In this document: piece by piece, positions 1 to 64,000 of the stretch
How the letters are laid out: each line of letters begins with the position of its first letter
How positions within the stretch are numbered: position 1 is the stretch's first letter
Source: a virus
Taxonomy: Duplodnaviria; Heunggongvirae; Uroviricota; Caudoviricetes
IMG/VR virus record: IMGVR_UViG_2693429713_000009
Reading direction: 5' to 3' (one strand)
DNA: 64,000 bases
Notes under the pieces: model-generated
Database searches by the model: none
What the model was told of the DNA's origin: nothing
The model's input: the letters and a program-made list of their open reading frames with translations, nothing else
Translations under genes and position numbers: made by a program

Positions 1-49
1 ATGTGTTAGCCGTGCTCAACAGGGGGATCTTTTCACCGCTTGTTCCGAG

Positions 50-75
50 TTCTCTTAAACCAAGGTTTAGGATTG
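50..75. promoter_or_regulatory. cix/gix-like inversion crossover site
   Basis: Imperfect dyad TTCTCTTAAACC-AA-GGTTTAGGATTG with AAACC-AA-GGTTT core typical of hix/gix/cix sites; overlaps 3' end of the invertase gene at the window edge. Confidence 0.45.
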
Positions 76-627
76 AAATGATGATGCCGGAAACTTCTTA
101 TAAAGCGTGGAAACAGCCACATCATAGATGATTGCAACCTGCTTACGAGGGATGCCCTTCTCCAGCAATCGCCGCATTTGCTGCCATGTTTCTTCTTGGT
201 ATTTAGGCCGACGCCCACCTATACGACCTTCTGCGCGAGCTGCATCAAGTCCAGCGCGTGTACGTTCAATGATAAGCTCACGTTCCATTTCTGCCAGCGC
301 ACCCATTACGTGAAAGAAAAAGCGCCCCATTGGTGTACTGGTGTCGATGGAGTCAGTGAGACTCCGGAAGTTAATGCCTCTGTCACGCAGCTCTTCCACC
401 AGCACAACCAAGTGACGCATGCTGCGCCCAAGGCGATCTAACTTCCATACGACCAGGGTGTCACCTCTGGAAAGAATACGCAGAACCTTTTTTAACCCTG
501 GGCGTTCAGCCTTTTTGCCGCTCGCCTTATCCTCAAAAATTAGCTCACATCCTGCGCTTTCAAGGGCGTTTCGTTGTAAAGCGGTGTTTTGGTCATTAGT
601 TGATACGCGAATGTATCCAATAAGCAT
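67..627 (-). CDS. cin: DNA invertase, Cin/Hin/Gin-family serine recombinase
   Basis: 186 aa; N-terminus MLIGYIRVSTNDQ with catalytic Ser, C-terminal HTH; strong resemblance to Hin/Gin/Cin/Pin. Confidence 0.9.
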   Translation of the reverse strand: MLIGYIRVSTNDQNTALQRNALESAGCELIFEDKASGKKAERPGLKKVLRILSRGDTLVVWKLDRLGRSMRHLVVLVEELRDRGINFRSLTDSIDTSTPMGRFFFHVMGALAEMERELIIERTRAGLDAARAEGRIGGRRPKYQEETWQQMRRLLEKGIPRKQVAIIYDVAVSTLYKKFPASSFQS

Positions 628-732
628 ATGTCCCCCCTTGTATGTTAAGGGGGGAGATTCTAGAAGATGTCCTGTAAGGAAATAACAAACTGACTAAGTT
701 AGTGGCGCATTAGATGTTATTTCTGGAGGGGT

Positions 733-1059
733 ATGTTTGCAGATTATGAAAATCTGGCTGTAGTAGTCATAACATCCCTACTAAGTGGAACCGGCGTATT
801 CCTTCTCGGAGTTAGAGACGGGCGCATTTCTGCGTCCCTGCTCAATCTTGCGAGTGAATTGTTTACTGCGGTAACAGCCGGGCTTGCGGGGTATGGGGTG
901 GCGGTTAGCCAAGAATGGCCTGAAGGTATCATTTTCTGCGTTGTTCTGATTGCCAGTAACAACGGTAGTGAAATTTTACAGGGCTTGAAGTCCAGAGCTA
1001 GTAACGTCTTGAATCTCTTAAGCGTAATAGCGAATGGGGGAAAAGGTGGAGAGAAATAA
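733..1059 (+). CDS. holin-like small membrane protein
   Basis: 108 aa with about three hydrophobic segments; first gene of the rightward Dar operon. Confidence 0.4.
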   Translation: MFADYENLAVVVITSLLSGTGVFLLGVRDGRISASLLNLASELFTAVTAGLAGYGVAVSQEWPEGIIFCVVLIASNNGSEILQGLKSRASNVLNLLSVIANGGKGGEK

Positions 1060-1505
1060 TGGGTAACTTTGGAAATTATTTCATTTTTATCATGGCATTT
1101 GTTGCCATCATTGACCGTTTCATTTTTCGTCGCAAGAGTGTTGAGATTTTGAGTATTGGTGACGCTGTAGTGAAAGAATCCGCTATAGCATTTCCTGTTT
1201 CGCTACGTGTTAAGCGAAGCTGGGTCAGCAATGCTCAAATCGAATATTGGTTGCAAGACCTGAAAAATCCATCTGTGGTTATTTCAGGGAAAACGCGACC
1301 AGTTGACGCCTCAAAACGCGGTGAGAGAGAAGAGTATTTGCTCATCGATACGAAATATCTTGAGCCAACGAAGTGGGATCTGAAAGTCACATTGACTAAC
1401 GGTAACTGTCGACTGAATCCGCTTTATCGCATTTTCCCTATCAATGACTGCATAGAGCGCCAGTTTACGATCGAAAAGCGTGAAGGAGACTGGGATGTCA
1501 AATAA
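1059..1505 (+). CDS. hypothetical protein with N-terminal membrane anchor
   Basis: 148 aa, hydrophobic N-terminus FIFIMAFVAII; start overlaps upstream stop. Confidence 0.4.
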   Translation: MGNFGNYFIFIMAFVAIIDRFIFRRKSVEILSIGDAVVKESAIAFPVSLRVKRSWVSNAQIEYWLQDLKNPSVVISGKTRPVDASKRGEREEYLLIDTKYLEPTKWDLKVTLTNGNCRLNPLYRIFPINDCIERQFTIEKREGDWDVK

Positions 1506-2115
1506 GAATAATTATGTTCTTCTTAATTATGATGAGTTAAACGAAAAGGGGCTGGCAAAACTCGTCAAAGAAATCAGCAAAGGTGGTTACAAGATAGCGA
1601 GGGTGATCCCTGCAAGTAATGGCAGGAAGAAAGATGGGATCATGACGCGCACGTTTACCCTTATTGGTATTGATGAACAGACAATGGAAGTTCAGGTTAA
1701 CGATACCGGTGATATATCTGGGATCAAACTGAATGGTAAAACAGTACCATTCAAGCCAGTAAAAACAATGTCGGCTTTGGGGCAATCTCTTGCGGCTTTA
1801 TTTAATCGCGGAGCAACTTCTTTCCAGAAGTCATTAGCTCGAAAACTTGCTCGTGCAGCAAAAAATATTGATGACGGAAATAAGAAGCGGCAGGGAGTTA
1901 AATCTAACGCTCAGAAATTAGCTGAAGCGAAAGAATCACGTGATGCACTCCGTGAAGATATCGCTAATGCTAACGACAAACTGTCTAAACTCCAGAGCAA
2001 GTCAGACAAAGTAATGCAAGATACGGGTAACGTTAAAGCTGCCTTGTCTCAGGAAGTAGCTAAGACACGTGCTCTTAAAGAAGAAATCGCGCGCCTGGAG
2101 GATGAGCATGATTAA
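1495..2115 (+). CDS. Hdf-like Dar-operon protein
   Basis: ATG at 1495 preceded by AAGGAG; Lys/Ala-rich coiled-coil C-terminus; position immediately upstream of DarA-like gene. Confidence 0.45.
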   Translation: MSNKNNYVLLNYDELNEKGLAKLVKEISKGGYKIARVIPASNGRKKDGIMTRTFTLIGIDEQTMEVQVNDTGDISGIKLNGKTVPFKPVKTMSALGQSLAALFNRGATSFQKSLARKLARAAKNIDDGNKKRQGVKSNAQKLAEAKESRDALREDIANANDKLSKLQSKSDKVMQDTGNVKAALSQEVAKTRALKEEIARLEDEHD

Positions 2116-4063
2116 CAATCCTTTACGAATTAATATTCAGTCTACTTTTGCTGATACGATCCCCGGCTATATGCCAAGTCGCTGGTCTTCAGAAGAATTA
2201 AGCGAAGATGACCTGATTTTTGAGGCGGCGACCTTAGAAGATATTGAGCTTGCCTATATGGGCAATGAAATTCTGGTTGTGTCTGACGAAGCTATGTTTG
2301 AGTCCATAACTACAACCAGAATTCGGTTAGCTCAAACAATGCGAGCTTTCGTCCGTGCGCTGAATCGTGGCCTGAATGGTACGAATATTATGGCAGGGAC
2401 TGATGAAGCTGGGACCGATGAAAATGGACGTAATTGTATTGGAGGTGCGATTATCGGTCGTGTACGTCGGGTAGCTAATATCCCTGTTTTGACCGCGCAG
2501 ATACCGCTTACTGACGGGCAGAGTACAAGCATAATTTTCCACTCTCCAACAGCTGACGGGGCAAAAATAAAGAGTAACGACGAGCTTGTTGCATTTCAGT
2601 TTTTACTTAATAAGCGTAACGTAACTCACGTTGTCGCCCCGATTGGTGGGAGAGATGTTTCTTTAAGCCAGGTATGCCAGGCGCTATCTAATTTGATTGA
2701 GCGTAACAGCGAAAAATTTAAGAAAGCAAAAGAGCGCCAGGACAAAATGAAGGCAGATATTGAGAGTTATCTCAATGAAGCAGATAAACTGGCAGAAGAA
2801 CGGTCAATAATGATTGATCAGGTGGACGTTGCGCAACGTGGGCTGACTGAAAAGCGTGCTGCTCTTACGGAGATGCAAAAAAAACTTGATGCCCAGAAAG
2901 CCATCAACGAGGAATTACAAGAAAAACGCGATAAATTGTTGTCTGCTAAAGGTGAAAAAACGAAGGAACGAGCGTTTAGTGACCAGCTGCGACATGTAAA
3001 ACATAATCTTGCCATTGACGGAAAAACAGTGCTGGATAATGGCGCTGAAGTTAATTATGTCACGTCCGGCAGTGACAATTTCGTTACGATAGTAGCACCT
3101 GAAGGTAAATTCAGTATTGATGCCAGTGCTGTCAAAGGAGGCAGTTTGGCAGATGCTGCAACCAAATTACTTAAAGCCTACCGAGAGCATAACGCAGATA
3201 AATATAAAGTTGATGTGTTACCAGGCCAGCAGGAAGACTCCGAACCACCACAGACAGACCCCGAGACGAACCCAGTATCACAATCAGAAAGCCAAGATGT
3301 AGGTAAATACCACTATGCACTTCAATCTCGCCCGGCTGGTGTTGGTGCTGTGCCGGATGGAAATAAAGCCGTGCTTGATCGTCCTGACCAGGCTGATCAG
3401 TATTACGAATATGCTCGTCACGGTATCATTACGTATGACCGTAAACTGACAGATGAAGAAGTCAGCCAGTACGAGTTGCTCTATCTTCCTGATGAAGATG
3501 AGCTGAAAGATTTTGCAGACCAATTGGTTGCGTCCAGCATGTCGAAACATATTGATGGCTATGTGGACCTGTTTGGCAGTGACCTGAAAACATTCAAGGC
3601 GCAAGTGAAAATTCTTTTCCGCAAAGCGTTTCCAAACGTGGCGTATCCACTTAGTGATGGGGAGAACCTTTTCATTATGGACGTGTATAACGCCCTTCAA
3701 AATCATTCAAGCGAAGTAAAAATAGAGCATATGGTTGAGCCAGAATCACAACCACAACCACAACCACAACCACAACCACAACCACAACTACAACCAGCAC
3801 CAGAACAGGAGCCAGAAGAAACGGGTGAATCAGCAAGTGAAGCTGATCAGGAGGCAGATAAAGCACTGGAGTACCTGAAATCCGTGCCGGAGCAGTTTAC
3901 ATCCCGCGATCTGACGGTCATCAGTGCTGAACTTGATCATGTGCAGGAAGCAGCAAACGCTCTAATCAGTGCAGGTCGATACGACGAGAACGAAGCCACT
4001 GTTGGTGAAGCAGTTGACTACCTGATCAACATTCTGGCTGAAATTCAGCAGGGAGGTGCTTAA
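2102..4063 (+). CDS. darA: DarA-like antirestriction / internal head protein
   Basis: About 650 aa, size and operon position as in P1 darA; internal PQ repeat; overlaps upstream gene. Confidence 0.45.
   Translation: MSMINNPLRINIQSTFADTIPGYMPSRWSSEELSEDDLIFEAATLEDIELAYMGNEILVVSDEAMFESITTTRIRLAQTMRAFVRALNRGLNGTNIMAGTDEAGTDENGRNCIGGAIIGRVRRVANIPVLTAQIPLTDGQSTSIIFHSPTADGAKIKSNDELVAFQFLLNKRNVTHVVAPIGGRDVSLSQVCQALSNLIERNSEKFKKAKERQDKMKADIESYLNEADKLAEERSIMIDQVDVAQRGLTEKRAALTEMQKKLDAQKAINEELQEKRDKLLSAKGEKTKERAFSDQLRHVKHNLAIDGKTVLDNGAEVNYVTSGSDNFVTIVAPEGKFSIDASAVKGGSLADAATKLLKAYREHNADKYKVDVLPGQQEDSEPPQTDPETNPVSQSESQDVGKYHYALQSRPAGVGAVPDGNKAVLDRPDQADQYYEYARHGIITYDRKLTDEEVSQYELLYLPDEDELKDFADQLVASSMSKHIDGYVDLFGSDLKTFKAQVKILFRKAFPNVAYPLSDGENLFIMDVYNALQNHSSEVKIEHMVEPESQPQPQPQPQPQPQLQPAPEQEPEETGESASEADQEADKALEYLKSVPEQFTSRDLTVISAELDHVQEAANALISAGRYDENEATVGEAVDYLINILAEIQQGGA
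3747..3792 (+). repeat. (CAACCA)n hexanucleotide microsatellite inside DarA-like CDS
   Basis: About seven tandem CAACCA units encoding QPQPQPQPQPQP. Confidence 0.7.
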
Positions 4064-4431
4064 TGACCATCTCTGTTTTAGACCGCCTGAAATTAGGTAA
4101 AGAGCTATCAGATCTAATGCAGGCGCAGAAAACTGCGCCAGTATTGCAACGCGTCACCATTGGTAAGCAGATTGTTGATGTGATGCTGAAATTGGGCCTG
4201 GGGACTGCCGCGCAACCGGCAGCGGAACCGCAACAACAGACTGATCCTGTTGTAGATGAAGTCCCTAAGATAGTGACTGACTTCTTGGGCGGTGTGTTCA
4301 CAAAGTCCACACAAATGGAATTTATTGATGCGCTGCGTGGGATCTCAAACTATGTTGGCGAGTTCCTTACGTTGGAGCAGGCTAAAGAGCAGACCATAAG
4401 CTGGGTGAAAGCTAACGGTTATGCCGGGTAA
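4063..4431 (+). CDS. small Dar-operon protein (DdrA-like)
   Basis: 122 aa, start overlaps DarA-like stop. Confidence 0.4.
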   Translation: MTISVLDRLKLGKELSDLMQAQKTAPVLQRVTIGKQIVDVMLKLGLGTAAQPAAEPQQQTDPVVDEVPKIVTDFLGGVFTKSTQMEFIDALRGISNYVGEFLTLEQAKEQTISWVKANGYAG

Positions 4432-4513
4432 TCAAAAGGGGCTGAAATGCCCCTTTCACTTATCTGTTCTCACATAAATCACACACTTTTTACACTCACA
4501 GCTTTCTCTATAG

Positions 4514-5911
4514 TTGGAGTGTATTTTGAACAAATCCGTTACTTCTGCGCTTTCCGGGGCCACAGATATTAACAGCGTCATTGCTCTGGTTTCTTCATTA
4601 GAGAGGAAAGAAACACGCCTGGGGCGAAGTAGCTACGTAGTCACCAGCAAAGGTGCAGAGGTAAAGACGGCTTTTAAGGTCGTTGATGCCAGCAGTCTGA
4701 TCATTTCGAACAACCTTGACGGTACGATTAACCCGGCCTTCCCGGAAGAACTCCAACCACGAGATCGTACCCGGCTATCCAGCAAACTCCAGGTTAACCG
4801 TATTGCCTCCAATTTACGCCCGGCACAATTAACGGATTCCGGTATGAGCAGCCACGGAGCGCCGATAGTTGGTCCGGACAACGTTGTTGAATCCGGCAAC
4901 GGAAGGAGTATGGGTATCTGGCGTGCCTATGAGCAAGGACAGGCGGATGAGTATCGCCAGTACCTGATCGACCATGCGAAAGAGTTTGGTCTGAATCCTG
5001 ACGAAATTTCGCAAATCTCTATGCCCGTACTGGTGCGAGAAAGACTCACAGATGTAGACCGCGCTCAATTTGCCCGCGATTCAAACATTAGCGATCTGCA
5101 AGAGATGGCAGCAAGTGAAAAAGCGTATGCGGATGCGCAATTTCTCACTGAGAGCGTCATGGCGCTATTTAATCCTTCAGATGATGGAAATCTGCTGGCG
5201 CGGTCCAATGATGCGTTTATTCGTGCGTTTTTGCGCGAAATTGGCGATACAGCGACGGCAGGCTTGCTTACTGCCGATGGGCGTCCCACGAAACAGCTTA
5301 TCGATCGCATCCAGAATGCAATTTTTGCCAAAGCGTACAAGGATGAAAGGCTTGTTCGGCTGGTGTCGGAAGAGCCAGATCCGGAAATGCGTAATATCCT
5401 GACCGCATTAAATACGGCAGCCAGCGATTTTGCGCAAATGCAGTCGCTGTCTGGCGACGCTCACCATGACGCAGTAACAGGCTTAGTGGACGGTATAGAG
5501 CAGGTTAATGGCCTGGATACACAGGCGATAGCAGCACTCCAGGAAGCAATTAATCTTGTACGTGAAGCCAAAGACAACGGTCAGGCCGTTGAAGAAGTGA
5601 TCGCCCAAAGGGGGTTATTCGGCGATAGTACACCGGAAGCTGAGGCATTGGCGTTATTCATCGTAGCAAATAATCGCAGTGCGAAGCGTATGGGGGCAGC
5701 ATTCAAAAAAATGGCGCAAAAAATCAACGACGAGCTGACTCATAAACAACAGGCATTGGGCGATATGTTCGGCGGTGGCGATGTTGATCTGCGTCGTATT
5801 TTGTCTGCTGTATCTGATGAAATTGAGGGTGAATTTGGCGAAGGGAAAGGTCTGAACTTTGCTATGTTTGAAAATTCTACAGGTCTAAATAATTGCCGTA
5901 CGGAAAACTAA
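4514..5911 (+). CDS. hypothetical protein, head/Dar module
   Basis: 465 aa ORF, same strand operon, no motif recognised. Confidence 0.35.
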   Translation: MECILNKSVTSALSGATDINSVIALVSSLERKETRLGRSSYVVTSKGAEVKTAFKVVDASSLIISNNLDGTINPAFPEELQPRDRTRLSSKLQVNRIASNLRPAQLTDSGMSSHGAPIVGPDNVVESGNGRSMGIWRAYEQGQADEYRQYLIDHAKEFGLNPDEISQISMPVLVRERLTDVDRAQFARDSNISDLQEMAASEKAYADAQFLTESVMALFNPSDDGNLLARSNDAFIRAFLREIGDTATAGLLTADGRPTKQLIDRIQNAIFAKAYKDERLVRLVSEEPDPEMRNILTALNTAASDFAQMQSLSGDAHHDAVTGLVDGIEQVNGLDTQAIAALQEAINLVREAKDNGQAVEEVIAQRGLFGDSTPEAEALALFIVANNRSAKRMGAAFKKMAQKINDELTHKQQALGDMFGGGDVDLRRILSAVSDEIEGEFGEGKGLNFAMFENSTGLNNCRTEN

Positions 5912-5975
5912 ACCAACCGCTGAAATCACATACTGATTATGCTGCCGCAAAACTGGAAACAATTTGCGGTGATTC

Positions 5976-7658
5976 ATGGCAACGAAAGACAAAAACAAAG
6001 GCTTTCTGTCAGCATTGAAGAAAGCCTTCAACGGTGGTGATGTTACGCCCGCCGATCCGGTCGTTTTTACGAGCGGACATAGTGTCGTTGCTCGTTCCGG
6101 CCTGTCTGCTTTACGTCCAGGCATCCTGGGGAGCAATAGCGATGGCATGACGAGTGAAGCAGATTCAATTTCTTTATCCGCTGAACTGCCCGGCGAGCGC
6201 CTGCAAAAGTACAACATCCTGGAAACGATGGCTAAAAGCCCGACTATCTCGACGGCTTTAAATATTCACATTGCACATGCGCTTGCGCCTTCAAAAAAAA
6301 CCGGACAAGCATTCATCCTTTCGCCAAAGGATGGTTCCGATGCCGAGGCAGTAAGTAGATGTGAAGAGTTAACCGCTGATTTGGGGGCGATGATTAATGA
6401 CGGACTTCCTTCATGGGCCATGATTATGGCGATCTTTGGGGTGTCTTATGTCCGCCCTTATGCTGAACAGGGCAGGGGGATAACAGGCATTGAGTCCAGT
6501 TATTACACTCTGCCACACTTCGTCCAAGAGTTTTATCGTGGTAGCCAGCTGGTAGGTTTCAGTGGTGATTACATCCTGGATACGCATAGTTTGCGCAGAG
6601 TAATAACCGAACCGTGGAATCTGGTTTCCATGAAAAATCCCTATTGGACGCCGCAGCATAAAGTTATTCCGGTTAGCTACGGCACGAAAGGGTACTCACT
6701 GTTAAGTGAGCAGGCTGATAAGCCGTTAATGGAGACGCAGAATTACGGTACTTCATTCCTTGAATACAGCTATGAACCTTACCTGAATTTATGTGCTGCG
6801 CTCGCCGCGCTGAAATCAACGCGAAATAATGCAGCCAAAATTGACCGCCTGATTGCTCTTACGACGAACACACTGGACCCGGTTAATGCGGCGAACTATA
6901 CGCGTGGCGTCAGCCAGGCATTGAAGCGTCATAGTGACCTGGTGGCGCAAAGGTCGATTAATGCCAACGCTATTCCGACTGTGCTTAACCATCTGATACC
7001 TGTTATGGGAGACGGGAAGAACGGCATCACCATTGATACGCAATCCATACCCGCAGATATCAGTGGTATCGAAGACGTTATGTTTCACCTCCGGCAGCTT
7101 GCTGCAAGCCTAGGCATTGACGCAACAATGCTTGGCTGGGCTGATCAGATGAGTGGTGGACTTGGGGAAGGAGGTTGGCAGCAAACAGCTATCCAGGCCG
7201 CATTACGTGCGAACTGGATCAGACAGGCCGCCCAGCGAACTATTTATCGGCTTCATGATATTCACCTCGCTTATAAATACGGGAAGGTTTACACCGAAAA
7301 AAACCGTCCTTATGACGTGCAATTCAACTCAATGAACACTGCTATCCAGGAAGAGGAAAACCGGGAACTGGATGCACGCGCCAACTTTGTTGCTGTCATC
7401 TCCCAAATTATGGACCAGATCCAGAACAACCCGAAACTGGCTGGTAGTGACGCGTTTATGCGTTATCTGTTCACCGAGCAGTTGCACATCGATGATGACA
7501 CTCTCAACACCATGATCAAAGAGTTTAAGGCGAATGAATCAGAGCAAAACAACGAGCATGGTATGTACGAATCCTCGCCGTTGTCGTCCGGTGACGATCC
7601 GGAAAACTGGACGCCAGAACAGTTAATAAACTTTGCAAAATTTGTGATGAGCAATTAA
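5976..7658 (+). CDS. hypothetical protein, possible portal or head morphogenesis protein
   Basis: 560 aa; size and position in head-associated operon only. Confidence 0.3.
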   Translation: MATKDKNKGFLSALKKAFNGGDVTPADPVVFTSGHSVVARSGLSALRPGILGSNSDGMTSEADSISLSAELPGERLQKYNILETMAKSPTISTALNIHIAHALAPSKKTGQAFILSPKDGSDAEAVSRCEELTADLGAMINDGLPSWAMIMAIFGVSYVRPYAEQGRGITGIESSYYTLPHFVQEFYRGSQLVGFSGDYILDTHSLRRVITEPWNLVSMKNPYWTPQHKVIPVSYGTKGYSLLSEQADKPLMETQNYGTSFLEYSYEPYLNLCAALAALKSTRNNAAKIDRLIALTTNTLDPVNAANYTRGVSQALKRHSDLVAQRSINANAIPTVLNHLIPVMGDGKNGITIDTQSIPADISGIEDVMFHLRQLAASLGIDATMLGWADQMSGGLGEGGWQQTAIQAALRANWIRQAAQRTIYRLHDIHLAYKYGKVYTEKNRPYDVQFNSMNTAIQEEENRELDARANFVAVISQIMDQIQNNPKLAGSDAFMRYLFTEQLHIDDDTLNTMIKEFKANESEQNNEHGMYESSPLSSGDDPENWTPEQLINFAKFVMSN

Positions 7659-7671
7659 CCGGAGGGAAATA

Positions 7672-8670
7672 ATGCAATCACTGAATACTGTTACGGATCG
7701 CTTCTCCCTGGTAGAGAAAATCCGCAAACACACACCGCAGAACAACCGAAATTACGTCATTCAGTCGGTACGAGACACATTCAACTCGCCAGAAACAAAA
7801 GAGCGTATCGCGCTGGGTGAGATGTATGGTTATTACGGTCATGGTCGCCGGGCGATGCACTATAACAAAACGAAAAGCCTGAACTTGCCGGAAGTCTCTG
7901 TTGTGATGGTAGATGGGAAGCCTGTTGTATTGGAGAACGTGCCGTCAAACAGGACTATCGACATTTCGATTGACGACAACGGCATTGTTACGCATACGCA
8001 GGAAATACTGGATACAGACACCGGGCGTATTGTTCAGGGCATGATTAATTCTGGTGCTGGTGGTTGGTCGTGGGCTACATCTGGTCCAGATTCATCGGTA
8101 TCCTTGGTAAAGTCTTTCCACGGCTTTGATTACGTAACTGTGCCTAACTATATCAGCCTCGACAAGAAAAGCCTGATGCTTGAATCAGCAGAAGAGCGCG
8201 ATGCGGCTATTCATGCAGCACTTATCGAACAAGGTTTTACCGATAACGCAGCTACGGATCTGGTTCACCACTTTTCAGCAATGAAAAATCAGCAAGCCAT
8301 GCTCGAATCTGCACATCGTGAAGCCCTGGAATCAGAATTGATGCTCCTTGAAGTGGAAAACATACAGCTTCGAGATAAGCTGCGCGCTCAAACAGCGATG
8401 ATGGAAAGCCAAGGGGAAAATGCAAAGCAATGCCGCCGGATTTTGCGTGACGCTATCCAGGAAATGCCTGTTTTTATCAGCGCAGAACAGCGCCGGGCGC
8501 TCTGCCGTATGCAGTCTGAAGATGATGCCCGCATAGTGGCTGCGATGCTTGAATCTCTTGGGGCAAATGCTACTTATGGCTTACCGGTATCAGGCAAGAA
8601 AGAACCAGAGTTATCACCGAAGGAGAACAAAAACACCACCCCGTTACTCTTCGTTTCTAGAAGGGGGTGA
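7672..8670 (+). CDS. hypothetical protein, possible prohead protease/scaffold
   Basis: 332 aa, 13 nt after upstream gene; helical acidic C-terminal half. Confidence 0.3.
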   Translation: MQSLNTVTDRFSLVEKIRKHTPQNNRNYVIQSVRDTFNSPETKERIALGEMYGYYGHGRRAMHYNKTKSLNLPEVSVVMVDGKPVVLENVPSNRTIDISIDDNGIVTHTQEILDTDTGRIVQGMINSGAGGWSWATSGPDSSVSLVKSFHGFDYVTVPNYISLDKKSLMLESAEERDAAIHAALIEQGFTDNAATDLVHHFSAMKNQQAMLESAHREALESELMLLEVENIQLRDKLRAQTAMMESQGENAKQCRRILRDAIQEMPVFISAEQRRALCRMQSEDDARIVAAMLESLGANATYGLPVSGKKEPELSPKENKNTTPLLFVSRRG

Positions 8671-8688
8671 TTGCCTTGTTAAGTTAAA

Positions 8689-8697
8689 TTTCTAACA
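8689..8697. promoter_or_regulatory. C1-type operator-like motif TTTCTAACA
   Basis: Member of recurring TGTTAGAAAA/TTTTCTAACA family; followed by AGTGTA-N6-TACACT dyad and a cluster of three GATC sites (8721-8750) upstream of RepL-like gene. Confidence 0.45.
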
Positions 8698-8785
8698 TAG
8701 TGTATTTATATACACTGTTGATCCTGGTGGATGGGATCGAGTAGGATCGCGGTCACTGCTCCGGTAGCGACTGCCAAAAAAGCAA

Positions 8786-8808
8786 AAGCCGCTGAGAAGC
8801 GGCTTTTT
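8786..8808 (+). terminator. intrinsic terminator
   Basis: AAGCCGC-TGAGAA-GCGGCTT followed by TTTTT. Confidence 0.6.
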
Positions 8809-8870
8809 GGGCGTATAAATCCACTGCCATAGATTTATACGGTAGATAGATTTTTTCACGGAACTATCTG

Positions 8871-9833
8871 GTGAGTATTTTAAATTCAGTTTCAGTAACT
8901 TTCAACACTTCTGAGTATAAAAACAACACTGAATACCACAAAAAAATCAAAGGTCATCAGTTGAGTTTTTTTGCTCGTCATAGCGGTCTTCTTTCCCCTT
9001 CACATAGCGCCATTATTGCCGAGTTCGCCAACCTGGCAGGGTCTACCGATGAATACATGATCCGTCGCTCATATGCTGATATGTCCGAGATTACAGGACG
9101 CAGTATTTCTACTGTGCGCCGGGCATTTGCTGAAGCGACGAAGTGCGGAATGCTTGTTAAGCAACATCAGGTAGCGAATAACAATGCCCAGGTGTGTAAC
9201 GTATATCGGTTTACGACACAATTTCTCCACTTCATTCATGTAGCAATGGAGATAGGGGGTAAGCAGGGCATCAAATTTGCCAACGCCACAAAACTGGTTA
9301 AGCAGTTGATTTCAAAGGTTCGTTATTTTTTTGAAACTGGGAACCCCCTGTTCAAATTGAACAAGTCCCCCCATGTTCAAATTGAACAGCCAATAGAAAA
9401 TAAGAGTCACTCTATAGCAAAAAGAAGAGAAAGATCATGCGCGGTTCAGCCAAAGGCTTCACCAGCAGATAGTTCTCAAGCGGATAATGGGGTACTGGAT
9501 AAAAAACCAGTAATCAGGGAAGAACATACCAACCACTGCCTGGCGGCGGCAAAAGCGAGAGCTGCAAAGCGTCGTTCAGACGAGGGGCACGCAAAACGGC
9601 AGGCTCTGTATCGTACCGCTGAAAAGCTGGCAAAAAAATTTGCATGGATACGTAGTGCCGCTACCGCAGTGAATAAGCCTAAACAATCCAGTGCCCTGGA
9701 TTTCTCAATGGATTATTCTGGCTCCCAGGGGTGTGCAACCATTGGTGAAGCCTTTGACCTGATGAAACAGCGTGGCTATCGGTCTGAATTTGACCGTGAG
9801 GATTGGTCAATCCCGGCGGGCTTTAGGGGATGA
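8871..9833 (+). CDS. RepL-like replication protein
   Basis: 320 aa with HTH-like ITGRSISTVRRAF; operator-controlled promoter; internal twin palindromes. Confidence 0.4.
   Translation: MSILNSVSVTFNTSEYKNNTEYHKKIKGHQLSFFARHSGLLSPSHSAIIAEFANLAGSTDEYMIRRSYADMSEITGRSISTVRRAFAEATKCGMLVKQHQVANNNAQVCNVYRFTTQFLHFIHVAMEIGGKQGIKFANATKLVKQLISKVRYFFETGNPLFKLNKSPHVQIEQPIENKSHSIAKRRERSCAVQPKASPADSSQADNGVLDKKPVIREEHTNHCLAAAKARAAKRRSDEGHAKRQALYRTAEKLAKKFAWIRSAATAVNKPKQSSALDFSMDYSGSQGCATIGEAFDLMKQRGYRSEFDREDWSIPAGFRG
9349..9388. repeat. two copies of 15-bp palindrome TGTTCAAATTGAACA inside RepL-like CDS
   Basis: Perfect dyads at about 9349-9363 and 9374-9388; candidate origin element. Confidence 0.5.
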
Positions 9834-9887
9834 CCTGTGTGTCTACAAAACATCCCAATGATCGGAAAATGCTCGCTCGATGATTTG

Positions 9888-9917
9888 TGTTAGAAAATTA
9901 ATTTGATGTTTCTAAAT
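9888..9917. promoter_or_regulatory. paired operator-like motifs TGTTAGAAAA-N11-TTTCTAAAT
   Basis: Inverted pair of the recurring motif upstream of the icd/antirepressor unit. Confidence 0.5.
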
Positions 9918-10019
9918 CGGAATGTATGATCTGCATCATCGACTGAAGTCATCCATTGCTGAAATTTTTAGTTGATCTTCCATGTTTTCAGGCTTATATT
10001 CATGCCGTCGTAGCAAATT

Positions 10020-10215
10020 CTGCGACCGGGTTTGACAGCCTGAATACTTACGCGGACAACCGCACATTTCCGATATTGCGGTATTTTTGTGTCCGTAAAA
10101 CCACGTTACGCCCGAATTATGGTGGGGCGTGATGGGGAGGCTTCGGCCTGCTGGTTTCGTAAGTGCCAGTCTGTCAACCCTGTCACGTCCTGCCACCTGT
10201 TTGACAGCGGGTCGC
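10020..10215 (+). ncRNA. candidate c4-like antisense RNA region
   Basis: Non-coding leader upstream of icd-like gene with direct repeats GTTTGACAGC (about 10029 and 10199) and complementary CTGTCAACCCTGTCAC (about 10172). Confidence 0.25.
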
Positions 10216-10246
10216 AGGTTGTTTATCAACTTACGAGGCCGTAACT

Positions 10247-10471
10247 ATGGTTAATGCCAATCCTTGCTCACGCCCAGAATTCATCTGGCGTTTCCACTCC
10301 CTGCAAAAACACTGCGATCACTTCGCAATTGCCGCAACCGAAAAAGAAGCCCGTTCTCTGATCCCTGATCAGTATGGTGTTCTTACTGGTCGTTTCTCTA
10401 CTTCCCCACAACCAAACACTAATCCCTGGTATCGCAATATTACCAATCCCGGAATTGCGGAGGCACACTGA
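10247..10471 (+). CDS. Icd-like small protein
   Basis: 74 aa ORF ending in TGATG overlap with antirepressor start, as P1 icd-ant. Confidence 0.35.
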   Translation: MVNANPCSRPEFIWRFHSLQKHCDHFAIAATEKEARSLIPDQYGVLTGRFSTSPQPNTNPWYRNITNPGIAEAH

Positions 10472-11178
10472 TGGAAATCTGCATTCTTGAAAAGCCATCA
10501 ATGACCAGCATTGAGATCGCGGAGCTGGTGGGAAGTCGCCCGGATAACGTTAAACGCACTATTGAACGCTTGAGTAAATCAGGTGTTATTCCACTTCCTC
10601 CAATGGAGGTTTCCGAAAATATCAATAACTTAGGATTTAAAGTTAAAAATTCACACTACGTCTTCGAAGGCGAGCAAGGCAAGCGTGACAGTATCATTGT
10701 CGTTGCGCAGCTTTCTCCCGAATTTACCGCCCGGCTGGTGGACCGCTGGCGCGAACTGGAAGAACAAGTACGCCAGCCGTTGACCGAAATAGAGATGATC
10801 GCCGCAATGGCTGCAAATGCAGTTCAGCAGCAAAAGCGGCTTCATGTTGTTGAGTCAAAGGTTAGCCAGGTGGTAGAAACCGTCGAGCAAATCAAGAAGG
10901 GCAACATGCCAGATGGTTACATTGGCTACCGCCAGCTGGCTGCGAAATGTGGCCTGACCGAAGCCAAATGCCGCAACCTTGTCAACGCTTACCGGATTCC
11001 CACCGATACACATGAGTTTTTAACTCCAGAGGGGGTATTGTCGCGTCGTTCCATCGTGGCCTTATCTCCCTTCATGAATGCTTTTAACCGGATGATGTCG
11101 GAGGCTGAACACCGAGGAAAACGCTGGTATCACCCCAAAATGGGGCAATTCCAGGTGATCGGTTGGGGAGGTGAGTGA
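10471..11178 (+). CDS. antirepressor, Rha/Ant family
   Basis: 235 aa; N-terminal Rha-like regulatory domain. Confidence 0.5.
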   Translation: MEICILEKPSMTSIEIAELVGSRPDNVKRTIERLSKSGVIPLPPMEVSENINNLGFKVKNSHYVFEGEQGKRDSIIVVAQLSPEFTARLVDRWRELEEQVRQPLTEIEMIAAMAANAVQQQKRLHVVESKVSQVVETVEQIKKGNMPDGYIGYRQLAAKCGLTEAKCRNLVNAYRIPTDTHEFLTPEGVLSRRSIVALSPFMNAFNRMMSEAEHRGKRWYHPKMGQFQVIGWGGE

Positions 11179-11375
11179 TGGACATCATGCAGGCGGTAAA
11201 AAAAATCAGGGAAGGACAGGCTGAAGTGTGCCGCCGTAAAGCATGGAGTGTTGGTGTATGGGCCTGGCCTGATAATTACTCTACTACCGGATGGTTTTGT
11301 ATTAATGGACTCCAGATCCGGGAAGTTGATTTATCGACGGCTGATATAGTCGGTAATGATTGGATCGTGACTTGA
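11175..11375 (+). CDS. DUF2829-like small protein
   Basis: 66 aa; REGQAEVCRRKAWSVGVWAW and C-terminal DWIV resemble DUF2829/Tad2 signature; ATGA overlap with upstream gene. Confidence 0.35.
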   Translation: MMDIMQAVKKIREGQAEVCRRKAWSVGVWAWPDNYSTTGWFCINGLQIREVDLSTADIVGNDWIVT

Positions 11376-11383
11376 AGCGTGAT

Positions 11384-11408
11384 GCCCCGGCCTGGCCGGG
11401 GCTTTTTT
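11384..11408 (+). terminator. intrinsic terminator
   Basis: GCCCCGGCC-T-GGCCGGGGC then TTTTTT. Confidence 0.6.
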
Positions 11409-11893
11409 CATGCCTCATTAGTTGAGGTTGCTGCGTCTCCGACTGGTAACAGAGCGGTATTGCGTGGTTCGCCAGCAGGCCAGCGATAGCCAGACACTCT
11501 TGATGTTGGGAATGCGCGAATATTAACCGCATCCCCCTGGTTCCCACCCAGGACAAGCAGATCGCCATTGGCGCGGCGTCCGACAACGAAGCCTACGTGC
11601 CCACCGCCTACGCGGGTAAATACAACGATACATCCGTATGCCGGTGTATCTAATTTCTCGCCCCAATCCAGATAGGATTTTGCCGACTCAAATCTTGTTG
11701 AGCGGATGCCTACACGTTCCAGCATTGCACCGACAAATGCTGCGCACCACGGCGTTTCATCGTCTTTAATTCCGCCGCGCTTGATGTCGCGCCAGAACTG
11801 AACGATTTCAGGGTTGTGTTTAGCGCCTTTTATTTCAGTCAGGCCAATGTGCTTACGGGCTTCAATTAGCCAGCGAGGTTCAATGTTTGCCAT
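11408..11893 (-). CDS. CHAP/NlpC-P60-like cell wall peptidase
   Basis: 161 aa; catalytic-like Cys in TPWCAAFVG and His in GGHVGFVVG. Confidence 0.5.
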   Translation of the reverse strand: MANIEPRWLIEARKHIGLTEIKGAKHNPEIVQFWRDIKRGGIKDDETPWCAAFVGAMLERVGIRSTRFESAKSYLDWGEKLDTPAYGCIVVFTRVGGGHVGFVVGRRANGDLLVLGGNQGDAVNIRAFPTSRVSGYRWPAGEPRNTALLPVGDAATSTNEA

Positions 11894-12044
11894 ATTTTTC
11901 TCCCGGTCATGGGTTAATAAGTAGGCAAACTATGGGGAGTATGTGATTTTGACGGTAGTATCGTCCCCCTGAAAATAACATTCTCCATACCCTCTCAACC
12001 GTACCGCATAGCGGAATTTTTTACGGTTTAGAGGGGGAAATCCT

Positions 12045-15000
12045 TTGGACAAACTACTTCATTCAATCAGTGAAGCCTCCAGCTTAGGCGAACTGATTGA
12101 AATTGTTAGTCGGTTGCATAAATTACGTGCTGTTGCGACCTTTGGCGTCAGGAAAGCCGATGGCGTCAGTATTCAGAAAACACGCCGGGCAGCAAACAAT
12201 GCCGCAGTAAATCTTCTTAATTCCCTTCCGCCCGGCTTCGATGGGGCGAAATTAACTGACGAACAACGTCAGATTCTTGCTGGGTATACCGGTGAAGGCG
12301 GCCTGACAGATGGTGAGGGCAGCCAATACGAATACTACACGCCACAGTTTATGGCTGAAGGTATATGGGATCTGTTTGCTGACTACGGTATTGATGGCGG
12401 GCACGTACTGGAACCATCAGCGGGCACAGGTATTTTCCAGGAGACAAAACGGCAGGGCATGATAATGACCAGCGCGGAACTGTCTCCGATTTCTGGTCGA
12501 ATAAACCAGCTTTTGCACCCGGAAGACGATGTGAATATCGGGGCGTTTGAGGCGCTGGCGGCGAAAGATGCAATGTATGACCACGCTGTTGGTAACGTAC
12601 CGTTTGGTGAAGGGCGTTCCGGCGTTGCCGGGCTTGATCCGGCATATGCAAACGAGAAGAACGTTGGCAATTACTTTGTGCTGCGCACGATCGACAAGGT
12701 TAAGCCTGGTGGGCTTATCGTATTGGTGGTGCCAAATGGCATGACCGATGGTACGAAATATAAAAAATTGCGCGATAAAGTCAGCCGTAAAGCGGAATTT
12801 TTGGGCGCACATCGTATGCCTTCCGGTACGTTCAGCGAATCCGGTACAGATACCGTGGTGGACGTATGGGTATTGCGTAAACACCCGGAAACCTTCCTGG
12901 AGATGATCCCCGACACGGATGATTCAACACTCAAATCGGCAAACGTCCTTTGGGATACCTTCCTCAAAGGAAAATGGTTTACAACCGAAGGGAAGCGATT
13001 TGTTTACGGCGACATGGAACGTACCAGCTTCCGCAATACCTTGGTGGTGAAAAAAGACGGTCGTGTATCCAATGAGTCGATGAAAACCGCGCTATCTCGT
13101 CGCTTTGATAGTCGCATCAATTGGGATTTGCTCGGCGTAACTACTCAGGCATGGCAGGGCGCGAAAGTGGGCGATAAACGCCTTGTAGGCGGTATCTGGC
13201 ATGAGTTTGATGGTCTGAAATGGGTTAAGGACACGACAACCAAATCCTCCGCGCTTGATGTAAGTCGATATGGTGTTTCGACGTTTGGCGATCTGCAGAT
13301 CGCGTTCCAGTCAACAAACGGGATTCTGGCTTTGTCATGGGACCAGATATCGGCGATCGCGTCCGACTATCCATCGGTTGTCAGTGATGAAGTGGCAGCA
13401 ATGATTCGCTTTGCTGGCAAGCAGCGAGAAAAAGACAGGGAGCGCGTTATGCGCGGTGCGCTGATAGGTCAGTTGATCAACAAGGCACTTGATTTGCGTA
13501 ACCTGGGTGTGAACGTTGATGACAAACTGGCAGATGCATCCCGCCTGGCGGCAGCAGAAGTTGCGAAGTATGGACCACCGCACGCCATTAAGCTGAATGG
13601 GCTTGCTGAAGCTGGCGCTAAAAACTGGATGACGTTCACTGGCAATGTGAAACAGGATGGTTCCACTTCTGACCTTCTGGCAGGGCGACTTGATGTAACG
13701 GATGGTGCTGCCGGTATTGACTTTACACGTCCTGAACAAGTGATAGCACATCTTTTCAGTGATGTAGCCCTTAATCCTATAACGCTGGGAGACTTTCGTG
13801 AGGCGTTTGCTGGTGAACTGCCAGAGGACGACGACGCGGCCCTTGAATACCTGGCGAAATTTGATGATATCGCTATTGATGGGTATGGCTGCCTGCTGCC
13901 GATGGACCGCGCCACCAGCGGCGATATTGCAACCAAAACAGCATTGCTGATGGGCTGGCGTGATGCGTCAACAGGTGAGCAGAAAGCGAACTTTGAGCGT
14001 CAGTTGGCGAAAATCGAAGAGAAACGTATTTTCACGCCACTAAATAAAGTCACCGTTAATCTGAATGCCCGCTGGCTGGATCGCCGCTTGATAAAAGAGT
14101 TCCTGGCAGAGCAGGGCTATGACGAGTTTAAGTACACTGAACCTGATCTGAAGGTCGTCGATGGCATTCTGGTATCTCCGGACGATTACGAAGGTAAGGA
14201 CGGGGTATTTACCGGCTATCAGCTACGAACCGTAAACGGCAAAAACGGGAATGAGTTCAAGAAGGCCAACAATAAAGACGGCTTCCTGAACCAGTTAGAA
14301 AACTACCTGAACGGTGTTAAACCGCGTGGGCAGAACGCTAACGAGTACCTGGATAAAATTGCTCAACTGGAAGTTAGTTTTAACGACTGGTTACGCACTC
14401 ACCCGCAGGCTGATCAGATAGCCCGCGAGTATAACGACGCATTCAATGGTTTCATTCCGTTCACGCATTCTGACGCACCGCTTGGCCTGGAAGGGCTTAG
14501 TGGAAAGCGCATTCCTCTTACTTATCAGAATGAAGAAGTTCGGCGCTTGTCAGAAGATGGGCGCGGCATCATGGGATTTGGTACCGGGCTGGGTAAAACC
14601 ACGACCGCGCTTGCGCTTGAGGCGTATAACTTCGAAACAGGTCGCACTAAACGCACGTGTATTGTTGTTCCGAAGGCGGTTTATCAGAACTGGTATCACG
14701 AGGCACAGAGTTTCTACAGTGCTGATGCCTTTGCCAATATGATGTTTATCGGTTTGGATGAAGTTCGTGATGACAGCGGAAATATTCTGACCGCGCCGGT
14801 GCTTGATGAAAATGGCGAACCACGCCTCGACAGTAACGGGCAGCCTCTTACCAGAAATGTTGTGAAAGAGTCCGCCAGCGCCGTTATCGTTCAGCGCATG
14901 AACATGATCCCGTCGTCAAATTGGCGAACGGTCATCATGACAAAAGAACAATTCGCGTCTATCCCGCTACGAGAAAAAACCATCGAGGAGAACTCACAGC

Positions 15001-18000
15001 AAGCTGTCTTTAATGCTGTGGAAATGGGGCGTCTTGACCTGGCGTCCGGTAAACACCGTGATGCGCAGAAGAAGAACAAGATTAAGGATCAGGCCGCGAA
15101 TACCGGTACAACGAAGAAGCAGAATATCCCGTACTTTGAGGATATGAACTTCGATAGCGTGATTGCCGACGAGGGGCATAACTACCGCAACTCCTTTAAT
15201 GCCGGGCGTGAAGCGGGACAACTGGCATATTTGCCTAACCCGGCAGTATCCAAGATGGCCCGCGACATGGCTGTAAAAGCTGCGTACATGATGAAACGCA
15301 ACAACGGGCGTGGTGTAGTCATGCTGACGGCAACTCCGCTGGTGAACAGTCCGATTGATGCCTTCAACATGCTGTCTACTGTCATTCCGCAGGAAGAGTG
15401 GATGCGCATGGGCATCATTACGCCTGATGATTTCGTTCGTGTGTTTGGCAAAACAGCCACAGTTCAGGTCCAGAAAATTTCCGGGGAAGTGGAAGAGAAG
15501 CAGGGGCTGGTGGGCTTCCAGAACCTTGACGGCCTGCGTGGTATTTTCCATCGTTGGACCACTCTGAAGACTGCTGCAGATGTCGGAGCGACGGTTAAAA
15601 TTCCCGACATCATTGAGAACACCTTGCAGATCCCGATGACAGGGGAGCAGGAGATTGCTTATGAAGAGCTTCGTAAGCGTGCTCAGGAGTTAAGTCGCAA
15701 TGATGAGCTGACAGTCGATGAAAACGGGCATATCACTAACGACAAACCGGATGATTTCATCTTCTCCATCATCCGTGACATGGACAAGGTTGCTATAGAC
15801 CCGGATCTGTATGCCAGTGCGATTACATTCCAGTTCCCCGTTGAGCTTGCAGACCAGGTAAAAGCTATTGCTGATGCCTTGCCAAAAGTAGCTGGCGGTA
15901 AAGTGGCAGATGATGTTGATGAGGCCGAGGAAGACGGCGCTGGCGGGCTGGTCAGTACGCGTACCAGCAAGGTAGTGAAGACCGCTTTTAGTGAACATCC
16001 GACGCATGTTGAAATACGTGCCAGCATTGAACTGGAAGCTGAAATACTTAAGGCTATTGCGGCTGCCGGTATTGATATGCAGCAGGTATCGCACCCCATC
16101 CCGCCGAAGTATGCCGCGCTGATCGAAAATCTTCGTGAAGGTCTGAAGAACGGTAAGCAGATCGTCTTTATTGATGAAAAAGCCCAGCACCAGAAGTTGC
16201 GCCGTATTATCGCCAGTGCACTGCAAATGCCGGAACAGGAGATTGGCATTATCAATGCGACGACAGTTAGCCAGGCTGGCGGCATCAAGCTGAAGAAGGT
16301 GAATAAGCCGACCGAACCTACTCCAAACAAAAACGGTGAATACAAAGAAGGGGCATGGGAAACCTACTACAGCAAACTTGCCCAATATGAGGATTATCTC
16401 TCAGCTAAAAATGATGCTGGCCTTGAGGGCATGGAAGGTATTGCCGCCGACTATAACGAAGGTCGCACGCGTATCATAATCTGTAACAAGAAGGCTGAAG
16501 TAGGTATTAACCTGCACATCGGGACAACCGATATCCACCACCTGACACTACCCTGGACACCAGCCAGTATCGACCAACGAAATGGGCGCGGTGCGCGCGT
16601 AGGTTCACCGCAAGAGAAGGTCAATGTTCACTACTATTGTGGCAAAGGCACATTCGACGACTTCCGTCTGGATACGCTGAAACGTAAGAAAGACTGGATC
16701 AAGATGGTGATGACCTCCGACATGTCAGAGATCGCCAATGGTGATGCGGATGATGCTGATGAACGCGCCATTATGCTGGCGGCAAACCCGGAAGAACGCC
16801 GCGCAATCATGGCTCGCCAGGCGCAAGAGCGTGAAGAACGTCTGAAACTGAAAGCACAGCGCGAGGCCAACAATGCTCTCGATATCTACCTGAAAGCGGC
16901 AAACGCCGCCGGAAAAGATATCGGCATGATGGAGACAGAACTGAAAAGCGCGATGGAACAGATAGAGTATTACCAGCGCAATCTTGACGACCTGATAAAA
17001 GCGGGTACGAACAGGAATGGGCAAAAATACGCGCTTGAGCAGTTGAGTAGCTACAGAAAACGTGCGCGGGTGCTGCGGTTTGCGATCACCAGGGCAAAAG
17101 ACGCGGATACCATAATGAAACGCTCTCGTGGTGATGTGGAGCGCGCTATTAAGTCTGGTGTGCTGGATATCAGTATCGATGTTATTCAGAACCCACAGGA
17201 ATATATGCGCACTGACAAGAATATCCTGTTGCATAAAGGTAGTTATTACCGTGCAGTCATTGATGATCGCGAAACAACAGCGATTGTCCGGGTGGAAAAA
17301 ATTGACGGTGAAAAAGCACAATACCTCTGCCGTATCGCCTGGCTGGATAGAGCAAGTCGTTACGCTCGAGCACCGGGGTCAATCGTTACATTGCCGTTTG
17401 ACTCTGTGATTGAAGCGGTAACTTTTGAAGAGGGGGTAGCTGAATCGCGCGCAACGGCTGCGCGTGGTGTTCAGTGCCACCAGCTATCAACAATACTTAC
17501 TCGCGATCAGTTCTATGATGCTATTCGCAATGGGGTAATGAATGTTATTGCTGGTAAACCTGGTAATGCATGGGGCGGTGGGTCAGCTATTAAATACTGG
17601 GCTTATCGCACAGATGATGGTCAGATCGCGCTGTCATCGACCTATGATGGCATGATAGGACAGAAAATCGGGCGTACATCGGATATTGCACCAGAGCAGT
17701 GGATTTACCCTGATATCAACAATGAGGCGCTGAAGCGTGAAGTGGCAAAAATACAAGCCAGTGATAATCCGCTGAATATCGTGGACGGAGAGGGATTCCT
17801 CCAGGCATTGTATGGGTATGATTACATCCAGGGAATGCAGGCATGGGGCGCACAAGCAACGATGGATGATGTTGCCCAGGAGTTCGAAAACTGGATGGCT
17901 GGGCGTGGTCTGTCAGGTCGTTCGCTTAATAAAGTCACTTCTGAAGATATTCTTAGCTTGTTCCGTAAACCGTCCGGAGAAGGTCTGGAATCATTCTGGA

Positions 18001-18881
18001 GGACCGTGCTGGCATACCGTTTATTCCAGGGCAGGATGAAAGCCTTTAGCAATATCGATGATATTGAACGGATGTTTAATCAGGTCAAGATCGCGAAAAT
18101 TAAGGCGAAGATCGAAAAAACACGTTCTGCGCTGGTGGCCTGGCGCGATGCATTGTTTGAGCAATATAAATCACTCAGTGATGCAGATGGATGGGCGGCA
18201 TTGGAACAGCTGGCGAATAATGGGGTAGATGGAGCGAAACTCGCCATTGTTCAGGCTGATAACCCCTTGGAATCACCGGCAGCACAGTGGATTAAGGTTG
18301 GGGCTGTCATCAATGCATTTGATGAAAAACACATTAGTAAGGACGATTTTGCTGATGCTGTTTCTGTTAATCGCCTGGTAGAAATGGCTACCCGTCGCGC
18401 CCGTGAGTTGAAAGACGGCGACTATGTGAATGAGTTGCCGGATGCGCTCAAATCGGCAACGTGGCAGGACTATGTATCGCTGAAAAACGGCGGGGCCACT
18501 GAATCAGAGATCGCGAAAAGGCTTGAGCAGGCTGAAAGCAAAAGAGAAGAGCAGGCGGCAGTGGCTGAAGCCAGAGCTGATGAAGCGGCGAATGATGACT
18601 ATATCATTGTGGTTAATGATAAGCCGATTCGCGCTAAGGCGCGTGTTCGCGGGCGCTGGTGGAGCGTCAGCGAAGACGTTGGCGCGGTTTATCTCATTGC
18701 CGACCAGCCAGGTTCCTCGACAATACGGAACGCCAAAGACGCGATTAAGAAGATTGGCGGGCGTTTCTGGAATTTTGAAGCAAACCCGGTTGCTGATGTG
18801 AACTTTGACCGTCCGGCGTGGATGGTATCTACGCGTTACTCGGTAGATGAACTGCGTAAAATAATCGCCGATGCGGCCTAA
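12045..18881 (+). CDS. darB: DarB-like antirestriction protein, N6-adenine methyltransferase plus helicase
   Basis: 2278 aa; TTG start after GAGGGGG; SAM motif VLEPSAGTGIF and NVPFG; helicase Walker A GFGTGLGKTT and DEGH box. Confidence 0.8.
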   Translation: MDKLLHSISEASSLGELIEIVSRLHKLRAVATFGVRKADGVSIQKTRRAANNAAVNLLNSLPPGFDGAKLTDEQRQILAGYTGEGGLTDGEGSQYEYYTPQFMAEGIWDLFADYGIDGGHVLEPSAGTGIFQETKRQGMIMTSAELSPISGRINQLLHPEDDVNIGAFEALAAKDAMYDHAVGNVPFGEGRSGVAGLDPAYANEKNVGNYFVLRTIDKVKPGGLIVLVVPNGMTDGTKYKKLRDKVSRKAEFLGAHRMPSGTFSESGTDTVVDVWVLRKHPETFLEMIPDTDDSTLKSANVLWDTFLKGKWFTTEGKRFVYGDMERTSFRNTLVVKKDGRVSNESMKTALSRRFDSRINWDLLGVTTQAWQGAKVGDKRLVGGIWHEFDGLKWVKDTTTKSSALDVSRYGVSTFGDLQIAFQSTNGILALSWDQISAIASDYPSVVSDEVAAMIRFAGKQREKDRERVMRGALIGQLINKALDLRNLGVNVDDKLADASRLAAAEVAKYGPPHAIKLNGLAEAGAKNWMTFTGNVKQDGSTSDLLAGRLDVTDGAAGIDFTRPEQVIAHLFSDVALNPITLGDFREAFAGELPEDDDAALEYLAKFDDIAIDGYGCLLPMDRATSGDIATKTALLMGWRDASTGEQKANFERQLAKIEEKRIFTPLNKVTVNLNARWLDRRLIKEFLAEQGYDEFKYTEPDLKVVDGILVSPDDYEGKDGVFTGYQLRTVNGKNGNEFKKANNKDGFLNQLENYLNGVKPRGQNANEYLDKIAQLEVSFNDWLRTHPQADQIAREYNDAFNGFIPFTHSDAPLGLEGLSGKRIPLTYQNEEVRRLSEDGRGIMGFGTGLGKTTTALALEAYNFETGRTKRTCIVVPKAVYQNWYHEAQSFYSADAFANMMFIGLDEVRDDSGNILTAPVLDENGEPRLDSNGQPLTRNVVKESASAVIVQRMNMIPSSNWRTVIMTKEQFASIPLREKTIEENSQQAVFNAVEMGRLDLASGKHRDAQKKNKIKDQAANTGTTKKQNIPYFEDMNFDSVIADEGHNYRNSFNAGREAGQLAYLPNPAVSKMARDMAVKAAYMMKRNNGRGVVMLTATPLVNSPIDAFNMLSTVIPQEEWMRMGIITPDDFVRVFGKTATVQVQKISGEVEEKQGLVGFQNLDGLRGIFHRWTTLKTAADVGATVKIPDIIENTLQIPMTGEQEIAYEELRKRAQELSRNDELTVDENGHITNDKPDDFIFSIIRDMDKVAIDPDLYASAITFQFPVELADQVKAIADALPKVAGGKVADDVDEAEEDGAGGLVSTRTSKVVKTAFSEHPTHVEIRASIELEAEILKAIAAAGIDMQQVSHPIPPKYAALIENLREGLKNGKQIVFIDEKAQHQKLRRIIASALQMPEQEIGIINATTVSQAGGIKLKKVNKPTEPTPNKNGEYKEGAWETYYSKLAQYEDYLSAKNDAGLEGMEGIAADYNEGRTRIIICNKKAEVGINLHIGTTDIHHLTLPWTPASIDQRNGRGARVGSPQEKVNVHYYCGKGTFDDFRLDTLKRKKDWIKMVMTSDMSEIANGDADDADERAIMLAANPEERRAIMARQAQEREERLKLKAQREANNALDIYLKAANAAGKDIGMMETELKSAMEQIEYYQRNLDDLIKAGTNRNGQKYALEQLSSYRKRARVLRFAITRAKDADTIMKRSRGDVERAIKSGVLDISIDVIQNPQEYMRTDKNILLHKGSYYRAVIDDRETTAIVRVEKIDGEKAQYLCRIAWLDRASRYARAPGSIVTLPFDSVIEAVTFEEGVAESRATAARGVQCHQLSTILTRDQFYDAIRNGVMNVIAGKPGNAWGGGSAIKYWAYRTDDGQIALSSTYDGMIGQKIGRTSDIAPEQWIYPDINNEALKREVAKIQASDNPLNIVDGEGFLQALYGYDYIQGMQAWGAQATMDDVAQEFENWMAGRGLSGRSLNKVTSEDILSLFRKPSGEGLESFWRTVLAYRLFQGRMKAFSNIDDIERMFNQVKIAKIKAKIEKTRSALVAWRDALFEQYKSLSDADGWAALEQLANNGVDGAKLAIVQADNPLESPAAQWIKVGAVINAFDEKHISKDDFADAVSVNRLVEMATRRARELKDGDYVNELPDALKSATWQDYVSLKNGGATESEIAKRLEQAESKREEQAAVAEARADEAANDDYIIVVNDKPIRAKARVRGRWWSVSEDVGAVYLIADQPGSSTIRNAKDAIKKIGGRFWNFEANPVADVNFDRPAWMVSTRYSVDELRKIIADAA

Positions 18882-18917
18882 CAGATAAGGAGCGGCCCCA
18901 ACCGGGGCCGAATTTGA

Positions 18918-19352
18918 ATGACGACACTAATTGACACTGTAAAACCGACGGAATCCTACCTTGAGGAAATCTTGCCGCAGGCGCTCAATGGCAGGAGTGA
19001 AGAAGAATACCTGACAGTTTATCTTGATGGCATGGTAGAAAGACTGAAGAAAAATCCACAGCTTTATCACCTTTATGGTCCGTGGTGGCCCGCGCTCAAA
19101 ACGATATTGCTGGAGCGCGGCGACATATCATTTGGACAAGTTGTAGATAGTGATGTGGCAGAGATCTACAAAATGAGTCGCCCGGCGCTTACGGTTTTGG
19201 CTGGGCATCTGTATTCGAGCGATCGCCTGGAAAATGACGCGGTATACAATCCCGTTCATGCTCTGGAAGTCGCACCTTATGCTGATGATACAGAGCCATA
19301 CGTGTACATAAGTTACGACGAGTCTATAGAGAAATATCGAATCATGGGGTAG
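18918..19352 (+). CDS. hypothetical protein
   Basis: 144 aa ORF immediately downstream of darB. Confidence 0.4.
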   Translation: MTTLIDTVKPTESYLEEILPQALNGRSEEEYLTVYLDGMVERLKKNPQLYHLYGPWWPALKTILLERGDISFGQVVDSDVAEIYKMSRPALTVLAGHLYSSDRLENDAVYNPVHALEVAPYADDTEPYVYISYDESIEKYRIMG

Positions 19353-19354
19353 CC

Positions 19355-19615
19355 ATGCGAAAGAATCGTAGGTTTACGGTCGAAGACCTAAAGGAATATT
19401 CCATATCGAAGGGGTATGTCCTTGAGTTCCACCGTTACAAGAAGGTTTTTACGCTGCGAAAAGCAGAAAACCCAGCGAGCTGGAGCTGGGTATACTTCCC
19501 TCATACAGAAGACAAACTGGTAGAGCTTGTTGATGATTTAACCTATGAAGGGTGGTTGATCGCAATCGACAAGACAATCACAGAAATATCCGAACAGGAT
19601 AAAATAACCCTTTAA
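19355..19615 (+). CDS. hypothetical protein
   Basis: 86 aa ORF 3 nt after upstream stop. Confidence 0.35.
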   Translation: MRKNRRFTVEDLKEYSISKGYVLEFHRYKKVFTLRKAENPASWSWVYFPHTEDKLVELVDDLTYEGWLIAIDKTITEISEQDKITL

Positions 19616-19751
19616 AAATAACAGGTTGGGTAAATGCCATGCGATTTACCCTCCTTGTTGATTAAGGTCACTCTTTACTCTAAAAGCAAATCCGACCTGT
19701 TGCATATAGACCATCCTTGAGTAGTATCTCTCTTGTTTTACAAATCTAACG

Positions 19752-20246
19752 TTGTTGTTATTATTTCGCATATTTACTATCAATGGGTGTGTTAGAAAAA
19801 TAGCGCGAAAGAGAAGGCGTCGCAGTGAATATTCTGAAACATCCCCACATGCCGCAGCTCTTAGAGAACTGGAGAAAAATCCAGATCTAATCAAAAGGAA
19901 CCATGAGCATTACGAGCAGGTTCGCGTCCTGGACTGGTTGTATCGCAATATGCGTTATGTGTATGAGCATACTCACGCCACTCCAAACGGTGGCCTGCGA
20001 GGCATAAGGACGGCAATAAAAATGGTGGCAGAGGGCCAAAAGAAGGGATATCCCGATCTTTCTATAGACCTTGCTTGTGGGGGATACCACGGAATGCGCA
20101 TTGAGATGAAACATGGGAGAAATCGCCTGACTCCCGAACAACTCGTCTGGATGACCCGCCTCACTGAAGCCGGTTACTACTGCTTTGAGGCGCGCAGTGC
20201 CGCTGAAGCCATAAAAGCTATCACGGAGTATGTTTGTCTTGATTAA
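19752..20246 (+). CDS. VRR-NUC domain nuclease
   Basis: 164 aa; GYPDL and E-x-K signature; start uncertain (TTG in track, operator-like motif at 19790-19799 lies inside predicted N-terminus). Confidence 0.5.
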   Translation: MLLLFRIFTINGCVRKIARKRRRRSEYSETSPHAAALRELEKNPDLIKRNHEHYEQVRVLDWLYRNMRYVYEHTHATPNGGLRGIRTAIKMVAEGQKKGYPDLSIDLACGGYHGMRIEMKHGRNRLTPEQLVWMTRLTEAGYYCFEARSAAEAIKAITEYVCLD

Positions 20247-20260
20247 ACGGAGAAATCGTT

Positions 20261-20461
20261 TTGCGTTTACTTAACGTGGCAGAACTTATCCCTGCAGGAA
20301 CTAATGCTATCGCTCGTCGTCGCTCATGGCAGCAGGCTCTATGTATTGAGATCTCGAAACGTATCAATGGAAGTTTTGAAGCTCACAATATTGTTACTGG
20401 CGATAAGGTTCACATAACCCCGGAAAGTGCAAGCGCTGATGATTGGGAGTTTGTACATTGA
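20261..20461 (+). CDS. hypothetical protein
   Basis: 66 aa ORF. Confidence 0.3.
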   Translation: MRLLNVAELIPAGTNAIARRRSWQQALCIEISKRINGSFEAHNIVTGDKVHITPESASADDWEFVH

Positions 20462-20757
20462 GCAAAAAATATTATGTGAGTCTGGCGTTCGCTGACGATG
20501 CGGGGAGGACGCGGAGTATCACGTTGAGCACACCGGTTAAGGCTGTGACAGCGCCGTTAATCCGTGAAGCTCTCAGAGAGCTGGAATTGGGGGAAAACTC
20601 GGCACTGTTGTCGGTTAGTTGGTTAGGGAAAATGTCAGAGAAACAATACGTGGATGGAGTTACCCCAATAACAGTAATGAGGCTACTTTCATTGCTGCAA
20701 TGGGCCATCGTACCTGTATTTATCGCGTATCTTATTTATCAGGCTGCAACACAGTAA
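20443..20757 (+). CDS. hypothetical protein with C-terminal transmembrane segment
   Basis: 104 aa, hydrophobic C-terminus; followed by terminator. Confidence 0.35.
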   Translation: MGVCTLSKKYYVSLAFADDAGRTRSITLSTPVKAVTAPLIREALRELELGENSALLSVSWLGKMSEKQYVDGVTPITVMRLLSLLQWAIVPVFIAYLIYQAATQ

Positions 20758-20766
20758 TTGCATAAA

Positions 20767-20790
20767 AACCCGCCAATTAGCGGGTTTTTT
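20767..20790 (+). terminator. intrinsic terminator
   Basis: AACCCGC-CAATTA-GCGGGTT then TTTTTT. Confidence 0.65.
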
Positions 20791-20832
20791 GTTTATTGCA
20801 TCTTCCGATACCGTCATCAAACTAATAAAATA

Positions 20833-20842
20833 TGTTAGAAAA
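20833..20842. promoter_or_regulatory. operator-like motif TGTTAGAAAA
   Basis: Upstream of 407-aa gene. Confidence 0.45.
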
Positions 20843-20855
20843 CTAATTTAACAAA

Positions 20856-22079
20856 GTGACGGGAACAGCAATGAGTCAACACACTGATACTTCTAATCTG
20901 GAAATTATCTCGACAGCAATTGAAACGCTGCGCACACAAATCGCTCTTATACAGAAACGGAATCCGGGTGATGACCTGTCAAAGCGACTGCACGAGAGTG
21001 TCATTGCCACTACAGATAACCTGGTGGCGGAAATCAACAAGCTGCTTGATGATGGGGCAGTTGATTACAATAAGCTGGTGGATCAGTTTGAGGAATACCA
21101 ACAAGCCGTTAATGATGGCTTGATCCGTTTTTCACAAGTCACAGGCGTATCAGCGACAGTTGAAAGCCTGGGCGATGCAGTTAATCAATTTGCCGCGAAT
21201 ATGCGTAATGAGATCGGCAATCTGGAAGCGCGTCTTGAACAGGCAAATACACTGCGTAAATCTGCCGAAGCTGATTTGAACCGTTACAAAAAAGACTATC
21301 CGCCCAGCCTGACAAAGCGGCTGGATGTTGCGGAGAAGGATAACCGCACGCTGAAAAGAGAGCGCCGGGAACTAAAAGAGCGTTTAACCAAGCTCAATCA
21401 GCAATGCATTGATTATCAAGGCGAAGGCGTCACACTGCGTAAAAAGTTGGCTACAGCGCAGAGCATTATCGAAACATTAAAGCGAGAGTGCTCACAGCTT
21501 GGTCACGATCTGAACCGTGCTTGTGGCATGGGACAAAGACCAGAGACATTTCCACTTATGTATGACGGAAGGGATGCCATTGCCTACATCCATGAGTATC
21601 CGCACGGCCTGGTTGCGGAAACTGGGCAGCGTGGCGAAGCACTGCTGACGGCTAATTACCATCAACAAATCAGAACCAATCGCCTGTTAACGATGGATGT
21701 GATCCCATCGGTATGGGGAACGCCGCTTTACTATCGCCTGCCGGGCTTCGAAAAGGACTGGAATACCGACATAGACGAATGTCTCGCAGATAAAATTATG
21801 GCGTACCTGGAGACGGATTTTCCGCGCTTATATCGCCGGATTATGGACTCTAAGGATGCGCCAATCGATGAATTAAAAATGCGTCCGGAGACGCTGGAGG
21901 CAATCAAGCAGACGGAGTTTGATACTGTATTCAGTGTGGCCTGCATTCCAAGCTGTTTCCATGAAAGCATTCCGTTCATGCAAGGAGATCGTCGTCAGGA
22001 AATCATTGACGCTTGCCGGGTATGGGCGAACGAATGGGATAAGAAGAATGGGGGTGTAGAAGATCTTTACGGGAAATAA
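20856..22079 (+). CDS. hypothetical coiled-coil protein
   Basis: 407 aa; GTG in track, alternative ATG at 20871. Confidence 0.45.
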   Translation: MTGTAMSQHTDTSNLEIISTAIETLRTQIALIQKRNPGDDLSKRLHESVIATTDNLVAEINKLLDDGAVDYNKLVDQFEEYQQAVNDGLIRFSQVTGVSATVESLGDAVNQFAANMRNEIGNLEARLEQANTLRKSAEADLNRYKKDYPPSLTKRLDVAEKDNRTLKRERRELKERLTKLNQQCIDYQGEGVTLRKKLATAQSIIETLKRECSQLGHDLNRACGMGQRPETFPLMYDGRDAIAYIHEYPHGLVAETGQRGEALLTANYHQQIRTNRLLTMDVIPSVWGTPLYYRLPGFEKDWNTDIDECLADKIMAYLETDFPRLYRRIMDSKDAPIDELKMRPETLEAIKQTEFDTVFSVACIPSCFHESIPFMQGDRRQEIIDACRVWANEWDKKNGGVEDLYGK

Positions 22080-22081
22080 TG

Positions 22082-22091
22082 TGTTAGAAAT
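22082..22091. promoter_or_regulatory. operator-like motif TGTTAGAAAT
   Basis: At start of the non-coding RNA locus. Confidence 0.4.
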
Positions 22092-22237
22092 CTAAAATCA
22101 CAATTCGAATGTATTGATTGTGAAGGTAACTTAACATAGAATTTTCCTTGCTGGTGGGCGGTACCCACGTTTCGCTTGCTGGGCTTGATAGTCACTTATT
22201 GGTTATTGTTCACCCACCAGCATTTAACAAATTAAAG

Positions 22238-22247
22238 TGTTAGAAAA
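22238..22247. promoter_or_regulatory. operator-like motif TGTTAGAAAA
   Basis: Second site upstream of the tRNA/hairpin locus. Confidence 0.4.
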
Positions 22248-22588
22248 GTATAGTAACGCAAGAGCACGCTTTGGCACCGTGCAGGCCAAAGTTCAGTAGG
22301 TTTAGTGCGGAAAGTGGTTTCAGAGAGAGCACTTTGCGAAGTAAACGACAATACATGTTGAGCCACGGAAGGTCTTTTTAAGGTGTTCATTGATGATGGT
22401 CCGGCAGAGAGTAACGGTACATGCTGCATCTAATCATCAATGCACATCTTCAACATTAAGGAGGCATAGGGATTTTTGTGGCGGTTACCTTTTGCCCTGA
22501 GTCTCCTTAATGTTGCAGTAATGCACCTATGCGGATGTGGCCTTGCATTGTGTCTTGAAAGAATGGGGTAAGGCCGGGGATATCCCCA

Positions 22589-22603
22589 GGGGGAGGCACC
22601 CCC
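22589..22603 (+). repeat. GGGGG-AGGCA-CCCCC hairpin (GGAGGCACC family)
   Basis: One of three hairpins with identical loop AGGCA and covarying stems. Confidence 0.5.
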
Positions 22604-22829
22604 GCTGCAACGAACAGCCACAGACGGCAGTCGAGTGATGGAAACGTGCAAAGACTTTAAACCTCGTTACGGCTGGCGTGGCAAACGCGACAACCGAGAC
22701 AGAGCGGTGACGGGCGGAGAGAGTGCCGCATCAAGAAAGAAGCCGACTTGTGATCCCTTTCAGCGGGCATTTGAAAGTGAATCCAGCTCAGGCAGTCGGC
22801 TTCTTTCTTGTGTGAGATGTAGCGTATTT

Positions 22830-22853
22830 GCCCATCTTCGGGTGGGCTTTTTT
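22830..22853 (+). terminator. intrinsic terminator
   Basis: GCCCA-N-TGGGC hairpin followed by TTTTTT. Confidence 0.5.
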
Positions 22854-23290
22854 AGGGTTTTCGTCATGGTTAGCGACTTTGCGGCGGTTTAGAAACCGAC
22901 CATTAAAGTAAATGCAAACGATGATCTGATGATGGTAGCGGCCTAAGAAGCCAGACGCCACGGGGTATGAGTCGTCCCCCGTCAAAAAATCGACCGCAGA
23001 GTGTCCCCGTCTGTGTATTAGGGAACGGGGAGGCATAACAGGCAAGGGCGCTGGTGTGATTAACCAGATGAATGAGAAGGGTCAGGTCTTTCTGGTCAGC
23101 GCCCTTACCTGTTACGTCCCTCCCGCGTAACAGCCATTGCTTAATGGCATCCTGGGGGAATTTCTTGTAACGGGTATATCCCGTCATGCTGAAGGCGCTA
23201 ATCACGCTGGAAGCCAGGGTTATGCATCCCCTGTTACTGAATTGCAGCCAGGGCGCGGTGCGCCGAAAAGCATACGGAGGTGGAAGCCCT

Positions 23291-23313
23291 CGCCGGAGAC
23301 GTACCCGGCACAG
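23291..23313 (+). other. tRNA leader motif, diverged copy
   Basis: CGCCGGAGACGTACCCGGCACA resembles the conserved leader found at 23754, 24149, 24471. Confidence 0.35.
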
Positions 23314-23314
23314 T

Positions 23315-23391
23315 GGTGGTGTAGCTCAGTAGGATAGAGCAGCAGCCTTCTAAGCTGTCGGTCGGTGGTTCGAATCCACCCACCATCGCCA
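23315..23391 (+). tRNA. tRNA-Arg (anticodon TCT)
   Basis: Cloverleaf by eye: acceptor GGTGGTG/CACCATC, D arm GCTC..GAGC, anticodon loop CTTCTAA, T arm GGTGG-TTCGAAT-CCACC, encoded CCA. Confidence 0.75.
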
Positions 23392-23396
23392 ATTTA

Positions 23397-23483
23397 GGGG
23401 AGTTAGTCCGTAGGGGTAGCGGGGTAGACTGTAAATCTACTGTCATTGCGACTCGGATGGTTCGACTCCATCACTCCCCACCA
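23397..23483 (+). tRNA. tRNA-Tyr (anticodon GTA), long variable arm
   Basis: Acceptor GGGGAGT/ACTCCCC, anticodon stem-loop GTAGA-CTGTAAA-TCTAC, variable arm TGTCATTGCGACTCG, T arm GATGG-TTCGACT-CCATC, CCA. Confidence 0.65.
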
Positions 23484-23487
23484 AATT

Positions 23488-23563
23488 GCCGGTTTTGCTC
23501 AGTTGGTAGAGCGCCTGCCTTGTAAGCAGGATGTCAGCGGTTCGAGTCCGTTAACCGGCACCA
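23488..23563 (+). tRNA. tRNA-Thr (anticodon TGT)
   Basis: Acceptor GCCGGTT/AACCGGC, D arm GCTCAGTTGGTAGAGC, anticodon loop CTTGTAA, T loop TTCGAGT, CCA. Confidence 0.8.
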
Positions 23564-23564
23564 A

Positions 23565-23673
23565 CACAACAGGTAAGGGTATTTTGCGACGTCGGAGATC
23601 GCCGAGCTTGGCAGAGGGTTCGAATCCCTACGAAGTACCCTTACCGTTGTGATGAATGCGCAGGCTGATGCGC
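23565..23673 (+). repeat. long-stem hairpin repeat unit A (tRNA trailer element)
   Basis: CACAAC(A)GGTAAGGGTA pairs with TACCCTTACCGTTGTG; encloses T-arm-like AGGG-TTCGAAT-CCCT; followed by GATGAATGC and GCGCA-GGCTGA-TGCGC hairpin. Confidence 0.6.
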
Positions 23674-23753
23674 GAAAGACATTGCAGCTATTGCGGAAAA
23701 GAGCTGTCCGGCGGGGCAATTAAACGCCCGTGAGAGTCTGAAATAACCGCAAG

Positions 23754-23778
23754 CCGGAGATCAGCACCGGTCATCACA
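23754..23778 (+). other. conserved leader motif CCGGAGATCAGCACCGGTCATCACA
   Basis: One of three near-identical 25-nt copies preceding tRNA or trailer elements. Confidence 0.45.
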
Positions 23779-23856
23779 ACACAACAGGTAAGGGCATTCT
23801 CCTTATGGGGCTTGGCTTAAATGCATCGAGTGCTCTTACCGTTGTGATGAAGTGCA
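23775..23856 (+). repeat. long-stem hairpin repeat unit B
   Basis: ACAACAGGTAAGGGCATTC pairs with GAGTGCTCTTACCGTTGTG, then GATGAAGTGC tail. Confidence 0.55.
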
Positions 23857-23984
23857 GCTCTTAGAAGCAACCAGAAGATAAGCATCTGGCTTCACAACAT
23901 AAACCGCAGGAACGACCAATAAACGGTAGTCCGTATGGAGAACACCCCGTTGAGGAAGAGGCCTGGCCGGAACCGTAACCGGCA

Positions 23985-24101
23985 CTACAACGTTGAGAAC
24001 ACTGGCGTAACGGGGTCATATCCCAATCTATGAATAAATGTTGCGTTGCCGCGTGACAACCAGTGTTCTCAACATTGTGGTGAATGCACAGGCTGATGTG
24101 C
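23985..24101 (+). repeat. long-stem hairpin repeat unit C
   Basis: CTACAACGTTGAGAACACTGG pairs with CCAGTGTTCTCAACATTGTGG; stem sequence differs from unit A but flanks ACAAC and GTGGTGAATGC plus GCACA-GGCTGA-TGTGC hairpin are conserved; preceded by a tRNA-Thr-like 3' remnant. Confidence 0.55.
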
Positions 24102-24148
24102 CGCAACTACAGTAGTGCGCGCTTTGCGGGGCTTGCTACAACCCTGTG

Positions 24149-24173
24149 TCGGAGTTCAGCACCGACCATCACA
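24149..24173 (+). other. conserved leader motif TCGGAGTTCAGCACCGACCATCACA
   Basis: Second copy of 25-nt leader. Confidence 0.45.
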
Positions 24174-24260
24174 GTTTGATTCTCTGGCATGAGCATAACG
24201 CTGAAATAAGTCCAGTCTGGTGCGGTCTGATCACCCGCCGTTAGCTCCACGAAACGGAGC

Positions 24261-24371
24261 GCACAACAGGTAAGAGTATTTGTAGAGTTCGACTCTCTAC
24301 CGTGGGCTTTTTCCCGCGATGCGAGCCATAAATGCTCTTTCCGTTGTGGTGAATGCGCGTTGCTGGCGCGC
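24261..24371 (+). repeat. long-stem hairpin repeat unit D
   Basis: GCACAACAGGTAAGAGTATTT pairs with AAATGCTCTTTCCGTTGTGG; encloses T-arm-like GTAGAG-TTCGACT-CTCTAC; GTGGTGAATGC plus GCGCG hairpin. Confidence 0.55.
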
Positions 24372-24470
24372 AAGTCCGCCCTATGGCAACGAGGCGGTGT
24401 AGTAAATATCGATGCCTCAGTCATCAAGCGTACTGACCGGCCTTATGGGCTATGAAAAAAAGAGGCGCAG

Positions 24471-24494
24471 TCGGCGATCAGCACCGACCATCAC
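24471..24494 (+). other. conserved leader motif TCGGCGATCAGCACCGACCATCACA
   Basis: Third copy, directly upstream of tRNA-Ser-like element. Confidence 0.45.
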
Positions 24495-24501
24495 AATCAC
24501 T

Positions 24502-24588
24502 GGAGAGTAGGGAGCATGGTGCTCAAGCGGCCTTGAAAACCGTCCCATTGCGCAAGCGATGATGGTTCGATTCCATTACTCTCCGCCA
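24502..24588 (+). tRNA. tRNA-Ser-like (anticodon TGA) element, possibly degenerate
   Basis: Acceptor GGAGAGT/ACTCTCC plus G-CCA, anticodon loop CTTGAAA as in bacterial tRNA-Ser(UGA), T arm GATGG-TTCGATT-CCATT, long variable region; D arm and anticodon stem imperfect. Confidence 0.4.
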
Positions 24589-24720
24589 GTGCAACGTTAA
24601 GAGTATTTGGCTAATTAAGCGAATGCCGGAAGCAGAACCGGATCACCAAATGCGTACAGGCGTCATCGCCGCCCAGCCAGCCAAGTGCTCTTACCATTGC
24701 GGTGAATGCGGCTAAGCGCA
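24589..24720 (+). repeat. long-stem hairpin repeat unit E
   Basis: CAACGTTAAGAGTATTTGGCT pairs with AGCCAAGTGCTCTTACCATTGCGG; GTGAATGC plus TGCG-GCTAAG-CGCA hairpin. Confidence 0.5.
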
Positions 24721-24796
24721 CGCGGAACAGTTAAAACAATTTTCCTTAATAGTTAAGTCAAACATCCCGGCGTTAATTGTTAACTGGTTAACGTCA

Positions 24797-24811
24797 CCTG
24801 GAGGCACCAGG
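24797..24811 (+). repeat. CCTGG-AGGCA-CCAGG hairpin (GGAGGCACC family)
   Basis: Same loop as 22589 and 25605 copies with compensatory stem changes. Confidence 0.5.
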
Positions 24812-25211
24812 CACCGCAATCTAATAAAGTTTCAAGCAATGGAGTTTTTGTTGTCAGACTTCAGATATAGATGGTTGTGGAAGGAGAGCCTGTGCATAGT
24901 GCAGTTATTTCTTCCGCTATTTGTCTGCTTTTTCATGCTTCCTGAGCTGAAATACGCAATTTCAGACACTTTAAGCACTATCGTTACTTTTGTGTTTTAT
25001 CTTTACTTTGATTACTTATTGAGCACTAAAATCAATGAATTATCCGAGGAAATGCAAGGTGGCTGTAAGTGATGAATTTTTGGGCGTTTGCCGATAAGAA
25101 CCCTGGTTGGACATTTTTATTTTTGCTGGTGGTTGCATATGGGGTCGAGCAAGCGGCAAAAGCCTTACGCGGTTCTGGCAAAAAGCGTAAGCGGAATTAA
25201 CAGTAATCTGG

Positions 25212-25287
25212 CCCTTTAGCTCAGTGGTTAGAGCAGGCGACTCATAATCGCACGGTCACCGGTTCAAATCCGGTAGGGGCCACCATA
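25212..25287 (+). tRNA. tRNA-Ile2 (anticodon CAT, lysidine type)
   Basis: Near-identical by recall to E. coli ileX: GGCCCTTTAGCTCAGTGGTTAGAGCAGGCGACTCATAATCGC...TTCAAATCC...GGGGCCACCA. Confidence 0.75.
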
Positions 25288-25467
25288 TTTGGTTGTAACA
25301 CGGCGTCTGGCACATGCGTCGTTAGCGGTCTGGTGTAGCTGTTAGGTACCTTACTAACACTGCATGGGCACATCAGGTAGCCGGAATGTGCAAGTCACCG
25401 CTGGAGGGATAGCGGACTCAGGGACTCACCATCCTGGCGATTCGGTGTGACAGCCGGAATAGCACGG

Positions 25468-25537
25468 CGCACAACAGGAAAAGGCGTTTAATTAACGCGA
25501 GCGCCGTTTCCGTTGTGGTAATTGCGGCTATGCGCTC
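25468..25537 (+). repeat. long-stem hairpin repeat unit F
   Basis: CACAACAGGAAAAGGCG pairs with CGCCGTTTCCGTTGTGG; GTGGTAATTGC tail. Confidence 0.45.
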
Positions 25538-25604
25538 GTGACGAAGCCATTTTCATTCACTACGTTCTGATAAGTGACGTCGCCGGGAGTGGCTAACCTG
25601 GCAG

Positions 25605-25619
25605 GTGGAGGCACCACCG
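25605..25619 (+). repeat. GGTGG-AGGCA-CCACC hairpin (GGAGGCACC family)
   Basis: Third copy of loop AGGCA hairpin. Confidence 0.5.
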
Positions 25620-25739
25620 CCACAACTCCTCTCAATTCATCATATAGCCGCTCAGGCTGTACCTCTTAATTAATACGAAGTTACGACATCACTACCGGTA
25701 CTTCCGGGGGATAGTCGCGCGTGTAAAAAAGGAGACGTT

Positions 25740-26315
25740 ATGTTAATGGCGAACGATAACGCATATGCAGAAGAAGATCTCATTTTGAGTGACTTCATAG
25801 GGAAGCGGGAACGCTGGACCCAAAAGCGAGAGGAACTTTACGCCTCATTAGTTCGCAAAGGCGTCAATATCGAAACCGCACAGAGCGGCGATATGACAGT
25901 GGTAAGCGTTGGATTGCACGGTGTAAGCGTGTCAGCAATCAATCATGAGCCATACGTTGCGTTATCCGAGTCAATGGTAAGGTTAGTTAAGTTCCTGAAG
26001 TACACAGAAGCGAATAATGTAATCATTGGCAAAAAGAATATCCCTTTTTCCTCGGCTTTTTACTGGATGATGAAAGGGCTTGATGCCCGGCGGACATCAT
26101 GGCCTAAAGGGAGCTATATATCGATGTTCCGTGGCAGCATTGGCAGCAAAGAAAAGCTCTTCGAATTCTTGCCGGAAGAGGCATTCGATATTGTGGAAGG
26201 GTGCGATGTGATGGTGATGCCTCGCCTGGTAATGATGAATGGGGATTTACAGGCGCAGACAGACTGGTTTGCAACTGGTGTGGATATTATCGCGACTGAC
26301 TGGGAGGCTTTCTGA
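25740..26315 (+). CDS. hypothetical protein with DUF2829-like region
   Basis: 191 aa; SSAFYWMMKGLDARRTSWPKGSYISMF and C-terminal ATDWEAF resemble DUF2829. Confidence 0.4.
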   Translation: MLMANDNAYAEEDLILSDFIGKRERWTQKREELYASLVRKGVNIETAQSGDMTVVSVGLHGVSVSAINHEPYVALSESMVRLVKFLKYTEANNVIIGKKNIPFSSAFYWMMKGLDARRTSWPKGSYISMFRGSIGSKEKLFEFLPEEAFDIVEGCDVMVMPRLVMMNGDLQAQTDWFATGVDIIATDWEAF

Positions 26316-26707
26316 TGTACGGGACTACCAAATTAAGTACTCAACAGGCCACCAATATGGAGTGGTCTATCGCTAACTGTAAGATCGTGTCATGCAATGC
26401 CACGCGTACTGATGTGGGCCATAAAAGCACTATAACAGGCTATCTAGTAATGACCACCAGGGGGATGAGGGTTAGATTTCGCTGGAAAGCAGAGCAAGTA
26501 ACGCCATTCAGAGAGCCATCAATGCCGCTGCAGGTTGAGCAGGATTATCTATGTTTACCAGAAATAGATGGAGGAATGCTGGTGGAGTCTGATGGTAGTA
26601 AGGCTGATTTTGAAGCCAATTTGAAGCTGGCACAGGCCGTAATCAATAGTTATCGCGGAAAGTGGATCGCAAAAGTGAAACATGTTGTTCGTTTGTCTCG
26701 CTGGTAG
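26315..26707 (+). CDS. hypothetical protein
   Basis: 130 aa, start overlaps upstream stop. Confidence 0.4.
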   Translation: MYGTTKLSTQQATNMEWSIANCKIVSCNATRTDVGHKSTITGYLVMTTRGMRVRFRWKAEQVTPFREPSMPLQVEQDYLCLPEIDGGMLVESDGSKADFEANLKLAQAVINSYRGKWIAKVKHVVRLSRW

Positions 26708-26727
26708 CGTTAGGTGTTTAATATTAA

Positions 26728-26737
26728 TTTTCTAATA
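26728..26737. promoter_or_regulatory. operator-like motif TTTTCTAATA overlapping TATAAT
   Basis: Variant of recurring motif fused to a -10-like hexamer upstream of Lpa-like gene. Confidence 0.45.
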
Positions 26738-26815
26738 TAATCATCTTTTTACCAGTCTATACAGTTTTAACATTCTCATTATCATCCCCTCGGTCATTTC
26801 CTGCCCGGGGGATTA

Positions 26816-27208
26816 ATGGAACAAATCAGCAGCGCAGAAATTGCGGATATCATGATCAGGGCTGACTGCTATCTGACAGTCACTGAAATTACCACTCTCG
26901 CCAAAGAAAAATACCCTCATCTCCATGTTTCACGAGTAAGTGTAACTAACATCATTCGTCATTTTGTTCGTTCAAGCAGGGCAATCTGTGAGCTGGATGA
27001 TCGTGTGTATCCACGAAAATACTGGCTACATGGTCTGAACGGATATCAGTTCAAGGTGCGCGGGCGCACGCCTGAATACGGTAGCTTACTGGTTAAAAAC
27101 TGTAGCAGGAAATCAGTCGAACAGGCGCGAAAAGAGCAACGAGAGCTGGTGGACATGGCGAATAAGCTGTGGAATGCCGCCGTTAAAAAGCGTGGTGTTG
27201 CTTTATGA
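26816..27208 (+). CDS. possible late promoter activator (Lpa-like)
   Basis: 130 aa immediately upstream of pacA with operator-controlled promoter, as lpa in P1; assignment by position. Confidence 0.3.
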   Translation: MEQISSAEIADIMIRADCYLTVTEITTLAKEKYPHLHVSRVSVTNIIRHFVRSSRAICELDDRVYPRKYWLHGLNGYQFKVRGRTPEYGSLLVKNCSRKSVEQARKEQRELVDMANKLWNAAVKKRGVAL

Positions 27209-28569
27209 GTCTGGTTAATTGGGAGGAGCACCGCGCCCGCTTTATAGCGTTGCGTGAAGAAAAAGGGATCACTGTAAAGGAATACTGTGAGGAGCATGGC
27301 CTTAGCTTCAATACAGCCAGAAAGCATCTCAATATGAAAAAAAATGAGGTGCGGTCGCAGGTAAAGACAACAAAAAAAAGCACCAAATCACCTGAAAAAA
27401 AACGGGCGGGAAGAGCAACAAAAAAGCTGGAAGAGGGTGCAGAAAAAACAAAATTTACAGAAATTGACAATTCGCAGGGCGCAGGTTCTTTCCGAAGTAT
27501 GCCGAGAAAGAAAACTTCGGATCATGAAAATAATGCAAATAATAACAATGAGATAAAAGAATCTGTCAGGAGATCATTGCGCGAAAAAATGGCGAAAATG
27601 ATCCCCGAAGAAGATAAAAGCGCCCCAAAAATTGAGGGATCTTCAGCAATGATCCCTGGCGGTGCTGTGCAGCGTGCCACATTGCCCACTACGAATGTGG
27701 CTCGCGATATGATGAAGAACGGCGCAGAAGAACACCTGCGGTTAGCAATTCAAATGGCGCAAGAGCGCGCACTTCAGTATCAAAGCATTGTTGATCAGGA
27801 GGCCGAACGTCTACAGGCGGAAATAGACGCCTTGGGCGATAAAGAGCCAGAAGGAATGCACCCTGGGCAGCGCCTTCTCGGTCTAATCAGTGACGCGGCC
27901 TACTACATGAATGATTTTATCAGTAGGTTGGCAGCTATATATCAGTCCGAACAAAAGCTGCGACAGGGGGATGAAAAGCTTCGTCAGAGCGCTCGCCAGC
28001 AAGCATTCAAAGAGGCTGAGGCCAGAGAAAAACTCGAATTAGCACGCCTACAGGCCGAACAGCGTGGCAAAGAGATTGAATATCGCATTGGCGCTGACGC
28101 ACGCGCTGCCAGAGTTATCGCCGCCGCTATACGTATGCGTGAGCGCGAGGAACTGGATGATATCGGTGTTGCTGAATACATCGAGCGCCAGGGGGTCAGC
28201 GTCCCGGCTATCCTCGCGGCGCGCGCGGCGAAAGCTATCACTCTTCTCGAACCACCTGTTTCTGACGTCAATGATGTTGATGATGAACAGCTGGACAAAG
28301 AGGCAAGGGAGTTTGCAACGCTTCAGGCTAACCATCCGCAATGGCTGGCAGAGCGCCGGGCGGATGTGGCAACCATTGTTGAAGAATTGGGGTGCGGAGA
28401 TTACGACCGCAATGGCGAGCGTAAAGCTGGAGAATTCGAGGCCAACGACGAAGAGCTGGATATTGACCCTTCGGCAACGGCTGAAATTTACGGTGATTAT
28501 GATGCATCTGATGCAGGGTATGACGCCGGAGATGATGATATCGCGATAGAACCGCCGGAGGATGATTAA
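27205..28569 (+). CDS. pacA: terminase small subunit PacA-like
   Basis: 454 aa, coupled to terminase large subunit; contains internal GATC-rich pac-like cluster. Confidence 0.65.
   Translation: MSLVNWEEHRARFIALREEKGITVKEYCEEHGLSFNTARKHLNMKKNEVRSQVKTTKKSTKSPEKKRAGRATKKLEEGAEKTKFTEIDNSQGAGSFRSMPRKKTSDHENNANNNNEIKESVRRSLREKMAKMIPEEDKSAPKIEGSSAMIPGGAVQRATLPTTNVARDMMKNGAEEHLRLAIQMAQERALQYQSIVDQEAERLQAEIDALGDKEPEGMHPGQRLLGLISDAAYYMNDFISRLAAIYQSEQKLRQGDEKLRQSARQQAFKEAEAREKLELARLQAEQRGKEIEYRIGADARAARVIAAAIRMREREELDDIGVAEYIERQGVSVPAILAARAAKAITLLEPPVSDVNDVDDEQLDKEAREFATLQANHPQWLAERRADVATIVEELGCGDYDRNGERKAGEFEANDEELDIDPSATAEIYGDYDASDAGYDAGDDDIAIEPPEDD
27520..27654. promoter_or_regulatory. candidate pac site (GATC hexamer cluster)
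   Basis: Five GATC-containing hexamers (GGATCA, AGATCA, TGATCC, GGATCT, TGATCC) within about 135 bp inside pacA, as in the P1 pac site. Confidence 0.45.
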
Positions 28570-30077
28570 TGGCTGGCGGGCGCAAGATTAAATGCGTCAC
28601 CAGCGATCCACGCTGGCGCGATATGGTAATCAAATACCGCTACAACTTTACCCAGGCTGTTGTCGATATTTTTGGGATGTTCCCCTCCCACCAGCAGCAG
28701 CAGATCATTCAGTCAGTGCAGGAAACGGGGAGTAGGACGACCGTCACGTCCGGACACGGAACGGGGAAGTCGTCCCTTACCGCGATGTTGCTGTTGATTT
28801 TTATGATCCTGTTCCCCGATGCCCGTGTCATCATTGTTGCTAACAAGATAGGCCAGGTAAAAACAGGCGTATTCAAATACGTTAAACAGTATTGGGCGAA
28901 TGCAGTTAAGCGTCATGGGTGGTTGCAGACCTATTTTGTCCTCTCTGACACCATGTTTTATGAGCGCTCCCGTAAGGGGATTTGGGAAGTTCTCTGCAAA
29001 GGTTATCGACTCGGCAACGAAGAAGCGCTGGCGGGGGAACATGCGGCACATTTGCTTCTAATTCTGGATGAAGCATCTGGTATATCTGATAAGGCGATCG
29101 GCGTAATGACCGGTGCTCTTACTGAAGAAGATAACCGGATGTTGATGCTATCCCAGCCAACAAGGCCAAGTGGTTATTTCTACGATTCGCACCATTCTCA
29201 AGCAAAAACCCCAGACAACCCGAAAGGGATCTGGACAGCAATTGTTCTTAACTCGGAAGAATCACCGTTCGTCACACCACAATTCATCAAGCAGAAGCTT
29301 CTGGAATATGGCGGGCGCGATTCTATTGAGTACATGGTCAAGGTGCTTGGTCAGTTCCCACGAGAAATTAACGGCTATTTGCTTGGTCGTGATGAATGCG
29401 ATCGCGCAGCTCGCCGCAAGGTGTTGTTGGAGAAAAACTGGGGATGGGTGGCAACGGCTGACGTTGGTAATGGGCGAGATAAGTCGGTCCTCAACATCTG
29501 CAAGGTATCTGGTCACAGGGATAAGCGGCGCGTTGTTAACTTTAAGGTAATGGAGATGCCTGGCACTATGGACCCATTGGCCTTTGCTGACTTCATATAT
29601 AACGAATGTACGCCGGAAAAATACCCGAATATAACAATCGCGGTTGATGCCGATGGTTTTGGTTCTGATACGTGTGCGCAGTTGGTGCGTCGTGGTGCGA
29701 ACCCGGTACGTATTCGGTGGGGAAAACCCATGTTTGCGAACAAAGACAGGGAGCGATTTGTTAATCAGCGTGCCTACGCAAATATTATGGCGCGTGATGC
29801 CATAAAGTCAGGGCGTATGCGGATAGACAGTGACCCTAAAACGGCAGAGCAAGCGTCAAAAATCCCCTTTTTACTGAATGAGGAAGGGAAAATGGCGATG
29901 ATGCGCAAAGAGCACATGCGGCAAAAGCTAAACATCAAATCGCCTGACCGATGGGATACCTACTGCTTCACTATGCTGGTGGACTATGTGCCTGCTAATG
30001 AAGATATTGGTGCCGAAATGGCAACTTTCCGAGATCAGGTTCTGGCGGATATCGAAATGCCAGATCTGGATATATAA
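28569..30077 (+). CDS. pacB: terminase large subunit PacB-like
   Basis: 502 aa; Walker A SGHGTGKSS, Walker B LLLILDEASG. Confidence 0.85.
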   Translation: MAGGRKIKCVTSDPRWRDMVIKYRYNFTQAVVDIFGMFPSHQQQQIIQSVQETGSRTTVTSGHGTGKSSLTAMLLLIFMILFPDARVIIVANKIGQVKTGVFKYVKQYWANAVKRHGWLQTYFVLSDTMFYERSRKGIWEVLCKGYRLGNEEALAGEHAAHLLLILDEASGISDKAIGVMTGALTEEDNRMLMLSQPTRPSGYFYDSHHSQAKTPDNPKGIWTAIVLNSEESPFVTPQFIKQKLLEYGGRDSIEYMVKVLGQFPREINGYLLGRDECDRAARRKVLLEKNWGWVATADVGNGRDKSVLNICKVSGHRDKRRVVNFKVMEMPGTMDPLAFADFIYNECTPEKYPNITIAVDADGFGSDTCAQLVRRGANPVRIRWGKPMFANKDRERFVNQRAYANIMARDAIKSGRMRIDSDPKTAEQASKIPFLLNEEGKMAMMRKEHMRQKLNIKSPDRWDTYCFTMLVDYVPANEDIGAEMATFRDQVLADIEMPDLDI

Positions 30078-30078
30078 A

Positions 30079-30095
30079 GCCCCGCGATGCGGGGC
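30079..30095. terminator. hairpin terminator between convergent pacB and repressor genes
   Basis: GCCCCGC-GAT-GCGGGGC. Confidence 0.45.
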
Positions 30096-30104
30096 CAGTT
30101 GTGA

Positions 30105-31142
30105 TTACCAGAGCTTCGCGGCGTACTGCGTTTGGGGGAATGTGTATCCGTAACGTTCTTCGATTGCTTTGCCGTATTTTTTACGAGCTTCATTCAGTTT
30201 AATGCCGGTCAGGTCGTCTCCAGAGGCCATCATTACGTCTAACAATTCCAGATCCATTTTATCCAGCCTTGCCATTGCTTCACGTGATGTACGTATCTTA
30301 CGCTCAATGATATGGCGAATAGCCGGATCGGCATCCTCCAGCATCTTAGCGGATTTCTGCTTAAGGCTTTCATTGCGAATATCGATGTTCCTTAAGATGT
30401 ACGACTTCGCAACGTAGCTTGGCTGGTGTTTTTCCAGGTCACGAACACGATATAAGTTAAAATCGCCGAGAAGGCTGCAAGGTACCGATTCGACGCCAGA
30501 ATAAATTGTAATGCTCCGGCGTTCACCAACATTATTGACAACGGGGATCGTTGTCTTCGGTAGTCTTGCGAAAACCAATGCGCCATGTGCGCCAACTCTA
30601 AAGCGAGAAAGGGCATTGCTGCCTTCGATGTTTGTTGTCAGCACAACATCTGTATATGCCTCTTTACGCGCCCGGTAGATCTCGCCTTCAGGCTCAGCTT
30701 CAAAGAAGCGCTGTTCTTCTTCAAGAGCACCTACGATTTGAGAAAAAACCCTATTTTTCAGGCTTTTCTTTATGATTTTGTCGTATTTTTTGAGCAATTG
30801 TTCACGTGTAAATGTACGTGTTGTTGTAGCGCTTTGCACAACAACATGCGTGCTTTGATTGGTGTCCTCAATGATGAATGGGATCGGAGAATATACAGAC
30901 TCAACAATGTTCGACGCTTTGCCGTCGGCATCGCGACACATGTCAACGAAGGCTTTCCATTCAGCAAGACATTTTTCAGCTTCTTCTAATATGTTTTGGT
31001 CATGCGTTAATGCAACATGGCGGAATTCCTCGCCAGCATAACTGGTATCATGGAAAACAGAGTTTGCGACCACCAGCTCTTTCCACCGTTCAGCGGTTTG
31101 CAGGAACCGTTTGTACTCTTTCTCGATCGACTTCTTACTCAT
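30105..31142 (-). CDS. C1-like primary repressor (by position)
   Basis: 345 aa, convergent with pacB and divergent from lox-cre as c1 in P1; operator-like motif in its own promoter. Confidence 0.4.
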   Translation of the reverse strand: MSKKSIEKEYKRFLQTAERWKELVVANSVFHDTSYAGEEFRHVALTHDQNILEEAEKCLAEWKAFVDMCRDADGKASNIVESVYSPIPFIIEDTNQSTHVVVQSATTTRTFTREQLLKKYDKIIKKSLKNRVFSQIVGALEEEQRFFEAEPEGEIYRARKEAYTDVVLTTNIEGSNALSRFRVGAHGALVFARLPKTTIPVVNNVGERRSITIYSGVESVPCSLLGDFNLYRVRDLEKHQPSYVAKSYILRNIDIRNESLKQKSAKMLEDADPAIRHIIERKIRTSREAMARLDKMDLELLDVMMASGDDLTGIKLNEARKKYGKAIEERYGYTFPQTQYAAKLW

Positions 31143-31160
31143 TATTCCTACTCGATTTAG

Positions 31161-31170
31161 TTTTCTAACA
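31161..31170. promoter_or_regulatory. operator-like motif TTTTCTAACA in repressor promoter
   Basis: 19 nt upstream of repressor start codon. Confidence 0.5.
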
Positions 31171-31351
31171 TAAAATTACTATGACAAATTTATGTCGAAT
31201 AACAGAGTGAGTAAAGGATCGAACTGTGATTTTTTGTCATCAATTTTAGAAAACCAACTGTATAAACCACACTTCGCAAATTAAAGACCATGAAGGCAAC
31301 GTGTTACTGGTCAGAATCAATCTGTGATGGATTAAAAAAAATCGCCATTTT

Positions 31352-31385
31352 ATAACTTTAAATAATTGGCATTATTTAAAGTTAG
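31352..31385. promoter_or_regulatory. lox-like recombination site
   Basis: ATAACTTTAAATA-ATTGGCAT-TATTTAAAGTTAG: 13-bp inverted arms (12/13) around 8-bp asymmetric spacer, arm ends ATAACTT as in loxP. Confidence 0.7.
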
Positions 31386-31536
31386 GCTATAATCATGTGT
31401 AGATGAACAGTGTTGACATCACTGAAAATACGTGCCTCGAATCAAAGGCTTGTATTTTGAAAATTAACTTATAGCTACCCTGTCATTTTTATATTTTTCG
31501 CGTAGCGTCATCTGTATATAGAGGTCAAATAGTTTC

Positions 31537-32565
31537 ATGAGTGAATTAATTATCTCTGGCAGTTCCGGTGGTTTTCTGCGCAACATTGGCAAAGAGTACC
31601 AGGAAGCCGCAGAAAACTTTATGCGGTTCATGAATGACCAGGGGGCTTATGCGCCGAATACTCTGCGCGACCTCCGTTTGGTGTTTCATTCCTGGGCGCG
31701 CTGGTGTCACGCTCGCCAGCTTGCCTGGTTTCCGATCTCACCAGAAATGGCCCGCGAGTATTTTCTTCAGCTGCATGATGCCGATCTGGCTTCGACCACC
31801 ATTGATAAGCACTACGCCATGCTGAACATGCTGCTTTCGCATTGTGGCCTTCCGCCACTTTCGGATGATAAAAGTGTTTCTCTGGCTATGCGGCGCATCC
31901 GGCGCGAAGCGGCAACTGAAAAAGGCGAACGAACAGGCCAGGCTATACCGCTGCGGTGGGACGATCTGAAACTGCTCGACGTCCTGTTGTCCAGGTCAGA
32001 ACGGCTGGTGGACCTGCGCAACCGGGCTTTTCTCTTTGTTGCATACAATACGCTGATGCGTATGTCGGAAATATCGCGTATTCGTGTAGGTGATCTGGAC
32101 CAAACAGGTGACACTGTCACGCTACATATTTCACACACGAAGACAATAACGACCGCCGCCGGGCTTGATAAGGTGCTTTCCCGTCGCACTACCGCTGTGC
32201 TGAATGACTGGCTGGATGTTTCCGGGCTTCGCGAACACCCTGACGCAGTGCTGTTCCCGCCGATACACCGTAGCAATAAGGCCAGGATCACGACAACGCC
32301 ACTTACTGCACCTGCAATGGAGAAAATATTCAGCGACGCCTGGGTGTTGCTGAATAAAAGAGATGCTACGCCAAACAAAGGAAGATACCGGACGTGGACC
32401 GGGCATAGTGCACGCGTCGGGGCCGCTATTGATATGGCTGAAAAGCAGGTGTCTATGGTGGAGATCATGCAGGAAGGAACCTGGAAGAAACCGGAAACAC
32501 TTATGCGGTATCTCCGCCGTGGCGGCGTGTCTGTGGGGGCTAATAGCCGCCTGATGGATTCGTAA
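31537..32565 (+). CDS. cre: Cre-like tyrosine recombinase
   Basis: 342 aa; SWARWCHARQLAWFP and C-terminal GHSARVGAA closely parallel P1 Cre. Confidence 0.9.
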   Translation: MSELIISGSSGGFLRNIGKEYQEAAENFMRFMNDQGAYAPNTLRDLRLVFHSWARWCHARQLAWFPISPEMAREYFLQLHDADLASTTIDKHYAMLNMLLSHCGLPPLSDDKSVSLAMRRIRREAATEKGERTGQAIPLRWDDLKLLDVLLSRSERLVDLRNRAFLFVAYNTLMRMSEISRIRVGDLDQTGDTVTLHISHTKTITTAAGLDKVLSRRTTAVLNDWLDVSGLREHPDAVLFPPIHRSNKARITTTPLTAPAMEKIFSDAWVLLNKRDATPNKGRYRTWTGHSARVGAAIDMAEKQVSMVEIMQEGTWKKPETLMRYLRRGGVSVGANSRLMDS

Positions 32566-32572
32566 ATTAAAT

Positions 32573-32581
32573 TTCTAACAC
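32573..32581. promoter_or_regulatory. operator-like motif TTTCTAACA
   Basis: Between cre and downstream gene. Confidence 0.4.
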
Positions 32582-32638
32582 ATCTTTTTAGATTAACATC
32601 TTTGCTGTAAAGTACCCTCGCCTACTTAGGAGGGTGCT

Positions 32639-32983
32639 TTGCAGAGTCAAATCACGGAATCAAGACGCTTCAAGGTGGATGGTTACACCGTAACCTTCGC
32701 CGCTGGTGTTAAGAACAGTCATGCTGTCGTTGTGTTCGGCATCATGACCGGGCTTGAGGCCGTCCCTGTGTTTACCCTCGAAAAAAACTGGCGAAATCTG
32801 GCGGAAGCAGAAAGCTACGTCCGGAAAGTAACCATCATTGCCGCCGAAAAACTCCTGGCCCACTATCAGGAAAATTATCGCACTATGGTCGAGAAGATTA
32901 ATCTCGCTTTCACTCGCCCCACTACCGGCTTTATTGCACCGGATACTAATGCAGGTCGATATCCTGCAAGGGGGCGTCGGTGA
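32639..32983 (+). CDS. hypothetical protein
   Basis: 114 aa ORF. Confidence 0.4.
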   Translation: MQSQITESRRFKVDGYTVTFAAGVKNSHAVVVFGIMTGLEAVPVFTLEKNWRNLAEAESYVRKVTIIAAEKLLAHYQENYRTMVEKINLAFTRPTTGFIAPDTNAGRYPARGRR

Positions 32984-33456
32984 AAACTTATTACCCATCT
33001 CTGAATTGTTACCCATCTTCCTATCCAGAATTATCCGGGAAGCTGTTAGCTCTATTAGCTAAAGCACCTACGGAATGGTTTAAGCCAGTCGTTATCAATC
33101 CACACTTCCTGGATTACGGAACTGTTCGCACTCGTAACGAACTCAAAAACCTACTGGCGCATGGATTCATTCGACACCGTGCCGGGAAAGGCTATCAGTT
33201 AGCGATTGCGCCAGAAGAGGCCGTGCGGCTATTCGCATATCGTGACAGCCAGACAAAAGCTCGGGTAATAGCTCAAATACTTCATAACGGCAGCACCTAT
33301 GCCCGCCAGTTTGGCGGCGACACGTCGCAGTTCTTGCGGGCGGTGCGATCGCTGGAGGAGCAAGGAGTTATTGAAAGTTCCTGTCTTCCTGTTCCTACCG
33401 TTCCACATATCAAACGTCGGGTTTACACCTTCACGCAGAGAGCTAAAAAACAATGA
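32980..33456 (+). CDS. hypothetical protein
   Basis: 158 aa ORF, coupled. Confidence 0.4.
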   Translation: MKTYYPSLNCYPSSYPELSGKLLALLAKAPTEWFKPVVINPHFLDYGTVRTRNELKNLLAHGFIRHRAGKGYQLAIAPEEAVRLFAYRDSQTKARVIAQILHNGSTYARQFGGDTSQFLRAVRSLEEQGVIESSCLPVPTVPHIKRRVYTFTQRAKKQ

Positions 33457-33947
33457 TTTACGTAAAAGTGAAACGCCTACATCCGGCAGCAAAACTTCCA
33501 GCTTATGCCACCTCCGGATCGGCGGCGATGGATTTTGAGGCTGTTGAAATAAAACCATGCGTCGATAGCAATGGTGCAATTTCCTCAAGCTGGTGGGTGT
33601 ACACCGGACTGGCTATGGAGATCCCGCCCGGCTGGTGTCTGAAACTCTATCCGCGCTCCGGATTGGGCTGCAAAAAACATACTCGCCTGGCTAACTGCGT
33701 AGGAATTATCGACTCCGATTATCGCGGTGAAATCATGGCAAAACTGATTACTGATCCAGGCGGGGAAGTCGTTCGTCTCAAGCCTGGAATGGCTGTCATG
33801 CAAGGCATTTTTGAGCGTGTTGAACAAGTCTCACTAGTCGAGGTTGAGGAACTCAACGAAACGGAACGTGGTGCTGGTGGCTTTGGTAGCACATCGGAAG
33901 ACCACTTTGAAATCAAGCGCACACCGCTTCAGTACGCAAAGTTTTAA
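33453..33947 (+). CDS. dut: dUTP diphosphatase
   Basis: 164 aa; GIIDSDYRGE and RGAGGFGST motifs. Confidence 0.8.
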   Translation: MIYVKVKRLHPAAKLPAYATSGSAAMDFEAVEIKPCVDSNGAISSSWWVYTGLAMEIPPGWCLKLYPRSGLGCKKHTRLANCVGIIDSDYRGEIMAKLITDPGGEVVRLKPGMAVMQGIFERVEQVSLVEVEELNETERGAGGFGSTSEDHFEIKRTPLQYAKF

Positions 33948-33961
33948 GCAGAGGAAAGGCT

Positions 33962-34612
33962 ATGAATTACATGGCAACGAAAGAGCTTTTTAAGTTCCTT
34001 CCCAAATACAAAGCTCACAAAAACGTTAGTGCATCGAAAATCAAAAATGTTGTTATTTTCGGAGTAACTGATGCCCCACTTTGGGGCTGCATTGAACTCG
34101 TTGAACCAAAAGGGGCAACAGTTTGTGTTGACGCAATATTTTTACAAAAACACCGACCAAAAACTGGCGGGTATCTGATCGTTTATGAAAACGGTTATCT
34201 GTTCTATGCCCCGGAGAAACCATTTGAGGAATGCTATGGCCTGGTTAACGACGCCTCCGAAAATGGAACCACGGTCATCATTACGGATGACAACGGCGTG
34301 ATGATTAATATTACCGGGAGCGTAACTATTTCTGCTGGTGGTACCACTACCCAGCAAGAGGAAATCGACCTTGAAGCAGCCGACTTTTCTGATGCGCTAA
34401 TGTGGCTGAAAGAAGGAAAAAATGTAGCTCGACGCGAGTGGAAAGGCGAAAAGCAATTCTGCTGGTTAGTTCTCGCTGGGAGCGTCAATTTACACGACAT
34501 TCAGGTTCCTTATGGTGACCATTTCGTATTGAAAGATGCACAAAATATGGACAGCGTTTGGTTGCCGTCTGTTGATGATTTACTGGCTTGTGACTGGTTT
34601 GTAGTGGAGTGA
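33962..34612 (+). CDS. two-domain protein with C-terminal DUF2829 (Tad2-like) domain
   Basis: 216 aa; C-terminal FSDALMWLKEGKNVARREWKGEKQFCWLV...ACDWFVVE. Confidence 0.5.
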   Translation: MNYMATKELFKFLPKYKAHKNVSASKIKNVVIFGVTDAPLWGCIELVEPKGATVCVDAIFLQKHRPKTGGYLIVYENGYLFYAPEKPFEECYGLVNDASENGTTVIITDDNGVMINITGSVTISAGGTTTQQEEIDLEAADFSDALMWLKEGKNVARREWKGEKQFCWLVLAGSVNLHDIQVPYGDHFVLKDAQNMDSVWLPSVDDLLACDWFVVE

Positions 34613-34618
34613 TTTGAC

Positions 34619-35386
34619 ATGGAAAGCACCAAAACAATTCAATACCGCTTGCGTAATGGCCTGCTGGTGGCTGTTAACGCCGACATGTCACTGCCGTTTG
34701 ACACGATTGAACGCACTATCATGACGTATCTCGGCTTTAATGAAGAGCTGAATGAAGAGCATGGCGTAGCTATATGGAGTGATGCAGACAGCGGCGTTCG
34801 TCGTTACATCACCGCCAGGGGCAAAGACTACTCTCTGGAAGAACTGTTTGCCCTTGCGCAGTCTTTCGAATGTGTAGCATTAGACCTGTTTAATGATCCT
34901 GCTATAGCGCAACGACTTATACGCGAGCTTGGGCTATCCGTTACACCAATTATCTTTAAAAATGGCAGCCTGACTGGCACATGGCGCGTAGAACGCATCT
35001 CAAACTACCTTCCATATAACCGACAGTTAAATGGAGTAATCTCCGGCGTTAATCAGCCCGTAGCGTGTGAAAATGTAAACCTGGTTGTCGCTGTTTTGGC
35101 AACCGCATGTCGTGTTATCGGTTTGGCTAAACAGGCATTTATTCATTTCCCAAATGGTGCAGAAGGTAGCGCAGAGATTATCGCGTGTGATTTCGAATTT
35201 ACCTGGATGCTACGCGAATATCTGGACCAAACAGTGTTCCGCGCCGAAGAACTGGATATGTATATCACGTCAACGATTCCTGATGATGTGCGTGCTGAAG
35301 CAATCGCTACAGCAAGGGCCAAATGCCGTGCGGCGATTGCAGAGCAGGCCAAAGAAGAAGTTAAGGAAGTGGCAGATGGCGACTAA
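34619..35386 (+). CDS. hypothetical protein coupled to terminase-like paralog
   Basis: 255 aa; stop overlaps start of downstream gene (ATGGCGACTAA). Confidence 0.4.
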   Translation: MESTKTIQYRLRNGLLVAVNADMSLPFDTIERTIMTYLGFNEELNEEHGVAIWSDADSGVRRYITARGKDYSLEELFALAQSFECVALDLFNDPAIAQRLIRELGLSVTPIIFKNGSLTGTWRVERISNYLPYNRQLNGVISGVNQPVACENVNLVVAVLATACRVIGLAKQAFIHFPNGAEGSAEIIACDFEFTWMLREYLDQTVFRAEELDMYITSTIPDDVRAEAIATARAKCRAAIAEQAKEEVKEVADGD

Positions 35387-36470
35387 GAGCAATATTTATA
35401 AAGATCCGCGCTGGCTGTCGCTGGTGGAGAAATATAAAGACAATTGGGTTCTGGCAGCAAAAGAATTGTTTGATATTGATTTAAGCCACCAGCAACAACA
35501 AATTGTTGAAGCTATACAGCCCAATAATGCAAAAGCTACTGTCACCACTCCGCATGGGATCGGACGACCGCAAGTGCTTGCTGTTATTAGTACCCTTTAT
35601 ACGATTATGTATCCTGATTCCCGGACAGTAATTGTTTATCCAAAATCAAATGCTTGCAAAAAAGGAATTGTTGCATATGTGTGGCAATGTTGGGAGGCAT
35701 TACTGAAAAAACAACCTTTTATCATTGAGTATTTTAAGGTCGGTGATAGCGGTCTGATGTTCAATGAATTTTGGGGAATGTGCTTTTGTAACTACCGCCT
35801 TAACTATGAAGATAGCATTGCAGGTCACTACGCCGACCATCTGTTATTCATTATTGTGGATTCCGCACATATAAGCGATCGGGCATACAGTATTGTGTGG
35901 GCAAGCATGACTAGTGGTGATTCACGCATATTGCTCACTTCAATTCCGTCACCAGAGGAAATAGGATTTTTTTATGATTCTCATCATGGGCGTGCTTTAG
36001 CTGAAGATAATCCGAGTGGTGTCTATAAAGCCATTAAGCTGAGTGCTGAGGATTCACCATTTATTACCCAAGAATATCTTGATCATTTTGCCGAAAGGTA
36101 TGGCGGGCGAAATAGTGATGACTACCGTCGTATGATTCTTGGTGAGTTCCCTGGTATTAGGGAGGCTGTTCTTGAATCAGATATGCCGAAAACAATGCGT
36201 TTTTCAATGCCTGATGGCAGTGAATGGACAATGCCATTACGAGTGATAGCCAAGCATCATGCACAGCACCACGCCAAAAAACATGGCGTTACAACATTAG
36301 AGTGGTTGAAATCGCACACCATTCCACTCTTCACTGCAGATCACAATGCTATCGTTGAGTGGGCAAAAACAATTCCGTGGGGGAATGTCGCTGAATACGC
36401 CCACATGCTAAAACCGCCGAAAGACAGGCAAGAAATTAGCTGGCTGACAGCAGAAAAAATCATTGAGTGA
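35376..36470 (+). CDS. degenerate terminase large subunit paralog (ATPase motifs inactivated, nuclease domain absent)
   Basis: 364 aa; aligns with PacB (DPRW, HQQQQI, FYDSHH, EDSPF) but Walker A is HGIGRPQ and Walker B is IIVDSAH. Confidence 0.6.
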   Translation: MATKSNIYKDPRWLSLVEKYKDNWVLAAKELFDIDLSHQQQQIVEAIQPNNAKATVTTPHGIGRPQVLAVISTLYTIMYPDSRTVIVYPKSNACKKGIVAYVWQCWEALLKKQPFIIEYFKVGDSGLMFNEFWGMCFCNYRLNYEDSIAGHYADHLLFIIVDSAHISDRAYSIVWASMTSGDSRILLTSIPSPEEIGFFYDSHHGRALAEDNPSGVYKAIKLSAEDSPFITQEYLDHFAERYGGRNSDDYRRMILGEFPGIREAVLESDMPKTMRFSMPDGSEWTMPLRVIAKHHAQHHAKKHGVTTLEWLKSHTIPLFTADHNAIVEWAKTIPWGNVAEYAHMLKPPKDRQEISWLTAEKIIE

Positions 36471-36478
36471 TAGTAGAA

Positions 36479-36507
36479 AGCCCGCCTGGTTGAGCGGGCT
36501 TCTTTTC
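36479..36507 (+). terminator. intrinsic terminator
   Basis: AGCCCGC-N8-GCGGGCT then TCTTTTC. Confidence 0.55.
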
Positions 36508-36886
36508 AAATATTGGAACCATATAGTTCACGTAGTTTTTCCGCTACTGAAGATACGGGGATTTCACCAGTTGCAGCCCCCACCGCAAGTTCCACCAGCA
36601 CGGGAGAATCATATACCTGTATACCGTTACGGCGTAGAAATAGCAGCGCACTGTTTAGCGCGGTACGCTTATTGGCATCATTGAATATATGCCCTCTCGC
36701 TGTAGCCACCAGGTAGGTGGCGGAGACTTCGAAAAGGTCGGTGATCTCTTCGTAGGCAACTCTGGCCTGAACTCTCCCGATAATGGCCTCTGCCCTACCC
36801 GGATCTGACATTCCCGGCAGGCCGCCGTAGCGGTTTATATTCGCATCATGAAGCGCAATAAGTTCTTCCGGTGATATATGCCTCAT
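36506..36886 (-). CDS. doc: Doc toxin (Fic family)
   Basis: 126 aa near-identical to P1 Doc as recalled. Confidence 0.9.
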
Positions 36887-37107
36887 TATCGGTTAACCAG
36901 TTCCTTGTTGGTGGAGTCCAGGGTGTCAAACAGGGATGCAAATTCAGCATCCAGCGCCGCTTTTTTGTAGGCTTCGAAAGTAGCCTTGCTGACAATTACT
37001 GCTGGCTCACGGCCTCTGCGGGTGATTTCAACCTCTTCCCCGGCTTCAACATTGTTGAGCACTTCAGAAAGGTTGCCGCGCGCGGTACGGAAGTTAATGG
37101 ATTGCAT
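36886..37107 (-). CDS. phd: Phd antitoxin
   Basis: 73 aa [16 protein letters not shown]..., overlaps doc start. Confidence 0.9.
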
Positions 37108-37179
37108 AAACACCTCGTGTACTCGTTATGTGTACACAATTATAAACCTCACAGGCATAAAGCACCAGACCTTTGCAGC

Positions 37180-37569
37180 TTAAATAACCGGACAATCATC
37201 AAACTCCCCACTTCGGGCATCATTGATGACATGAGTGATCACACCAAAAACAGCATTACTCCCCGTGCATCCATCGTCATCCACTGGTAACGCCTCTTTC
37301 TTCCCAGTGCTTAAATCCTCCAGGTGCTGGCGCGGATACTTCCGGTATCTCTTTATGCGATATTCACCCTCCATAGCGCAGACAAGTAGCGAACCATCAA
37401 CCGGAGTAAGTGAGGAATCGACCACCAGCAAAGCACCCTGCAATATTCCCTCACGGTGATGGCTATCAGCTGCCCGCATGAAGTAGGTTGCTGATGGATG
37501 CCTGATTAGTTGCTGATCAAGAGAAATTCGGCTTTCAACATAATCCGCCGCAGGAGAAGGGAAGCCCAT
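37180..37569 (-). CDS. humD: UmuD-like protein HumD
   Basis: 129 aa; S24 peptidase-like with conserved Ser (AADSH) and Lys (RIKRY). Confidence 0.75.
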   Translation of the reverse strand: MGFPSPAADYVESRISLDQQLIRHPSATYFMRAADSHHREGILQGALLVVDSSLTPVDGSLLVCAMEGEYRIKRYRKYPRQHLEDLSTGKKEALPVDDDGCTGSNAVFGVITHVINDARSGEFDDCPVI

Positions 37570-37588
37570 AGCGTTTTCACCTTAATGA

Positions 37589-37608
37589 TACTGTTCATTT
37601 ATACAGTA
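37589..37608. promoter_or_regulatory. LexA (SOS) box
   Basis: TACTGTTCATTTATACAGTA matches CTGT-N8-ACAG about 20 nt upstream of humD. Confidence 0.7.
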
Positions 37609-37834
37609 TACATTAAAGGGACACCTTTGGTGCAAACGCGTTACGTACATCAACCACCGCTGATGATTTTGTGCTCTTTGCTACTATTCATCACCAACGG
37701 ATCAGCGTAACCAAGCCCAGCATGAAGTAGTTCTGAACCGGATTAGAGAAATGCAAAACGATAATAGAGGCTAAATCGAGGTAGAAAACACATTGTTTAA
37801 GGCCACTAATTGTGGCCTCAAAGGGGAGAGATGC

Positions 37835-38359
37835 TTATTGGCTATGGCTAAAAATCAAATGAGACACTTCATGTGGTTGTAGCTCGTCAAGATCCGGGGC
37901 CACAAAACCTTTTCCGAAAGACTTCACAAGTAATTCACCAGCCGCATCATTGTCACCTATTACACGAAAGTCATACGGCAGCATCGCAAGTTGACGGCGT
38001 AATCCTGCGGAGAAAGTCGAACCTAACAGCGCCCACGAATTGCCGCCCGCGTTGTGTACAGCTGCGCTCTTAAAAATAGACTCAGTTATCCATATTGGGC
38101 CATCTTTTAAAGGAAGATAGGTTCCCCAAAGTAACTGTCTGCCGTGTGATCGCGTGAAATACCGGGCCATCTTCGGATTGCTATGCTGCTTAGGTGCACC
38201 TGGTCTATATGTCTGATACCCAGCCAACATCCCATCAAACCTGTAGAGAGGGAATGTAACTACTCCTTCGCTTTCATCGATCCACTGTCTATATGGGTGT
38301 ATATCATGGCGGTAGTTGCGAGTTAGCAAATGAGCTTCCAGCTTTCCAAATTTTGTCAT
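37835..38359 (-). CDS. hypothetical protein
   Basis: 183 aa in track; probable start at internal Met giving ATGA overlap with upstream gene. Confidence 0.4.
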   Translation of the reverse strand: MTKFGKLEAHLLTRNYRHDIHPYRQWIDESEGVVTFPLYRFDGMLAGYQTYRPGAPKQHSNPKMARYFTRSHGRQLLWGTYLPLKDGPIWITESIFKSAAVHNAGGNSWALLGSTFSAGLRRQLAMLPYDFRVIGDNDAAGELLVKSFGKGFVAPDLDELQPHEVSHLIFSHSQ

Positions 38360-38661
38360 ATTCCGTTCTTCCTGCATACTGGGCATGTGTTCTCTGTGAA
38401 ATATGGGAAACTATTATCCAGCTCATCTACCCACTGTTTATGGTCGAAGCAGAAAAATATCTCCCACGGCATTCCATATTCTTCCATCCATAGGCGGATC
38501 TGCATTTCTATTGGAATCGGCGGTATTGCAGACACCATATCAACAGGATAACAGTTCAGACGACGTTCCAGTTCTTCTACTCTCTTCTGGAGATGAAATA
38601 TCCGATCCAGATGCACACGCCGCTCCCGTGCCATTTTAAAATAAAGCTCGCCGGTCATCAT
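38356..38661 (-). CDS. hypothetical Cys-motif protein (paralog pair member)
   Basis: 101 aa; C-terminal W..F.C.DH..W.DELD.SFPYF...CP.CR shared with next gene. Confidence 0.4.
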   Translation of the reverse strand: MMTGELYFKMARERRVHLDRIFHLQKRVEELERRLNCYPVDMVSAIPPIPIEMQIRLWMEEYGMPWEIFFCFDHKQWVDELDNSFPYFTENTCPVCRKNGI

Positions 38662-38957
38662 TAACGCCTACATTCAGGGCAAGAGTTCCCTTCTGCAAAA
38701 TAGGGGAAACTGCTATCAAGCTCATCACACCATCCGCGATGGTCGTAGCACCAAAACGCCTCCCACGGCGCACGGAAATACTTCATCCACCAGGACACTC
38801 GATCTGGTATATCTGCTGGTGGCAGCTCTTCTGGCAATAATTTGCCTGATAATTCCCTTTCCGCCCGTGCCAGCATTCCTTTTAGACTCGCGTTTTCTTT
38901 TTCAAGAATCTCTACGCGAGCCTGTAACTCAGCTTTCGTTGGCATGGCCCGCCTCAT
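38661..38957 (-). CDS. hypothetical Cys-motif protein (paralog pair member)
   Basis: Shares C-terminal motif with 38356-38661; start trimmed to internal Met. Confidence 0.4.
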   Translation of the reverse strand: MRRAMPTKAELQARVEILEKENASLKGMLARAERELSGKLLPEELPPADIPDRVSWWMKYFRAPWEAFWCYDHRGWCDELDSSFPYFAEGNSCPECRR

Positions 38958-39693
38958 GTTTATCAGCCACCAGCGGCAATAAAGCCTTAGCCATTTCATG
39001 AACCAACATGGCATCAATAACGCCTAGCGTATGGCCTGGCTTAATCTTTAATGCGGCCTCAAGATAGCCTCTTTCCAGAGTGGTTTTTACGCTTTTCCTG
39101 GGCGCTTGTTGGGAACTATCCGGAAGAACCGGATGGTTCCCAGCCTCATAGGCTACCCGCAACCAGTGCATGAATGTTTCCGCAGACACACAGCCGCAGT
39201 CCACATCGATTTCCCCGCGTTGCTGCTCCAGCCATTGCTCAAAATCTAACTTGTAAGCCTTACTTTCAGGTTCATCACCATTGAACTCGACTTTCTGCGA
39301 CGCTATGAGAGCGGCTTCGTACTGTTCGCGAGTGACAACCGATGTAAACGCACTGCGATCAAGGTCACTGATATCGCAAATAATGCCATCAATGGAATAA
39401 TTCTTTGATGATTGGTAATTTTTATGGTGCGTACCAAAAAGAACCATAGCGCGACTACTACCTGGCATCGTAATGGATAGATGGCAAAAATCTTTTCCAT
39501 CAGGCCATCCACGCCCCTTAGATAATTCCTTCACTAACAAGTCAATCAGTGTCATAGCGTTACCATCCTTGCAAGGCGCTAAAGCTATTTTGGCAAGCTC
39601 CAATACTTCATCTGCTGCGTATCCAGCACTGTGACCATACATTTCGATGCTGGTGATAATCTCTGATATGCGTTTTTTAGTGATTCTTGTCAT
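38929..39693 (-). CDS. hypothetical protein
   Basis: About 254 aa. Confidence 0.4.
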   Translation of the reverse strand: MTRITKKRISEIITSIEMYGHSAGYAADEVLELAKIALAPCKDGNAMTLIDLLVKELSKGRGWPDGKDFCHLSITMPGSSRAMVLFGTHHKNYQSSKNYSIDGIICDISDLDRSAFTSVVTREQYEAALIASQKVEFNGDEPESKAYKLDFEQWLEQQRGEIDVDCGCVSAETFMHWLRVAYEAGNHPVLPDSSQQAPRKSVKTTLERGYLEAALKIKPGHTLGVIDAMLVHEMAKALLPLVADKHEAGHANES

Positions 39694-39899
39694 AGTTTTA
39701 TTTCCTTGCATGGTTCGCCTTTACGGCAAACAGCTACACGGTCATTTCTTACATTAACCACAGTCACCGTTCCGTCATCGCATTGAATAACGATGAAAGG
39801 GTGTTCATTCTCTTTTGTGCAATGTTGCTGTTCTCCAGCCATTGCAGCCGGAGGAGCAAATAGCGCCAGAACAAATGCCAGCCTTAAAAAATGCTTCAT
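39690..39899 (-). CDS. small exported protein
   Basis: 69 aa with signal peptide MKHFLRLAFVLALFAPPAAMA. Confidence 0.45.
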   Translation of the reverse strand: MKHFLRLAFVLALFAPPAAMAGEQQHCTKENEHPFIVIQCDDGTVTVVNVRNDRVAVCRKGEPCKEIKL

Positions 39900-39984
39900 T
39901 TGGCCTTATCCGTTATCAAAATTGGAATATCCGTTATCACGAGAGTGATATCCGTTATGAAGTGGGGAATAAGACCACTTATCA

Positions 39985-40158
39985 ATACCCTCCGCCTGAC
40001 TCAAAGTTGGCGATAAGCCAGGCTGCGAAAAGAGTAACCCCACTCCAAAAACCACACCCCACCGTACCCCATTTAACACCACCAGCTAATAAAACAAATA
40101 AACCGCAAAGGCATACAAACAAAAAAGTAATCCAAAATTTCTTTCTGTTTTTCATTAT
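39985..40158 (-). CDS. small membrane protein (not in ORF track)
   Basis: 57 aa MKNRKKFWITFLFVCLCGLFVLLAGGVKWG..., two hydrophobic segments, ATGA overlap with upstream gene. Confidence 0.4.
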
Positions 40159-40448
40159 GGTTGACTCCAGTTATCTTCAATAGCAATGCTCAATCTTTGT
40201 AACCATTCTGCTAATTTCAGCATTGCTTCTCTTTCGCTTAAACCACGCGGAAAATCATCAAGCGCTATTGTTGGCTTGAAGTTCCCAAAATTATCCATTT
40301 CAACGGTCAGATTTTGCTCCAGCACGGTATTTCTTACGCGACTATTGTGCCGAAGCAAATATACTGAACGTGATTTATTGGTTTTGTGGTCGAACGTATA
40401 TTCGGTAAGTATCATCTGACTTCCGCCATGATTATTACCGCGCCACAT
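40155..40448 (-). CDS. hypothetical protein
   Basis: 97 aa. Confidence 0.4.
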   Translation of the reverse strand: MWRGNNHGGSQMILTEYTFDHKTNKSRSVYLLRHNSRVRNTVLEQNLTVEMDNFGNFKPTIALDDFPRGLSEREAMLKLAEWLQRLSIAIEDNWSQP

Positions 40449-40471
40449 AATTACTCCGTGTTAATTGAAAT

Positions 40472-40774
40472 TTAGCTATTAATCTTCACTTTTATCGCGA
40501 ACACCTTTACCGGTTTATCACCGAAGTGTGGATGTGTGATTGTTTTTATTTCATATCCGTTATACGGGACGTCAATTCTGCGACTGAAGTCGTCGCGCTT
40601 CGGATATCCCTTTGTGATAATCAGGCGGTCATATTCCCGGAACATGATTCGCTTATTCCAGTAGTCATTACACAGGCGATACTCTTCCGTTTTATCTCCG
40701 CGAATCATGGCATCGAAGTATTCACCTTTGACGGCAAGTTGCAGGTTAGCCATTACCGCTCCTCCAGTCTCCAT
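40472..40774 (-). CDS. hypothetical protein
   Basis: About 95 aa; start probably internal Met. Confidence 0.4.
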   Translation of the reverse strand: METGGAVMANLQLAVKGEYFDAMIRGDKTEEYRLCNDYWNKRIMFREYDRLIITKGYPKRDDFSRRIDVPYNGYEIKTITHPHFGDKPVKVFAIKVKINS

Positions 40775-41013
40775 ACTGCCTGACCAATCCGGCTGGCATG
40801 TTTATCTTTAGATACTGTTCCGTCTTTAGCAATCTCCATAAGAATTTTGCGCAAATCTGCCGAACGCCATTCTTCATCAGGAAATTCCTTCTCCATTGCC
40901 AACCGCAGATTCCAGGTTGCTATCGTGAATGGATATTCCCCGCCGAGAGCTTTCTCTTGCAGGGCAGCACGGGAACGTATCACCTGCAATACCTTCTCTT
41001 TTACATCCATCAT
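40753..41013 (-). CDS. hypothetical protein
   Basis: 86 aa. Confidence 0.4.
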   Translation of the reverse strand: MMDVKEKVLQVIRSRAALQEKALGGEYPFTIATWNLRLAMEKEFPDEEWRSADLRKILMEIAKDGTVSKDKHASRIGQAVWRLEER

Positions 41014-41477
41014 TTTGTCTCCTGCGGCGGTTCTGGTAGCGGCATCCAGTGAGTTGCTTGCTCAATACCATTACCCGGCTTAATCGTTGCATCTCCGCGC
41101 CGAAAGGTGCTTCCGGTATAGCGTGCGGAGCATATTAGCGGTTCAACCAGAGAGCTATCGAAATTCACCGAAATAAGCACGTTCTGGCCCTTTTCAGGCA
41201 TTCGCTCACTACAGCTTATCCAACCATCCGGAGTTACCGAAACTGGCGACGCGGCATATAGTGGTTTAGGCGATATCTCCGCGCGTTTTGCGTATGCTTC
41301 AACTGTGTCAGGGTTAAACAGGATTATGTTTTCACCGCATTCCCACGCTATCGGTTCTGCTTCCAGCGAGGCTAACGCTATTTCATAAGCACGGCGCTCA
41401 ATATTGTCTCTCACGTCCAGGCTACCTATGCGCTCTTTGATTTCTTTAATCAGTTCTTTGTCGGTGAAAGTTGTCAT
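41010..41477 (-). CDS. hypothetical protein
   Basis: 155 aa. Confidence 0.4.
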   Translation of the reverse strand: MTTFTDKELIKEIKERIGSLDVRDNIERRAYEIALASLEAEPIAWECGENIILFNPDTVEAYAKRAEISPKPLYAASPVSVTPDGWISCSERMPEKGQNVLISVNFDSSLVEPLICSARYTGSTFRRGDATIKPGNGIEQATHWMPLPEPPQETK

Positions 41478-41480
41478 GTG

Positions 41481-41789
41481 TTAGTCCTCATCCACTTCAA
41501 CGCCATCTTTCAGCGTGATGCCGTGCCAATCATCAGCCCAACTGGTTAGCCCTGGCGCATCAATGCTAGGCATATAAACGCTTGCAGTGTGGTAGCCCTT
41601 ATCGTTATCAATGCTGGCAACGTGCTCGCCGTTGTATGCGCTCAGCGTGTCCAGGACGCTATAAAACTTTCCTCCGGCTGCCCTGAAATCCTTTACAGCC
41701 TTCACAAGGCGATTCCACGCTTTTTCCTGTTCTGGCGTCAGGTCGATTAATTCCTGCAAAGTTGCCATATCACTCTCCTTTGATGTCAA
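41481..41789 (-). CDS. hypothetical protein
   Basis: 102 aa. Confidence 0.4.
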   Translation of the reverse strand: MTSKESDMATLQELIDLTPEQEKAWNRLVKAVKDFRAAGGKFYSVLDTLSAYNGEHVASIDNDKGYHTASVYMPSIDAPGLTSWADDWHGITLKDGVEVDED

Positions 41790-42219
41790 TGTTTACAGCT
41801 TGGCAAGCCTCTTTGAGCACCCAGTCAACAGCGTCTTTCCATGCTCCGGTTTCGACTGGCGGATTTTCACGCTTAACCTGTTCATAGAAGCGCACTGCTT
41901 TAACCAGTCCTTCTGATGTCACCGGGACTGGCGGGGCAGTGAATAAGGCCTGAATCTCATAGCTCGGCCTGTCGTTGCAATCCTCTTTTGTCGGTACATA
42001 TTTCCAGTCACCAACCCACGAATCCCCCTGAGAGTCCGTAACACCTTTTTTCACGTAGCGATATCGCCACGCGACTGGCTCTGCTTCCAACGATGCCAGT
42101 GCGATACGAAACACATTGGCAAGCAGACTGCTTGAAGATTGGTTATCGTGCGCCGGGTCGCTCAGGAAACCAGTGATGAATGATTTAATTTCCGCGTTTT
42201 CTCTGGTAATAGTGGTCAT
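41770..42219 (-). CDS. hypothetical protein
   Basis: 149 aa. Confidence 0.4.
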   Translation of the reverse strand: MTTITRENAEIKSFITGFLSDPAHDNQSSSSLLANVFRIALASLEAEPVAWRYRYVKKGVTDSQGDSWVGDWKYVPTKEDCNDRPSYEIQALFTAPPVPVTSEGLVKAVRFYEQVKRENPPVETGAWKDAVDWVLKEACQAVNIDIKGE

Positions 42220-42476
42220 TTATTAATCCTCAAAACTTTATGCCCGGGCGCAAAAGCACGTGTTTTGTCTTTGCTTATTCGCCAGCCATCCTTGCGCGCC
42301 TCTTTTGCACAGCCAGCCCATGACGTACCGATATACTCACCGAAGTCTGGCGTTTGATATTTACCATTTGTACACTGGCGACAATCACAGTAGAGATGCA
42401 TGGTGTAACTTGCAGCGATAGCCACATCACTCTCCTTTAGTACGCAAGTGGTTTTTCCAGCGGTTTTGCGCCGCAC
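42216..42476 (-). CDS. hypothetical Cys-rich protein
   Basis: 86 aa with CDCRQC...C pattern. Confidence 0.35.
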   Translation of the reverse strand: MRRKTAGKTTCVLKESDVAIAASYTMHLYCDCRQCTNGKYQTPDFGEYIGTSWAGCAKEARKDGWRISKDKTRAFAPGHKVLRINK

Positions 42477-42619
42477 TGGGCTTTTTGCAACAACTGTGAC
42501 CCATCACCCCGCAACACCCCGCCAACCTCACTCGTCTGTTACTAATCCTCAACCAGCGCCAGATCCCAACACCGTTTCTGCGAGCTAACAGAATTTTTGC
42601 TTTACGGTTTTTCATCGCT

Positions 42620-43402
42620 TTACTCTTCTTCCTCACGCCCAAGATATGAAAGAGATGTGACTGCTGTTGCATGGAAACCACAAACCTTGCTAAGTGCGCT
42701 TTTAAACTCTTCAAGGTCGGATTGCGATTTGATTCTGAAAGGTGACTGCGCAATCCCGGACATGGTAATGCCACTAACATTGCTCACTGCGTTGTAGTGA
42801 TATACGTGCCTATTAGCTGATTGAGTCACGCGTTCCTGTTGGCTGTTTATATTGGCATCCTGCCCTGTGGTGGTCTTCTCCAACTCTTCGATACGTTCAG
42901 CCATCGCAGCACACTCTTCAAAATTGCTTAATGCTTTCCGCTCCCATTCAGCGCATTGTTTTTTCAGTTCTGCAATGCGCTTCTCTGCGGATTCCAGCGC
43001 CGCAACCAATTCGTCTACAGTTCCGGAAGCTTGCAGTGCGTAATCGGTAATAGCCATCTCATGATCAATTTCAGTACCGTTCTCATTCGTTGAGGTGATA
43101 GCAAAATAATCAGAGTCGATTTCGTTATCAGCTAAGTGGCGTAGCGTATCGGCAACAAGCCGGCCGTTTTCGATTAGCAGCTTCCCTACCGTTAGCGCAA
43201 TATCCTCGTTCTCCTGGTCACGGCGTTTGATGTATTGCTGGTTCCTTTCCCGTTCTTCCAGAAGCGCCAGCACAATATGTGGCGTTATCAAGGACTTAAA
43301 TTCGGCAACAGCTTGCTCGCCTCGCTTGTAATTCTTAATCCCACCTAAATTTTTCGCGTTCTGTGCCGCCTCACGCAGTGCCTGGTAATTAATTTCGCTC
43401 AC
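42620..43402 (-). CDS. Ea22-like coiled-coil protein
   Basis: 260 aa; N-terminus MSEINYQALREAA paralogous to next gene. Confidence 0.4.
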   Translation of the reverse strand: MSEINYQALREAAQNAKNLGGIKNYKRGEQAVAEFKSLITPHIVLALLEERERNQQYIKRRDQENEDIALTVGKLLIENGRLVADTLRHLADNEIDSDYFAITSTNENGTEIDHEMAITDYALQASGTVDELVAALESAEKRIAELKKQCAEWERKALSNFEECAAMAERIEELEKTTTGQDANINSQQERVTQSANRHVYHYNAVSNVSGITMSGIAQSPFRIKSQSDLEEFKSALSKVCGFHATAVTSLSYLGREEEE

Positions 43403-43847
43403 TGGTTGCCTCCTTATTAATCAGTTTATACAGGTGCACCACAGTCACAGAGAGTGCATCCATCGCTCGTTTATCCAGGCGCGGGGCCAGAGCAACCAGT
43501 TCATTTATTGCAATCTGAATACGCTGCTCCGCCGCCAGCGTCGCGCGATTGCTCTCCAGTTCTGCAATTCGGCACATGGCATCAATATTTGTGTCTTCCA
43601 GGCGCTTAATTTCGCCCAGGAGTGCCAGCGCAACTTTTGGTGGGATAGCCGCGATATAACGGGCATTAGCACCAGCATTCCTTTGTCCATCAATGCCAGG
43701 CCAGTCAATAAAGTATCCGCAATGCCTACCTTCAGACGTGCGCGCAGGATAAATGCCGTTATGACCCGGCAAAATATATGCTACCCATTCATCTTGCGTT
43801 GCCTGTTCCGCCGCCTCGCGCAGTTCTTGATAGTTAATTTTGCTCAC
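43389..43847 (-). CDS. Ea22-like protein (paralog)
   Basis: 152 aa; MSKINYQELREAA and LESNRATLAAEQ. Confidence 0.4.
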   Translation of the reverse strand: MSKINYQELREAAEQATQDEWVAYILPGHNGIYPARTSEGRHCGYFIDWPGIDGQRNAGANARYIAAIPPKVALALLGEIKRLEDTNIDAMCRIAELESNRATLAAEQRIQIAINELVALAPRLDKRAMDALSVTVVHLYKLINKEATSERN

Positions 43848-44133
43848 TGGTTGCCTCCGCTTCCCACGTTTTCAGACTTTCACCACAGAATGGGCAAAAT
43901 GAAACTCGAATAGGCGATTTAGAAAATTCACCAGACCGCAGCATGATCAGGTCCTGTGAATGAATTAATTCATGGTTATAGACTTTGTATTTCAGCAGGC
44001 CTTTTCGCGTCGTGTATTCAGCATCCTGCTCCAGAGATTGTGCCAGCGCCGCGCACGGTTCTATTTTTCTGCCATTAATCAAACAAGTGGAGATTCTGCA
44101 CTTTGCAGCTCCGTCACCGTTACCTTGACTCAT
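43834..44133 (-). CDS. hypothetical zinc-ribbon-like protein
   Basis: 99 aa; C..C ... CPFC. Confidence 0.35.
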   Translation of the reverse strand: MSQGNGDGAAKCRISTCLINGRKIEPCAALAQSLEQDAEYTTRKGLLKYKVYNHELIHSQDLIMLRSGEFSKSPIRVSFCPFCGESLKTWEAEATSEQN

Positions 44134-44146
44134 TGCGTTGTTCCCA

Positions 44147-45142
44147 TCAGTTATTGAACGTGATCACTCCGCGCTCGATGGCGAAGTCGAAAAGCTGGTT
44201 AGCGGCTACATAAAGGCGTATGCCATGTGCTTTTTCCCATGCCCGGACATCGTTTTCTGCGCTTCTGGCGCAGTCATCGCAAAGAGGAACAGCCCAGCGG
44301 TCGTGTTCGTTTAACGAGCGGGCACGGTACATGAACGGGTGATTAACCTTGCCACCGCAGCCTACACACGGACGAGACACCACAAACCGGAGATAAGCCT
44401 GGCTTTTTCCGAGTAAGGTTTTTGGACGGCGCATATATAGGAGGCCAGAATCCTCATCGACGGACAGATTGACGATCTGCTCTGCGGAAATATCCACCAG
44501 CTCGCGGGTACTATGCTCCCAGGTAATATCCGACTCTTTCAGAGTGCCGGTAGGGATTTCAGTTTTTGGCTGACAAAATGCAATGCGACCAGCTTCATCA
44601 GGCAGTTCGTCTTTAAGATTCCGGCGAATGGCCCAAAAGGTGAGTTCAACCATGCTCAGATCGCGATCTGGCGGAAGTTTTAACTCGCTGGCAGCCCAGT
44701 TCATAATCCAGTTGGCGCGATTCCGTGACAGTTGGTCTTCCAGCTTGCCGTATCCCTTCATCATGTATTCCGCATCATGCTTCCAGCACAGGCGAACGGC
44801 AGAACCGTTATAGAAATGGGTGGTTAGCTGGTGGCTGCAATCGCGCTTATCATGCGCCTGGCAATCGTGAATGTTGGTGCTAACCCAGTGAACGAGAGAA
44901 TCCTCACCACCTAACGCGTTAAATACGCGCTCACTTTGAAAAAAGGGTGCCAGTGACTGGTTGGCAACCAGTGAATAATTCAGGTCAACGACACCATCAG
45001 GGGTTTTTTCAGCCTGTTCACGCGGTAATGGGGATATAAGAAAACGGCGTCCTGCGCCGATGTAATTGCTGGTGGGCTTATCTACAGGAAAGACAGCCAC
45101 ACCAGTTTCATTTACGACATATGGGGTGATTATTGCACTCAT
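44147..45142 (-). CDS. hypothetical protein, DUF968-like
   Basis: 331 aa; C-terminal Cys cluster CVGCGG...CDDC; family assignment from memory. Confidence 0.35.
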   Translation of the reverse strand: MSAIITPYVVNETGVAVFPVDKPTSNYIGAGRRFLISPLPREQAEKTPDGVVDLNYSLVANQSLAPFFQSERVFNALGGEDSLVHWVSTNIHDCQAHDKRDCSHQLTTHFYNGSAVRLCWKHDAEYMMKGYGKLEDQLSRNRANWIMNWAASELKLPPDRDLSMVELTFWAIRRNLKDELPDEAGRIAFCQPKTEIPTGTLKESDITWEHSTRELVDISAEQIVNLSVDEDSGLLYMRRPKTLLGKSQAYLRFVVSRPCVGCGGKVNHPFMYRARSLNEHDRWAVPLCDDCARSAENDVRAWEKAHGIRLYVAANQLFDFAIERGVITFNN

Positions 45143-45184
45143 AATGCATACCGACTCTGTTTTGTTCCGATCGGTAAAATAATA

Positions 45185-45213
45185 TGTTAGAAAACTAAAA
45201 TCAATGTTCTAAC
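45185..45213. promoter_or_regulatory. paired operator-like motifs TGTTAGAAAA-N11-GTTCTAAC
   Basis: Intergenic between phosphatase gene and downstream gene. Confidence 0.45.
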
Positions 45214-45240
45214 GTGATTTTGAGTGCGTAAATGATTTGA

Positions 45241-45933
45241 TCAGACTTTAAGCTGCCCTCCCTTCACCTGCATTAGCGTCAGATTTCCGCAAAAAACCGC
45301 GCCCGTGTCTATGTAGTGCTGATTCCAGTATGCTTTTGGTCTTCGTACCGGTGTGTGCCCAAAGATAAAGCGATCTGCGCCTGTGATTTCTCCACCAATG
45401 CCATCTATCGAATCACCGACGCGACTGCGCGACCAGACAACATCAAAAAGCGACACATCCTTACCGAACTGGTACTCTCCACCTGGATAGTCGGCATGGG
45501 CTATAACGATAGTTTCATGCCCGGTGTTCAACTCAATGATATAGGGCAGACGTCTTACCAGCTCCACCAGCGCCCTGGCTAATATTTCCTGATCAGCGTC
45601 CAGCATGAAGAACCATTGTCCGCCATTCATTAGCCAGTTATTCACGTTGCCATCAGGACTTAACGCATCGATCATTAATCGCTCGTGGTTTCCCATAACC
45701 GACCGAAACCAGGGCATCTGCAATAGCTCCAGGCATTCAACATTTTCGGTGCCGCGATCGATAAGGTCGCCAACCGATATCAGTAAATCCTGCGCCGGGT
45801 CAAAATCCACACGATGGAGTTCGGACATCAGTCTGGTGTAGCAACCATGCAGATCACCAACAACCCATATGTTTCTGTAGCCAGAACCATCAATACGGCT
45901 ATATAAATTCACTTCATGCATAGCCTGGATCAT
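45241..45933 (-). CDS. ppp: Ser/Thr protein phosphatase (lambda PPase-like)
   Basis: GDLHG, GDLIDRG, GNHE metallophosphatase motifs; start trimmed to internal Met. Confidence 0.8.
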
Positions 45934-46241
45934 GCGGCAACCTTCTCCCGCAGCCAGATACAAACTGGACCATCTTCAGTGTCATGGATAGAGCCAACAA
46001 ACCAGCCTTCACCCTCTGGTCGCTCCGGTTCCCAGGCGGCAATATCGGGTCCAGCTGCGTCCAGATCAAAATCATCTTCATCCATACTGCGAATAGTCCA
46101 CTGAAGATTATTTTCCTTCATCCAGGCGTCAAATTCCTCAGTGGAAATATATTCACGACCTGCGCAAAACTTCTCATACTCCGGATGTGTCCAGCAGCCA
46201 TATTCATCACGTTCTACCGGCATTTCTTTAATGATGCTCAC
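45930..46241 (-). CDS. hypothetical protein
   Basis: 103 aa. Confidence 0.4.
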
Positions 46242-46462
46242 TCTTCATCCTCCAAGTCGGCAACGGCCTCCATCACATCAGAACCGCGAATAACCTCAAA
46301 AGCACGGCAGGCCATTTCAAACACCTGTTGTTCTTGCGGATGCGGTGACTCCCAATACTTAAAACCAGGTCGATGCTCGTAACCCATCATGGAATAAAAA
46401 TCGCCAGCAAGTTCAATCGCGGCATCAACAAGTTCGCGATTTGTCATCGTCTGTTCTGTCAT
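46238..46462 (-). CDS. hypothetical protein
   Basis: 74 aa. Confidence 0.35.
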   Translation of the reverse strand: MTEQTMTNRELVDAAIELAGDFYSMMGYEHRPGFKYWESPHPQEQQVFEMACRAFEVIRGSDVMEAVADLEDEE

Positions 46463-46734
46463 TTGGTTTTCTCCTGTCTGAACATCACTATCATCAGGTC
46501 GCCTTTTGTCGCTATTCTGGCTGTTGTGCCTGGTTCAATGCGGCTAAGCTCAAATGCGTCATAGAACGCTTCTAATGCCTTCTGGCGTAGTTCCTGTTTG
46601 CGCCGTTTTTTCCACTCTTTTAGGAAAATGGACCCCAGCCATCGCCAGGTACGGGACATGATGTAAAGCCAACCGAAAAGTGCCAGACCGGTATTTAGGG
46701 CCGTATCGATTGTTATCGTGGTGTCGATATTCAC
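46459..46734 (-). CDS. hypothetical membrane-anchored protein
   Basis: 91 aa with hydrophobic N-terminus. Confidence 0.35.
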   Translation of the reverse strand: MNIDTTITIDTALNTGLALFGWLYIMSRTWRWLGSIFLKEWKKRRKQELRQKALEAFYDAFELSRIEPGTTARIATKGDLMIVMFRQEKTK

Positions 46735-46979
46735 TGTGGTGGCTCCTGCTTTTCTGCCTTCAATACCATGCGAGAACCATCATCCAGCTCCCAATTAATT
46801 TCACCGCCTTCTGCCATGACCAGATGCCAGACGAGTTGAGCGGCCTCGTTGGTTACATCACGACCGCGATCATTGCCAACACGACGTTTTGTTCCATCCC
46901 CTAAGTCACGCATTTTTGCCAACACGATGGTTTTTGATAGCGGTGAAAAACCAAGCTGTAGTCGTGCGGTATTACTCAC
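46731..46979 (-). CDS. hypothetical protein
   Basis: 82 aa. Confidence 0.35.
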   Translation of the reverse strand: MSNTARLQLGFSPLSKTIVLAKMRDLGDGTKRRVGNDRGRDVTNEAAQLVWHLVMAEGGEINWELDDGSRMVLKAEKQEPPQ

Positions 46980-47773
46980 TGTTTACCTCCTTTTCGAAGC
47001 TGTTCGGCGATATCTTCGAGAACGCCATCAGAGAATGAACGGTCAAAATCGCCTTCCCGCGCATTAGCCATAAACTCAGTAGAGGTAAGAATCATCCGGG
47101 CAATATCCGCGGCGTTCTTCGCAGTATCATCAATAAAACCAGCTTCCCAAGCAGCCAGCATCCTGTTCGCCACAAAGTAAGCGCCCTCCTTGCGTGCTTC
47201 AGTCTTCACTTCATCCAGGAAAGTGTCGGTCGCAGGAGTGGTTTTTTGTGGTGATAGGGCGATACGAATTGTTTCAAGCGCTGGATCTATTTCCACTGTT
47301 GGCACCTTGATAAAACCAAGCTGCACGCCATTCATAATGAACGTGCGGCGATCCTCACATATCGCCTTCAGTCTCGCATTCTCCGCAGCCAGCGCCGCGC
47401 GATTACCCTCCAGCTCTGCAATGCGCTGTTTTGCGGTATCAAGTTCAATCGATAATTTTTCCAACTGCTCTTTATGCTTCTTGTATTCCTGATATGCGTG
47501 CCAGGACTGACCTTTGCGCACACTATCAGTAATATCAGTAATCTGTTCTGGTGTTAGCGTAGTCAGTGGCTGTGCTGGGAAAATCAGCACTTTCCCGGAA
47601 TCCCAATCAAAACCAGCGTGAATTGACTGAACCTCAACTGAGGGTGTTGAACCAATGCTGCCAGGCGAATGAACAACGATCGTTACATCCATATCGCGAC
47701 GATGGCTGTGGTTGTTGGACAAAATACGATTCACCAACTCAGAAAATTTGGAGAATTTCATGCGGAGCCTCAA
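46976..47773 (-). CDS. Ea22-like protein
   Basis: 265 aa; LEGNRAALAAENARLK and C-terminal block shared with 48177-48665. Confidence 0.4.
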   Translation of the reverse strand: MRLRMKFSKFSELVNRILSNNHSHRRDMDVTIVVHSPGSIGSTPSVEVQSIHAGFDWDSGKVLIFPAQPLTTLTPEQITDITDSVRKGQSWHAYQEYKKHKEQLEKLSIELDTAKQRIAELEGNRAALAAENARLKAICEDRRTFIMNGVQLGFIKVPTVEIDPALETIRIALSPQKTTPATDTFLDEVKTEARKEGAYFVANRMLAAWEAGFIDDTAKNAADIARMILTSTEFMANAREGDFDRSFSDGVLEDIAEQLRKGGKQ

Positions 47774-48171
47774 TATGCAAAATAGACCGTTGCCACGCCG
47801 TTATAGTGATCAAACGATACGGCGTTTACTTCATAGCTGGCAGGGAGCTTCGAGCCGAGAACATATCCGGGCCACGTTTTCCATGGAATTTCTCTACTCT
47901 CACTATCCCCATATACCGTACATCCAAGTGAACCTACAGCCTCGTCAGAACGTTTGCCGCATGTTATGAAACCTATATTTTTCTTGCCGGTCTTAATGGC
48001 GATTGGGTGAACACTGGCTGATGCATTGGCAGCACGCTGTGACTGTTGGTTTGCGATATTCGCAGAGTTCGCAGCAGCTACAGCAGCCGTGGTCGCGGCG
48101 GTAGATGCCACAATAACTGCTGAAGCCTGCGCCTGTTGGGTAATGGTCAGCAATGCCGCCACAAAAATCAT
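47770..48171 (-). CDS. exported protein with signal peptide
   Basis: MIFVAALLTITQQAQA signal-like N-terminus after trimming start. Confidence 0.4.
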   Translation of the reverse strand: MIFVAALLTITQQAQASAVIVASTAATTAAVAAANSANIANQQSQRAANASASVHPIAIKTGKKNIGFITCGKRSDEAVGSLGCTVYGDSESREIPWKTWPGYVLGSKLPASYEVNAVSFDHYNGVATVYFAY

Positions 48172-48176
48172 CCTCT

Positions 48177-48665
48177 TCACTTGCCAGCTCCTTTGCGAAT
48201 CTGTTCCGCCCATTCTTCAAGGGATTTCTCCGCATATTCACCAGACAGGCCATCAATCGGATGCGCTTCATTAGCCAACTCTTCTTTCGCTGACAAAATC
48301 ATGCGTGTAACGTCGAAAACTTCACGCAAAGACTTATTGATAAATCCGTGATTGAACGCAGCAGCAAGACGGCTGGCGGTATAGTTAATCCCCTCGTTGC
48401 GTGCTTCCGCACGTACTTCAGCCAGGAAAGCATCGGTGGCTGGAGTTTCGCTGTGGTGCAGGGCATCGTTGATAATCATTGCAGCAACTCCGGCCTGCCC
48501 TGCATCCGTGACCGACACATGCTCAAGAGTTACAGCCATTGCATGTTTCAGCCCAGCATTCTCCGCCGCTAGCGCAGCACACGCTTTCTCAAGTCGGGAA
48601 ATTTCCGTTACATACTCAGCGTTACGCTCTGCCAGTTGTGCGGGCGTTAAACCTTCAGACTTCAT
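48177..48665 (-). CDS. Ea22-like protein (paralog)
   Basis: 162 aa sharing ALAAENAGLK and C-terminal block with 46976-47773. Confidence 0.4.
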   Translation of the reverse strand: MKSEGLTPAQLAERNAEYVTEISRLEKACAALAAENAGLKHAMAVTLEHVSVTDAGQAGVAAMIINDALHHSETPATDAFLAEVRAEARNEGINYTASRLAAAFNHGFINKSLREVFDVTRMILSAKEELANEAHPIDGLSGEYAEKSLEEWAEQIRKGAGK

Positions 48666-48972
48666 ACACTCTCCTTTCGAAATAAACGTACTGATTAATC
48701 ATGCCCAGGGGCATTTCGAGTTTTTCCGCGATCTCACGGCGGGGAACACCACACTGATGAAGCTGCCGTGCCAGTTCTATATCGCTCTGCCGGTATTTGG
48801 CTGACGGATGAAAGTCTCCTTTCAGAATCATGCTGATCCCCAACTCCCGCGCTTTAGTCCTGACGGCATCACCGGTACGACCGATCAGCTTCCCAATACT
48901 CTCGACCGTCATAGTTCCGGCGCACTGGCGGAGTATCATGATTTCTGCCCTTCCCCATCCCCGCCAGCTCAC
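48655..48972 (-). CDS. small HTH DNA-binding protein
   Basis: 105 aa; two HTH-like segments. Confidence 0.4.
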   Translation of the reverse strand: MSWRGWGRAEIMILRQCAGTMTVESIGKLIGRTGDAVRTKARELGISMILKGDFHPSAKYRQSDIELARQLHQCGVPRREIAEKLEMPLGMINQYVYFERRVYEV

Positions 48973-49580
48973 GCAGAACTCCTTCTAACCAAAAGAACGC
49001 CATCTTCAGAAACAACGTTGCAGGACTTCAGGTAATTCATTGCCTCTTTCGGTAATGGATTCTTTGGATCGGCGTTTGCCAGGGATTTCGATAACCTCAT
49101 GATAAATTTGATCATTACCTTCTGGCGGAGCTTGTGCTCATGAGATAAAGAAAGGTAATAGGAAATGGTATGGGCTAAACGCTCACGAAGCTGTTCTGTG
49201 CCGTGATATACAGCAGCGATATCACGCAGTGCATTGACCAGTTCCCGGTAAATATGTGGAGCAACCTGGCATTCAATGTTGGTTGGTGACTCATAAATTA
49301 CAGTCAGCCCCAGCTTTTCAGCCAGCGCGTGCTCTGCACGAGCACCAACCGATTCTTCCCATCGATTGAGCAAATAGATCGCATCAGCAGAACGCACCAT
49401 TGCCAGGCAAATATCCATGTATTCACTCTGGCAAAGGCCACCAGGTAACACCGCTGGATTCAGAACGATATGCCCTTCAGCCATCAGCTCGATCGCTTTC
49501 GCATTAAACGCCGCACGGTTGTAATCTGGATAACCAGTCATCGGCCCCGCGATGTAAATTTTCAAAACACGTTTCACCAT
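48969..49580 (-). CDS. nucleoside 2-deoxyribosyltransferase-like / DUF4406-like protein
   Basis: N-terminal KIYIAGPMTG motif; start trimmed. Confidence 0.4.
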   Translation of the reverse strand: MVKRVLKIYIAGPMTGYPDYNRAAFNAKAIELMAEGHIVLNPAVLPGGLCQSEYMDICLAMVRSADAIYLLNRWEESVGARAEHALAEKLGLTVIYESPTNIECQVAPHIYRELVNALRDIAAVYHGTEQLRERLAHTISYYLSLSHEHKLRQKVMIKFIMRLSKSLANADPKNPLPKEAMNYLKSCNVVSEDGVLLVRRSSA

Positions 49581-49735
49581 CAAAATTTCCCCAAAATCGT
49601 GACGCAAAACATAAGCACTGCGAAAAGCTCAATACCAAGTTCAAGTAGCGCCAACGCCCCGAAAAACAACACATAGAACAGGCCAATCTCATTCACAGAT
49701 GGCTGGTGGATCGCACTTAAAGCTATAAGCATCAT
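49580..49735 (-). CDS. small hydrophobic membrane protein (not in ORF track frame)
   Basis: 51 aa MMLIALSAIHQPSVNEIGLFYVLFFGALALLELGIELFAVLMFCVTILGKF, preceded by GGAGGA; first gene of leftward operon. Confidence 0.4.
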   Translation of the reverse strand: MMLIALSAIHQPSVNEIGLFYVLFFGALALLELGIELFAVLMFCVTILGKF

Positions 49736-49774
49736 GTCCTCCAAACAGTTATCAGGAATGATATTAATGTTTTG

Positions 49775-49805
49775 TGTTAGAAAATCTATTTTGAATATCT
49801 AACCA
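49775..49805. promoter_or_regulatory. operator-like motifs in divergent promoter region
   Basis: TGTTAGAAAA at 49775 and ATCTAACCA at 49797 between leftward operon and ref. Confidence 0.45.
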
Positions 49806-49852
49806 TTTTGATCAATCATAGAAAAATCGCTGAAAAGTAAGAGGCTGCCATC

Positions 49853-50431
49853 ATGCAGAAACAGAGCTATTGGGAGAAACAGAGGCAAAAAGCCATGCAA
49901 AAATTGGCTGACCCGGCCTGGCGAGAGGAACAAAGGGCAAAGCGCCTTCAACAAGCTCAACGCCAGCAGCAGCGAGCGAGAGAAAAAGCCGCATCGCCTG
50001 AATATCGGCAAAAAAAAATTGAAAAAGCAAAGCAATATGACCAGCGGAGAAAAGAGAAAGCTGTATCCGCTCCGTCCAAAAAAACACGCACGTCACGCGG
50101 CCTGAAGGGCAGATCACTCACAGCCGATGAACGCCGGATACAGACCGCTATCGGTACTCTCCCCTGCATTGCCTGCCATATTCACGGGAAACATAGCCCA
50201 GTGGTATCCCTGCACCATATCTTCGGGAGAACGGCAGAGAACGCACATAAATATGTCCTCCCTTTGTGTAAATGGCACCACCAGTACGCAGCGCCAGCCG
50301 AGGTCCGAGAACAATATCCCTGGCTGGTCCCTGTTCATGCTGATGGAAAAATAGGCGGAAAAGCAGATTTCATACGGCACAATGCCGATGAAATGGCGTT
50401 GTATCAGATGGCGATTGAATTGATAAATTAG
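49853..50431 (+). CDS. ref: Ref HNH endonuclease
   Basis: 192 aa; LPCIACHIHG...SLHHI.GRT...LPLCKWHHQYAAPAEVREQYPWLVPVHADG matches P1 Ref as recalled. Confidence 0.8.
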   Translation: MQKQSYWEKQRQKAMQKLADPAWREEQRAKRLQQAQRQQQRAREKAASPEYRQKKIEKAKQYDQRRKEKAVSAPSKKTRTSRGLKGRSLTADERRIQTAIGTLPCIACHIHGKHSPVVSLHHIFGRTAENAHKYVLPLCKWHHQYAAPAEVREQYPWLVPVHADGKIGGKADFIRHNADEMALYQMAIELIN

Positions 50432-50440
50432 TTTTCTAAC
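50431..50440. promoter_or_regulatory. operator-like motif TTTTCTAACA
   Basis: Immediately after ref stop. Confidence 0.4.
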
Positions 50441-50763
50441 ATTTTAAGTTGAATTGTGAATTTCCCCGATGTACATTCACTACCGATTGGTACACCGGTC
50501 AACTTTTTGAGACAAACTGTTTAGTTTTTCGTATTATTGCCGCCGCCATACCTATGGCGGTGCAATATAGGTGGCTGAAAAGCCCCCGTTGACTCACGGT
50601 GTTCCAGCCTTTATTGCGCCGCCACCAGACCGTGGAACAGTCGATGGCGGCTCCGAAAGCAAGGAGTCACTACACTATGAACAACTACAGTCTTTTCCCA
50701 TCACTCGTCGTCCACCACTCACGCGATAATCTGCATTCTTTACTCGCGCCGGGGGTGTCAAAA

Positions 50764-50937
50764 TGACTGTTCGCTACCTCAACTTTCAAATCAAGAACAT
50801 TACTGGCGGTTGCTATGACTGGTTTGTCACTCTCGGAAAAGAAGTGATTACTGGTAAACTGGATGAAGTGAAAGCTAAAGCAATGGCCTACGCCTGCAAG
50901 CAAACCAGGAAGAAATCAACCAAGCATAAAGCCTGAA
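50764..50937 (+). CDS. small hypothetical protein (not in ORF track)
   Basis: 57 aa ORF with GGGGGTG upstream. Confidence 0.3.
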
Positions 50938-50998
50938 GGTGTAGGGTTACCCGGGGTCGTCGGGGCTTTAACTACTAAATAACCGGATTCTCCGCACG

Positions 50999-51310
50999 AT
51001 GAAGAAAATAGATTTCACTTACTCTGCTGCCACAATCCAGCGACGTTTCAGTCTCATAAGGGAAGTAGAACTATCAAAAAACTGTTATCAAATTCTACTG
51101 GATGAAGAGTTTTCGCTGATGATAATGGCAGAAAAATTGGCTATGCCGAATGACCGGCACAAAGTCATTGCCAGCCTGGATCTGGTGACAAATAGATACA
51201 GGGAAACAGAGGAACTACGTGAAGCGGGAGCAATGCGTGACCTGATGGATAATTCCGTTCCCCGTCGTTATCGTACGGGGAACGACATCTCCGTGATTAA
51301 AGGGGCTTAA
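50999..51310 (+). CDS. hypothetical protein
   Basis: 103 aa. Confidence 0.4.
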   Translation: MKKIDFTYSAATIQRRFSLIREVELSKNCYQILLDEEFSLMIMAEKLAMPNDRHKVIASLDLVTNRYRETEELREAGAMRDLMDNSVPRRYRTGNDISVIKGA

Positions 51311-51699
51311 AGCTCACCTGTGCGCTGTTTTTCAAGCACAGATTTAACATTTGGCGCTTTCCCTTTAAAAGAATGGAAAGTGCCACATTTTTCTGTTTTA
51401 ACCTCGCGCAGAGCTTCTCCATCGGCGTTCTGCCATTGATGGGATAATGTCATATCACCGCGAGAAGGAACATCCAGCGAGTACAGCGTATAAGTTCCCC
51501 CCATCTCCGCATACTCCTGGAACACATAGCTCATTACGTCAGATTCAGTTTTTCGGTGTGCGTTATCAACCTTATTCCCATTCAGAAATATGGCATCCGG
51601 ATAGATTTTTATATCAAACCGACCGCACTTAACTTGTAAATTTCCGGCGCTCGCGATCAAAGGGAAAGACGCCAGTAAAGCAATAGCCAATCTTTTCAA
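51307..51699 (-). CDS. exported protein
   Basis: 130 aa; signal peptide MKRLAIALLASFPLIASA. Confidence 0.5.
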   Translation of the reverse strand: MKRLAIALLASFPLIASAGNLQVKCGRFDIKIYPDAIFLNGNKVDNAHRKTESDVMSYVFQEYAEMGGTYTLYSLDVPSRGDMTLSHQWQNADGEALREVKTEKCGTFHSFKGKAPNVKSVLEKQRTGEL

Positions 51700-51719
51700 T
51701 TCTGCCTCCGCTGCGTAAC

Positions 51720-52343
51720 TTATTGCCCGTATTTTTTACACCATTGCTCTGCCATTTGTTTGGCTAAAGGCCCGGCTACTGCACTGTATTCTGCTGTTTT
51801 ACTTTGCACACATGAAGCAGATGGTTTTTTATTTCGCTGCTCGGTTAGTTTGCGCTCATAAGCCATCATGCTATCGAACCCGGCAATATCACTTTGGCGA
51901 AGCATTCCCTTTTTAACCAAAAATTGCTGCCCCTCGGGCACCAATGCAAGCATAAAAAGTGGTTGCAATAACTCACCTAATCCTTGCTGGCGATACACTT
52001 CGAATTGCTGCCATCCCTGACTTAATCTGGAAAGAGTATCTTTGGTTGAGTAACCTGTTTTTGTTATAGCTTTGTCCGTCAGATATGCTGTATATGCAAA
52101 AACGCAAAAGTCAGTTTTACCAATAAACTGAGTTCCAACAGGCCGTAATGGAATGCCCTCCCTCTTGCAAAAGTCCATAATGGCCGCTTGTGAATGATCC
52201 CCACCAGCGTTATTCATAACCTGCTGCCCTGCCCTGAATTGTGCAGGTAACGCAGTTGCATTGGCAGTATTAGCAGATACGCATCCCAACATAGCCGCGA
52301 GCGCGGCCCCTAAAACCCTTAACTTCACTACACCATCCTTCAT
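51720..52343 (-). CDS. putative lipoprotein
   Basis: 207 aa; signal peptide with lipobox-like MLGC. Confidence 0.5.
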   Translation of the reverse strand: MKDGVVKLRVLGAALAAMLGCVSANTANATALPAQFRAGQQVMNNAGGDHSQAAIMDFCKREGIPLRPVGTQFIGKTDFCVFAYTAYLTDKAITKTGYSTKDTLSRLSQGWQQFEVYRQQGLGELLQPLFMLALVPEGQQFLVKKGMLRQSDIAGFDSMMAYERKLTEQRNKKPSASCVQSKTAEYSAVAGPLAKQMAEQWCKKYGQ

Positions 52344-52438
52344 GTAAACAAAATGAAGTTTTATGTTATAAAAACAATTAACTACATCAACATGATTTAG
52401 GCCAAATTTCGGTCAAAAAATAAAATCCACAAAAAGTG

Positions 52439-52584
52439 GTTGACACTATTTTGGAAATCACAAACTGCACATAATCCATCGCGCTAACGGCTCCCGTTGA
52501 AGGTTCTTTTGACGATTAACTTTCAGCCGAAGCGCGGTAGGGAGTCATAACGCCAAAGCAGGCCGCCATGTGCGGCCTTTTTTT
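52439..52584 (+). ncRNA. candidate leader or small RNA (promoter-like TTGACA to terminator)
   Basis: TTGACA at about 52439, then about 110 nt ending in AGGCCGC-CATGT-GCGGCCT plus TTTTTTT directly upstream of the 52612 gene. Confidence 0.3.
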
Positions 52585-52611
52585 GTATCCGTCATCCGTG
52601 GAGGAAGGACA

Positions 52612-53265
52612 ATGGAAAAGATCGCAATATTCAGCCTGACCACCAGCAAGCCTCAAATGCTCACTGCAATACTGAAAGACGGTGCTCTCATTATTAACGA
52701 AGTAAAACCCCTTCCCGCGTCAGCATTGGAGCAAAAGCAAAAAATTCCTCCAGCTATAGCAGCCCTGCGGAAAAGCAAATTCAAGGTTCTAGTAGACGAA
52801 ATTACGCCAACGATCTCCGCTGGCACCGGAGCAAGCCAGGTGACTCTCAAGACCCGTCATGCCGATGGTAGAGCAGCAATCATCGTCGGGATGGAAAGAT
52901 ACAGAGAGTTAAAACTCCAGAAACTATTATCCCTGCCGCAAAATAACAAAGGTGCTTTCGAAATCCCCGACTCTATCGTTGATACCGAATACAACGGTAA
53001 CGGAGAAGAAGTCTACAGGGTGAACTGGCAGGATATCAGGCCGGAGCATATTCTGATGATCCTGTGTTGCTACGCGACCGTATACCACAACGTTGCCAGT
53101 GCAGATTACGTAGAGCAGATGACCGGTACAGTCGAGAAAGAGCAAAAAACAGGCATACTCGCTTCGTTCCTGTCCATTATTGGGCATGAAAAAGTTAAAG
53201 CAGGCACCTCCCAGCCAAAGTCACTGGCTGGGAAAGAAGTTGATGAAGATACCGTGATACTTTGA
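52612..53265 (+). CDS. hypothetical protein
   Basis: 217 aa from ATG with GGAGGAAGG upstream. Confidence 0.45.
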   Translation: MEKIAIFSLTTSKPQMLTAILKDGALIINEVKPLPASALEQKQKIPPAIAALRKSKFKVLVDEITPTISAGTGASQVTLKTRHADGRAAIIVGMERYRELKLQKLLSLPQNNKGAFEIPDSIVDTEYNGNGEEVYRVNWQDIRPEHILMILCCYATVYHNVASADYVEQMTGTVEKEQKTGILASFLSIIGHEKVKAGTSQPKSLAGKEVDEDTVIL

Positions 53266-53400
53266 TCACATTAGTAGCTTTGTTAACTCCCTCAATACCA
53301 GGTAGAAGAGTAACAAAAATATTGACGCGAGTATTTGAGTGGTCAATGAAGCGTTCATAAACAGATCAATTAGCATTAATAATTCGAAGATAACATCCAT
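53266..53400 (-). CDS. small hydrophobic peptide (candidate membrane toxin-like)
   Basis: 44 aa MDVIFELLMLIDLFMNASLTTQILASIFLLLFYLVLRELTKLLM with GGAG upstream; hairpins in its 5' region. Confidence 0.25.
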   Translation of the reverse strand: MDVIFELLMLIDLFMNASLTTQILASIFLLLFYLVLRELTKLLM

Positions 53401-53593
53401 GTCATTCACTCCGTTTAATTTTTAATCTAATGCCAGCAAATGAAGCTGGCCCCCGCATAAAGATTAATGAAAGTCACTTGTCACCAGTGAGGGGATTTAT
53501 GAACCACATCCCCCTGAACTGGTGGCCTGTCTGTTTCTCGCATTTCACACCCTGCATACAGTTTCCCCCAGGTTATGACTGAGAGGCTTTGTT

Positions 53594-53923
53594 ATGGGCT
53601 ATAGCAGACTCGACGATAGGTACATTGAAGACGATATTTTTCGTGCGCTGTTTCACCAGGAAATGATTAAGCGGGTATCGGAGTATCACTCTGATAATTT
53701 CCAGTACACGATAAAGATTGATGAAGTATATCGTTCAGACCTTGCAGCCTACAGGGCGTATGGCAATGCAGATTTGCGCTGGGTATTCCGGGTGCTGGTG
53801 GGCCATGAGTCAGAAATGGAAGAAATGCCCGCCGGGACCACGTTAACTCTTCCTGATGTGGCATGGCTGAGGAACAAGATCCGTGATTACGCGAGCGCGG
53901 AACCGGAGATAGAAAATGCCTGA
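53594..53923 (+). CDS. hypothetical protein
   Basis: 109 aa, overlaps start of SWIM gene. Confidence 0.4.
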   Translation: MGYSRLDDRYIEDDIFRALFHQEMIKRVSEYHSDNFQYTIKIDEVYRSDLAAYRAYGNADLRWVFRVLVGHESEMEEMPAGTTLTLPDVAWLRNKIRDYASAEPEIENA

Positions 53924-55112
53924 TTTCCTGAAAAACCAGGACGGGCGCTATATCACTGACGGCCTGTCCTCTAAGGACTTCACGCGTTTATTCGACCTTA
54001 TCAGGAAAGAACAAACCCGTAAGCGCCGACAAGCTCACCGGACGCTGACGCCAGGTAGACTGAGGAACAAATCCGCCGAAGATATTCTCAAGTTAGGGAA
54101 GAAAAAAGGCGGCACGTTCTTCACGCGAGACGACCTGAAAGGTTTCGAAAAGCTACGGAGTAAAACACGCGAAAAATATGACAGCAAGACGGCTGGCATC
54201 ACATACGCCCAGCTGGTGGCATCCAGCCAAGCAATCGATATTAAGCGTGCAAATAACGCCGTGGATGACGGATCTGGTATCAAAAGAGCTACACCCGTAT
54301 CTCTTCGCCACAACGTGATTAATATCCGCGTAGAAGCATCGGATATATCCGTCCACCAGCACCATATCGTCCGGATACGCTTTGAAGAATGGGATCAGAT
54401 GGTCGATGACATCGCAGAAGACGATAAATCAGCCCTGAAAATCACTAAATCACTGTGCGCCGGGCGGGTGTCTTTCGATTGTGACTGTGGTCGTCATCAA
54501 TACTGGTATCGTTACATCGCTACTGCGGGTAACTTTGCCCTGGCCCCGCCAAAAGAATACGCCTATCCAAAAGTTCGTAACCCTAAGCTACAAGGCGTCG
54601 CCTGTAAACACGTGATCCACTCAATGACGCGGTTACAGTCCGCTAGTTGGCAAATGAGTATTGCTCGTGCGTTACAAAAGGCCGCAACGCAAATTGCATT
54701 TGGTGACGATCGCCGCCGTACAACCAAACACTTCTCAAAAGAAGACGAGAGGGAGTTTAATCGCAATCGCAACAGTAAAACAAACGTTGACGTTGCCAAG
54801 CGCGAATGGAGGCTCTATCAGAAGCGCCAGGCCGCTTTAAGCACAAAACTGGCAAAGGACAACGGCAAAATTGACAAGCTACGTGACCAATTGACCAAAG
54901 CCAGAAAGTTGTCAGACGCACAGAAAAAACGGGCGGCAGCAAAAGAAGCGGCCTTGCAACGTGAGAAACAGAAAAACAAGGAGCTTCAGCAACGCCTTGC
55001 CGATCAGTTCGCACTGAAGAAGCAGGCGTTCATTGATGCGCTTGTCATGGCAGGAACGTCACCTGAGCAAGCTGAAAAAATGTTTATGGAGTATGTGAAG
55101 AAAGGTTCTTAA
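53916..55112 (+). CDS. SWIM zinc-finger protein with basic coiled-coil tail
   Basis: 398 aa; CDCGRH...CKH pattern; Lys/Arg-rich helical C-terminus. Confidence 0.45.
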   Translation: MPDFLKNQDGRYITDGLSSKDFTRLFDLIRKEQTRKRRQAHRTLTPGRLRNKSAEDILKLGKKKGGTFFTRDDLKGFEKLRSKTREKYDSKTAGITYAQLVASSQAIDIKRANNAVDDGSGIKRATPVSLRHNVINIRVEASDISVHQHHIVRIRFEEWDQMVDDIAEDDKSALKITKSLCAGRVSFDCDCGRHQYWYRYIATAGNFALAPPKEYAYPKVRNPKLQGVACKHVIHSMTRLQSASWQMSIARALQKAATQIAFGDDRRRTTKHFSKEDEREFNRNRNSKTNVDVAKREWRLYQKRQAALSTKLAKDNGKIDKLRDQLTKARKLSDAQKKRAAAKEAALQREKQKNKELQQRLADQFALKKQAFIDALVMAGTSPEQAEKMFMEYVKKGS

Positions 55113-55121
55113 TTTACAACA

Positions 55122-55146
55122 AAGGCGGTTATCCCGCCTTTTATAT
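55122..55146. terminator. hairpin terminator
   Basis: AAGGCGG-TTATC-CCGCCTT then TTTT. Confidence 0.5.
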
Positions 55147-55883
55147 TACTTGTCCTTTGATGTCGATTGAGACTCATATATTGTCTCCACGTCATCTATT
55201 AATTTATTAATACCCCACAATCCAGTGTCTTTATAAAAATCACTTTCTTCAATTGCTTTTAATAAATCGGCAAAATCTTCTTTGGTGGAAATCCTTTTAT
55301 CTTTTGCTTTATATATATCAACAATTACTTTTATACCGTGATACAGAGCCACTCTGGCACTCTCAATCTCTCTCTTCTTTTCTTCGATTGTATTCAGTAT
55401 TTTTTGTTGACCTTCTATTTGTTCCTCTAATTTTAAAAGCTCTTCCTCTTTTTTCTTTAGGTTTCTCAGTAACGCCTTTACTCTTGCTTTCTCTTCTGAG
55501 TCAAATTCATGGTCAATGTATCTTATTTGCGCATAATTTCTACCAGTTAGTTTTGATATACGCATAGTAATATAAGGCATTACTATGGACGCAATAGTGC
55601 CATATATAAACGGCATCACAAAGTGAGCTAAAAACGGAGATACAATGAAGGTTCCAAAATAAGGGATTTGATATTTATCCCCTACCCATACTATAGACAG
55701 TGTTGTGTATATATCATATTTAGATTTAAACAAAATTAGTATTTCTTGCCAATTAACGACAAAAAATGAAACCACCACATATGCAAATAATTTATTAAAT
55801 AATTTATCTTTTATGGCTTCATCCATTGTGCCCTTGATTGAGTCAATTGTAGATGTGTTTTCTGTTGATGAATTTTTGCTCAT
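55146..55883 (-). CDS. AT-rich membrane protein with cytoplasmic coiled coil
   Basis: About 245 aa; GC content by eye roughly one third, far below flanks; multiple TM segments then Lys/Glu-rich coiled coil. Confidence 0.5.
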   Translation of the reverse strand: MSKNSSTENTSTIDSIKGTMDEAIKDKLFNKLFAYVVVSFFVVNWQEILILFKSKYDIYTTLSIVWVGDKYQIPYFGTFIVSPFLAHFVMPFIYGTIASIVMPYITMRISKLTGRNYAQIRYIDHEFDSEEKARVKALLRNLKKKEEELLKLEEQIEGQQKILNTIEEKKREIESARVALYHGIKVIVDIYKAKDKRISTKEDFADLLKAIEESDFYKDTGLWGINKLIDDVETIYESQSTSKDK

Positions 55884-55945
55884 ACAAGCTATCAAACCTT
55901 CTAATTTTTATTTTAGATAAAAAGCGGTCCTCCAGACCGCCAAAC

Positions 55946-56305
55946 TTAAACACCAACCAGACTTTCCAGTGGAATACCAAACTGGGCATGTAAACGACGA
56001 ATCATAGGTAACGTCAAATTTCGTGTCCCATTAAGCACTTCGTAAACACGGTTTGACTTACCAATTGCCGGTTCCAGATCCTTCACGGTCAGCCCTTGCT
56101 GTTCCATACGGAATTTAATGGCCTCAATAGGTGATGGTGGCTCAATTGGGTAATGTTTTTTCTCGTACTCCTCAATGAGAAGACACATAACCTCAAAGAA
56201 ATCGCCTTCCGGTGTGTTCATTTCCGGTTCATTATCGAACATCGGTTCGACCGCACGCAGTGCGGCCTCATAATCTTGTTCTGTACGGATAGGTTTAATG
56301 TTCAT
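55946..56305 (-). CDS. higA: HigA-like antitoxin (HTH)
   Basis: 119 aa with C-terminal HTH; downstream of toxin. Confidence 0.65.
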   Translation of the reverse strand: MNIKPIRTEQDYEAALRAVEPMFDNEPEMNTPEGDFFEVMCLLIEEYEKKHYPIEPPSPIEAIKFRMEQQGLTVKDLEPAIGKSNRVYEVLNGTRNLTLPMIRRLHAQFGIPLESLVGV

Positions 56306-56308
56306 GAT

Positions 56309-56611
56309 TTACTCCAGTTCTATTGTATCCGCTTCAATGGCATCGTATTCCTTATGTGTTCCAATAAACTTAACGAACATCCATCCTCGCTGATAAGCAA
56401 TTGCGACAATTAACCTGTAATCATTTCCCTTAATATTGAACACCACGCGCCTGTTTTTAAGGATGCTGGCTGTCCGGTACTGTTCTTTGATCTCAGCCGG
56501 ATTTTTCCAGTCAGCCTTTGTTGCTTCATCAACCCATGCCTTTAATGGCTGTTCTGCATCGGGATTCTTCGCCCAGAAATCCCTTAGTGTTTTTACCGAA
56601 ATTATTTTCAT
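56309..56611 (-). CDS. higB: HigB-like toxin (RelE/ParE superfamily)
   Basis: 100 aa from MKIISVKTLRDFW; THKEYD motif; toxin precedes antitoxin. Confidence 0.65.
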   Translation of the reverse strand: MKIISVKTLRDFWAKNPDAEQPLKAWVDEATKADWKNPAEIKEQYRTASILKNRRVVFNIKGNDYRLIVAIAYQRGWMFVKFIGTHKEYDAIEADTIELE

Positions 56612-56638
56612 CACAGATTCCTTCTCTCTGAAAGTATA

Positions 56639-56688
56639 GTAGTCCCAATATGGGACAATGTAAAGCACTTTAGTCCCATGCTGGGATA
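56639..56688. promoter_or_regulatory. higBA operator-like dyads
   Basis: Two TAGTCCCA-N4-TGGGA palindromes upstream of higB. Confidence 0.5.
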
Positions 56689-56756
56689 TGAATTGAAATC
56701 ACAATCTCCAGACAATGCACCCTCGATACCTGATAAATCGACCTTTGAGGATGCTT

Positions 56757-57548
56757 ATGGGCCGTTTTGACGAATGGTTTGCTGACGATGCAAACCTGGC
56801 AAGTAAGAAGTCAGAACATGACAGCACGCAGAGAGAAACGCCAGCGCCGATTGAAGCGAATGCAGGAGGCACGCCGGAACATGGCAATACCGGTTCGGAT
56901 TCATTCAGCATTCTGGAAGAGCAACCCGCCGCCAAAGCTGATAGCCATGATAATTTTGCTGATAGCAACGGTGGCCTTACTCCGGATGCTGGCGAATCAG
57001 ATATAGCCATACTTCCACCTTCCCTGGCTGGCAGAGAACCAACTCCACAGCTAAAAGCACGCTATAACGGGCATAAAGCCTTTAACGACCAAATCCGCGC
57101 AGACTGGATGCTGATTATTGAATCCAGCCCAGACGCGTTTCAGGCTCTCTTATATCGACCAGATGTTGGCACATATGGGGTAGTCAGCGACGAAACAGGA
57201 GAAGAGTCATTCACTGAACTGGATAACAACCAACGCGAACTGACTTACCAGGAACCTGAAATCGTTTATGTGCTGGATAACCCGGACGGGCGTGACTCTT
57301 TCCATGCGATTGACGCAGACGGTGAGCAGGATGGTTTAACCGATGATGTTCTGATTCTGCGTATTGCAGCAAATAACGTCCCCGTCGGATCAATTCTTGA
57401 ATGGAATGAAGAGATGGTAAACGGCGTAGCCCGCCGCTGGTGGTACGTGCACCGTATTTTTAGCTACGGCACACAGCATGTTGGTTCGCTTTACTACTGC
57501 ATACCTGCCAGAAATTTTGATACGACTCAAAACGGAGTGATCGAATGA
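56757..57548 (+). CDS. hypothetical protein, possible tail/baseplate module
   Basis: ATG at 56757 after GAGGATG; acidic N-terminal half. Confidence 0.4.
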   Translation: MGRFDEWFADDANLASKKSEHDSTQRETPAPIEANAGGTPEHGNTGSDSFSILEEQPAAKADSHDNFADSNGGLTPDAGESDIAILPPSLAGREPTPQLKARYNGHKAFNDQIRADWMLIIESSPDAFQALLYRPDVGTYGVVSDETGEESFTELDNNQRELTYQEPEIVYVLDNPDGRDSFHAIDADGEQDGLTDDVLILRIAANNVPVGSILEWNEEMVNGVARRWWYVHRIFSYGTQHVGSLYYCIPARNFDTTQNGVIE

Positions 57549-58312
57549 CTTCAAATAAAACCCTCCTGGCGCGAACAGGTGAATGGCAAACATCACGCAC
57601 AGGAAAATTCCAGACCACGGGCTTTGAAAACGTGGATAACGCGTTTGCTACGCTAATCAGCAATATCTTTTCTGATATCTTACTGGTGGCCCCCGCGCCG
57701 GAAGAAAAACGCTTTGCGTCATTCCTGAATCGTCCACCAGCAGAGCGTGTCTATGTGGCCCGTTTTGACAATGCGATCGAGTTTCTTAAAGCAGTTCGTC
57801 GCGCAAATGCCGGGCAAGGGAGAAAACCTGAAAACCAGAACATTAACCGGGATGCTCTCCCCCTAGTCAATATCTCACGCACTATGGATATCAATTATAT
57901 CAACGATGATCAGCAGATTGACCGCAAAAAAGTAGCCAGTTTTTGCGAACCAGATACCGGAATGCCTTTAGCAGAACTGGAATACACCCAGGCCATTCTG
58001 ACGTATGACGTTACGTTAATGGCAACTGATAAAGCGACCATGAGTCTGATGTGTAATTCGCTGGGCGCACGGCTTCGCCTGATGACAGGTACACAATTTG
58101 AAGCAACCACTCACCTTGTTCGTGTCCCGGTCCCGCTGATTTGCTCGATACAGGATGCCAAAGAAGTCGGCTTTACGGATGTTTCAGCACCAATTGGAGA
58201 AGAGCGTATTTATGCCACACAAGCGCCGATAAGTGTGATTGCAGACGTGATCACAGCATGGGAGTTGGACGCAAAACGTATTATTACCGAAACCTCGATA
58301 TCTATGGGGTGA
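57545..58312 (+). CDS. hypothetical protein, possible baseplate module
   Basis: 255 aa, overlapping starts. Confidence 0.4.
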   Translation: MTSNKTLLARTGEWQTSRTGKFQTTGFENVDNAFATLISNIFSDILLVAPAPEEKRFASFLNRPPAERVYVARFDNAIEFLKAVRRANAGQGRKPENQNINRDALPLVNISRTMDINYINDDQQIDRKKVASFCEPDTGMPLAELEYTQAILTYDVTLMATDKATMSLMCNSLGARLRLMTGTQFEATTHLVRVPVPLICSIQDAKEVGFTDVSAPIGEERIYATQAPISVIADVITAWELDAKRIITETSISMG

Positions 58313-58315
58313 TAA

Positions 58316-59296
58316 GTGGCCCAGGAGTTACAACAATATTTTCTACAGTCAGTGCTCATTAACGATAACAAAGTGCCACGAGACTGGATTTTTACCGCAG
58401 TATATGTAGAAAAAACCAGCCTCAAAGCCCCTTTGCTAAAACTGGAAATTCATGACGCTACCGGCACCGTAATTGATGACTGGAAAGCCAAATACGGTGC
58501 ATCGCTGGTGGCTGAAATGGGCGATCCAAACGGTAATGCAGGCACTTTTAAAACAGATTTCTTTGTTACGTCTGCAATGCTGGCTGGTGATGTTGTTACC
58601 GTTATTGCTGTCAGTGAAGACGTGCGTAGGTTTAAGATCCCCTCCCCGCGCACAAATTTACATACCAACAAAACACCAGACGCTATATTCAAGGCATATT
58701 CCGGCAAGCTTAAAATTACCAGCAGCGTGCTAAAACGCGCAGTTACATATCATCTGAATGCCGGTGACAAACCGTCAAAAATGCTTTCGGAGATAGCGCG
58801 AGACAAAGGTGCATTATGTTGGGTATGCCGGGGGGAATTTAACTTTTACACCCTGGCTGATCTGATGAAGCAAACGCCATCATTTACCTACGAGGGGAAT
58901 AACCCTAAAGCAGAATACACTTTGTCCAAAATGCGCCTACTCCAACAGGAACATGCGACAACAGCAAAGAATCAATATCGTTTTGTTGGGTATTCCATGA
59001 CCGATGGCTACGTCGAATATGGCGATAGCTCACTCCCAGTGCGTTATATATCCGACTCTGATATGGAAACTCTTCGCAATATGCAGCTGTCTCTCGTCCC
59101 CAAAATGGATATAGAAGTCGCAGGCAATCCTGATATAAAACCGGGGATGGTGATAGAGATTATCGTATACCGCTATGACCAGGAAAACCGCATTGATGAA
59201 TCAATGCCCCGTAAGCTAATAGTAAAAAATGTTGCGCACTTTGAAGACCGCGTAGGCTACACAACACGAATGATATTGGGAGTGCCGAACAAATGA
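58316..59296 (+). CDS. hypothetical protein, possible baseplate module
   Basis: 326 aa. Confidence 0.4.
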   Translation: MAQELQQYFLQSVLINDNKVPRDWIFTAVYVEKTSLKAPLLKLEIHDATGTVIDDWKAKYGASLVAEMGDPNGNAGTFKTDFFVTSAMLAGDVVTVIAVSEDVRRFKIPSPRTNLHTNKTPDAIFKAYSGKLKITSSVLKRAVTYHLNAGDKPSKMLSEIARDKGALCWVCRGEFNFYTLADLMKQTPSFTYEGNNPKAEYTLSKMRLLQQEHATTAKNQYRFVGYSMTDGYVEYGDSSLPVRYISDSDMETLRNMQLSLVPKMDIEVAGNPDIKPGMVIEIIVYRYDQENRIDESMPRKLIVKNVAHFEDRVGYTTRMILGVPNK

Positions 59297-59946
59297 AGCG
59301 TAGAGCGCAAATTGTTGGAACTGTGCACCCGGCAGGGCTTATGCGTGCTCAAGTCCGTGTTTTACCTGACTGGAATGGCGTTCCTGATGACGATCTACCC
59401 TGGGCGGAATACCTGTTACCCATCGGTAACGCTTTTGTACCCACAGTCAAAGGTGACCTGGTCTGGGTAGAGTTTCCTTATTTAGATGTTAACGGTCGAA
59501 TAGACACCAGACGCCCAATGATAGTTGGTGCCGCTCAGGATGCACCGGGAGGAATTCCAAACGTTGCACCAGAAGCATCTGGCAAAGGCAACGGCTGGAC
59601 GCCGCCGGAAGTAGATGGAGCACCTCCCCGCCCCCAAATCTCAGCAACGAAAGACTTCGTTATTCACCGCAACAATATTCTTGAAGTACGAACTGCTGGT
59701 GGCGGCTATGAAATTGCCAATACGGCAGCAGGCTCAAGGATTGGCATGAATGAGTCCGGGCAGATATATATCATTGGTCCGGCTGATGTAATCGTGAATG
59801 CAGGAGGGAGTGTTAACGTCAAATCAGCCAACAACATCAATGTTAAAGGGGAAAATATTGCTGTCACCGCTAACGGAGACATAGCTTTCAAGGCAGGAGG
59901 AACCTTTCAGGCCACTGCTAGCAACTTCGATTTCAAGAAAGGATAG
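59293..59946 (+). CDS. possible baseplate spike / gpV-like protein
   Basis: 217 aa; N-terminal OB-like region then Gly/Asn-rich repetitive beta-strand-like tail. Confidence 0.4.
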   Translation: MKRRAQIVGTVHPAGLMRAQVRVLPDWNGVPDDDLPWAEYLLPIGNAFVPTVKGDLVWVEFPYLDVNGRIDTRRPMIVGAAQDAPGGIPNVAPEASGKGNGWTPPEVDGAPPRPQISATKDFVIHRNNILEVRTAGGGYEIANTAAGSRIGMNESGQIYIIGPADVIVNAGGSVNVKSANNINVKGENIAVTANGDIAFKAGGTFQATASNFDFKKG

Positions 59947-59962
59947 AAAATGCACCCATTTA

Positions 59963-59992
59963 TGTTAGATAATTAACATGCATTTTCTAACA
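59963..59992. promoter_or_regulatory. paired operator-like motifs TGTTAGATAA-N10-TTTTCTAACA
   Basis: Inverted pair upstream of rdgC. Confidence 0.5.
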
Positions 59993-60005
59993 CAAATGGT
60001 GAGAC

Positions 60006-60911
60006 ATGAGATCAGTCGCTTTCAAAAATATCTTCATCTATCGTCTTTCACGCGAAGTTAGCTGGGATACTGCAGAAGTAAATGCAGCCCTTAGCAAGTT
60101 TGTGTTTACCCCATGCGGTTCTCAGGATATGGCTAAAGCTGGTTGGACCCCCGTTCTTGGCGACAACCTCACCCATGAATACCAGGGTTTTCTTCTGATA
60201 CAGCATAAACGAGAGGAAAAAATCCTACCCTCTCAAGTGCTCAAAGAAGAGTTACAGAAAAAAATCCTGACACTTGAAGAAGAGCAAGACAGAAAGCTGA
60301 AGAAGACTGAAAAAGATTCGCTGAAGGATGAAGTGCTTCACTCTCTGCTTCCTCGTGCTTTCACGAGAAAATCAGTCGCTAAAATCCTGATAGACCGAAG
60401 CAATCATCTGGTTTTTGTCGAGGCCAGCAGTGCTAAAAAAGCAGAGGATCAGCTGGCTTTGTTACGGAAATCGCTTGGCAGCTTGCCCGTTGTCCCCTTC
60501 TCTCCGAAAGACCCATTAGAACTGACCATCACTGGCTGGATTAAAAATGGCTTCCCGAACGGTTTCCGTGCCGGTGAGGAAGCGACCTTAAAAGCATTGC
60601 TTGATGATGGCGGCGCGGTCCGCTGCAAAAAAGTGGACCTGCTATCCGACGAGATCATGAGTCATATAGAAGCTGGTAAGGTTGCAACCACAGTTGCGGT
60701 TAACTGGCAAGACCGTGCATTTTTCAGACTGAATGACGATATGAGTATCAAGGCTTTGTCGTTCAGCGACGAATTGTACGACCAGAACGACGATATTGAT
60801 CGAGAGGATGTTGCGCAACGATTTGACGCTGACTTTATCCTGTTTACTGCTGAATTATCCGCGATGTTCACTTCGCTGGTGGAGGCCGTTGGTGGTGAAG
60901 CAGAACGTTAA
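60006..60911 (+). CDS. rdgC: recombination-associated protein RdgC
   Basis: 301 aa; [29 protein letters not shown]-terminal [17 protein letters not shown] match RdgC. Confidence 0.8.
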
Positions 60912-60924
60912 CAATAGACCTCTG

Positions 60925-61575
60925 ATGGTGAGTCTTTGTGATTTCACGGGGAAAATGGTCGCCCCCTGGCTGGAGCATGGTATAGATGCTGTTATCGTCG
61001 ATCCACAACACGCAGAGACCAGAGATGAGCTGATGCAATCAGGCGCAGTTCTGACACGTATCAGTGCGATTATCGATAGTGATGAAGTTTATGCTTTTCT
61101 CCGAAATAATTTACAACGTATTGTGTTTTTAGCTGGTTTTCCGCCGTGCACGGACCTTGCTGTTTCCGGTGCGCGCTGGTTTGCGCATAAGGCTGACAAA
61201 GATCCGTTTTTCCAGTTCAAAGCGATGCAGGTCGTCTGGCAGTGTTACGATATTGCAAAGATGATTGGTTGCCCGTACATGATTGAAAACCCGGTCAGCC
61301 AAATATCGACATTCTGGCGTAAACCTGATCACATCTTCCATCCTTACCACTTCACTGCATATTGCAAGGAAGACAATTACACCAAAAAAACATGCCTCTG
61401 GAGCGGGCAAGGCTTTGTCATGCCTGATGCCCTAATGGACGAATCATTAGGCAAGCCAGATAACAGAATCCATACCGCGCCACCTGGACCTGAAAGGGCT
61501 AATTTTCGAAGTGCTACTCCGCATGGATTCGCAAAGGCAGTTTTCGAAGCGAATAAGGGGGTGCTCTATGAGTAA
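60925..61575 (+). CDS. short DNA methyltransferase-like protein (C5-cytosine MTase motifs)
   Basis: About 216 aa; GFPPCTDLAVSG (PC motif) and MIENPV (ENV motif). Confidence 0.4.
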   Translation: MVSLCDFTGKMVAPWLEHGIDAVIVDPQHAETRDELMQSGAVLTRISAIIDSDEVYAFLRNNLQRIVFLAGFPPCTDLAVSGARWFAHKADKDPFFQFKAMQVVWQCYDIAKMIGCPYMIENPVSQISTFWRKPDHIFHPYHFTAYCKEDNYTKKTCLWSGQGFVMPDALMDESLGKPDNRIHTAPPGPERANFRSATPHGFAKAVFEANKGVLYE

Positions 61576-62473
61576 ATCTATAGCAAGCATAGCCATAGAA
61601 AAACAGGATACGATGGCTGAAATTAGCTATATGCGCACCATTCGGACTCAGGATGAATATGAGCGCCCGATCTTCAAATGGGTAGGCGGTAAATTCTCAG
61701 AGTTGCCTACAGTGCTTGAGCATCTACCACACGGCAAGCGGTTAATAGAACCATTCGTTGGTGGCGGTTCCGTATTTACAAATGCAGGATTTCGCCACAA
61801 CCTGCTTAATGATATTAACGGTGACCTGATTAACTTCTATCAGACATTGCAGCGAGAAGGACATTCGCTCGTCACGCTGTCATATAGTTTTTTCCAAAAT
61901 TACAACAACGCTGACGCTTACCTAGAAGTGCGTGAGGCATTTAACAGAGGAAAGTATGACCAGCTACATCATGCTGCCGCCTTTTTGTACCTTAATCGGC
62001 ACTGTTTTAATGGCGTAACGCGGTACAACCAAAATGGCGAGTTCAACGTGGGGTATGGCAAATACAAAGCGCCCTACTTCCCACATGCAGAGATGGAGGC
62101 ATTTTTGGCTGATGACGTACTCAAAAACACGTCCTTTGTATCAGGTGACTTTGCTGGCGTCATCGAGGCGGCTGGTGAAGGCGATGTGATTTTTTGCGAT
62201 CCGCCGTATGAACCGCTGCCGGATACAGAAGGGTTTACCAGTTATTCAGGAAATAGCTTCCGTTTCGACGAACAGAAACGGCTGGTATCTCTATTGGTGG
62301 AAGCCCACCAGCGCGGCGCTAAGGTAGTGATAACAAATAGTGGTGCGCCAAACATCCGTGAACTATATGAAGGAAACGGGTTTAAAGTACATCATATGGC
62401 AGCCAGACGGTCGGTGTCCTGCAAGGCGTCAACACGTGTAGTTGCTAACGATATAATTGCAATAATGAAGTAA
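61568..62473 (+). CDS. dam: DNA adenine methyltransferase (Dam family)
   Basis: About 301 aa; FKWVGGK, PFVGGGS and DPPY motifs. Confidence 0.8.
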   Translation: MSKSIASIAIEKQDTMAEISYMRTIRTQDEYERPIFKWVGGKFSELPTVLEHLPHGKRLIEPFVGGGSVFTNAGFRHNLLNDINGDLINFYQTLQREGHSLVTLSYSFFQNYNNADAYLEVREAFNRGKYDQLHHAAAFLYLNRHCFNGVTRYNQNGEFNVGYGKYKAPYFPHAEMEAFLADDVLKNTSFVSGDFAGVIEAAGEGDVIFCDPPYEPLPDTEGFTSYSGNSFRFDEQKRLVSLLVEAHQRGAKVVITNSGAPNIRELYEGNGFKVHHMAARRSVSCKASTRVVANDIIAIMK

Positions 62474-62475
62474 AA

Positions 62476-62504
62476 AACGCCGCAGTAGCGGCGTTTACTT
62501 TTTT
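62476..62504. terminator. bidirectional intrinsic terminator shared by dam and glnS
   Basis: AACGCCGC-AGTA-GCGGCGTT flanked by A-run and T-run. Confidence 0.7.
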
Positions 62505-62521
62505 ATGTGGCGAAATACCTA

Positions 62522-64000
62522 TTAACCTAACTTCGCCCAGGTATCACGCAGCCCAACGGTGCGGTTAAATACCGGTTTTTCCGCCGTAGAATGGCGGCTG
62601 TCGAGGCAGAAATAACCTTCACGCTCAAACTGGAATGCTTTACCCGCTACCGCTTCTTTCAGCGACGGTTCAGCAAAACCCTGTTTGATCACCAGCGATT
62701 CCGGGTTAATCACCGACAGGAAATCATCCGCAGCACCTGGGTTCGGCACGCTGAACAGACGATCGTACAGGCGGATTTCAACCGGCAGCGCATGTGCCGC
62801 GCTCACCCAGTGAATAACGCCTTTCACTTTACGACCATCTGCCGGATCTTTGCTTAAGGTGTCGGCGTCATAAGTACAGAAGATGGTGGTGATATTGCCT
62901 TCGGCATCTTTCTCCACGCGTTCAGCCTTAATGACGTAAGCATTACGCAGACGCACTTCTTTACCCAGCACCAGACGTTTGTACTGCTTGTTAGCTTCTT
63001 CGCGGAAATCGGCGCGGTCGATCCAAATCTCACCGCTAAACGGCACCTGACGGCTACCCATTTCCGGTTTGTTTGGATGGTTCGGCATGGTGACCATTTC
63101 GCCTTCGCCCTGGTAGTTTTCGATAACCAGTTTCACCGGATCGATAACCGCCATTGCGCGCGGCGCATTTTCGTTGAGATCTTCACGGATGCAGGATTCC
63201 AGCGACGCCATCTCAATGGTGTTGTCCTGCTTGGTCACGCCGATGCGTTTGCAGAACTCACGAATAGAAGCCGCAGTGTAACCACGACGACGCAGACCGG
63301 AAATGGTCGGCATACGCGGGTCATCCCAGCCTTCAACGTGCTTGTCGGTCACCAGCAGGTTCAGCTTACGCTTGGACATCACAGTGTATTCCAGATTCAG
63401 GCGCGAGAATTCGTACTGGCGCGGGTGAACAGGAATGGTGATGTTGTCCAGTACCCAGTCATACAGACGACGGTTGTCCTGGAACTCAAGCGTACACAGA
63501 GAGTGCGTAATACCTTCCAGCGCATCGCTGATGCAGTGGGTGAAGTCGTACATCGGGTAGATGCACCACTTATTGCCAGTCTGGTGGTGTTCAGCAAACT
63601 TAATGCGGTACAGCACCGGGTCGCGCATCACGATAAACGGCGAAACCATGTCGATTTTCGCACGCAGGCAGGCTTTACCTTCTTCAAAACCACCGGCACG
63701 CATTTTTTCGAACAGCGCCAGGTTCTCTTCAACGCTGCGGTCGCGGTACGGGCTGTTTTTACCCGGCTGCGTCAGGGTGCCGCGGTATTCGCGGATCTGT
63801 TCCGGCGTCAGTTCGTCAACATACGCCAGGCCTTTGTTGATCAGTTCAACAGCATAGGCATGGAGTTTGTCAAAATAATCGGAGGAGTAACGGATGTTGC
63901 CAGACCAGTGAAAACCTAACCATTCAACGTCGTTTTTAATCGACTCGACGTACTCGATATCTTCTTTTACCGGGTTAGTGTCGTCGAAACGCAGGTTGCA
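62522..64000 (-). CDS. glnS: glutaminyl-tRNA synthetase, 3' portion (gene continues beyond window)
   Basis: C-terminal 490+ aa ending [29 protein letters not shown], very close to enterobacterial GlnRS; host-like codon usage. Confidence 0.9.

Follow-up and report, generated by a model that had tools for sequence, protein, structure and literature searches.

Organization of the locus

The window (the whole stretch of 64,000 nucleotides that was analyzed) is a P1-related, D6-like phage-plasmid, and within it a paralog of the large terminase subunit PacB is the final gene of a compact seven-gene accessory operon, in the order cre-like, two small genes, dut, Tad2-like, isaA and paralog (Table 1). 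The cre-like gene occupies the position of the D6 cre homolog, which is adjoined by a 'rox' site in the D6 annotation. The operon is likely to start at the sigma-70-like promoter listed in Table 1. Scanning of the window revealed none of its recurring 17-bp operator-like motifs within 31200-36500, and hence none in the operon; the P1 C1 operator consensus gave 0 matches in the window, where it is another, 17-bp motif that recurs. The true pacA-pacB pair is located 5.3 kb upstream of the paralog, outside the accessory operon.

Table 1. Features of the accessory operon and of the terminase genes used as comparator.
Feature	Position	Strand	Basis or remark
Lox-like inverted repeat ATAACTTTAAATAA-TTGGC-TTATTTAAAGTTA	31352..31384	+	5' of cre-like gene; sole exact match in window
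Sigma-70-like promoter TTGGCA-16-TATAAT, 11/12	31366..31393	+	Consensus scan
Cre-like tyrosine recombinase, operon gene 1	31537..32565	+	Pfam Phage_integrase, E 5e-17
Two small genes, 114 aa and 158 aa	32639..33456	+	phrog_1968, phrog_6669
dUTPase gene	33453..33947	+	Pfam dUTPase, E 5.6e-15
216-aa protein with C-terminal Tad2-like (DUF2829) domain	33962..34612	+	Pfam PF11195, E 1.2e-17
isaA homolog, 255 aa	34619..35386	+	48% identity to P1 IsaA; phrog_2326, E 1e-133
Shine-Dalgarno AAGGAAG within isaA 3' end, 6 nt before ATG 35376	35363..35369	+	Read from sequence
Paralog gene, 364 aa	35376..36470	+	ORF list
Paralog ATPase-like domain, aa 1-262, hypervariable allele	35376..36161	+	BLASTP to PacB; Foldseek
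Degenerate Walker A PHGIGRPQ (PacB GHGTGKSS)	35550..35573	+	Alignments
Degenerate Walker B HLLFIIVDS (PacB HLLLILDEA)	35838..35864	+	Alignments
Paralog C-terminal domain, ~100 aa, unrelated to terminase nuclease domain	36162..36470	+	
Terminator-like hairpin, then T-rich tail; 14 nt past paralog stop	36484..36499	+	
pacA and pacB, functional terminase as comparator (pacB, 28569-30077)	27205..30077	+	PacB motifs GHGTGKS, LDEASG intact

Start site and coupling to isaA

The isaA and paralog reading frames overlap by 11 nt (ATGgcgacTAA) and are accompanied by a Shine-Dalgarno sequence, which bears out an earlier proposal that the paralog is translationally coupled to its upstream gene. The same preliminary description had likened the overlap exactly to that of pacA and pacB; both pairs are indeed coupled, but the pacA/pacB overlap is 1 nt (TAATG) and not 11 nt. 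Of the seven 364-aa-type loci examined, six kept a Shine-Dalgarno sequence together with an overlap of 8-20 nt, in both genomic contexts, the exception being a variant without the C-terminal domain that has a 10-nt gap in place of the overlap.

The correct start of the paralog is ATG 35376. Although 99 codons 5' of this ATG are open in the same frame, the ATG is preferred because this upstream open frame shrinks to only 2-12 codons in homologs, and the longer 461-aa ORF beginning at TTG 35085 was rejected for the same reason. A database record names a 438-aa version of this longer ORF 'terminase large subunit'. No frameshift or internal stop was found in the window's paralog and the gene is intact. 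Thus, both observations once proposed as evidence against a maintained, degenerate paralog, namely intact motifs after correct start choice and a frameshifted pseudogene, fall away, the motifs being degenerate from ATG 35376 and the ORF whole.

A pseudo-enzyme copy of the PacB ATPase domain

Residues 7-259 of the paralog were aligned by BLASTP with residues 10-264 of PacB at 38% identity over 258 aa (E 4e-58), a similarity far above chance, and the best 25 PDB matches of the paralog in a Foldseek search were TerL structures (ATPase domains). In the Walker A motif, TSGHGTGKSS in PacB is replaced by TTPHGIGRPQ, with the lysine changed to Arg and the first Gly to Pro, while in Walker B LLLILDEASG is replaced by LLFIIVDSAH, with Asp-Glu changed to Val-Asp. 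The RNase H-like nuclease domain is absent, since the PacB alignment stops at residue 259 of the paralog and the last ~100 aa are dissimilar to the PacB nuclease domain. The alignment along the PacB ATPase domain, the degenerate Walker motifs and the missing nuclease domain, all noted in the preliminary description, were therefore confirmed.

The phrog_5902 profile matched the paralog over its full length (E 2e-165, profile positions 2-358 of 359), and in an AF2 model high pLDDT was confined to residues 1-190. No useful match for the paralog came from Pfam, NCBIfam or PADLOC; with E values up to 0.1 allowed, PADLOC assigned neither the paralog nor IsaA nor the Tad2-like protein to any family, and PDB-sequence profile searches gave no match for the paralog, its C-terminal domain or IsaA. 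The paralog is a pseudo-enzyme copy of the PacB-type ATPase domain in which the fold and many flanking residues have been retained. It shares with PacB the N-terminal region, the 'QQ' glutamine, the motif III serine, the 'FYDSHH' block and the TerL ATPase fold. In contrast to PacB, the Walker A lysine, Walker B Asp-Glu and nuclease domain are all missing, and the gene does not lie beside pacA. Moreover, PacB is conserved, whereas the paralog is hypervariable, belongs to an accessory operon and carries an unrelated C-terminal domain.

The C-terminal domain and the IsaA partner

Fused to the dead ATPase domain of the paralog is an extra domain of ~100 aa, otherwise found in phage replication/recombination modules. 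In Cronobacter phage JK004, one homolog of this extra domain is a stand-alone 98-aa protein encoded beside a DnaB-like helicase gene. Another is the C terminus of a 471-aa protein of Xanthomonas phages (phrog_17928) that sits in a recombinase/exonuclease/SSB module. The AF2 pLDDT was <50 across the domain, and hence no claim is made for its fold. A natural 266-aa variant in the same operon lacks the domain and ends exactly at the domain boundary. The window contained no further copy of isaA or of the C-terminal domain.

The upstream gene had been described as unknown, and the two genes together as a degenerate pair of the pacA/pacB type. The upstream product is in fact a homolog of P1 IsaA (tblastn E 6e-66, with 48% identity across 88% of the query), the gene name standing for 'IS1-associated gene A'. 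It has no similarity to PacA and no HTH or TerS family match, by which a role as small terminase subunit was ruled out, and Pfam, NCBIfam and PADLOC yielded nothing useful. The AF2 model of IsaA had a pLDDT of 82.5; a fold search produced no informative match, and no nuclease or recombinase fold was found by structure comparison. IsaA and the paralog are not an obligate pair because many elements carry IsaA without the paralog. The isaA gene is non-essential in P1 (PMC10695390).

A hypervariable domain under purifying selection

The window was compared with its sister element L023. PacB and C1 are 100% identical between the two, PacA 99.4% and IsaA 98.8%, while identity drops to 65% for the paralog and to 74% for the Tad2-like protein, the rest of the backbone being 97-100% identical. 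Only two divergent patches were present, one at 34200-34650, which is the Tad2-like domain and the operon's second hypervariable patch, and one at 35350-36100. Within the ATPase-like domain the identity was ~53%, with a dS of about 1.5 (0.11 in the flanks) and a GC content of 41% (about 48% in the flanks). The ATPase-like domain, a hypervariable cassette, varies independently of the PacA/PacB with which it resides. The high dS in the variable domain shows allele exchange, rather than being proof of positive selection.

The earlier suggestion that the gene is kept under selection was upheld by dN/dS values below 1, at 0.26-0.40 for the ATPase-like domain and 0.13-0.25 for the C-terminal domain; those for IsaA were 0.08-0.18. 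The paralog ORF has also stayed whole in both the P1 and the D6 lineage at a divergence of ~50%.

Distribution and the wider family

The paralog was present in 163 of the 790 PacB-carrying PLSDB plasmids, in full-length, intact form and always annotated as hypothetical (phrog_5902). In ~120 natural P1-type plasmids, isaA and the paralog were found between ssb and hxr, directly 3' of ssb and adjoined by the dar anti-restriction genes. The ssb-hxr slot is a known hotspot of variation (PMC6906374). In laboratory P1, isaA is followed by a segment comprising IS1 and isaB, which takes the exact position held by the dead paralog in the window and in natural P1-like plasmids. P1 isaB was ruled out as a remnant of the paralog as it bears no similarity to it, and the IS1 and isaB segment has replaced the gene instead of interrupting it and leaving remnants behind. 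The preliminary statement that P1 has no such gene is accordingly true of the laboratory strain but not of the ~120 natural P1-type plasmids. The paralog is also absent from D6. The P1 ssb promoter is C1-repressed, and the + strand of the P1-type locus showed neither a promoter-like nor a terminator-like site from ssb to isaA. A literature search found no paper describing the paralog.

P1-like phage-plasmids carry a family of Walker-dead PacB paralogs of the ATPase-domain-only kind, to which the window's paralog belongs. All 17 short PacB-like proteins were Walker-dead, and all 30 other PacB-like proteins (27 full-length, 3 shorter calls) were Walker-intact, with GxGK[ST]. Across the dead family, the Walker A lysine position is occupied by R, Q, H or E and the Walker B Asp position by V, T, A, M or I; in the alignments the catalytic motifs were lost in every member and flanking positions were invariant. 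A neighbor-joining tree placed the dead paralogs in two separate clades (bootstrap 190/200 and 197/200; joint monophyly 0/200), and the Walker-dead paralogs have at least two independent origins. The related dead paralogs of 244-268 aa are complete genes inside contigs. Their genomic contexts were recovered by exact look-up, a search of IMG/VR for these contexts having found nothing. Most dead paralogs have no C-terminal domain, and their heterogeneous neighbors have nothing in common with IsaA or with that domain. In a Citrobacter relative, the gene overlaps that of a Ref-family RecA-dependent nuclease by 4 nt and is thereby coupled to it.

Possible functions of the paralog

The paralog is predicted neither to hydrolyze ATP nor to cut DNA, and would be an implausible motor part without the C-terminal half of PacB. 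A protein so incapable of catalysis presumably must act by binding. Because it would be a binding-only protein encoded in a hypervariable cassette, has a Tad2-like neighbor and is dispensable in laboratory phages, the paralog may imitate the terminase so as to engage a partner that is external and evolves fast. To our knowledge, bacterial NLR-like immunity senses the large terminase more often than any other viral protein. We tentatively propose, from sequence comparisons, that the paralog could mimic the terminase stoichiometrically, its likeliest role being that of a decoy for immunity that senses terminases, a reading that we hold to be possible rather than probable. The likeliest partners would be host immune sensors that recognize the terminase ATPase domain (Avs1-3, Upx). 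Production of the paralog would precede that of late PacB, such that the sensors could be occupied or blunted, possibly together with IsaA, and loss of the ATP-binding site would strip away features that sensors use for productive recognition. The C1-repressed ssb promoter and the lack of a promoter-like site between ssb and isaA fit with early expression before the late terminase.

An isolated terminase ATPase domain suffices for activation of EcAvs2 and of Upx, whereas the features read by SeAvs3 are active-site residues together with bound ATP. EcAvs2 is also triggered by T4 vs.8, a terminase-ATPase paralog that stands alone and has intact Walker motifs; the authors of the vs.8 work considered that such proteins may be anti-defense factors (bioRxiv 10.64898/2026.04.30.721860). 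Circumstantially, the paralog has the traits of an anti-defense gene in being accessory, variably present, fast-diversifying and near Tad2-like or dar genes, although the Tad2-like neighbor amounts to guilt by association. Against a decoy, a paralog unable to bind ATP might not bind Avs2/Avs3 at all, and the C-terminal domain and the Ref-family nuclease partner point toward DNA replication/recombination. More speculatively, Walker-dead ATPase copies as a class may be recurrent mimics of a viral pattern, made early, that occupy or mis-assemble Avs1-3/Upx in an unactivated state, with alleles tracking the host sensors; about a fifth of PacB-type phage-plasmids carry the family. In a more remote variant, the P-loop, with its glycines and the adenine-contacting glutamine kept, would bind a nucleotide-type immune signal in the manner of a Tad2-like sponge.

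The preliminary description had offered two roles, a packaging regulator or a decoy against co-infecting phages. A decoy role is possible, with host terminase sensors as plausible targets as co-infecting phages. Were competing phages or satellites the target, the paralog would poison the packaging of related P1-like phages that superinfect the cell, by binding their small terminase subunit or by assembling together with their large terminase, its alleles matching the competitors. The N-terminal ~55 residues and the 'FYDSHH...NPxG...YGG' region common to PacB are possible protein-contact surfaces, the alleles are hypervariable in identical backbones, and the D6-type cre operon promoter is without an operator-like motif, so expression in the prophage state may occur. 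In the P1-type context, however, the gene would be silent in lysogens behind the C1-repressed ssb promoter; moreover, poisoning should extend to the resident PacB, with its 33-43% identity to every allele of the main dead clade, and literature searches found no precedent of a dead-TerL interference protein. We consider such a weapon unlikely. A rather doubtful role is that of an accessory to DNA replication or recombination, in which the dead fold would be a scaffold or DNA-binding module working with IsaA or a Ref-type nuclease and the C-terminal domain would dock on replication/recombination proteins. The phage neighborhoods of the C-terminal homologs (the JK004 helicase gene and the Xanthomonas phage module), the placing of the P1-type pair directly after ssb and the Citrobacter coupling are in keeping with this role. 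Yet most dead paralogs have no C-terminal domain and have unrelated, heterogeneous neighbors, IsaA has neither a nuclease nor a recombinase fold, and a housekeeping role leaves the hypervariable ATPase-like domain unexplained.

Regulation of the element's own packaging, by binding PacA or the pac site without cutting and so delaying or limiting pac cleavage, is improbable, and the decoy is favored over it. The paralog is related to the resident PacB and retains residues outside the catalytic center, but its ATPase-like domain is only ~53% identical where PacA/PacB are 99-100% identical, with no co-variation; P1 and D6 are viable and packaging-proficient without the gene, the partner IsaA is not PacA-like, and the gene lies in an accessory operon far from the lpa-pacA-pacB unit. 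Least credible of all is a functionless, decaying duplicate, as could be suspected from the lost catalytic residues, a 3' frameshift in the copy of phage vB_EcoM-813R1, the truncated variants and the absence from P1 and D6. This reading is already largely refuted by the selection data, with dN/dS well below 1 in both domains; the 163 full-length PLSDB copies, the translation signals kept at six of seven loci, the ORF that stays whole across the P1-D6 divergence and the 266-aa variant that stops exactly at the domain boundary in the same operon also speak against it.

Relationship to known systems

Like T4 vs.8, the paralog is an extra, ATPase-domain-only relative of the element's own large terminase that is encoded outside the packaging module. 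Unlike vs.8, which keeps Walker A and B and activates EcAvs2, every member here has lost both motifs; the family is one of phage-plasmids, and the window's subfamily has an extra domain and is coupled to isaA. Ksap2 is a looser analogue than vs.8. The packaging hijackers of satellites, such as SaPI Ppi and PICI Rpp, are small accessory proteins that bind terminase subunits without catalysis. They are not terminase homologs and target the small subunit, whereas the paralog is a terminase homolog for which a binding role is predicted here. With anti-defense sponges such as Tad2, represented by the Tad2-like domain encoded two genes upstream, the paralog has in common its operon, the pattern of one hypervariable domain within an otherwise conserved backbone, and a proposed stoichiometric mode of binding, but there is no relation between them in sequence or fold, and any ligand or target of the paralog is putative.

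The family amounts to a natural experiment, being catalytically dead, under purifying selection, hypervariable and absent from P1 and D6, the laboratory phages through which this phage group was studied. Phage-plasmids spread resistance genes in E. coli and Salmonella. If the decoy were true, it would be the first phage counter-measure that imitates the sensed pattern, while poisoning of rival terminases would, if true, be a new form of competition between phage-plasmids. P1 isaA also gains a context as the orphaned half of a two-gene cassette.

A selected pseudo-enzyme coupled to isaA

Both open reading frames of the preliminary description were borne out (Table), and its account of the PacB paralog was confirmed with small corrections. 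Alignment with PacB, the large terminase of the element, showed likeness to the ATPase domain over residues 7-259 (38% identity, E 4e-58), with Walker A reading TSGHGTGKSS in PacB and TTPHGIGRPQ in the paralog, Walker B reading LLLILDEASG and LLFIIVDSAH, respectively, and no resemblance to the PacB nuclease past residue ~260. Confidence in the structure model was limited to residues 1-190 (mean pLDDT 61), and its top PDB matches were the large-terminase ATPase domains of P74-26, HK97, T4 gp17, Sf6 and D6E.

The upstream gene, previously described as unknown, encodes an IsaA homolog (phrog_2326) that shares 48% identity with P1 IsaA and 97% with a protein of D6 whose annotation reads 'similar to P1 gene isaA', and that has no similarity to PacA. 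The annotated P1 isaA (320 aa, GTG start) extends ~56 codons further 5' than the conserved protein. The overlap between isaA and the paralog was present as claimed but did not equal that of pacA and pacB, being 11 nt vs 1 nt. A Shine-Dalgarno-type AAGGAAG lies 6 nt 5' of the paralog ATG at 35376, which is the correct start since the long open frame upstream is unconserved in homologs. Such a sequence and an 8-20 nt start/stop overlap were common to all six full-length loci compared, in both genomic contexts described below, while in a variant lacking the C-terminal domain the two genes are separated by 10 nt. The pacA frame encodes 454 aa from its first ATG, but the gene as called in the near-identical sister element begins 128 codons further 3' (326 aa), which leaves the true start of PacA uncertain.

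Codon alignments of seven loci (Nei-Gojobori) gave dN/dS of 0.08-0.18 for IsaA, 0.26-0.40 for the ATPase-like domain of the paralog and 0.13-0.25 for its C-terminal domain; the paralog is not a decaying pseudogene.

Features of the window and amino-acid identity to sister element L023
Feature	Position	Strand	Identity (%)	Remark
Tad2-like gene	25740-26315			DUF2829
lpa		+	100
pacA	27205-28569	+	99.4
pacB	28569-30077	+	100
lox-like site	31352-31384			ATAACTTTAAATAA-TTGGC-TTATTTAAAGTTA, upstream of cre-like gene
Promoter-like site	31366-31393			Strong; precedes cre-to-paralog operon, overlaps lox-like inverted repeat
cre-like recombinase gene
Tad2-like gene	33962-34612	+	74	216 aa, C-terminal DUF2829
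Divergent patch	34200-34650			Tad2-like half of gene
isaA homolog	34619-35386	+	98.8	255 aa
Divergent patch	35350-36100			ATPase-like domain of paralog
Paralog	35376-36470	+	65	364 aa
Terminator-like hairpin	36484-36499			3' of operon
c1-like gene		-	100	345 aa; position of PF27008 'P7 repressor C1'-tagged gene in sister loci
dUTPase			98.8
doc		-	99
phd, humD		-
TTAGTTTTCTAACATAA copies	20830-20846, 26724-26740, 31157-31173, 45182-45198, 50428-50444			Five more in window

A family of Walker-dead paralogs

Searched with a profile, 1.84 billion representative proteins yielded 1836 relatives, 47 of which were aligned for motif comparison. GxGK[ST] and [DE]E were present in 30/30 ordinary terminases (27 full-length and three shorter calls), and both motifs were lost in 17/17 atypical proteins (twelve of 230-268 aa, four of 364-366 aa and one of 444 aa). 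Every paralog homolog has R, Q, H or E in place of the Walker A lysine and V, T, A, M or I in place of the Walker B aspartate; motif-neighbouring positions, the QQ-motif glutamine, the motif III serine and an 'FYDSHH' block are invariant. Predicted catalytic loss is thus a family trait. When the ATPase domains were placed in a neighbour-joining tree (200 bootstraps), 15 dead proteins formed one clade in 190 replicates, a figure that long-branch attraction could inflate, two others grouped elsewhere in 197, and monophyly of all dead proteins was recovered in none, which indicates at least two independent origins.

The short dead proteins are complete genes within long P1-like contigs or plasmids, set in arrays of small unknown genes, after a radical-SAM gene or after a Ref-family nuclease gene. 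The last setting is that of Citrobacter freundii plasmid NZ_CP114569 (5336-6792), P1-like, where a 263-aa Walker-dead PacB-like gene occupies the ref-mat slot and overlaps by 4 nt the gene for a 222-aa Ref-family RecA-dependent nuclease, a different partner for the same kind of protein. Several PacB-like terminases of ~660 aa (e.g. Acinetobacter; matches P0183-P0194) contain a Hint/intein domain (PF05203), under the annotation 'Hint domain-containing homing endonuclease'; these appear to be intein-interrupted large terminases.

Residues ~262-364 of the paralog are conserved across the family, and the predicted fold has no confidence there. Relatives of this region are a 98-aa stand-alone protein, whose gene lies two positions 3' of one for a DnaB-like helicase in P1-like Cronobacter phage JK004 (4001-4297), and the C-terminal part of a phrog_17928 protein of 471 aa within a recombinase/exonuclease/SSB module of Xanthomonas phages (Tenjo, 1888-3303). 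The region is a small, uncharacterised domain tied to replication/recombination modules. It is modular, as the paralog locus also has a natural form of 266 aa that stops exactly at the domain boundary.

Genomic contexts and allele replacement

The region is 100% identical to Salmonella enterica plasmid NZ_CP028198.1 (92 kb), it is closest, among named phages, to the P1-related plasmid prophage D6, and the neighbourhood is typical for the P1/D6 group. The c1-like gene had no Pfam match at E up to 0.001. That P1 has no such gene held for reference P1, but not for P1-type phages MH422554 and MH445380, phage vB_EcoM-813R1 and many plasmids, in which isaA and a 364-aa paralog, 52% identical to that of the window, lie between ssb and hxr. 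This slot is a known variation hotspot, RD-2 (PMC6906374). The P1-type locus is 97.6% identical to reference P1 through the end of isaA and realigns at hxr, with IS1 and isaB of P1 (NC_005856, 5533-7244) in the exact place of the paralog (MH422554, 5995-7120); isaB is unrelated to the paralog. D6 has isaA and lacks the paralog, so a gene common in nature is missing from both laboratory models. A PacB-like match is present in 790 PLSDB plasmids, of which 163 carry a full-length paralog, annotated 'hypothetical protein' in the copies examined. In a Raoultella D6-like contig (5997-10744), the place of the paralog after isaA is taken by an insertion with arsD, arsA and arsC, which form a cluster for arsenic resistance, and with a sigma factor and an acetyltransferase, marking the end of the cre operon as a cargo hotspot.

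A sliding comparison of the window with L023 gave 94-100% nucleotide identity over 33401-36807 except for two patches. Identity fell to 53-85% in the Tad2-like patch, between backbones 97-100% identical elsewhere; in the ATPase-like patch GC fell to 41% and dS was ~1.5, vs 0.11 in IsaA and the paralog C-terminal domain. This pattern is one of allele replacement, independent of the resident terminase. Two Tad2-like ('Thoeris anti-defense 2-like') genes are present in the window, one in the operon of the paralog.

Genes from the cre-like recombinase through the paralog are tightly packed (overlaps or gaps <=73 nt), and the -35 hexamer of the operon's best promoter-like site comes from the lox-like spacer. 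A 17-bp motif, TTAGTTTTCTAACATAA, occurred 10 times in the window (0.22 expected, up to 3 mismatches). One copy adjoins the c1-like gene start and another lies upstream of lpa, suggesting that the motif is probably the operator of the element's C1-type repressor; no copy lies within the cre-to-paralog operon, and the P1 operator consensus had no match in the window. In the P1-type context no promoter-like or terminator-like site separates ssb from the isaA-paralog pair, and the ssb promoters of P1 overlap a C1 operator. Together with the operon signals, this makes early expression plausible in both contexts.

Possible functions

The paralog is an intact pseudo-enzyme under selection, derived from the ATPase domain of a terminase. 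An accessory and hypervariable gene, it is coupled to isaA and belongs to a larger family of such dead proteins. It would act by binding, probably to a target external to the element. The reading ranked first, if tentatively, is that it may be a decoy for terminase-sensing immunity, given published terminase sensing by Avs and Upx and the hypervariable Tad2-like domain in the same operon. An isolated terminase ATPase domain suffices to activate EcAvs2 and Upx, and SeAvs3 senses active-site residues and bound ATP. EcAvs2 is also triggered by T4 vs.8, a terminase-ATPase paralog that stands alone and keeps its Walker motifs intact; the authors raise the possibility that vs.8-type proteins are anti-defence factors (bioRxiv 10.64898/2026.04.30.721860; PMC11564622).

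Replacement independent of the resident terminase argues for a partner varying outside the element and against adaptation of the paralog to the PacA and PacB encoded alongside it. Regulation of its own packaging, proposed earlier, is accordingly improbable as a role; interference with the terminases of rival phages is a likelier alternative, if still an unlikely one. Between these two would stand a rather doubtful role as a replication or recombination accessory, the modules in which C-terminal domain relatives occur. Functionless decay, seen sporadically as a frameshift near the 3' end in phage 813R1, would be the least probable reading. A share of the probability similar to that of interference with rival phages is assigned to none of these readings.

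Both genes are already known as database hypothetical proteins (phrog_5902, phrog_2326), and isaA is a name without a function. Literature searches found no description of the dead-terminase nature, hypervariability or recurrence of the family, and no account of why the paralog is absent from P1. The nearest described protein is T4 vs.8, which keeps the catalytic motifs that the paralog family has lost.

Follow-up and report, generated by a model that had tools for sequence, protein, structure and literature searches.

What is the DNA that follows ref in this phage, at positions 50432-56714 of the window (the whole stretch of DNA that was analysed, 64,000 nt)? A sequence-only reading took it for one block of foreign cargo, present instead of mat, res and mod, lacking P1 counterparts and perhaps encoding an undescribed defence or exclusion system. 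All the ORFs that it listed were found where it had placed them. Slot boundaries were set here by comparing eight plasmids and 22 IMG/VR loci, and the 6.3-kb stretch is best described as a mosaic, in which a D6/P1-group backbone is interrupted by three short accessory slots (A, C and B). Slot A and a TM protein of slot B would have exclusion-type roles and higBA would be a separate addiction module. We give this explanation as a whole a probability of roughly 0.55. About half of the stretch is made up of conserved genes usual for such a phage: mat, pmgF and one gene each for baseplate and tail. The features are:

50550-50629, plus strand: diverged second C4-like antisense RNA (immI-type), full-length match to Rfam RF01695
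50763-50936, plus strand: 57-aa ORF, homologue of D6 orf85 (94% identity; phrog_7786, 1e-41)
50999-51310, plus strand: PmgF homologue, 103 aa (37% identity to P1 PmgF, E 2e-9, tblastn)
51307-51699, minus strand: slot A, exported 130-aa protein, signal peptide MKRLAIALLASFPLIASA followed by GN, 2 Cys
51720-52343, minus strand: slot A, exported all-alpha 207-aa protein, 4 Cys in the mature part
52434-52611, plus strand: mat leader, with a late-promoter-like box, then a structured stretch, then a terminator hairpin
52612-53265, plus strand: mat homologue (maturation control protein), 217 aa (33% identity to P1 Mat, E 1e-35, tblastn)
53266-53409, minus strand: slot C, 44-aa hydrophobic peptide, ATG at 53400 (47 aa from a GTG at 53409)
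53461-53479, minus strand: P1-type late (Lpa-dependent) promoter-like site facing the 44-aa gene, AAGTGACTT-TCAT-TAATCT
53594-53923, plus strand: gene 26 homologue, 109 aa, baseplate wedge protein (T4 gp53-like; 41% identity to P1 gp26, E 1e-18)
53916-55112, plus strand: gene 25 homologue, 398 aa, tail ('tail stability') protein (56% identity to P1 gp25, E 4e-123)
55146-55883, minus strand: slot B, AT-rich inner-membrane protein, 245 aa, GC 31-33% vs 46-50% in the flanks
55923-55941, minus strand: terminator-like hairpin and T run between higA and the TM-protein gene (terminator scan)
55946-56305, minus strand: higA antitoxin, 119 aa (Pfam HTH_3, 4e-5)
56309-56611, minus strand: higB toxin, 100 aa (Pfam HigB_toxin PF09907, 3e-34)
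56664-56636, minus strand: higBA promoter-like site, TTTACA-17-TACTAT, overlapping an inverted repeat
56643-56656 and 56673-56686, minus strand: the inverted repeat at the higBA promoter, candidate HigA operator

We identify the window as a D6-like (P1-group) phage-plasmid. [quoted passage not shown] The order ref-(c4-like)-pmgF-(slot)-mat-26-25-(slot)-7-24-6-5-hrdC is common to the window and D6, and downstream of mat the window's order, 26-25-(island)-7-24-6-5-hrdC-dmt, is again that of D6. The two differ in what lies between: D6 has icd-ant after its c4-like RNA, a SimB-like 298-aa protein and a 116-aa TM protein where the window has the 207/130-aa pair, a PF05015 toxin/antitoxin at the place of higB, and a TM-protein allele only 38% identical to the window's.

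The small ORF noted just after ref is the 57-aa homologue of D6 orf85, with a 61% identical homologue at the same place in an Enterobacter element, and the C4-like RNA lies in the stretch ascribed to it. The latter scores 40.2 bits against RF01695 (below the gathering score of 45; E 4e-5); the true immI of the window (c4-a1b1, C4, icd) lies at 9994-10429. Relative to D6 and two other relatives (L006, L008), ash-icd-ant, about 1.5 kb, is missing between 50930 and 50950, at a junction abutting the 3' end of the 57-aa ORF.

Four genes said to have no P1 counterpart do have one, since tblastn against P1 returns Mat, gp26, gp25 and PmgF. The 103-aa protein is 84% identical to D6 orf81, annotated as pmgF-like, and its gene is a backbone gene missing from one relative (L009); PmgF of P1 itself is annotated as 'putative morphogenetic function'. 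The 217-aa protein is 99.5% identical to D6 orf78, annotated as 'maturation control protein, similar to P1 gene mat'; mat is thus present. Of res and mod, only res was used as a query, and it gave no homologue in the window. The coupled pair, which indeed overlaps by 8 nt, corresponds to gp26 and gp25. Its first member matches phrog_1269 'baseplate wedge subunit' (2e-36), and the cryo-EM baseplate model includes P1 gp26 (bioRxiv 10.1101/2025.07.21.665459; PMC9024508). The second matches phrog_1722 'tail protein' (5e-196), and P1 gp25 was found to be virion-associated by LC-MS/MS (PMC9024508). The proposed SWIM assignment of the 398-aa protein had no Pfam match at E <= 0.01; its CxC...CxH motif is real, and motif alignment shows it to be invariant in P1 gp25 also.

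We therefore assign Mat, gp26, gp25 and PmgF to the conserved P1/D6 backbone, with regulatory or morphogenetic roles. The backbone also takes in the second C4-like RNA and the terminator-bearing leader of mat. That the whole of 50432-56714 is foreign cargo replacing mat/res/mod and encoding an undescribed defence, the 109+398-aa pair and the 217-aa protein included, is highly improbable. The lack of res would suit it, as would the several genes without Pfam, NCBIfam or PADLOC match, but the four genes are 97-100% conserved among D6-like elements, whereas the true slots vary. Because P1-like homologues with such roles at conserved positions are what the earlier reader had named as decisive against cargo, the idea is refuted for these four.

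What does vary lies in three slots between backbone genes, and here the comparison across P1-like elements bears out the proposed hotspot. At the same junctions relatives carry ash-icd-ant, a three-gene dcd module, a SimB-like protein, other TA pairs, IS2, or nothing. This resembles prophage morons and hotspots in tail-gene clusters, e.g. that of P2 (PMC13586616), in having opposite-strand, AT-rich, dispensable genes between tail genes and cargo exchanged among otherwise identical elements; it differs in that the window's cargo matches no recognised defence system and its TM-protein family has no assigned function. No known defence system was detected in the stretch, and PADLOC, Pfam, NCBIfam and PDB sequence and fold searches were negative for the 207-, 130-, 44- and 245-aa proteins. 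Homology searches thus lend no support to an exclusion or defence activity, which weighs against our favoured explanation. With the backbone genes set apart, several uncharacterised envelope proteins remain as candidates.

Slot A lies divergent from mat. Its two exported proteins, described before as convergent, are encoded one after the other, both on the minus strand; it is the 130-aa gene that converges with the 103-aa gene. The annotated start of the 207-aa gene is at 52328, giving 202 aa. For the 130-aa protein, 96-99% conserved across D6-like plasmids, phrog_13864 is the sole match, with 11 clusters among 5.8 billion proteins. In Enterobacter p60214CZ_1 the 207-aa homologue and the mature part of the 130-aa protein form a single 277-aa exported protein, and a Vibrio conjugative plasmid holds a slot A homologue away from phage genes. 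In D6 the SimB-like orf79 is the allelic alternative to the 207-aa protein and keeps the first 14 codons of the window's gene; about 66 plasmids have the 207-aa allele vs about 56 with the SimB-like one. The simB region had already been described as the divergent one (PMC6799933).

The P1 superimmunity locus sim (simABC) is comparable in that it too yields small exported proteins from a P1-group prophage, and P1 SimB shares 52% identity over 86 aa with the slot A protein of D6. The 207- and 130-aa proteins, however, have neither sequence nor fold similarity to SimA, SimB or SimC, P1 sim sits elsewhere in the genome, between pmgC and c4, and no sim homologue was found anywhere in the window's plasmid. 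Exclusion by P1 is moreover the work of SimC rather than SimB. The link between slot A and SimB is positional only, which weighs against our favoured explanation. We propose that the pair works as one unit, a two-protein periplasmic module occupying the promoter and signal-peptide slot held in D6 by the SimB-like 'superimmunity' protein. It would act in the envelope, excluding incoming related phages or otherwise altering the lysogen envelope.

Between slot A and mat lies the promoter-terminator leader that the sequence-only reading had correctly seen. A late-promoter-like box (AAGTGGTTG-ACAC-TATTTT, 52434-52452) is followed by about 120 nt of conserved structured sequence (52487-52603; RNA fold z = -2.7), and the terminator scan places an intrinsic-terminator hairpin (52560-52578) with a T run immediately 5' of the mat RBS. 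The block is kept even in the Enterobacter element, whose flanks fail to align, with the terminator stem maintained and a different loop. P1 holds no counterpart and the Rfam search gave no match.

The late-promoter pattern, built from 11 annotated P1 late promoters, has just three matches across the 64-kb window, one of them facing slot C between mat and gene 26. The 44-aa peptide encoded there, identical to D6 orf77 (phrog_38362) and with one TM-like segment by hydropathy, would probably be a late-expressed membrane peptide. In relatives the junction holds a RelE/HigA pair (L008, L018, L021), IS2 (L019) or, in the Enterobacter element, nothing.

Slot B, between tail genes 25 and 7, holds higBA and the AT-rich membrane protein, both as previously described. 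The pair has all the marks of a canonical type II HigBA addiction module (toxin first, PF09907 toxin, HTH_3 antitoxin, 3-nt gap, promoter overlapping an inverted repeat that is probably the HigA operator), and the sole oddity is the recurrent TM-protein gene downstream. Most simply it would be a second plasmid-addiction system beside phd-doc (36515-37107). Indeed, higBA has been reported as a post-segregational killing system of D6-like plasmids, making two with phd-doc (PMC6799933).

By hydropathy the 245-aa protein has two TM helices, at about 32-52 and 79-102; it also has a long coiled coil, and its C-terminal domain is small. Its AF2 model is helical and of low confidence. Word search finds 20 clusters of the family and exhaustive search 82 representatives, and neither Pfam nor PADLOC has a match for it. 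Identity drops to 59-83% only within 55146-55998, with flanks at 96-100%, and dN/dS is 0.21-0.30 for this gene vs 0.03 for gene 25 (7-10 times). Positive selection is not demonstrated by these values, the overall dN/dS being below 1. We regard the gene as a fast-evolving accessory ('moron') gene of a family without annotation.

Whether this protein and higBA form one three-gene system is a tentative, somewhat doubtful alternative. In all sampled plasmid-borne contexts a type II TA pair immediately precedes the TM-protein gene on its strand. The pair is HigB(PF09907)/HTH for the window type; in D6-type loci, HigB-like(PF05015)/HTH; in the Enterobacter D6-like element and in IS-flanked Klebsiella IncFIB/IncU plasmids, a HigB/HTH of 26% identity; and in a third P1-group lineage, where another junction (bplB/pmgC) is used, HigB/HTH or TacA/GNAT. 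Into the Klebsiella plasmids the trio moved as a unit without phage genes, with a hairpin between antitoxin and TM-protein gene equivalent to that of the window. This recurrence hints at dependence and weighs against the 'separate units' part of our favoured explanation. Expression of the membrane protein could be gated by the TA promoter and hairpin once infection disturbs the TA; alternatively, the membrane protein could itself sense infection and release the toxin. Such an architecture would parallel PD-Lambda-2 or toxin-antitoxin-chaperone defence systems. Against this, P2-like, lambdoid and environmental loci have the TM-protein gene by itself, L009 has higBA and no TM-protein gene, and many D6-type loci have a 65-aa higA remnant beside an intact TM protein (higA being otherwise 97-100% conserved in relatives); moreover, plasmid accessory islands gather TA modules anyway. 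A specific TA-TM protein-protein partnership is unlikely since the TA family is not conserved.

PD-Lambda-2 itself (Vassallo et al. 2022, PMC9519451) was considered and rejected for slot B. It shares three consecutive genes on one strand, the first HigB-like and the second with a HigA-like HTH, and PADLOC matched HigB to PD-Lambda-2_A (1e-41) and HigA to PD-Lambda-2_B (7e-43). The latter match is limited to positions 1-119 of a 402-position profile, the window's 119-aa HigA lacking the C-terminal peptidase, and the third gene encodes a 2-TM/coiled-coil protein without PADLOC match rather than the P4-antitoxin-like PD-Lambda-2C. The matches reflect plain HigB/HigA similarity. In the explanation we favour, the TM/coiled-coil protein would be an independent prophage moron that serves exclusion or abortive infection from the inner membrane.

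Could the accessory genes instead be unrelated to phage exclusion or defence? HigBA would then be purely an addiction module, the others serving lysis timing, envelope remodelling for release or DNA entry, or being lysogenic-conversion factors (e.g. colicin or serum resistance) or neutral hitch-hikers. The late-promoter match ahead of the 44-aa peptide suits a lysis or late function, the 207/130-aa genes still adjoin mat in an element as distant as that of Enterobacter, all of the genes have a dN/dS below 1, and defence databases gave no match. We nevertheless consider this unlikely. The lineage can dispense with the genes: P1 lacks them, about half of the plasmids have a SimB-like gene instead, L009 is without the TM protein and the Enterobacter element without the peptide; cassette-like allele swaps with identical flanks and moron positions in unrelated prophages typify conflict genes. 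Uncharacterised genes in hotspots of this kind usually prove defence-positive, as did 6/8 in P4 (PMC13586616). Envelope proteins like those in the slots often mediate exclusion, and it is plausible that the accessory genes of this phage-plasmid serve in exclusion or defence.

The interval 50432-56714 is part of a D6-like phage-plasmid of the P1 group. Megablast with 49800-57600 matched a single phage, D6 (73% coverage, 96% identity), and 152 plasmids, almost all of about 90 kb and non-mobilizable; Salmonella Concord plasmid pGMI14-002_2 shows 100% identity to this stretch. Among 5,426 complete E. coli genomes, 122 contain part of the block; coverage reaches at least 80% in only 22 of them and identity at least 99% in just one, which shows that the block is mosaic. 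D6-like phage-plasmids as such are frequent in E. coli, Shigella and Salmonella. A related-locus search in the genome collection yielded zero confirmed loci. Four tRNA genes are found at 23315-25282 of the window (compare locus L039, positions 1-334).

The gene order is ref, C4-like RNA, 57-aa ORF, pmgF, slot A (207-aa and 130-aa proteins), mat, slot C (44-aa peptide), 26, 25, slot B (TM protein, higA, higB), 7, 24, 6, 5, hrdC and dmt, whereas in P1 res-mod follows ref-mat and gene 25 directly adjoins gene 7. The sequence-only reading had described the interval as genes with no P1 counterpart, present instead of mat/res/mod. All ORFs it listed were found at the block and the AT-richness of the membrane-protein gene was confirmed (31-33% GC against 46-50% in the surroundings), but the lack of P1 counterparts does not hold, since tblastn against the complete P1 genome gave four genes a P1 identity: Mat for the 217-aa protein (33% identity, E 1e-35), gp26 for the 109-aa protein (41%, E 1e-18), gp25 for the 398-aa protein (56%, E 4e-123) and PmgF for the 103-aa protein (37%, E 2e-9). 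PHROGs concurs (baseplate wedge subunit for the 109-aa protein, 2e-36; tail protein for the 398-aa protein, 5e-196), as does the published D6 annotation. P1 gp26 is a T4 gp53-like baseplate protein located in the P1 cryo-EM baseplate, and P1 gp25, described as a "tail stability" protein, is associated with the virion (PMC9024508; bioRxiv 10.1101/2025.07.21.665459). Of res and mod only res was used as a query, and it found no homologue in the window. The trio mat-26-25, with identities of 92-100%, occurs in 22 of 22 IMG/VR loci and in every plasmid examined; the distantly related Enterobacter element p60214CZ_1 has it too, whereas pmgF is absent from the D6-like plasmid L009. Mat, gp26, gp25 and PmgF are homologues of P1 proteins at conserved positions with assigned regulatory or morphogenetic roles, precisely what the earlier reading had named as speaking against a defence block, and these four genes should not be annotated as cargo.

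A Klebsiella grimontii chromosomal cluster of 109-aa, 360-aa and TM-protein genes was considered as an independent sign of a non-structural gp26/gp25 and rejected, as it is what is left of a decayed P1-like element, with mat reduced to a remnant and gene 25 frameshifted. This fragment of a P1/D6-like element (L010, 8001-11433, chromosome CP067380) also has gene 26 and a TM-protein homologue. It lies inside an island that is bounded by an integrase and also contains umuDC, HicAB, a Cap4 nuclease and a TIR protein.

The 398-aa protein had been labelled a SWIM protein. Typical SWIM domains (CxCxnCxH) have a shorter motif spacing than its CxC-x38-CxH, and a Pfam search of the protein gave no match to this domain at E <= 0.01. 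The motif, at residues 189-232 of gp25 (53916-55112), is invariant in P1 gp25 and the Enterobacter homologue; because P1 gp25 itself has it, it is a property of the gp25 tail-protein family, and suggests that this tail protein may bind zinc.

When the window was compared with D6, seven plasmids and 22 IMG/VR loci, variation turned out to be limited to a few junctions.

Junctions at which the relatives differ
C4-like RNA/57-aa ORF to pmgF: ash-icd-ant present or absent
pmgF to 130-aa gene: three-gene dcd module in some relatives
beside mat: 207/130-aa pair or SimB-like gene
mat to 26: 44-aa peptide alone, RelE/HigA pair, IS2, or nothing
25 to 7: TA pair and TM protein, in several versions

Since the relatives differ only there, the idea of a cargo hotspot is supported. 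The region around simB had already been noted as the divergent part of D6-like prophages (PMC6799933). The dcd module of E. coli p95_MLI121 (L006, 3758-5750) and other relatives encodes proteins of 101 aa, 357 aa and 205 aa, the last dCTP deaminase-like; none of the three matches a PADLOC model.

The stretch after ref that had been read as a small ORF does hold one, and additionally a stretch at 50550-50629 that aligns over the full length of the C4 antisense RNA model (Rfam RF01695), although its 40.2 bits (E 4e-5) lie under the gathering score of 45. The window's other C4 copy (10115-10200, 69.6 bits) lies within the canonical immI (c4-a1b1, C4, icd) at 9994-10429, near repL. In relatives, ash-icd-ant follows the second C4-like RNA; the window is without this segment of about 1.5 kb, between 50930 and 50950. 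The element thus has two C4-type antisense RNAs, a canonical immI and a diverged copy after ref left without ash-icd-ant by deletion. An incoming relative's ant operon could still be a target in trans of the orphan C4.

Around mat and slot C the following features were located.

Features flanking mat
52434-52452: late-promoter-like box upstream of mat
52487-52603: structured mat leader of about 120 nt, directly 5' of mat, with an intrinsic terminator (52560-52578) at its end
53266-53400: gene of the 44-aa hydrophobic peptide, downstream of mat and abutting its stop codon
53461-53479, minus strand: P1-type late-promoter match, AAGTGACTT-TCAT-TAATCT, pointing at the 44-aa peptide gene

The mat leader is kept (81%) even in the Enterobacter element, despite flanks that do not align; it has no P1 counterpart and no Rfam match, and may function as an attenuator or as a small RNA. 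The late-promoter pattern occurs only three times in the 64 kb of the window, and the site at 53461-53479 shares its exact -22 box with three annotated P1 late promoters. For the 44-aa product, one possibility is a late membrane peptide with a part in lysis or exclusion, and another is a peptide resembling type I toxins. The P1 C1-operator consensus gave zero matches in the window with up to 3 mismatches allowed.

Slot A corresponds to the position at which D6 has its SimB-like gene. Cys pairs and N-termini resembling signal peptides can be read from the sequences of the 207-aa and 130-aa proteins, neither of which matches P1 SimA, SimB or SimC; no sim homologue was found in the whole plasmid. 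In Enterobacter hormaechei p60214CZ_1 (L038, 5001-5834) the two are naturally fused into one 277-aa protein adjoining mat, from which a complex of the separate proteins would be expected. The structure model of the 207-aa protein is confident but has no fold neighbour. A lysozyme/SLT reading of this protein, derived from conserved E and GxGxLLQP motifs, found no support in the fold search. PDB sequence-profile searches of the accessory proteins returned nothing, or coiled-coil noise only.

In slot B, higB (56611-56309) lies upstream of higA (56305-55946) on the same strand with a gap of 3 nt, and a promoter-like site overlaps an inverted repeat. The earlier identification of higBA proved genuine, as HigB matches Pfam HigB_toxin (PF09907, 3e-34) and HigA HTH_3 (PF01381, 4e-5). 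The pair fits the type II HigBA layout, a RelE-fold toxin gene 5' of a tightly linked HTH (Xre-type) antitoxin gene, and is predicted to be an ordinary, canonical TA pair, whose operon may be autoregulated, given the promoter-like site over the inverted repeat. It had already been described as a second killing system beside phd-doc (PMC6799933); phd-doc is found at 36515-37107 (100% and 91% identity to P1), which makes higBA the second TA module of the element. HigB also matches PADLOC PD-Lambda-2_A (1e-41) and HigA strongly matches PD-Lambda-2_B. That system requires a HigA-peptidase fusion of about 400 aa, with a C-terminal ImmA/IrrE-type peptidase, and a third, P4-antitoxin-like protein needed for defence (PMC9519451). 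Component A, HigB-like, is present here, but HigA, of 119 aa, aligns to profile positions 1-119 of 402 and has no peptidase domain; the third gene encodes a protein with two TM segments and a coiled coil that has no PADLOC match, and no other ORF of the block fits component C. As peptidase domain and C component are both missing, membership of PD-Lambda-2 was ruled out; with HigA covering only the first 119 positions, the pair is plain higBA, and PD-Lambda-2 calls on such pairs are false positives.

The AT-rich 245-aa TM protein (55146-55883) combines two TM segments with a long helix and, at the C-terminus, a small domain; its structure model (pLDDT 64.6) is too poor for a fold search. The family is small: a word search found 20 clusters, and 82 representatives came up at E <= 1e-3 when 1.84 billion proteins were searched. 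It has no Pfam or PADLOC model; 26 diverse members searched against both gave scattered coiled-coil matches only, e.g. LmuB and JetC. The protein is fast-evolving. Against L006 and L019 identity is 59-83% strictly inside 55146-55998 and 96-100% in the flanks; in the comparison with L016, in which the two genes have a similar dS, the TM protein shows a dN/dS of 0.21 and gene 25 one of 0.03; and between Enterobacter and Klebsiella, HigB is 99%, HigA 97% and the TM protein 50% identical.

Contexts of the TM-protein gene
TA-linked: window type
TA-linked: D6 type, PF05015 toxin and decaying higA
TA-linked: Enterobacter element and IS-flanked Klebsiella IncFIB/IncU plasmids, distant HigBA
TA-linked: third P1-group lineage, bplB/pmgC junction, HigBA or TacA/GNAT
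Stand-alone: P2-like prophage, with the gpR/gpS tail genes on one side and baseplate gene V on the other, a 247-aa ORF separating gpS from the homologue
Stand-alone: lambdoid prophage
Stand-alone: environmental contigs

The third P1-group lineage (L041, L044, L049) has its TA and TM-protein cassettes where P1 has immI, repL and sim. Its proteins are 42-62% identical to P1 22, 21, pmgG, bplB, pmgC, tub and pmgB; L041 and L044 had no megablast match against phages and were assigned to the P1 group by tblastn.

In all plasmid-borne cases sampled the TM-protein gene shares its strand with a TA pair and lies directly 3' of it, as the main rival reading, a tripartite system of TA pair and TM protein, would have it. 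One D6-like plasmid keeps higBA with the TM protein missing, and together with the stand-alone contexts this is why we treat the TM-protein gene as an autonomous moron-type gene; its TA linkage is unexplained but notable. With a probability of about one in five, the TM protein would represent an undescribed family of phage-encoded inner-membrane anti-phage proteins (exclusion or abortive infection), functionally coupled in plasmid-borne P1-group elements to an interchangeable upstream type II TA pair (HigBA, HigB-like/HTH, TacAT) as a new modular "TA + membrane effector/sensor" architecture, and the 207/130-aa pair, predicted to be periplasmic, would be a new two-component superinfection exclusion system with an unseen fold.

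PADLOC matched nothing on the block beyond higBA, and found no system in the alternative cargo of the relatives (dcd, SimB-like, other TA). This agrees with a survey in which D6-like phage-plasmids have almost no recognised defence systems, one alone having a complete known system (bioRxiv 10.1101/2025.09.12.675607). Unknown genes in the hotspots of P2/P4 are often defensive (PMC13586616), which for the genes described here is an analogy, not evidence.

Cargo thus describes the interval in part: the hotspot stands, but about half of the stretch is ordinary, already annotated backbone. The rest consists of a canonical TA pair and of three envelope proteins, all uncharacterised, whose accessory slots are of known kinds. 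If these slots encode exclusion or defence, the responsible genes would be among the few here, the 207/130-aa pair and the TM-protein family. Both are short, clonable and testable leads, the former a predicted periplasmic pair, fused or split, with no known fold, and the latter a TA-linked, fast-evolving membrane-protein family that in P2-like and lambdoid prophages also occupies moron positions.

Follow-up and report, generated by a model that had tools for sequence, protein, structure and literature searches.

ORF A and ORF B, two adjacent genes on the minus strand of the analysed DNA, look like an operon of two genes in the accessory part of a D6/P1-type phage-plasmid. The best explanation of its role, to which we assign a probability of about 0.4, is that the A-B operon provides a Sim-like periplasmic barrier to superinfecting phage. 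A-B is best described as a periplasmic two-protein module that can be exchanged for simB-type genes, is associated with them and is probably controlled by C1. All features were mapped in the window, i.e. the whole stretch of 64,000 nucleotides under analysis, and their coordinates are given in Table 1.

Table 1. Positions of the A-B genes and of associated signals in the window
Feature	Position	Strand	Remarks
ORF A	51720..52343	-	207 aa from ATG at 52343, or 202 aa from GTG at 52328
ORF A signal peptide	52257..52343	-	Residues 1-29 from ATG; predicted signal peptidase I cleavage between ANA and TALP
MLGC lipobox-like tetrapeptide	52281..52292	-	ORF A residues 18-21; atypical, not conserved
ORF B	51307..51699	-	130 aa, TTG start
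ORF B signal peptide	51646..51699	-	Residues 1-18; predicted cleavage between ASA and GNLQ
ORF B Shine-Dalgarno GGAGG	51705..51709	-	5 nt before TTG; read from sequence
Terminator-like hairpin	51141..51162	-	~145 nt 3' of ORF B stop, within convergent pmgF-like gene; consensus scan only
Candidate D6-type C1 operator (TTTTATGTTATAAAA)	52359..52373	+	16 nt 5' of ORF A ATG
Conserved 'landing pad'	52292..52611		First ~17 ORF A codons and ORF A-mat intergenic region; 96.6% identical to D6

The host element and the gene pair

The 1,037-bp region that contains both genes was 100% identical to plasmid pGMI14-002_2 (92,366 bp) of Salmonella enterica serovar Concord, and at least 98.5% identical to dozens of non-mobilisable plasmids of 88-97 kb from E. 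coli, Shigella and Salmonella. Its neighbourhood in the window was annotated with the Ref nuclease, Mat, gp26/gp25-type baseplate and tail genes, HigBA, RdgC and glnS. As judged by sequence, the element in the window is a P1/D6-type phage-plasmid, matching a Salmonella D6-like phage-plasmid. Escherichia phage D6 was the sole phage record with nearby DNA similarity, which covered positions 52292-52700 and lay outside both ORFs proper. A tblastn search of the ORF A and ORF B proteins against 50,697 phage records gave no match for either, and all known copies of the two genes come from records of plasmids or prophages. The cargo context mentioned in the earlier note was borne out, the two genes being accessory cargo of a temperate phage-plasmid. 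The A-B slot is exchangeable, and D6 carries neither gene. A compositionally foreign insertion was considered and rejected, the GC content of the ORF A/B region (0.42-0.47) being similar to that of the flanks.

Since only 20 nt separate the stop of ORF A from the start of ORF B, the two genes look like one operon. For ORF A, the GTG codon at 52328, five codons into the frame, has the better Shine-Dalgarno sequence (AAGGA, 52340-52336, with a 7-nt spacer) and is the start chosen by PGAP (202 aa). The hairpin downstream of ORF B is a possible end of the A-B transcript.

Export signals and the lipobox of ORF A

Both N-termini showed, by heuristic features, an n-region with a charge of +2, an uncharged hydrophobic core of 10-15 residues and AxA-type sites with small residues at -3 and -1, and the best 10-residue Kyte-Doolittle mean was 2.4 in either core. 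When a simple signal-peptide heuristic was applied to the 101 ORFs in the window that are 100 aa or longer, just four passed, namely ORF A, ORF B and the frames at 47190-47492 and 15690-16385. A layout like that of the ORF A signal peptide was found in every full-length relative, and in all complete relatives a small-x-small site stands 1-3 residues ahead of a conserved (A/P)(L/M)P motif, with which the mature proteins of this family start. The cleavage sites of ORF B relatives were ANA-GNLQ and ASA-ENYA. In the AF2 models, residues 1-27 of ORF A were disordered and residues 1-16 of ORF B had low pLDDT. Thus, on heuristics and conservation among relatives, which together define our signal-peptide calls, both products are very probably exported via Sec to the periplasm; their release into this compartment is predicted because each has a Sec signal peptide that ends in a signal peptidase I site. 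Two neighbouring exported proteins on the minus strand had been described in the earlier note, and on this point we agree, as both frames lie where it placed them and each has a predicted Sec signal peptide.

The same note had also assigned an MLGC lipobox-like motif to the second of the two ORFs and had called one of the pair lipoprotein-like. The motif is indeed present, but it lies in ORF A, which is the upstream and first-transcribed gene. ORF A is "second" only by the order of plus-strand coordinates. As for the lipoprotein character, our data point the other way. MLGC matched only the permissive PROSITE pattern PS00013, which also matched an h-region Cys of P0042, and it failed both the DOLOP pattern [LVI][ASTVI][GAS]C and the G+LPPv2 patterns. 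The Cys is replaced by Gly in a clade with 67% identity (P0002, P0003 and P0008), and is missing from P0007 and P0022-P0042, from every distant relative recovered by an exhaustive profile search and from the fusion proteins described below. All of these proteins have kept an AxA-type site 8 residues beyond the position of the MLGC Cys, immediately ahead of the conserved start of the mature chain. Lipoprotein families retain their acylated Cys. Because this Cys is not kept in the ORF A family while the signal peptidase I site is, the members are probably periplasmic and soluble proteins, not lipoproteins.

Protein families and predicted structures

Neither ORF A nor ORF B had a match in Pfam, NCBIfam, PADLOC or the PDB sequences, whether single sequences or family alignments were used, and none of the PADLOC-DB defence models reached E <= 1 for either protein. 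Nor did Pfam, PHROGs, PADLOC or NCBIfam link either product to a defence model or to the receptor-blocking lipoproteins already known. In PHROGs, ORF A was placed in PHROG 12786 and ORF B in PHROG 13864, both of which are families of unknown function.

The AF2 model of ORF A (mean pLDDT 82.7) was all-alpha, with nine helices after the disordered signal peptide, and gave no match among solved structures and none among the viral models of BFVD. The model of ORF B (mean pLDDT 87.3) contained nine strands and a C-terminal helix, forming a small up-and-down beta-barrel. This appeared to be a generic barrel fold and not a family: compared with calycin/avidin-type barrels, including the periplasmic VtrC/ToxS and PliC, its identity was 3-12%, with no family-level match. 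The likeness goes no further than a fold that is very common, and it therefore does not reveal what ORF B might bind or act on. As far as the models go, neither fold indicates a mechanism.

Several residues were invariant in the ORF A family, namely C59, C80, G97-Y98-S99, T103, P128, G138 and D152. A second Cys pair, C178/C202, was present in most full-length members and nearly invariant among close relatives, and two Cys were conserved in ORF B. It could be that the conserved Cys of ORF A (C59/C80 and C178/C202) and those of ORF B form disulfides in the periplasm.

Pairing of ORF A and ORF B

ORF B followed ORF A at an unchanged distance even in plasmids whose ORF A is just 64-67% identical. 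This order was seen in plasmids of E. coli, E. marmotae, E. fergusonii, Shigella and Salmonella, and a decayed A then B-like pair was found on a plasmid of Vibrio parahaemolyticus. Moreover, four single-chain A-B fusions were identified: P0024, P0027, P0041 and a 277-aa protein of Enterobacter hormaechei plasmid p60214CZ_1. In all of these, the ORF A domain precedes the ORF B domain, the latter being 61-69% identical to ORF B in three fusions and 41% identical in P0027. Both fusions that could be placed (P0041 and that of p60214CZ_1) are divergent from a Mat homologue, in a slot like that of the window. According to the gene-fusion argument, the existence of natural A-B fusions suggests a functional partnership, so ORF A and ORF B probably work together, and physical contact between them is also probable on this evidence.

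Selection and population pattern

Comparison with diverged copies gave dN/dS values of about 0.08-0.14 for ORF A and ORF B. Such low values imply that both are real genes under purifying selection. Between allele groups, the ORF A core (codons 25-160) had pS of 0.82-0.86, which is saturated, and pN of 0.21-0.27; the signal peptide of ORF A, one type of its C-terminal tail and ORF B had pS of 0.23-0.37 and low pN. A second, unrelated type of C-terminal tail also occurs in ORF A. From these substitution patterns, the core appears as an old allelic divergence within younger, recombining flanks. Fast positive selection on ORF A was rejected, given that synonymous sites of the core are saturated.

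Of 5,426 complete E. coli genomes, 38 carried a near-complete A-B pair, nearly all of them on a plasmid, and intact copies were conserved across five genera. The possibility that ORF A and ORF B are chance or decaying frames without function could draw on the truncated or frameshifted copies in the databases (P0009, P0010, P0017, P0020 and P0021). However, the purifying selection, the confident AF2 folds, the intact copies in these genomes and genera and the preservation of both domains in natural fusions all contradict it; with selection and conservation effectively refuting it, the chance that the frames are functionless is close to nil.

The slot beside mat and its link to sim

The A-B operon is divergent from mat and lies between mat and the pmgF-like gene. 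DNA identity between the window and D6 began in mat, continued across the intergenic region into ORF A, where it covered 17 codons, and ended exactly at the MLGC codons. In D6, as revealed by megablast, the D6 annotation and pairwise alignment, the shared landing pad precedes a simB-like gene. This gene, D6_79, is the one divergent from mat in D6; it is annotated as 'simB-like superimmunity accessory', is 52% identical to P1 SimB across the SimB domain, and carries a 14-codon remnant of ORF A at its annotated start. Because the identity with D6 stops at the MLGC codons, within the region coding for the signal peptide, the annotated N-terminus of D6_79 (VKLMVLGTALAAKM) is, by this alignment, a remnant of the ORF A signal peptide.

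ORF A relatives also directly adjoin SimB homologues in three other plasmid lineages (L005, L011 and L021). The gene order was mat, ORF A-like and SimB-like (90% identical to D6_79) in E. coli pF719-4, which represents the intact form. On a Citrobacter freundii contig, an exported 123-aa gene was followed by the ORF A-like P0040, a SimB homologue (E 5e-30 to P1 SimB) and a KilA-N antirepressor. The metagenomic contig L011 carried YfjT-like, SimB-like and ORF A-like genes, the ORF A relative coming after the simB-like gene; this is the same order as that of simB-simC in phage P1 (simA, simB, simC).

In line with such a link, no homologue of SimA, SimB or SimC was found anywhere on the plasmid matching the window. 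On the other hand, BLASTP of ORF A and ORF B against P1 SimA, SimB and SimC gave nothing better than E 0.05, and the hhalign probability of the two family profiles against SimC was 0.1-0.2%. To our knowledge, SimC is the only protein of the sim region that has ever been tied to a phenotype. It is reportedly the only exclusion protein of the sim locus to have been defined by experiment, through the work of Kliem and Dreiseikelmann in 1989 and of Maillou and Dreiseikelmann in 1990. The adjacency to SimB is thus guilt by association with an uncharacterised gene.

A candidate operator upstream of ORF A

The 15-bp motif TTTTRTGTTAKAAAA occurred at nine sites in the window, compared with 0.76 expected, and none of 100 shuffles reached nine. 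Sites were located upstream of the C4 RNA gene (Rfam), upstream of ref, at two positions beside the gene next to cre, and as an inverted pair upstream of rdgC/hrdC. The gene next to cre encodes a 345-aa distant homologue of P1 C1 (E 2.5e-8), and the site at 52359-52373 is conserved in D6. The P1 C1 operator consensus, ATTGCTCTAATAAATTT, had no match in the window with three or fewer mismatches. As the sites stand where P1 has C1 operators, the motif could be read, on its enrichment and on this analogy, as a candidate D6-type C1 operator.

A strict sigma-70 scan of positions 50700-52700 detected no promoter, and a relaxed scan gave only weak sigma-70 candidates for ORF A. For each of these candidates, either the -10 element lies inside 52359-52373 or transcription would start just upstream of this site. 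Since a candidate C1 operator stands at the weak promoters, A-B would be shut off in the stable lysogen and turned on at infection or induction, a pattern that points to early or lytic-phase activity and away from activity in the lysogen. The site could regulate mat instead, or mat as well; its plus strand, read directly from the sequence, contains the extended -10-like TGTTATAAA.

Proposed function and alternative explanations

If the A-B operon is indeed a Sim-like barrier, ORF A and ORF B would form a periplasmic complex acting like P1 Sim or T4 Imm/Sp. This complex would stop a second P1/D6-like phage after adsorption, at the step of cell-wall penetration or DNA transfer. Specificity would lie in the deeply diverged core of ORF A, the conserved barrel of ORF B would serve as the shared component, and C1 would repress the operon in the stable lysogen, so that expression would occur upon infection or induction. 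The exclusion role suggested in the earlier note gains independent, purely contextual support from the slot shared with the simB-like gene of D6 and from the SimB adjacency in three lineages; against it stand the lack of homology to the proven exclusion protein SimC and the existence of ORF A relatives outside a phage context, P0007 lying among IS elements next to Ail/Lom and an M60 peptidase and P0042 in a chromosome-like neighbourhood. A more specific and rather doubtful proposal is that A-B represents a previously unrecognised two-component periplasmic exclusion system of D6/P1-type phage-plasmids, functionally replacing SimB/SimC and blocking the DNA-entry machinery of relatives. Such a system would combine an all-alpha subunit, with a fold absent from solved structures and with ancient specificity alleles, and a conserved beta-barrel subunit, and would be on when the C1 repressor is absent.

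One of the closest known systems is P1 sim. Eight regions of P1-like phage-plasmids are hypervariable, sim being one of them (PMC9603915), and the P1 simABC genes are non-essential (PMC10695390). Like A-B, sim is a cluster encoding small signal-peptide-bearing proteins in a hypervariable accessory region of a P1-type phage-plasmid, and in D6-like plasmids a single conserved promoter and 5' end is followed either by ORF A-B or by a simB-like gene. It differs in that neither ORF A nor ORF B has detectable homology to SimA, SimB or SimC, that the A-B locus adjoins mat and not c4, and that ORF A and ORF B can be fused. A second parallel comes from phage T4. Its Imm and Sp proteins are located in the envelope, are made early in infection, and block a second phage, either at cell-wall penetration or at the entry of its DNA. 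The logic proposed for A-B, namely envelope exclusion while the phage is active, is the same; however, Imm and Sp are membrane proteins unrelated in sequence, whereas the prediction for both ORF A and ORF B is a soluble periplasmic protein, and the timing of A-B expression is derived from the candidate operator only. T4 exclusion has been summarised previously (PMC13128918). The Cor/Llp proteins of phi80, N15, T1 and T5 are also small, phage-encoded and exported, but they rely on a canonical lipobox Cys, in contrast to ORF A with its atypical, unconserved lipobox and no family match.

This last difference bears on the idea, in line with the earlier note, that ORF A is a true lipoprotein. It would receive its lipid at Cys21, be processed by LspA and, with Val at +2 and Ser at +3, reach the outer membrane, where it would block a receptor or DNA entry as Cor/Llp do. 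The fit of MLGC to PS00013, the position of the Cys after an uncharged stretch of 11 residues, and its retention in the closest alleles (P0001, P0004, P0005 and P0006) would agree with this, and some odd residues at -2/-3 are tolerated by E. coli lipoproteins, NlpE having LMGC. Nevertheless, we consider it very unlikely: the stricter DOLOP and G+LPPv2 patterns failed, the clade with 67% identity has Gly in place of the Cys, the distant relatives and fusions lack it and keep an AxA-type site, and neither the Cor and Llp families nor any PHROG with an assigned function resembled ORF A. A periplasmic role in the lytic cycle is somewhat less improbable, yet still unlikely; it might consist in timing lysis or controlling the SAR endolysin, in protecting the cell from lysis from without, or in a task tied to the adjacent maturation genes, mat and the pmgF-like gene. 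Expression without repressor, as implied by a candidate C1 operator at the promoter, and the position of the operon between mat and the pmgF-like gene would be in line with such a role, and periplasmic lysis regulators exist in other phages, e.g. RI of T4. However, the slot is exchangeable, and because D6 is a viable phage with neither gene, A-B should not be core lytic functions. In addition, the lysis genes are elsewhere on the plasmid, and the anciently diverged alleles of the ORF A core fit conflict or specificity better than housekeeping.

About equally improbable is a host-directed conversion or immunity factor, i.e. an inhibitor of colicins, type VI effectors or host lysozyme, or an aid to envelope fitness or virulence. 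With regard to lysozyme, the MliC/PliC inhibitors gave neither a family-level sequence match (Pfam MliC) nor a specific structural match. A Sim-like barrier is still the reading that we prefer.

Significance

Both genes were already in the databases as hypothetical proteins. What is new here is the assignment of the ORF A family to non-lipoproteins, the evidence from A-B fusions, and the recurrent linkage to SimB together with the shared 5' region, as well as the candidate operator and the finding that ORF A has no match among solved structures. Phage-plasmids of the P1/D6 type occur widely among E. coli, Salmonella and Shigella, where they carry resistance genes, and what decides coexistence and invasion among them is poorly understood. 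Here, downstream of a conserved regulatory region, a second, unrelated periplasmic pair was seen to take turns with simB-type genes and to be associated with them. This also offers a handle on the role of SimB. Even if A-B had no role in exclusion, the two genes would define two uncharacterised periplasmic families, one of them lacking any match among solved structures.

Candidate regulatory sequences around ORF A and mat

Analysis of the 15-bp motif TTTTRTGTTAKAAAA revealed nine sites in the window versus 0.76 expected (an approximately 12-fold excess), one of them 16 nt upstream of the ATG of ORF A. The placement of these sites parallels that of the operators of the P1 repressor C1 (c4, c1/cre, ref and hrdC), and the window also contains a C1-like repressor gene whose product is 21% identical to P1 C1 (E = 2.5e-8). 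TTTTRTGTTAKAAAA is therefore a candidate operator for this D6-type C1-like repressor.

Upstream of mat, within a stretch that is 96.6% identical to D6, there is a strong, GC-rich hairpin with a run of Ts after it. It could serve as a terminator for plus-strand transcription antisense to ORF B and ORF A, or as a mat attenuator. The 16-mer GGAAATCACAAACTGC occurs at three plus-strand sites in the window, each with at most two mismatches; two of the three are upstream of genes (mat and a tail gene, respectively), and this element may be a common regulatory one, such as a late promoter.

ORF B converges with a 103-aa gene, the stop codons of the two sharing 4 nt. This gene shows 84% identity to D6 orf81, whose annotation notes a similarity to pmgF of P1 (putative morphogenetic function). 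Separately, glnS, coding for a full-length glutamine-tRNA ligase, is present on the phage-plasmid, as is a cluster of four tRNA genes.

Coordinates of the features discussed
Feature	Record	Coordinates	Strand	Remark
TTTTRTGTTAKAAAA sites	Window	9883-9897, 31161-31175, 31348-31362, 45180-45194, 49770-49784, 52359-52373, 55906-55920, 59958-59972, 59983-59997		
C1-like repressor gene	Window	30105-31142	-	
Hairpin	Window	52560-52578	+	AGGCCGCCATGTGCGGCCT TTTTTTG; ~35 nt upstream of mat start codon
GGAAATCACAAACTGC sites	Window	52453-52468, 678-693, 56695-56710	+	
103-aa gene	Window	50999-51310	+	PGAP label 'transcriptional regulator'
glnS	Window	~62522 to window end	-	
glnS	L001	23216-24877		
Four tRNA genes	Phage-plasmid	23315-25282		
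D6_79, simB-like	L002 (phage D6, MF356679)	4141-5037		
Three-exported-protein operon	L005	5609-6850		
Three-exported-protein operon	L011	5180-6597		
Three-exported-protein operon	L012	4783-5868		

Relatives of ORF A and the sim-type locus

The annotated start of the simB-like gene of phage D6, D6_79 (VKLMVLGTALAAKM...), appears to be a chimeric remnant of an ORF A-type signal peptide. In E. coli pF719-4 the homologue is intact and begins with MKNGKRFSATML..., so the start codon of D6_79 has probably been annotated wrongly, unless D6_79 arose as a fusion by recombination.

One relative of ORF A (P0007, 58% identical) has a different signal peptide and is without the Cys. Its gene stands alone amid IS elements on E. 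coli plasmids of 94-168 kb (L007-L009), in all of which ORF B is absent downstream, and its neighbors include genes for an Ail/Lom-type outer-membrane protein and a 1,525-aa M60/SslE-like peptidase.

Operons for three exported proteins were found upstream of an antirepressor gene in a second group of phage-plasmid-like contigs (n = 3; one from a Citrobacter freundii assembly and two metagenomic). Each encodes a YfjT-like protein or a 123-aa orphan together with SimB-like and ORF A-like proteins. The protein order varies among these operons; the sim-type locus thus has the look of a pool of small periplasmic proteins that are shuffled.

Follow-up and report, generated by a model that had tools for sequence, protein, structure and literature searches.

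The DNA immediately upstream of mat, the maturation control gene of this prophage, contains what is, on comparative evidence, a real and conserved RNA element that has escaped annotation, and not an artefact. The element is a leader of about 105 nt that is predicted to fold into a three-way junction and to end in an intrinsic terminator just before the ribosome-binding site of mat. Our preferred interpretation, to which we assign a probability of about 0.5, is that it acts as a factor-dependent or leaky transcription attenuator, which would limit mat expression and release the ~105-nt RNA. An initial annotation had proposed an attenuator or riboswitch-type leader, or a small RNA, and this class of explanation appears right in view of the conservation of the element, the covariation in its helices and its strand-specific G-U pairs. 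The element defines a new RNA motif, suitable for Rfam.

The mat locus and its promoter

The window (the whole stretch of DNA analysed, 64,000 nt) corresponds to a D6-like plasmid prophage of the P1 family, with 96.5% identity to phage D6, and is matched by 121 plasmids of Escherichia, Salmonella, Shigella and Enterobacter. The gene directly 3' of the leader encodes a protein with 99.5% identity to D6 Mat and about 33–34% identity, over 95% of its length, to P1 Mat, and is thus a mat orthologue. Its 5' neighbour is a divergent simB-like gene (51720–52343), and genes 26, 25, 7, 24, 6 and 5 (baseplate and tail) lie downstream. The D6 record contains only CDS annotations at this locus. The features identified in the window, all on the + strand, are as follows.

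52440–52445, +: TTGACA, -35-like hexamer with which the conserved module begins (sequence and comparison)
52458–52475, +: promoter core, box TCACAAACTGCA and -10 CATAAT (18 bp, TCACAAACTGCACATAAT; motif TCACAnnCTnCAnAnAnT)
about 52481–52585, +: leader RNA, ~105 nt (predicted start 6–8 nt past the -10; end at the T-run)
52481–83 (GCG) and 52485–86 (UA) with 52548–49 (UA) and 52551–53 (CGC), +: outer helix P0 (MFE fold)
52489–52546, +: three-way junction (hand-made structural alignment, pair counts)
52489–95 with 52540–46, +: closing stem P1, GGCUCCC/GGGAGUC in the window
52498–505 with 52518–25, +: hairpin P2, with loop CUUUUGACGAUU at 52506–17
52527–29 with 52535–37, +: hairpin P3, holding GCGCGG, which is invariant in classes A–E
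52560–52584, +: intrinsic terminator (stem 52560–66 with 52572–78, loop 52567–71, T-run 52578–84, preceded by an A-rich tract)
52600–52604, +: Shine-Dalgarno sequence GGAGG of mat, 7 nt before the ATG (sequence)
52612–53265, +: mat, maturation control protein, 217 aa

The initial annotation had placed a TTGACA hexamer at about 52439; the hexamer is present, its exact position being 52440–52445. By itself TTGACA is unremarkable (21 occurrences in the window, fewer than the 41.5 expected by chance), and the significance of the elements at this locus must therefore come from comparison. A scan with the sigma-70 consensus around 52440 yielded no promoter, and no -10 element was found 16–18 bp past TTGACA, because the nearest -10-like hexamer, CATAAT (52470–75), is separated from it by a 24-bp spacer. 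A canonical sigma-70 promoter with TTGACA as its -35 element is therefore improbable. CATAAT forms the 3' end of the core that begins with the box TCACAAACTGCA. No copies of the mat promoter were found with up to three mismatches, and the degenerate motif TCACAnnCTnCAnAnAnT was required to detect others; it matches the window 5 times where 0.29 matches are expected, a number reached in none of 100 shuffles. Two further copies are located 32–41 nt 5' of the starts of gene 26 and gene 7, and the same three sites (mat, gene 26 and gene 7) occur in phage D6. Given this enrichment and placement, the box and -10 at 52458–75 are very probably a real, phage-specific promoter core. The promoter-like element of the initial annotation is thus retained as a conserved phage-specific box with its -10, but apparently not as a standard sigma-70 promoter with TTGACA as -35.

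The other copies of TCACAnnCTnCAnAnAnT map to 53545–53562 (+), 56699–56716 (+), 11929–11946 (-) and 55081–55098 (-), before gene 26, gene 7 and a minus-strand ORF of 161 aa, with one copy antisense inside gene 25. None was found in D6 before the capsid, sheath or tube genes. These extra copies suggest a small D6-specific class of promoters, distinct from the P1 late promoters. Among the genes with a TCACAnnCTnCAnAnAnT promoter, mat is the only one with the upstream TTGACA and a long structured leader with a terminator. The -22 box of the P1 late promoters (AAGTGACTT, 4 bp before the -10) is absent at 52440–75, and the consensus of six late promoters of P1 shows no enrichment across the window (7 matches against 6 expected); a P1-type Lpa box was therefore rejected as an element of the mat promoter here. 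No copy of the repressor-operator-like motif TGTTAGAAAAnTAATTT was found near the mat promoter, none of the 12 copies in the window falling within 50442–59962.

In two otherwise unrelated contexts, the homology of plasmids to the window starts exactly at TTGACA (base 52440), and the hexamer therefore marks where a mobile module begins, one that, on these comparisons, comprises promoter, leader, terminator and mat. TTGAC[ACG] is conserved 23–26 bp 5' of the -10 in classes A–E and 19 bp 5' of it in P1; the class F promoter has canonical sigma-70 spacing, and a class-A-like variant (L315) has near-canonical spacing. A leader and terminator were present 5' of mat in every enterobacterial Mat class examined (34–100% Mat identity to the window). 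The module is kept across Mat classes down to 35–42% identity, and at 34% (P1) only the architecture matches. In the one Vibrio relative, a plasmid with a Mat homologue, the element is absent. Genomes with the module have a single copy of it, invariably located before mat, and each RNA class always accompanies its own Mat class.

A loose sequence-pattern scan of IMG/VR returned mostly chance matches among the matches listed, and the strong model matches among the 80 loci listed by this pattern were all on contigs known to carry mat. In complete E. coli genomes, the D6-type leader was found in 100 of 5,426, always plasmid-borne, in single copy and usually without an annotated feature. Large IncF conjugative plasmids of Klebsiella (L005, Klebsiella pneumoniae pKPN361-2) carry ref, the leader, mat and genes 26 and 25 beside an ars operon; their Mat has 52.5% identity, and there are 129 Klebsiella records. 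On one metagenome contig (L110), the junction has been swapped for unrelated sequence, with the terminator and mat retained.

Structure, covariation and conservation of the leader RNA

We infer the ends of the leader transcript from the position of the -10 element and the T-run. A covariance model (R1) gave a single strong match in the 64-kb window, at 52478–52585 (59.9 bits). The leader has a folding energy of -39 kcal/mol (z = -2.1), and the P1 leader has a z value of -2.9. In each, when folded separately, a closing stem surrounds two hairpins, and a spacer leads from there to the terminator. An equivalent of P0, with 3–8 bp of differing sequence, is possible in every class, as read from the sequences by eye (for instance GCGCUA/UAGCGC for class A2, UUAACG/CGUUAA for class D). 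Among unpaired positions, conservation is seen in the P2 loop, in the GCGCGG at P3 and in an A-rich linker, the 3' part of which is able to pair with the extreme 5' end (P0). The conserved loop of P2 is CUUUUGAC, and in the P1 group CUUUUCAA.

Searches of Rfam with the window leader, at E values up to 10, returned a single match, to isrK (14.7 bits, E 8.9) at the terminator, and eight other leader loci matched no family at E up to 1. The reading frame through the leader contains in-frame stops in every class but P1. A leader peptide or a longer form of Mat was rejected on the basis of these stops outside P1 and of 1-nt indels in P1-like variants.

The comparative dataset consisted of 79, 80 and 80 mat loci from IMG/VR and metagenomes, plus contigs with more distant Mat proteins. 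The leader sequences fall into about ten classes that diverge strongly from one another, and the pairing of the closing stem is kept through double changes among them. In other classes, this stem reads GGUUCCC/GGGAGCC, GUUCCC/GGGAAC, GCGAACC/GGUUCGU, GGUUCUGG/CCAGAUACC or AGAUUCUUU/AAAGAAUCU, and in the P1 group GCCCGGUAC (partner GUACCGGGC), CCCGGUGC or CCCGGCGC, each with a matching partner. The G-U pairs are found on the + strand only, and the structure therefore belongs to the + strand RNA.

In a hand-made structural alignment of classes A–E, 96% of the cells were paired, against 84.8% in shuffles, with 9 pairs changed on both sides against 5.1 (a value reached in 2 of 500 shuffles) and a covariation of 0.336 against 0.128 (reached in none of 500), slid registers giving 0.02–0.07. 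The model-made alignment of 27 distinct sequences, six of them outside model building, gave 91% of cells paired against 79%, 17 pairs changed on both sides against 9.5 and a covariation of 0.257 against 0.113 (neither of the last two reached in 500 shuffles), with 0.04–0.10 in slid registers. Because each alignment was fitted to the structure, either by hand or by the model, the percentage of paired cells is inflated and the structure favoured; nevertheless, the slid registers used as controls and the independent sequences speak for a real covariation signal. Leader alignments obtained with MAFFT were out of structural register. The six independent loci outside model building scored 40–67 bits with the covariance model, and the class F leader scored 24 bits. 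The P1-group leader was not detected by the model built on classes A–E, and its relationship to the other leaders is therefore argued from position and architecture only.

Among 30 distinct contigs of class C, identity was 99.5% in the leader, 95% at mat codon positions 1+2 and 74.7% at position 3, with 76% in the promoter segment and 31% further upstream. The corresponding values for 45 distinct contigs of the P1 group were 99.5% in the leader, 92.9% at positions 1+2, 86.7% at position 3, 93.2% in the promoter segment and 83.2% further upstream. Judged by these identities, the leader is under purifying selection.

Termination and the expression of mat

The hairpin AGGCCGC-CATGT-GCGGCCT (52560–52578), with 7 pairs (6 of them G-C), a loop of 5 nt and a following T7, was the top-scoring terminator-like site in a 4-kb consensus scan. 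Its location agrees with the initial annotation, which had reported a hairpin plus T-run about 110 nt after the hexamer and about 30 nt before the ATG at 52612: 114 nt separate the hexamer from the start of the hairpin, and 27 nt lie between the end of the T-run and the start codon. Hairpin and T-run are kept in all classes with varying loops, helix 4 being paired in 98.9–100%. The U-tract of class C consists only of UUU followed by CGCCU, and termination may therefore be weak in this class. The hairpin cannot be the terminator of the upstream gene, since that gene is divergent, and on the minus strand the tail past the hairpin lacks a T-run. The terminator would act on transcripts that start at the module's own promoter, so that it either attenuates them or marks where a small RNA ends.

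The riboswitch-type switch considered in the initial annotation was not supported. No conserved pairing competes with the terminator, the closing pair of which had a probability of 0.91–1.0 in every class in full-length ensembles, and the folding analysis that had been proposed for alternative terminator/antiterminator structures revealed no conserved antiterminator pairing across classes. When the RNAs were cut before the 3' arm of the terminator and folded, its 5' arm paired upstream in several classes, extensively in B–E; the upstream partners differ by class, and there are none in A2 and locus L168. By inspection, no complement to the 5' arm was found in A2, B, locus L313 and the P1 group.

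If the leader is an attenuator, transcription would start near 52481 and most transcripts would stop at 52584, with release of the ~105-nt leader RNA. The mat gene, and in many relatives also genes 26 and 25, would be carried by read-through transcripts only, so that attenuation would keep Mat expression low or delayed. The absence of a conserved antiterminator suggests that read-through is probably due to leakiness or to a trans factor: its level might be set by the intrinsic leakiness of the terminator or by a factor that recognizes the conserved loops of the junction, such as a phage or host protein or a modified RNA polymerase, and is probably not set by ligand-driven refolding. As mat is reported to be essential in P1 (PMC10695390), substantial read-through must somehow take place, and that no mechanism for it emerged counts against an attenuator. 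The locus offers a testable system for how a phage passes a strong promoter-proximal terminator with no visible antiterminator.

The arrangement resembles the PR'-6S RNA-tR' region of lambda, in which a promoter heading late and morphogenesis genes is likewise followed by a short leader and a strong terminator before the first gene, so that expression requires read-through. Unlike in lambda, where Q acts as the antiterminator, the leader here is a conserved three-way junction, no Q homologue or Q-binding element is known, and late control in the relative P1 acts at initiation. Within classes, the near-total conservation of all 105 nt exceeds the need of a simple attenuator, and this hints at a function of the RNA itself.

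A live, though less probable, alternative is that the ~105-nt terminated RNA is the functional product, either a trans-acting small RNA or an RNA that binds a protein, for which Mat is the attractive candidate. In type III toxin-antitoxin loci (ToxIN, AvcID), a promoter is followed by a non-coding RNA, a Rho-independent terminator and the protein gene; the order at mat is the same, and here too RNA and protein always co-occur, each RNA class with its Mat class. If the RNA holds Mat, this order would keep the RNA more abundant than the protein, as is the case in those loci. Consistent with a functional RNA, every leader position is extremely conserved within classes, above mat codon positions 1+2, the loop sequences are retained, and the RNA finishes in a terminator with a U-tail. 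In addition, Mat has a predicted terminase-nuclease-like fold, and free activity of such a nuclease-type protein could be harmful. However, the leader is a single structured RNA, present once per genome, with no tandem or internal repeat in its 105 nt (although not all type III antitoxins are repeated), and Mat, a protein with a phage morphogenesis function, matched no Pfam, NCBIfam or PADLOC model and hence no known toxin or defence family. In a search for trans targets of the exposed loops and linker, the window and the initial 50 kb of P1 yielded only chance-level 9–12-mers and no complementarity above chance.

More speculative, and in our view improbable, is the proposal that the leader is a dedicated partner RNA, kept in excess by its own terminator, that binds and restrains Mat until DNA packaging or, alternatively, that the junction gives rise to a late-mode, terminator-resistant polymerase. 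The former would represent a type III TA-like RNA-protein pair serving the control of virion maturation, and the latter an RNA-based layer added to P1-family late control.

A related proposal is that the junction is a cis-acting RNA that modifies RNA polymerase, as put does, or recruits a phage factor, as in nut/N-like or Q-like systems. We regard this as quite unlikely, and give equally little weight to its corollary that transcripts from the mat promoter pass this and later terminators whereas other transcripts stop. The structured RNA lies right after a promoter and before a terminator, heading a late morphogenesis block, as might be expected for such an element, and if read-through is regulated the lack of a refolding switch calls for a mechanism directed at the polymerase or a factor. 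HK022 put is similar in that a structured RNA directly follows a promoter and precedes a terminator, with no refolding switch needed. However, put consists of two adjacent stem-loops without a closing helix and acts on early operons, a description that would set the leader apart from it. Moreover, the consensus scan showed no strong + strand terminators within 2 kb downstream, and to our knowledge no N- or Q-like protein has been described in the P1 family.

It is highly unlikely that the junction is the aptamer of a small-molecule riboswitch with the terminator as its expression platform. Many riboswitches have a three-way junction with conserved nucleotides and a terminator after it, and the junction here is supported by covariation, but no conserved alternative pairing joins junction and terminator, which are separated by an A-rich spacer; no class matched an Rfam family, and control by a metabolite would make no obvious sense for a phage morphogenesis gene. 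That the features are unrelated, with a random TTGACA and a hairpin serving as the neighbour's terminator or as a bidirectional insulator, is hardly credible: the hexamer is unenriched and has no canonical -10 partner, but the divergent upstream gene cannot use a + strand terminator, the minus-strand tail is not a T-run, the module has been kept intact across many differing upstream contexts and covariation supports the helices.

The mat region of phage P1 and other elements of the window

Few phages are as widely used or as well annotated as P1, and clinical Enterobacteriaceae commonly carry P1/D6-like phage-plasmids. Before mat, the P1 record (NC_005856) lists the C1 operator Omat, the sigma-70 promoter Pmat (-35 TTGACA, -10 CAGAAT) and, overlapping Pmat, the late promoter LPmat (-22 box AAGTGACTT). 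The C1-controlled sigma-70 promoter is reportedly turned into a late promoter by Lpa, and late control in P1 acts at initiation, through Lpa and SspA. About 100 nt past the P1 promoter, we found a hairpin (AGCCGCC-GCT-GGTGGCT) with a T-run, followed by GGGGG and then by ATG GAT AAG AAA, which aligns with the start of D6-type Mat. The two regions are alike in their position before the orthologous gene, in a TTGACA 5' of a phage-specific box and -10, in a three-way-junction leader of ~100 nt and in an intrinsic terminator just before a shared Shine-Dalgarno sequence and ATG. The core at 52458–75 of the window occupies the place of LPmat. However, the window has the box TCACAAACTGCA where P1 has AAGTGACTT, TTGACA and the -10 are 24 bp apart in the window rather than 19 bp, no operator-like motif lies beside the promoter in the window and the leader sequences cannot be aligned. 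Dual regulation of the P1 mat promoter was examined in experiments by Lehnherr et al. 2001 (reference 119 of PMC10695390). A leader and terminator before the reportedly essential mat gene would constitute an unrecognised regulatory layer on this "dual control".

At mat, the P1 record lists neither a terminator nor an RNA feature, and the CDS starts at 2716, inside the leader, 37 codons 5' of the start common to the homologues (NC_005856 2716–2826; L002 1317–1427). This 5' extension covers the leader and the terminator, and in P1-like variants it is interrupted by stops or frameshifts, including 1-nt indels between the terminator and the ATG. The PHROG 1837 profile (212 positions) spans the short form of Mat end to end, and the Mat homologues have 217–220 aa. 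The extension is therefore probably wrong, since the frame is closed elsewhere, indels occur within it, and both the PHROG 1837 fit and the homologue lengths agree with the shorter protein; by implication, the reference annotation of P1 mat is ~37 codons too long.

The C4 antisense RNA of P1/P7 (RF01695) comes from the same phage family and also has a long closing stem around two hairpins. It differs in being cut from a longer transcript and in pairing with a and b sites before icd/ant, and its Rfam model did not match the mat leader in the window scan. A C4-type RNA is present in the window at 50550–50629 (+), with a score of 40.2 bits that is below the gathering score of 45, and the sites before an icd-like ORF (start 50678) are a2, TGGAACA (50632–38), and b2, GGAGTCA (50663–69), the latter overlapping the Shine-Dalgarno sequence. 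This RNA and its sites are unannotated in D6 records. C4 RNA was rejected as a regulator of the leader, as full-length duplex energies were no better than those of shuffles. The only sequence that the leader has in common with the C4 system is the 7-mer GGAGTCA of site b2, at 52541–47 of the leader; it is part of the closing stem, and other classes do not retain it. Being buried and unconserved, it was treated as a coincidence, and the sharing is probably due to chance.

The 17-bp motif TGTTAGAAAAnTAATTT is repeated 12 times in the window, where 2.9 copies would be expected, and none of 100 shuffles reached this number. The copies are located at 8681–8697 (-), 9888–9904, 19790–19806, 20833–20849, 22082–22098, 22238–22254, 26721–26737 (-), 31154–31170 (-), 32564–32580 (-), 45185–45201, 50425–50441 (-) and 59963–59979. 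In D6, the motif often has an inverted partner, TCTAACA, ~14 bp away, and one copy overlaps the 3' end of ref, 5' of c4, where P1 has C1 operators (Omat/Oc4). The motif is probably the operator of a D6-type repressor; its interpretation as a late-promoter box was dropped, because the inverted partner and the position of the P1 operators favour an operator.

A perfect P1-type -22 box (AAGTGACTT), followed after 4 nt by TAATCT, is located at 53461–53479 (-), between mat and gene 26, and faces a small hydrophobic ORF (53266–53409, minus strand), antisense to the 3' end of mat. Finally, five tRNA genes (Arg-TCT, Tyr, Thr, Ser and Met) are clustered at 23315–25285 (+).
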